Assembly: GCA_964035545.1 (NCBI GenBank)
Contig: CAXIUT010000152.1
Span: forward strand, 1 to 15,379
Direction: 5' to 3'
Origin: Bugula neritina
Taxonomy: Eukaryota; Animalia; Bryozoa
DNA length: 15,379 nt
The position numbers and the translations under genes were made by a program. Below the pieces are notes generated by a model, which saw only the letters and a list, made by a program, of their open reading frames with translations, did not search any database and was not told where the DNA came from. Every line of letters begins with the position of its first letter. Within the stretch, counting starts at the first letter, position 1. Below are positions 1 to 15,379 of this stretch, in pieces.

Positions 1-2
1 GG

Positions 3-1679
3 TTGAGAACTGAATAGCCACTACTGCATATGCCATATAGTCAATGTAATCAACATAATCATTGTAATCATGGTTGTAATCATGGTTGCTCTCATGAAAG
101 GCAAAATGTTTCATATCATTTACAAAGTCCAAGTTATGTCACTAATAGAATGTCTGAGGATGATGGAAGTCGAGTTCAAAGATACACTGAAAAAAGAGAA
201 GTGAATTATCAGCCATTGTCATCTGAGACATAAATTTCTAGAGTTATTCATAGTCCTATCAAAAATAAGGTTAAAAATAAGGTCAAAAATAAAAGGAAGC
301 CTAATCCAAAAGCCCGTAGACGTTTCAGAGTGGCTGTTTTTGCTGTTTATTTTAGTATATTAATACCTTGTCTTGCCCGTAGGATCTATAATAACAAATT
401 AAAAGCATTTATGGCTCAATATCCTCATGAAATAAAGAAGTACTATGTATCAACTAACTAGCCAGCATCAAAATTCAAGTACGACTAGGCTAAAATTTGG
501 TCTAAAATGTAATAGAAAATGAATTTTATGTAGCAGGTATAAAAGTTGAATTTATAATCTATTTTAAAGAATGCTGAAGATGTGAGACAAGTAAAGGTAC
601 GTTTTCAATTTTTAATAAATTAAGAATTAGATTCAAGTTAGCAAGATCATAAAGAACATCTCACGAATGAACAACAACTTATGTTTCCTAAAAGTATAGA
701 GTTTTGTTTGGCTAAATTATTAAATATTGTCAATACAATAACTCATAGTTTTTCTGATGTTTTTGCTCAATAAGATTATATCAGTAATTATTGGAAAACT
801 ATTTCTCAAGGATTACTTAGTGGTACTTTTTTCAATAATTCTCGACCTAAATTACTTAAAAAAGTGTTAGTCACTGGACTAGTAAAGCCTCATCCTTATA
901 GATAGACAATAATTGTTCTTAATTAAGATATCTAAATTGCTCTTTTAACTTTTGACATTTTTTGTAGGATCTATATCTACCAATCGATGAGAAAATTATT
1001 CAAAGAAAAGTAACTAGAGAAATATTCAACTTAAACAATGCTTGTTTCTAACTTTGTGCTCACTATGTTCTATCTTATAGGCTAAATGATTATTGATGAT
1101 CTTCTTAAGAATCATGTTCCTGGTGCAAAAAAAAAAATTAACAATACTCTGAATACAGAATAGCTGCATAAAGTCAATGATAAGAAAATAAGACCTATTA
1201 TTCCTCTTTCTATAAAGAAAAAATTGAAACCCACTGAAGCTAATACACACAAGTTACTTGCTGACCCGCCTATGATTGAATAGGCAAGTACTGCCATAAT
1301 ATAAAATGAAGAAGTAGTAAATGAAATTAAAAGTAAGATGCTCAGCGCTGGTAAAGAGCTGCATGGGTTGTTAAAAAAGTTTATAAAAAAAGATGCTATA
1401 TAATTTCGAGAAGGAACTATTAAGCAGAGACATATTATCCAAGAAGATGGCTAGAGAGCTTAAAATTTGTACAAGTATGAAAAGCGATAAAATCAAATTC
1501 ATTCTAAACATAAGAGTTCAGAGGTAATAGAATCAAAAAATTCTTTAGGAAATAGAAGATTATCTCCATCTCAGTAAAAATATATCGATCAATCTCCATC
1601 AAAGAATAAAAGACATTCTCCTTCTCCTTAGAAAACTAGGAAAGTAATCAGAATAAATAAAAACAAAAAAAGAATTTGA
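3..1679 (+). CDS. Hypothetical protein, probably 5'-partial (~558 aa visible, table 30)
   Basis: A single frame stays open from position 3 to TGA 1677-1679 when TAA/TAG are read as sense. It has a His/Cys repeat (HNHCNHGCNHGCSH), a basic KNKV repeat, a hydrophobic stretch (FRVAVFAVYFSILIPCL) and an SP-rich basic C-terminus. No family recognised. Confidence 0.75.
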
Positions 1680-1839
1680 TTCTATTCTAATGATATAATT
1701 ATAAATTTTTAAAGATTTGAATTGTAAATATTATTTTAGAATATATTTTAGAAGAAACACATCTATCTCTAATATTTTAGTTAAAAAAGTGAATATTTAA
1801 TATTTATTTGAAAAACAAGATGATGATGTTTGGTATAGA

Positions 1840-2352
1840 TCAAGCTGCTCCGTAACCCTTGTAGATGAAGTCGAATCTGCATGAGATATGTCCTTGCCAT
1901 GATTTGGGGTTAATTCTGACACTTCTGGCCCAGAATGGATCATCAAACCAATGTTTAACATGAGTATTTCTGTTGTTGTTAGCAGGGAAGTTATGTCCAT
2001 CATCAGCAGTATCCCAGTAAATTCCGTCATCAGAGTATGATACTTGGTAAGAAGTGATCCATTGGTTGGCGTTGTGTCTACCTTGAGTAATAACTCCGAT
2101 CCATTTCTTTCTGATTGGAGAGTTCACTTGGATCCATTGAGCTTGGTTGTTGCGGCGGGCAGCCCAGCAGTATTCAGAATCAAGTCTAGCAGCTAAGAAT
2201 TGCCAACCAGGCCAACATGTTGACCATGTAACTGGCATGCCAGATTGGACAGCATGGATGTCAAGAAGTTCCTTACCATGCTCTTCACTGTCCTCAAGAG
2301 CGAGGGCAGGAGTGCAGATAAGAAGGAGAACTGCAATGAGGAAGACCTTCAT
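1840..2352 (-). CDS. Secreted F5/8 type C (discoidin) domain protein, 170 aa
   Basis: Signal-peptide-like MKVFLIAVLLLICTPALA. Discoidin motifs ARLD..CW, QWIQV, GVITQGR, QWITSYQVSYSDDG..W, ARSVRINPKSWQGHISCRFD. ATG at 2352, TGA at 1842-1840. Confidence 0.92.
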   Translation of the reverse strand: MKVFLIAVLLLICTPALALEDSEEHGKELLDIHAVQSGMPVTWSTCWPGWQFLAARLDSEYCWAARRNNQAQWIQVNSPIRKKWIGVITQGRHNANQWITSYQVSYSDDGIYWDTADDGHNFPANNNRNTHVKHWFDDPFWARSVRINPKSWQGHISCRFDFIYKGYGAA

Positions 2353-2360
2353 GTTTTGAA

Positions 2361-2600
2361 TCAACTAATTAATGTGATTCCATGAAAGATATTTTGGATT
2401 TAAAGAACCTCTTTTATCGACTAAAGCATAAACTATTAAAAATCTAATAAATGAGGTTGTATATGTTCATAGATATCTGTGATTGTTTCTTACTTTGATT
2501 AACCTTTGATTTCTATGATTTCTTTAAGTTAGTCATCATCATTTTTGTTCTAATAAGTAATTATGAAAGCGATGATTTTACTTTTGATATCCCTTTTCAT
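2361..2600 (-). CDS. Possible small acidic protein, or last exon of an unresolved gene (79 aa from ATG 2600)
   Basis: Protein-like frame (ENKNDDDELKEIIEIKGESKEETITDIYEHIQPHLLDFEEFMLESIKEVLE) ending at TGA 2363-2361. It lies in an otherwise unusually long intergenic gap. Upstream exons were not resolved. Confidence 0.35.
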
Positions 2601-3082
2601 TAGAGTCAAATCCCATTTCCTTCATTTATTATATTTTTGCTAAAGATTTTATGCCATTTCGGTAAAGATCATGATGTTTCTCAACATGAAAATAGTAAAG
2701 CTGAAGTGATATCTAAATTAAAACTATTATAAACTAAAATATTTGAGGAATAAAGAAATGTTTTATTCGTTTTCAGTTAAAAATATATCTTAAAAATTAC
2801 GATTGCTTTGATAAAACTACAATAAAAAGTAAAAAATTATATCTCAATCAGAACTAGCTACAAAAGAGTGAGTATCATTCAAGAAAATTAAAAAAACTAA
2901 ACTTTGTAAATGGATAATATGGATAGATTTAGTAAAACTTTCATATTATAATCAATCAATTTCAAATACTGAATCTAATATTATAAATCATCTTATCTTA
3001 TAAAATAATTAATAATTAACAGCCTTTTTTAAAAGAAATAGAGCGATCTTAATATAACAAAGAGTATGATAAAGGAGAGTAA

Positions 3083-5639
3083 TCATTGGATGGTATCAGT
3101 GGGAAAATCTTTCACTTTTACAATAAATTTTCTTTTTCTCTTCATAATCTATAAGACCTAAACGTAGTCAGGATTGTTTTCTATTTTGTAAGATTCGCAT
3201 AAAGCTTTGCTTGACACGAAGTTAAACACACTATCAGTCTGCTTACCTTCCACATTGACAACTGGAATAGTTTTGTTAGTCTACCCTTCTCCACAGCAAG
3301 TTTTTATCACACAATCGAAAAGAACTTGTTTGAACATCCATACAATAAGGAACATAGCAAAGAAAGCAGAATAATAGTAAGTTCCAAAGACTCTTTGTAG
3401 GATGAATCCAATGTTTTCTACAAAAGCATTTTTGTTGCCATCAGTCTGAATATAAAAATAAGTACGAGGTTATCAAGGAAACTTTAATCGAACATGAAAA
3501 TATTCTGGTTTCCATCCATCCAAATAGTAAAGCAGAAGTGAATGATAATAGCATATGGAAGCCAGCTAGATACTGTTAGATCGAGTGCTTCATCTAACAT
3601 TTTTGGTACTCTGCAATATCTAAAGAAGTAGAACTTTTAGTATAAGTATCTTAAGATCAATGCGAAGAAGGTTATAATAGTGATAACTGGCATGCCTCCA
3701 CAGAAAGACAAACACATGAAAACTAGTGTTAAAATTTAGGCATAATCACTTTACAATTCAAATTCTTAAGGTAGTAAAAGTTTTTCCATTTTGGCTTGAA
3801 CTTCTTATTTCTAGGCTCTGCAGCGATTGATTTTTTCCATGATGCAGTAGTAGATAGGCATACTAAGAGCTGGATGGAAAACAAGGATGATACAATTGAA
3901 AAGAATTTGATATCCAATTTCAACGTACCAATCACTTTCAAAATCAGAATATTGGACTAAAGCATTAGTATTACTCTTGAGATAATCATTTGAGATAAAG
4001 ACAGTGATGGTATCTTTGAACGATATTCCCATTATATCTGCTTGTAACTAAATAAATAAAGTATTACCAGAACTGTTATCAGCACAGTTGTAGAGAAATA
4101 TACGAAAAATAAGTTTTGAATCATGGCTCTAGATTGGTCAGTATGTGTTTTATATCGTCTGAATTGGGAAAGGAATATCACAAAGTGTTTTAAAATGAAT
4201 TTTGTCAATACTATTACTATGGCAATCGCTATAGTTATAGCCAACTTGAGATAATACTTGTAGATGTAATCATAGCAAAAAGTATATATAGCTGTTCCTT
4301 AGCCAGACTTCAATACCTAAACTTGGTTAGATATACACCAACTTTGTGCTATTGTAGTGTTGGTTTATGCTAGGATGGTGGTTGAGGTGTAAGTTGAGGT
4401 ATCTATGGATGAAGCTGCAGAAGGGACAAGGATGTTGAGGAATGAAATAAGCAAAAATCCAATTGCAAGAGCAACTAAGAGCAACAAGTATTGGACGAGT
4501 ACTCGAATCCATCTAGTGCTCCATGTGACATGTTGGTTTTCCCAGATAATTTATCCAGGTTATGTGTGACATTCTTTGATAGTAATTTTTTATCCACAGA
4601 GAAGATAATTTTATGGAGTTTTATCTGAGCAGCAATCGATTGTTTTTCTTTGATGTTTTTATAGTTCTTTCAAGGCATTTTATCTTTCATTGATTGATGA
4701 AAAAGTAATATAGTATTGAATGATTTATTATTTTTAATCATCTTCATGAAGGACAAGTTCTTTGTATATTTCATCAACTTCTTATTGTTTTTTTAAAATT
4801 TATTCATTATAAGAGTCTACTTTTTATTCTTATTTTTTCAATTATAACTTTTTAAGTTCTATTTCAAGATCAAATATCTTTTTTGATAAAGCGATAGATT
4901 CTTGATAATTTCTAACAGGTGCTACTTCTACAACATTTCCAAATTGTTCCATAAACTTATAGATCTAATCAATCGTAACTTTTGCTGGAAATTATATCAT
5001 CTAAACAACACGATAGCTCTTAAGTTTGACCTAAGTTCTGATTTCTTATGTAATATTATTGCCTTTTTTTAACCAATAAAAGTAAAAGATAATGAATATT
5101 AGCATGACAACCATATCTGGAATGACATTCATGTATTTGAAAGTAGCCTGATATTCTGAAGATGATGCTTAGAAGTTTCCTATGGTTGTTGAACCCAACT
5201 TGTAGTTGAAAGAATCTCCTTTAGCCTCCATTACTGTTCCACTGATGACATTATAAATGACAGGAACCAATGATATTAAAGCCATGAGCCAGAAAGCAAA
5301 AATTAGAGATTTTTGAAATTCAAAAAACAATGATATTCCTGGGCCATATGCTTTGATTTTCTATAGATCTGTAAAGACGCCCATTTCTTCTCCTTTCAAA
5401 AATCTGTTACTTTTTTTTTCGGTGTTCTTTAGAGCAAGTTCAAAATCAGCTTTTTGAAATTTAGATGTTGAAACCATAAGACTTTCATCATTTCTTCCAT
5501 GGTTCTGTTATTTTGAATGTCCATTATTGTAGCTGATTTTAACAGCAGGGGTACCTTCCTGAGAAGGCCTAGCGCTTTTGTTGCCAGCCGAGTCTACAAT
5601 GAGTCCATTTGCTGAGTTCTAATTAGAAGAAGCATTCAT
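3083..5639 (-). CDS. OSCA/TMEM63(CSC1)/TMC-superfamily multi-pass membrane channel, ~838 aa; introns 4048-4067 and 3446-3465
   Basis: Motifs YGPGISLFFEF, TTIGN, EPGEIIWEN, YSDFESDWY, FCGGMP, RYCRVPKMLDE and many hydrophobic helices. Two 20-nt GT-AG introns restore the frame from ATG 5639 to TGA 3085-3083. Confidence 0.8.
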
Positions 5640-5692
5640 GTTTCAATAGAAATTCTATATTCAAATAATAATTTATTATGATAAAAGAACAT

Positions 5693-6221
5693 TCATGTAC
5701 TTTCCTATAAAATGTTTCTAACATCTTTGTAGAGATTCTAGAACAATTCAGATACGCTTATCTAATCTTATTTATCTTTCTTTATTTGCATCTAAAATTA
5801 TTTCTACCTTCTTTCTCTTTCTGCTTAAACCATTTCTGCTTCCATCTCTTTGAGTTATTTTTAAAGTTAAAAACTTCTTTTTTATAAGTTTTAGTTATTC
5901 TTTTTGATTTATTACAATTAACGCATTCTATTCTATCATCTCTATCTTCATATTCTAAACTGATTCTTTATTAAGAGTCATCATTTAGTTCTTGAGCTTC
6001 AAAACTTTTTTTTATTTAGTTATTTATTAAAATGTTTTATGAGGATGTTTTTCTTTGATCTAGTTTTTCAGAGTTTTATTTTATTGTTCTAGTTGATAGA
6101 TAAATTAAAATAATTCCATTCTATTGCATTGCTAAAGATATGGAAATGGGTTGCTTTTTAGGTCTTTTAAAGTATGTGGCTTGTTTAATTATTTCTCGAG
6201 TAACTTATCTACTCTTTTCAT
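5693..6221 (-). CDS. Hypothetical coiled-coil protein (exon structure uncertain)
   Basis: ATG 6221 opens an E/K-rich frame that ends at TGA 5750-5748 if unspliced. A second, strongly coiled-coil frame (ELEKELKEMEAEMVEAERERREKEFE) ends at TGA 5695-5693, which implies an intron or indel near 5900. Confidence 0.5.
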
Positions 6222-6334
6222 TTAAATCTACTCATAAATAGAAATAATTAAAAACATTCAATAAATTGTAATTAAAATCTTAAATTTGATTTTTTGATTT
6301 AATTGATGGCCCTTTACTAAACTATAAAGAGTTG

Positions 6335-8207
6335 ATGACATTCTAATTTAAATCTTAATTTAATAATCAAATAGTCCGTATGCGCTACTCCAATCTCTAA
6401 TAATAGTAAGACACCACCTCATCAAAGATAAGAAGATCGATTTACCTCATCATTTCAGTCTCTCTTCTTACCCACACCTTCTCACTCATCTACTCACTCA
6501 TCACCTATAAACAATCAAGTACCGCTTTCATCTCCATCATCATTTCTTCCCTCTCATGCTTCTTTATCTCCAGTTCTCATCTCACCATCTATGGTATCTC
6601 AGTCCTAGGAACCCTCTACATATCCATGATCAAACCTTTCTATACCACACATCAAATGTTCTACCTTGTGGCTCTCAGTGGAATCATCATGTTTGGCTTT
6701 TGGAAGCCTCTGCACTCCATTGGTTCTATCTTTCACTGTCTACCAGGTAAAATCCATGCAAGCATGGTCTCAGGAATAGTATTGATCGTTCTATCAAGGG
6801 TATTCTTTATTTAATTTAGTTTTTTCCTTTGGCCATTTAAAATACTCATGCGTTCTTTTAAATGTCATCAGAGAAAGCCATGGATAATCCTTTCACCATT
6901 TTGAATCTTTTATTTACCAACTTCAACGTTTTAACTTTGATATTGACCATACTATTGGTGTTGGCTTTGTTACTCATGCGTAAAAGACTATAAAAATTTC
7001 CAGTTATAGGTATAATGGCATTTTTAGGTTGTCTAATCAACTATGCTCATATCTTCAAATCATACTCTGATATCTGTAAAATAGAAGATGTCGATTGTAC
7101 TTTCTACATTATCGATAAAAGAAATATCATGGAGCCTACTCTCGCACAATTGATAGAAATTATTCCTCCTGCTCTTGTCATGACCATCATCCTCACCTTT
7201 TAACAATTTTTATATCTTTAAGAGTTCGAAAGAAGAGGAAAAAGATATAGAAACTAAGGAACTCTTGGATAAGTCACAACCTAAACTAAAGTTCTAGCTA
7301 TTGCTAATATCTTTTCAGGTTGTTTTGGAGGTCTACCTATCTGCATCAATATCTTTGGCACTTATTAAAATTTTGCTTTTAATAAACACTATGGCTTCAA
7401 GGGAACTAAATTAGTAGGACTTATGCAAATACCAATTAGTTTTTTCCTATACACCTTAGGAGCTCCTTATTTCTTCATGATTCCTATGTTTGTTCTCTTT
7501 ATTTTGGTTGCTACACCTGTAATATACTTTATTCGGAATGTTCTCAACTATCATTGGAATAATTTACATACAATACTCTTCATAGCTTTGATAAGTGTAT
7601 TTACACATCCGATAATAGCATTGATATTTGCCTGTTTTGTCTCAATTTATTAGATCTCAGAGTTACTAAAACCTGCTCCTTCTGAAGTCATGGTCGAATC
7701 CAATGAATCTCTTTCTTCTTCTAAAGGATTAAAAAGATAATCATCTTTGATGGCTCTTGTGGTTTAAAAAAACCAAGATGAAACGACAAAAAAAGAAAAC
7801 TAGTTTACCAATAGACTAGTAGAAATAGATGAAGATATTCCCATTGAGTATTAAGACAGATAATATGTCATATATCGTTTGATAGGTAAGAATAAAGTTA
7901 TGTAGGTTCTATCAGTTATATGAATTTCCATCATCATTTGAAAGTTTTAAATAGGATTGTAGATAAATATTGTAGGACGGATAAAAATTTACCTTTATTG
8001 CTCAGTCTTCGCTATTCACAGATAATAGATATTTAAACCTTAAACTAGATCGCCTTTTATGTTTAAAATTTGAAACAAAACAATGTAAAAGTTATTTTTA
8101 CTGGACTACATGATAAAATAATAGAACAAATCAAAGATATACCTTTCTTTGAACAAATGTTGCAAACAGAAGAGAAGTGTATTTATCGTATTAATGTCAG
8201 ACATTGA
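6335..8207 (+). CDS. Divergent SulP/SLC26-family anion transporter with C-terminal STAS domain, ~610 aa; introns 6800-6819 and 7886-7905
   Basis: Multiple TM helices. SulP motif ETKVLAIANIFSGCFGGLP. STAS-like tail YRLIGSISYMN...LLLSLRYSQIID...VKVIFTGL. Two 20-nt GT-AG introns restore the frame to TGA 8205-8207. Confidence 0.8.
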
Positions 8208-8298
8208 TTATTTACCTAGTTAAATCATAATTCATAAATATAAGTTAAATACAATTTAACATAACAAGAACTATAATAATAATATTAATATTATTTAT

Positions 8299-8374
8299 GG
8301 GGTTGGGGTTGGGGTTGGGGTTGGGGTTGGGGTTGGGGTTGGGGTTGGGGTTGGGGTTGGGGTTGGGGTTGGGG
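8299..8374 (+). repeat. Internal telomeric tract (GGGGTT)12+GGGG, 76 bp
   Basis: Perfect G4T2 repeats, the Tetrahymena-type telomere unit. The tract starts 91 bp after the SulP stop, following an AT-rich spacer. Confidence 0.97.
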
Positions 8375-10047
8375 ACATTTACTGGACTTTCAGGCACAGA
8401 CATTCGCTTACCAACTGATTATTCTTCTTTTTTGCCAACACTTCGAGATATTTTGCTTTCCTATCCTAAGATATTGGTCAGAGCCTGATTCTTAAAACCA
8501 ACCATATTCGAGATCACTCTTTTCAACTTATTAGATTATCTCGATGGATGATATTTATCCTCGATACAATGCACACTCGTTTATTTTGCTTTACAATTAC
8601 AACAACTTTCATCTAATCTTACACTTTTCTCACTTAAAATATCGACTTTCTTTGCTGAATCACATCTATTAATCTTCAAACATTGTCCTTCAGTTCCTCC
8701 AGTTGGCTTTCTATCTTTAATAGAAAGCTATTCAGTCACAAAAGTTACTAATTTATTGATTTTTCCTTATAAAAATTAAATAGCTTTTTTAGTTTGAATT
8801 CGATTGGCAAAAACTTTATCTTGTTTGGCAAATTACTATTGAATAGTTGTTCCTAAGTTATTTAAAGAATCCTAAAAATAAGTTGATTATATTTTTTTTT
8901 ACATTTTTTGGTTCATTATTTCAATATCACCAACTAGTTATTTATTATATTAGAAAAGTTCTCCTTTGTACATTCTCATGGATATTTATATATCTCCTTT
9001 GATAATTTCAGTCCTATCTTCCATCACTTAGAATAGCCGAGATTCTATGGTTGATAAATGTTAGTGTCGAAGCATTTTAGACATTTTATTTTAAAGATCC
9101 TATCTCATTTTTTACATTTATTTAGTTATCTTACTGTTTTATGAATTACAGTATTACTTTAGTGATTCAATATGAGTAGTTATTTATCCTTTAATCCATT
9201 ATTGATTTGCTTTATTTTACTTTTCTTTCATTTCATCGTTATCTGAGGATTACTATTATGAAGAATCATCTTCTTCTTTATTTTTATTAGTTAGGTTATC
9301 TTTGATAACAACCATTGAAGTTTAATTCAGAGATTAATTTTTACTTATTTTTTTGTTTAAACATAACTCATTACCCATTGATGATTGACTCTTGATCTAT
9401 TTTTCTCCAAAAGGTACAGTTTTATTTTTAGACTAAATTTTATCGACAAAGGCTGACTAGTATAGATTTTATTATCCTTATTCTTTTATTTTTTAAAACT
9501 ATCCTATTTAATGGTTAGAATAAACAGCTATTTTATATTCTTAGTTTTTATTTTTTTTATTTTTCTTTTATTTATCTAACTATTAACAAATCTACTATTT
9601 TTTCTTGATAATACTTTTCTTGATTTATCTAAAAATTGTTTACTTGATAAGTATTAATCAAAAGGCATATCCATTTGTAATGTTTTAACTTGTTAAGCCA
9701 TCCGATTATAATCATTATTCATTGTATTAAGTTTTTTATCTAACATTAAATGAGTAGTTCTGAATTAGTAATGTATATTTTTTGTTCCTGATTCTATCTT
9801 TGCTATCCCTAAATCAAAATAATAGTACTTTATTCTGTCTAACATAGTTTTGATTCTAAATTTTAGTTGTCTGAATAGAAAAATAAATACTATTATAGAT
9901 CTAATTGATCTTTTAGAGAAATGTTTGGATTATTTGATAGTGTTTGGATAGCATAGATTCAAACATATCCTTTGTATCTTTATTGATTGTTGTATTTTAT
10001 CCCAAATTTTATAGAACTCTTGGTTGTATTGTATGATGGAAATTCAT
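8375..10047 (-). CDS. Hypothetical K/E/N-rich protein with no stop before the telomeric tract; introns 9871-9890, 9809-9828 and probably 9576-9595
   Basis: ATG 10047. Three 20-nt GT-AG introns give one continuous frame ending ...KRMSVPESPVNV, which runs in frame into CCC AAC (Pro-Asn) repeats. Confidence 0.7.
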
Positions 10048-10132
10048 ATTTTCGATTTATAATTTCTATTCACATAAAATAACCCCTATTTGCATATGAT
10101 TAACTTATATTAATTGTCGATTGAAAATAAAA

Positions 10133-11065
10133 ATGGAACTGGCTAATGAGGGTATTTTGAATAGAAAAAAACAAAGTCAATCATCACCGACTATTTTCGC
10201 TAACAGAAATACTCTTTATCGAAAACTACATCAAATGACAACTCATAAATAATATTAATTCAAAAAAACATCTGCTTTTCCGATACATAAATATTAGTTT
10301 TTCAAAAATAGACTTGTAAATTATCTAGAATCATAAAAATAACACGTTATTGATCGAAATAAAACTATTAATAGCTTTGCTTTACGTAAAAGTCAATTTT
10401 TAGATAACAAAAAATTAAATAAATAAGGAAGAAGACCTATCCATTCTTAAAATAAAACTTAAAAATAAAATATCTTTAACTATTTACGTTCATTTTCTAC
10501 TTCTACTAACTTTAAAAGTAAAAAAAGTAAAATAAATAAAAAATAACTTGAGAAAACTTCTTTTTAGTTATATCCAAAATAATAATCCTCAATTTAAGTA
10601 CTTAATTTTTTAAACACAAGATCCAAATATACAGATAACTCTTTTCTTAATCCCAATCGTAAAAAATCTTTACCTGTATGTACGATCAATTTTGAACCGA
10701 AAAAGAGAAAGAATTCTAAAAGTAAAAATGTTTTTGATACTTATCTCACATAAAAATTAGGTTATCAGTCCTAGATATTTTAGAAAAATTCTTTTAAGAA
10801 AGCAAGTAAAAATTAAAAGTTTTTTGAAGAATAAAAAGACAATATTGACATATTTCAAACATCTTAAGTATTAATTCTTGAATAAAAACAAAAAGATGAC
10901 AAAGTTTCTAAATAAAAAAAAGAATAGAACTTAAAAATATTCAAAAAATCACCAAAAAAGCGATATTCGATTCAACTAAAACTTCAAAAAGGAAATAGTA
11001 TGGAACATTATGTCGGACCTTGGACTAAATAAGGAAATCCATAAGAAAATTAATCCAATTATTGA
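10133..11065 (+). CDS. Hypothetical basic low-complexity protein, 310 aa
   Basis: ATG 10133 to TGA 11063-11065 with no internal TGA. It is divergent from the upstream gene across an 85-bp spacer. Confidence 0.7.
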
Positions 11066-11124
11066 ATACTAATTTATCAAAATTTCTCATAGTTTATATA
11101 TCTTAATGCTTTTATATATTTAAA

Positions 11125-12442
11125 ATGACTGATCAGCAAAACCAGAGGGAATGGAAATATCCAAACCTTCCTCCTCGTCCTTTCACCTTCCCAGTAAAAG
11201 TTTCTCATCTGGATGTAGATAGTCCTGAATCTTCTCTTAACAAATCTCAATTGAGAGGATTCTTCAACATAGCTGGAATATTTGGTATTATCTTTTTCGT
11301 TACACAACCAATAATCAACTTCATAGACCATGGCTACTTTTTAGAAGCTACACTCTACAACACAGTCAAGGTAGATTTTTTATTTTGTCTTTTTAACTGG
11401 CCGTTATTCTTCATCTGGTAAATATCTTAATATGCAGGTCGTTTACTTCATATTTTTTACAAGTTCTTATCGTAAAAGGATTAAATATAAAACTAGCCTT
11501 AGTACTACAACACCTAACTCAAGCTGGTCTTTTCGCCTACTCGACCTACGTTATTCTTTAAAACGACTGGTGTTCAACCCATTCCTCATTTATAATCATG
11601 CAAGCCTGTGTCCACTTCATGAAAATGCATTCATATATTACAGTTAACAGGTACCATCTCCTTTATAAAGAGATATGCGCTAAAATTACGAATAGGCAAA
11701 ATTAAATAACAAATAACCTGAAACTAACTATCCAAATAATGTAACTCTATCAGATTTTTCTTTATTCATGCTGACTCCATGGCTAGTCTATGCTGTTTAC
11801 CCACGTCGAGCTGTCATCAACTACTTCTACTTATTCAAAAAAATGGTCTTTATCGTGGTTATACTTCTTACTCTCTACATGATAAACTCATAGTTCATTC
11901 AGCCTTGGATCCATCAAGTCGGAAAGATACCCATCTACTAACTAATCCTACGTTTAATGCTACCAACAACTCTCTTTGTTGTTATTTGTTTTTCTCTTGT
12001 TTTTTAGCAAATGTGTAACTTCTTTGCTGAATTGAGTCGACTTGATCACAGATAGTTTTATTAAGATTGGTGGAATTCGTATACGTATGAGTAGTTTAAT
12101 CGAAAATGGAATAAGCCAGTTCATCTATTTCTCTATAGACATGTATACCTTTAGCTAATGATTCGATATAAACAGTCGAAAGTGATTGCACAGGCATCTA
12201 CCTTTCTTTTTAGTGCTTTTCTTCATTAGTTTTTATTGGCTATTATTTTTAGGATAATTAGACCTATTTTAGTGATGTTTATCTTGTTTCAAGTGCCTTT
12301 GATAAAGTTTACTAAATGGATGAGAAATAATCGAGAGGGTTTGTATTTGATGTGGTTTGGACTAATGTTCGGACCCACTCTTATCCTCTGCACTTACTTT
12401 ATTGTAGATTAACAAGTAGCCAATATGTTCACCAAAAAGTGA
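11125..12442 (+). CDS. MBOAT O-acyltransferase of the DGAT1/SOAT(ACAT) family, 425 aa; introns 11418-11437 and 11651-11670
   Basis: Motifs LRGFFN, MKMHSY, YPNNVT, FAELSRLDHREFYEDWWNS, RKWNKPVH, RHVY and catalytic SAFLHE. I cannot distinguish DGAT1 from sterol acyltransferase. Confidence 0.93.
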
Positions 12443-12547
12443 TTCTTTATTCTAAATTACTCCTTTTTGTTAAACCTCGTAATTGAGAACTATAATTATG
12501 AATAACTACAATATTGCTTTAATGATTATTAAAATATCAAAAGTATA

Positions 12548-13290
12548 TCATAAAGTATCACTAAATTCACTGCGAACAGCCTATAGAAATTTAGACATAT
12601 TCTACTTCTGTAACTTAAGAAATTTCATCTACTATTATCTCTTCTCTCCCTACATTGTCTTGTTCTCCCTGATCTATTTCTACATCAAATCTTTTTGACA
12701 CATCAATAAACTCTTCTTTCTCTCCAATTGTTCTTTTAATCTCCCCAAATTTTGATATTCTTCCTCAATAACATCACTTCCCTACTCTGATTCGACTTGT
12801 TTTCTCATACCATAAGTTATCGACGATTGATATATAGTCTAATAGGCAGCCAGAGTCATCTTATGTTCATCTCTGACTCGCATCAGAAGTAGTCCTCGTT
12901 CTGGACAATCAACGGCTACTTGTCGAATAATTTAATCTAGAACTTGACTATACAATTCTTCTCTGATAGGACATACTCCTGATAGTTTTGCTTATCTTTC
13001 TTAAAGTATTTTATCTAATCTTTAGATCAATTCGAGGACATCTTCTCTTGATGATGGTTGATGTGATACGTATTGGATATGTAGTTTGTTATTATGGTCA
13101 GTCCAGTCTCTGGGAGGGAGAATGGAGTCAATAATTTCTTGATAGATCAAGAGATACATTAAAGTTTGGGTGGAGATGATAATGCGACTTACTTTTTTGT
13201 TTTTTATTGATGGTAGTCTTTCATGTTTTGGTAGATTTCTACGCCTGGTTCGTATTTGATAAGAGATTATGCGGATAGAGTATTGTTCAT
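12548..13290 (-). CDS. DNALI1: Axonemal inner-arm dynein light intermediate chain p28 (DNALI1/IDA4 family), 240 aa; intron 13138-13157
   Basis: Motifs SLIKYEP, EEIIDSILPPRDW, GVCPIREELYSQVLDEIIRQV, CPERGLLLMRVRDE, YGMRK, EEEMKFLK. Confidence 0.92.
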
Positions 13291-13630
13291 TTTCTAAATT
13301 TAAATACTAAAAGGTGTCAATAGGATAATAGTAGTGATCAATAGTTATCAATTATATTTTGAATCATAGATATTCAATAATAATTTCATGGTTAATTCTG
13401 ACTGAAGTATTCAATAAAATATGATAATCGAAATGGATTAAAAAACTTGTAATTAGAATAGAAGTATGTTTTAGTTTATTTCATTGAATATTAAAAGAAT
13501 TTTATTCAGATAATCGAAATATATTGTCAATTGATCTACTTTATATCAAGTAGAATTATAGGGAAATATATTTGATATCATTTAAGATAAATATAAAAGA
13601 GCTAGAGTGTGTATTTATCATGGATGATTC

Positions 13631-13714
13631 GGGGTTGGGGTTGGGGTTGGGGTTGGGGTTGGGGTTGGGGTTGGGGTTGGGGTTGGGGTTGGGGTTGGGG
13701 TTGGGGTTGGGGTT
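13631..13714 (+). repeat. Internal telomeric tract (GGGGTT)14, 84 bp
   Basis: Perfect G4T2 repeats with the same polarity as the other two tracts. Confidence 0.97.
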
Positions 13715-13760
13715 TAAAAGGATATTTAAAGGCATTGATGTAACTATATTGTTGTTTTGA

Positions 13761-14324
13761 ATGTATGTATATAAGATAAGATTGATATAACTTTATAATA
13801 AGCTCTTTAGTTTTACAAGGCATGTGTGCCCCTACTATTACAAAATAAATGATCCTTCCAAAACTTATGATTCTAAAAAAAACTAATTCGCTTATGCCAA
13901 TTAATGCATTAAGTAGAGATATAATTTATATAATTTAAAAATACAATAAATGGTCAAACAGTTCAAGCCAAGCAAAAACGATTCAATTAGAATGGGAAAA
14001 AGTAAAAACAACAAATCAAATAAAATACACAAATACAGACCACTAATAAATGTCTATGAGCCTATGGAAATCTAAAATGAACCTATGGATATCTAATATT
14101 CTATTTAACAGCAGTTGACTCTACTTTTAACTAACGCCTTTGAAGAACTACTAAACTACTGTCTATCACTATTACTAAAATAGGTGCCATATTTTATCAA
14201 TATTATATTGTATGTATCTAAATCAAATAAAAAATGTTGTTAATTTTATATTTATCATTAAAATCGAATAAATGGGTAAACGACGATACTGCACTGGCAC
14301 TTGGTTTCCGGGTGGTCCTCATGA
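13761..14324 (+). CDS. Orphan ORF upstream of and overlapping rep (187 aa from ATG 13761, or 124 aa from ATG 13950)
   Basis: TGA-free frame containing a basic patch (RMGKSKNNKSNKIHKYRP) and a tandem EPMEIE-N-EPMDIE repeat. It overlaps rep by 53 nt. A one-stop code makes long chance ORFs more likely. Confidence 0.45.
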
Positions 14325-15219
14325 TTTATAGTAGTTTTTAAAACTATTTTATCCTACCTATTGCTCATGGATCTCAGGGGAACCAGAAACATGTCCTAAA
14401 ACATAAAGACTACATATACAATTTGTTATGTACAATAAAGAAGGATTATCCAAAAAGACTCTACATAATGTTCACAATAAATCTCATTTTTAAACTTATG
14501 AAGCCATTCAGCACTGGTAGAAATGGACCAACTATGGAAACAAATAGAAAAAAGGAATAGAGTTGGGAAGTAGACCTAAAAATCCTAACATTCCTTCATT
14601 TTATAACATGAAAACTTAAGAAATTTATAGCTTTTCAAGATAAAAAGCAAAGGAACTAACTCCTAATCAATATTTGATTTATAATAAAATAAGATAAGTG
14701 TTCCAGGAAGTAAATAAACCAGCAGAACCTCTAACTGAATGGAAACCTCCAAGATGGGATAAAACCATCTAGTTCATCACATAAAAACATAGAAATTTAT
14801 GGCTGTATGGACCAACTGGGTTCGGTAAAACCTACATGATGAAAGAACTAAGTAAGATCCATGTAGTTTATAAGTGGAATTTCTAACAAAATTCACTCTA
14901 CCAAAACCCTCCAGAGAACACTCAGATAATATGGATGTAAGAAGTACAAAAGGGCAAATCGATAACAAAGGGAAAGCTGAAGGAGTATGCTGATGATGCA
15001 AGTGGTTCAATAACATTAAATCCTAAATATAGGACTCCTTTGACAATACCTCGTCCTCTACTTGTAATAACTTCAAACTATCGTCCTGATGATCCTGAAG
15101 ATGGTCCATATTTTAAGAGTTGGGACGAGTCGATGGAAGAAAGATTTACTGTGATCAATGTTGAAGATTATGTTGAGAAGTATCAGATAAATGTTCCAAG
15201 AAAAAGCGTTATCAAGTGA
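14272..15219 (+). CDS. rep: CRESS DNA virus-type replication initiator Rep (HUH endonuclease + superfamily 3 helicase), 315 aa, intronless, table 30
   Basis: RCR motif I-like CTGTW. ETCPKTERL-HIQF (motif II, 14413). SHFE. YGNKE (motif III, 14533). Walker A LWLYGPTGFGKT (14809-14832). Walker B IIWMEE (14926-14943). Motif C VITSN (15064-15078). Arg-finger-like EERF. 13 in-frame TAA/TAG codons and no internal TGA. Confidence 0.93.
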
Positions 15220-15295
15220 TCTATTTCTATTAAAATATCTATGATATCACTATTTTGTATTTAATAGTTATTAATCATTTATAAAATAAGGAGAA

Positions 15296-15379
15296 GGGGT
15301 TGGGGTTGGGGTTGGGGTTGGGGTTGGGGTTGGGGTTGGGGTTGGGGTTGGGGTTGGGGTTGGGGGGGTTGGGGTTGGG
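15296..15379 (+). repeat. Terminal telomeric tract (GGGGTT)n, 84 bp to the window end, with one G7 variant
   Basis: G4T2 repeats with the correct polarity for a right-hand chromosome end, starting 76 bp after the rep stop codon. Confidence 0.97.

What the first reader, a model, noticed from the sequence alone, without database searches (positions are those of the whole stretch)
14272..15219. Viral-type Rep written in the host's TAA/TAG=Glu code, linking a CRESS lineage to a peritrich host
Seen: 13 in-frame TAA/TAG codons, no TGA and no frameshift in 315 codons. TAR falls where Reps want an acidic residue: SHF*(E), YGNK*(E) and Walker B WM*E (EE). The neighbouring host genes use the same code, and a telomere follows 76 bp after the stop, similar to the 91 bp after the host SulP gene. 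Inference: the gene is adapted to translation in a table-30 ciliate, so it is not a standard-code contaminant or a decayed pseudogene. Standard-code pipelines would miss such Reps, as the supplied ORF track does.
Basis: partly seen in the sequence, partly recalled or inferred. Interest (0 to 1): 0.82.

Follow-up and report, generated by a model that had tools for sequence, protein, structure and literature searches.

The report
Virus-type Rep gene on ciliate chromosome end
A replication-initiator gene of the kind carried by small circular DNA viruses sits intact next to a telomere of a peritrich-type ciliate chromosome. It is written in that host's unusual genetic code, so it is a long-resident, probably endogenised viral gene that standard gene callers cannot see.

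Summary
ORF 14272-15219 (+) runs from ATG to TGA over 315 sense codons, with 13 in-frame TAA/TAG, no internal TGA and no frameshift. A (GGGGTT)n telomere starts 76 nt after the stop.

It is a real, maintained gene. A full-length homologue from another organism (L002) also has TGA as its only stop and 10 in-frame TAA/TAG. It is 45% identical over 304 columns in one frame.

It is Rep-like. The C-terminal half matches the helicase of bona fide environmental CRESS Reps (z 16.5; hhalign E 2e-12). The N-terminal half matches weakly (0 of 5000 shuffles reach its score). The motif II His/Gln, motif III Tyr/Lys, Walker A, motif C and arginine-finger residues fall in columns that are 97-100% the same residue in 120 Reps. 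Pfam and PDB searches on the separate open pieces found no Rep.

TAA/TAG = Glu is strongly shown for the lineage by a dynein light-chain gene in the window. For the Rep itself the evidence only favours it.

Two caveats. The window is three telomere-ended segments, so the "neighbouring" genes are not shown to be linked to the Rep. The Rep segment has no capsid gene and no origin hairpin. The best reading is therefore an endogenised Rep gene, not a virus genome.

The parts
13715..14271 (.). 5' flank of the Rep-bearing segment. It starts right after the previous telomere array and is AT-rich. No conserved ORF, capsid remnant or origin hairpin was found.
   Evidence: Two NANTATTAC matches lie here (13833-13841, 14167-14175), but the count in the whole window (7) is close to the 5.1 expected. 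DNA folds around both are no better than shuffles (z -0.2 and -0.4). There is no tblastx similarity to the flanks of L002 or to the rest of L004.
14056..14096 (+). 21-nt direct repeat, 2 copies, about 175 nt upstream of the Rep ATG. Its meaning is unknown; it is iteron-like only in being a direct repeat.
   Evidence: TRF: period 21, 2.0 copies, 90% matches. No structure.
14272..15219 (+). Rep-like gene, ATG to TGA, 315 sense codons if TGA is the only stop. It holds 13 in-frame TAA/TAG (8 + 5), no frameshift and no internal TGA.
14407..14586 (+). Aligned core of the HUH-type endonuclease-like domain, from motif II (H-u-Q) to motif III (Y-x-x-K). The whole domain probably runs from the ATG to about 14600.
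   Evidence: N-domain HMM of 120 CRESS Reps aligns ORF residues 46-105 to model positions 47-104, 8.3 bits, against a shuffle maximum of 2.9. N-half scores 10.0 bits and 0 of 5000 shuffles reach it. His, Gln, Tyr and Lys sit in columns that are 97-100% the same residue in the Reps. Pfam Viral_Rep was not hit on the open pieces.
14797..15177 (+). SF3 helicase domain: Walker A, Walker B, motif C and arginine finger.
   Evidence: 38% identity over 106 columns to the Rep of L004, z 16.5. C-domain HMM 17.6 bits, ORF residues 176-302; hhalign E 1.2e-11 for this part. Walker A G/G/K, motif C T-S-N and the Arg are in invariant columns; the Walker A piece hits RNA_helicase PF00910 at E 1e-3, below Pfam's cut-off.
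15220..15295 (+). 76-nt 3' spacer between the stop codon and the telomere.
15296..15379 (+). Telomere array (GGGGTT)n, 14.5 copies, at the end of the window.
13631..13714 (+). Telomere array that ends the preceding segment. It marks the left boundary of the Rep segment.
12548..13363 (-). Host gene used as the code reference: axonemal inner-arm dynein light chain p28/DNALI1. It lies on the preceding segment and is not part of the element.
   Evidence: Pfam PF10211, E 1e-12 and 6e-8 on two pieces. (PDB 7ju4_v, 8j07_e0). (five orthologues).

Best explanation
The ORF is a CRESS-virus-type replication initiator gene, with an HUH-type endonuclease-like domain followed by an SF3 helicase. It now resides at the end of a macronuclear chromosome of a ciliate that reads TAA/TAG as glutamate and stops only at TGA, the peritrich-type code.

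Shown:
- The frame is intact.
- The gene has host-like codon use.
- It lies 76 nt from a GGGGTT telomere.
- It has a full-length recoded homologue in at least one other organism.
- Its catalytic residues sit where those of CRESS Reps sit.

Inferred:
- It was acquired from a CRESS-type virus or plasmid, because its nearest detectable kin are virome Reps.
- It has been kept by selection as a chromosomal gene long enough to take on the host's code and composition.
- It is translated into a protein that can still nick single-stranded DNA through its motif III tyrosine and unwind DNA with ATP.

No cognate origin or capsid gene lies beside it. It therefore most likely acts in trans as a retained or co-opted host gene rather than as the engine of a complete virus. 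What it acts on is unknown.
For: Frame and homology:
- Intact TGA-only frame.
- L002:1443-2393 is a 316-codon ATG..TGA homologue with 10 in-frame TAR. It is 45% identical over 304 columns in one frame, score 735 against shuffles of 35 +/- 6.

Link to CRESS Reps:
- An unbiased phmmer of the 90-aa C-terminal piece against 1.84 billion representatives found only two true relatives, both short fragments.
- One of them (P0003, on L001) scores 29.4 bits against an HMM of 120 CRESS Reps.
- L004 carries a bona fide Rep (Pfam Viral_Rep 9.7e-23, RNA_helicase 1.2e-9). It aligns to the window's helicase half at z 16.5.
- The Rep HMM scores the X-marked window ORF at 20.0 bits in one collinear domain, model positions 41-270 of 273. 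The maximum over 300 shuffles is 2.4.
- hhalign gives probability 97.7%, E 2e-12, over 215 columns.
- For the N-half alone, 0 of 5000 shuffles reach the score.
- The catalytic columns match.

Host code:
- In the p28 gene, the window's 14 TAR lie opposite Glu 34 times, TAR 9, Gln 6 (5 of them in one column) and other residues 5 times.
- The relatives' TAR lie opposite Glu 72 times, Asp 2 and Gln 0.
- The window's CAA/CAG are never opposite TAR, while its GAA/GAG are 17 times.
- The literature states that UAR = Glu is the peritrich code (PMC11687900).

Residence in the host:
- Telomere 76 nt after the stop.
- GC3 is 0.29, there are 4.1 TAR per 100 codons, and codon-frequency correlation with host genes is 0.76. 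All are like the host genes and unlike L004's Rep, which correlates at 0.27.
- L002's copy has instead taken on a GC-rich codon use, GC3 0.67.
Against: - Curated profiles do not call it. Pfam Viral_Rep and RNA_helicase were not reached on the open pieces of the window, L002 or L001. PDB sequence searches found nothing.
- The N-terminal match is weak: hhalign on the N part alone gives E 0.07. Motif I did not align.
- L004 was reached through a pattern scan, so part of its score was selected for.
- The segment has only one telomere and starts abruptly after another telomere array. Whether it is a chromosome end, a whole tiny chromosome or an assembly join is open.
- Expression is untested.
- L002's Walker A is off consensus in its last residue, so not every family member need be an active ATPase.
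- On the Rep alone, Glu is not separated from Gln, Lys or Asp.
Confidence: 0.68

Rival explanations
1. It belongs to an exogenous CRESS-type virus or plasmid that replicates in peritrich ciliates and has adapted to their code. The telomere would be secondary: either de novo telomere addition to a linearised copy in the macronucleus, or an assembly chimera.
For: The nearest kin are virome Reps. L001 carries a convergent 178-codon ORF free of all stops with a faint Circo_capsid hint, E 0.17. All catalytic residues are intact. CRESS genomes that need a ciliate code have been reported, namely cruciviruses with TAR = Gln (PMC7468197). The segment is small (1665 nt) and has one telomere only.
Against: There is no capsid gene or remnant in the 557-nt flank. 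There is no origin hairpin and no terminal redundancy. The telomere follows the stop at a distance like that of a host gene in the window, 76 against 91 nt. L002 carries its homologue next to an unrelated small gene on non-circular DNA. IMG/VR scans found no relative.
Confidence: 0.2
2. It is a decaying pseudogene or a standard-code contaminant, and the 13 TAA/TAG are true stops.
For: Under the standard code the frame breaks into 13 open stretches, the longest of 92 codons. Pfam finds no Rep on the pieces.
Against: Homology to L002 runs through every TAR codon in one frame without a frameshift. There are zero TGA, against 4-10 in the other frames. TAR density equals that of host genes. The host gene proves that TAR is sense in this lineage.
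Confidence: 0.02
3. It is a P-loop ATPase gene of the host with no HUH endonuclease, and the N-terminal likeness to Rep is chance.
For: The N-terminal evidence is weak: hhalign on the N part gives E 0.07, Pfam is negative on a 92-aa open piece of L002 that spans motifs II-III, and the AF2 model failed.
Against: No shuffle of 5000 reached the N-half score for the window and 1 of 5000 did for L002. The match is collinear, ORF residues 46-105 against model positions 47-104. His, Gln, Tyr and Lys fall in invariant Rep columns and are kept between the window and L002. The helicase is specifically of the CRESS Rep SF3 type.
Confidence: 0.06
4. The host code is the common ciliate one (TAA/TAG = Gln), not the peritrich one.
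For: One TAA of the window's p28 gene lies in a column that is Gln in all five orthologues and in Chlamydomonas and human p28. On the Rep alone Gln is only about 1 bit behind Glu.
Against: The counts show TAR behaving like GAA/GAG and never like CAA/CAG across six orthologues. This includes the universally conserved Glu columns of p28.
Confidence: 0.03

Closest known systems
Rep of CRESS-DNA viruses (Cressdnaviricota; Pfam Viral_Rep PF02407 + RNA_helicase PF00910). The comparator here was an unclassified environmental clade with roughly 3-kb genomes that includes L004. Source names for clade members include 'Sewage-associated circular DNA virus-21' and 'Chemarfal virus 114'.
   Same: Two-domain order, size of about 300 residues and collinear alignment. 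The motif II H-u-Q, motif III Y-x-x-K, Walker A, motif C and arginine finger fall in the same columns.
   Different: Overall identity in the hhalign alignment is only about 24%. Curated Pfam models do not reach it on the open pieces. It is written with TAA/TAG as sense codons. It lies on linear telomere-ended DNA with no capsid gene and no nonanucleotide hairpin.
Rep-derived endogenous viral genes in eukaryotic genomes, reported for animals, plants, fungi and protists such as Giardia and Entamoeba. This rests on my own knowledge of the literature and was not retrieved here.
   Same: A lone Rep gene in host DNA without the rest of the virus.
   Different: This copy is intact, recoded to a variant nuclear code, subtelomeric on a ciliate macronuclear molecule, and has a full-length homologue in another recoded organism. 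My paper searches found no report of such a gene in ciliates.
Cruciviruses and other CRESS genomes that give complete ORFs only under a ciliate code, with TAA/TAG = Gln (PMC7468197).
   Same: CRESS-type Rep genes with in-frame TAA/TAG, taken as a pointer to ciliate-like hosts.
   Different: Those are circular virus genomes with capsid genes, and the proposed reading is Gln. Here the lineage's reading is Glu and the gene is chromosomal.
Peritrich nuclear code, NCBI table 30: UAA/UAG = Glu, UGA the only stop (PMC11687900).
   Same: The p28 orthologue set shows exactly this reading. All four complete p28 genes end at TGA after 201-203 codons.
   Different: The taxon itself was not identified, because no marker gene or record name was available. 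One TAA sits in a universally Gln column.
Gene-sized, telomere-capped macronuclear chromosomes of ciliates, for example Nyctotherus and spirotrichs (PMC2633312, listed).
   Same: A short molecule with one gene and a short spacer before the telomere.
   Different: Only one telomere is seen, so a complete single-gene chromosome is not shown.

Membership tests
CRESS-type Rep protein (HUH endonuclease + SF3 helicase) | SF3 helicase domain with Walker A, Walker B, motif C and arginine finger, homologous to that of CRESS Reps | tested here: met
   z 16.5, 38% identity over 106 columns; 17.6 bits against a shuffle maximum of 4.6. E 1.2e-11; invariant columns matched. Pfam RNA_helicase reached only E 1e-3 on the Walker A piece.
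CRESS-type Rep protein (HUH endonuclease + SF3 helicase) | N-terminal HUH endonuclease domain: motif II (H-u-H/Q) and motif III (Y-x-x-K) in register | tested here: met
   collinear, 8.3 bits; 0 of 5000 shuffles reach the score. His, Gln, Tyr and Lys lie in columns that are 97-100% the same residue. The support is modest: hhalign on the N part alone gives E 0.07.
CRESS-type Rep protein (HUH endonuclease + SF3 helicase) | Motif I of the endonuclease domain | tested here: inconclusive
   The N-terminal 45 residues fell outside the profile alignment. A short segment there is conserved between the window and L002.
CRESS-type Rep protein (HUH endonuclease + SF3 helicase) | Match to curated models (Pfam Viral_Rep or Gemini_AL1) above their cut-offs | tested here: not met
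   no hit on any open piece, including a 92-aa piece of L002 that spans motifs II-III.
CRESS-DNA virus genome | Circular genome with a stem-loop origin carrying a NANTATTAC-type nonanucleotide | tested here: not met
   two motif matches but no hairpin, with folds at z -0.2 and -0.4. The molecule ends in a telomere and has no terminal redundancy.
CRESS-DNA virus genome | Capsid gene beside rep | tested here: not met
   no conserved ORF in 13715-14271, and no match to the capsid-like ORF of L001 or to the other ORFs of L004.
Peritrich nuclear code (table 30) | TAA and TAG read as Glu | tested here: met
   for the host p28 gene on the neighbouring segment. For the Rep itself the result is only consistent: 5 of 9 alignable TAR in Glu/Asp-led columns; Glu commonest opposite TAR; Glu first by about 1 bit.
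Peritrich nuclear code (table 30) | TGA as the sole stop | tested here: met
   the Rep, p28 and its orthologues, and the other long frames all end at TGA.
Endogenous (chromosomal) viral gene | Physically joined to host chromosomal DNA | tested here: met
   a host-type telomere lies 76 nt after the stop on the same segment. This depends on the assembly being right, and reads were not available.
Endogenous (chromosomal) viral gene | Vertical inheritance, meaning orthologues at matching loci in related species and presence in the germline | not testable with these tools
   There is one full-length homologue (L002) of unknown taxon. No similarity was found between the flanks of the two loci. L002 ends in GGGG 118 nt after its stop, which is only suggestive of a telomere.
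Endogenous (chromosomal) viral gene | Expression | not testable with these tools
   No transcript data were available.

The most novel reading that the evidence does not exclude
The 1.7-kb segment is a complete or near-complete telomere-capped mini-chromosome whose only gene is Rep. On this reading, a CRESS replicon was converted into a linear macronuclear molecule, or the ciliate co-opted a Rep for its own DNA handling, and it was then kept across peritrich-type lineages.
Probability: 0.12. Interest if true: 0.85.

Novelty: new variant of a known kind. Interest (0 to 1): 0.62.

Why it matters
Hosts of most CRESS-DNA viruses are unknown. A Rep lineage written in a code used, as far as is known, only by peritrich ciliates is a host pointer that does not depend on co-occurrence.

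The case also shows that virus-derived genes in organisms with reassigned stop codons are systematically hidden. Public protein sets hold only unannotated fragments of this family.

If the gene is expressed and conserved, it would be a case of a viral replication initiator kept by a ciliate on its somatic chromosomes.

Tried and rejected
Searches that found no Rep:
- Pfam, PHROGs and NCBIfam on the open pieces gave only generic P-loop hits.
- PDB sequence searches with the C-terminal piece and with L002's 91-aa N-domain piece found nothing relevant.
- The word-based protein search with L002's N-domain piece returned only itself.

Searches for relatives:
- Four IMG/VR scans found no relative. 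L014 is a 16-residue chance match.
- No second Rep copy exists in the rest of the window or in the relatives' p28 contigs.

Structure and origin:
- AlphaFold2 on L002's N-domain piece with the window's pieces as rows failed, with pLDDT 33, so no fold search was run.
- No origin hairpin was found.
- No capsid remnant was found.

Source organism:
- Exact look-ups of window ORFs returned nothing on record.
- Sample accessions were not found in the papers library.
- Rfam and tRNA scans of the window were empty.

SulP:
- SulP identity was not recovered.

Two phmmer hits (P0001, P0004) were rejected as repeat-driven.

- my script printed the commonest residue at 90 highly conserved, non-adjacent columns of the comparator Rep alignment, plus a match/mismatch line. 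That is a partial majority string.
- these printed query references for open stretches, each trimmed by a codon at both ends. They were needed to search the pieces apart, but they indirectly bound some in-frame TAR codons.
- In my own working I once counted residue numbers along the translation.
Full report
1. The observation.

The frame 14272-15219 (+) starts with ATG and ends with TGA. It holds 315 sense codons if TGA is the only stop. There are 8 TAA and 5 TAG in frame and no internal TGA, while the other five frames of the stretch hold 4-10 TGA each. The stop is followed by 76 nt and then by 14.5 copies of GGGGTT that run to the end of the window. Under the standard stop set no + strand ORF of 70 aa or more is listed here.

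A long TGA-free frame is not rare in this AT-rich window; one search lists 35 of 150 codons or more, some clearly non-coding. The Rep frame's TAR count is also like that of the other frames. The observation therefore becomes significant only through homology.

2. The window is not one molecule.

Three GGGGTT arrays of 77-84 nt lie at 8298-8374, 13631-13714 and 15296-15379. All are on the + strand, and no CCCCAA array is present. The simplest reading (inference) is that three one-telomere contigs have been set end to end. The Rep lies alone on the third, 13715-15379 (1665 nt). The 'neighbouring host genes' are therefore neighbours in the file, not shown neighbours on a chromosome.

3. It is a maintained gene.

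A phmmer search with the longest open piece (90 aa, C-terminal) read all 1.84 billion cluster representatives. It gave two true relatives, both short fragments, and two repeat-driven false hits. Their contigs were fetched.

L002 is a metagenome scaffold of 2511 nt, and L003 is identical to it over the overlap. L002 carries a 316-codon ATG..TGA frame with 10 in-frame TAR and no TGA. Both frames were read with X at each TAR and aligned. They match from residue 1 to about 305, with 45% identity, score 735 and shuffles at 35 +/- 6. Homology that runs through 13 and 10 TAR codons in a single frame, without a frameshift, means these codons are read as sense in both organisms. It also means both copies have been kept open.

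4. It is Rep-like.

Curated tools on the separate pieces were nearly silent. The Walker A piece gave generic P-loop hits, with Pfam RNA_helicase at E 1e-3, below its cut-off. All other pieces gave nothing, including a 92-aa open piece of L002 across the putative nuclease motifs. PDB sequence searches found nothing.

A metagenome scan with an alignment of the family's C-terminal pieces returned L004. This is a 3.6-kb virome contig in the standard code whose first ORF is a bona fide Rep (Viral_Rep 9.7e-23, RNA_helicase 1.2e-9). The window's helicase half aligns to it at 38% identity over 106 columns, z 16.5. Part of that score was selected for by the pattern scan.

L004's Rep was then used to collect 120 environmental CRESS Reps, and I built an HMM from them in the sandbox.
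- The X-marked window ORF scores 20.0 bits in one collinear domain, model positions 41-270 of 273 against ORF residues 46-302.
- L002 scores 15.8 bits and L001 29.4 bits.
- The maxima over 300 shuffles were 2.4-5.4 bits.
- hhalign of the two-member family against the Rep alignment gives probability 97.7%, E 2e-12, over 215 columns.

The N-terminal part is the weak point.
- Alone it gives 8.3 bits, and 10.0 bits for the first 150 codons, which 0 of 5000 shuffles reach. For L002, 1 of 5000 shuffles does.
- hhalign on that part alone gives only E 0.07.
- The decisive residues are in register. The His and Gln of motif II, the Tyr and Lys of motif III, the Gly/Gly/Lys of Walker A, the Thr-Ser-Asn of motif C and the arginine finger all sit in columns where 97-100% of the 120 Reps have the same residue.
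- Motif I did not align.
- An AlphaFold2 attempt on the N-domain piece failed with pLDDT 33, so no fold search was made.

5. The code.

The gene at 12548-13363 (-), on the preceding segment, is the axonemal inner-arm dynein light chain p28/DNALI1 (Pfam PF10211; PDB 7ju4_v, 8j07_e0). A search with its N-terminal conserved stretch returned 12 fragments 76-100% identical to it. Contigs for five different organisms were fetched.

The p28 genes are collinear, 201-203 codons up to TGA in the four complete ones, and 77-87% identical to the window's. The counts are:
- The window's 14 TAR lie opposite Glu 34 times, TAR 9, Gln 6 (5 of these in one column), Asp 2, Thr 2 and Ser 1.
- The relatives' TAR lie opposite Glu 72 times, Asp 2 and Gln 0.
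- As controls, the window's GAA/GAG lie opposite TAR 17 times and its CAA/CAG never do.

TAR thus behaves as a Glu codon in this lineage, including at Glu positions conserved from Chlamydomonas to human. The literature gives UAR = Glu as the peritrich reading (PMC11687900). One relative's contig (L007) ends in the same GGGGTT telomere.

For the Rep itself the evidence is only consistent.
- 9 of the 13 TAR fall in match columns of the Rep profile.
- 5 of those 9 are columns where Glu (shares 0.98, 0.42, 0.29) or Asp (0.72, 0.99) is commonest. The Gln share is never above 0.14.
- The other 4 columns are led by Lys, Gly, Arg or Met.
- Summed log-odds put Glu first, but only about 1 bit ahead of Gln, Lys and Asp. 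The same method names only 7 of 14 ordinary codons correctly.
- Against L002, Glu is the commonest partner of TAR in both directions.

6. Residence in the host.

The Rep's GC3 is 0.29. It has 4.1 TAR per 100 codons, and TAR makes up 0.39 of its Glu codons. Its codon-frequency correlation with four host genes is 0.76. All of these match the host genes (GC3 0.23-0.34, TAR 3.9-7.0 per 100 codons, correlation 0.77-0.91). L004's Rep correlates at 0.27. L002's copy has instead a GC-rich codon use, GC3 0.67. Each copy has thus taken on the make-up of its own host, which needs long residence.

The 557-nt flank holds no conserved ORF, no capsid remnant and no origin hairpin. The two NANTATTAC matches are at chance level, and the DNA around them folds no better than shuffles.

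7. Reading.

The best-supported account is a CRESS-type Rep gene endogenised in a peritrich-type ciliate and kept at a macronuclear chromosome end (confidence 0.68). The protein probably retains nicking and helicase chemistry, because every catalytic residue that could be placed is intact. This is inference.

The main rival is a virus or plasmid of such ciliates whose linear copy acquired a telomere, or was mis-joined to one (0.2). L001, whose Rep helicase is the family's next relative, carries a convergent stop-free ORF with a faint capsid hint. Free viruses of this wider Rep lineage therefore probably exist.

The pseudogene or contaminant reading, chance resemblance, and a Gln code are each unlikely (0.02-0.06).

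Noticed in passing
window 8298-8374, 13631-13714, 15296-15379: Three GGGGTT telomere arrays of nearly equal length, all on the + strand, and no CCCCAA array. The window looks like three one-telomere contigs placed end to end, so adjacency in the window is not linkage.
   Followed up: partly
window 12548-13363 (-), p28/DNALI1 gene: One TAA lies in a column that is Gln in all five close orthologues and in Chlamydomonas and human p28. It is the lone exception to TAR = Glu. It could be a real Gln-to-Glu change or a hint of some ambiguity.
   Followed up: partly
window 12548-13363 (-) and loci L005, L006, L007, L010, L013: Two p28 columns are Gln in Chlamydomonas and human chains but Glu or TAR throughout this clade. 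An older TAR = Gln stage later re-read as Glu would leave that pattern.
   Followed up: no
window 1843-2352 (-): A secreted-looking discoidin (F5/8 type C) domain gene of 170 codons. It has GC 0.45, no TAR at all, and a codon-use correlation of 0.27 with the other host genes. It is a compositional outlier in its segment, perhaps a recent acquisition or a special expression class.
   Followed up: partly
window 11255-12442 (+) and 3657-5642 (-): An MBOAT/DGAT-like gene (Pfam MBOAT E 0.008 on a 24-aa piece) and an anoctamin-like membrane gene (E 0.09). Both have TAR at 4-5 per 100 codons. Their identities are only weakly supported on pieces.
   Followed up: partly
Its open pieces gave no Pfam, NCBIfam or PDB hit, so the name is unverified.
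   Followed up: yes
L001:464-1000 (-): A 178-codon ORF free of all three stops lies convergent to the Rep-helicase relative. It has a faint Circo_capsid hint (E 0.17), so the contig is probably a fragment of a real CRESS virus.
   Followed up: partly
L002:1443-2393 (+) and the end of L002: The homologue's Walker A departs from consensus in its last residue. The contig ends in GGGG 118 nt after the stop, possibly the start of a telomere.
   Followed up: no
window 14056-14096: A 21-nt direct repeat (2 copies, 90% alike) lies about 175 nt upstream of the Rep start. No function is assigned.
   Followed up: partly
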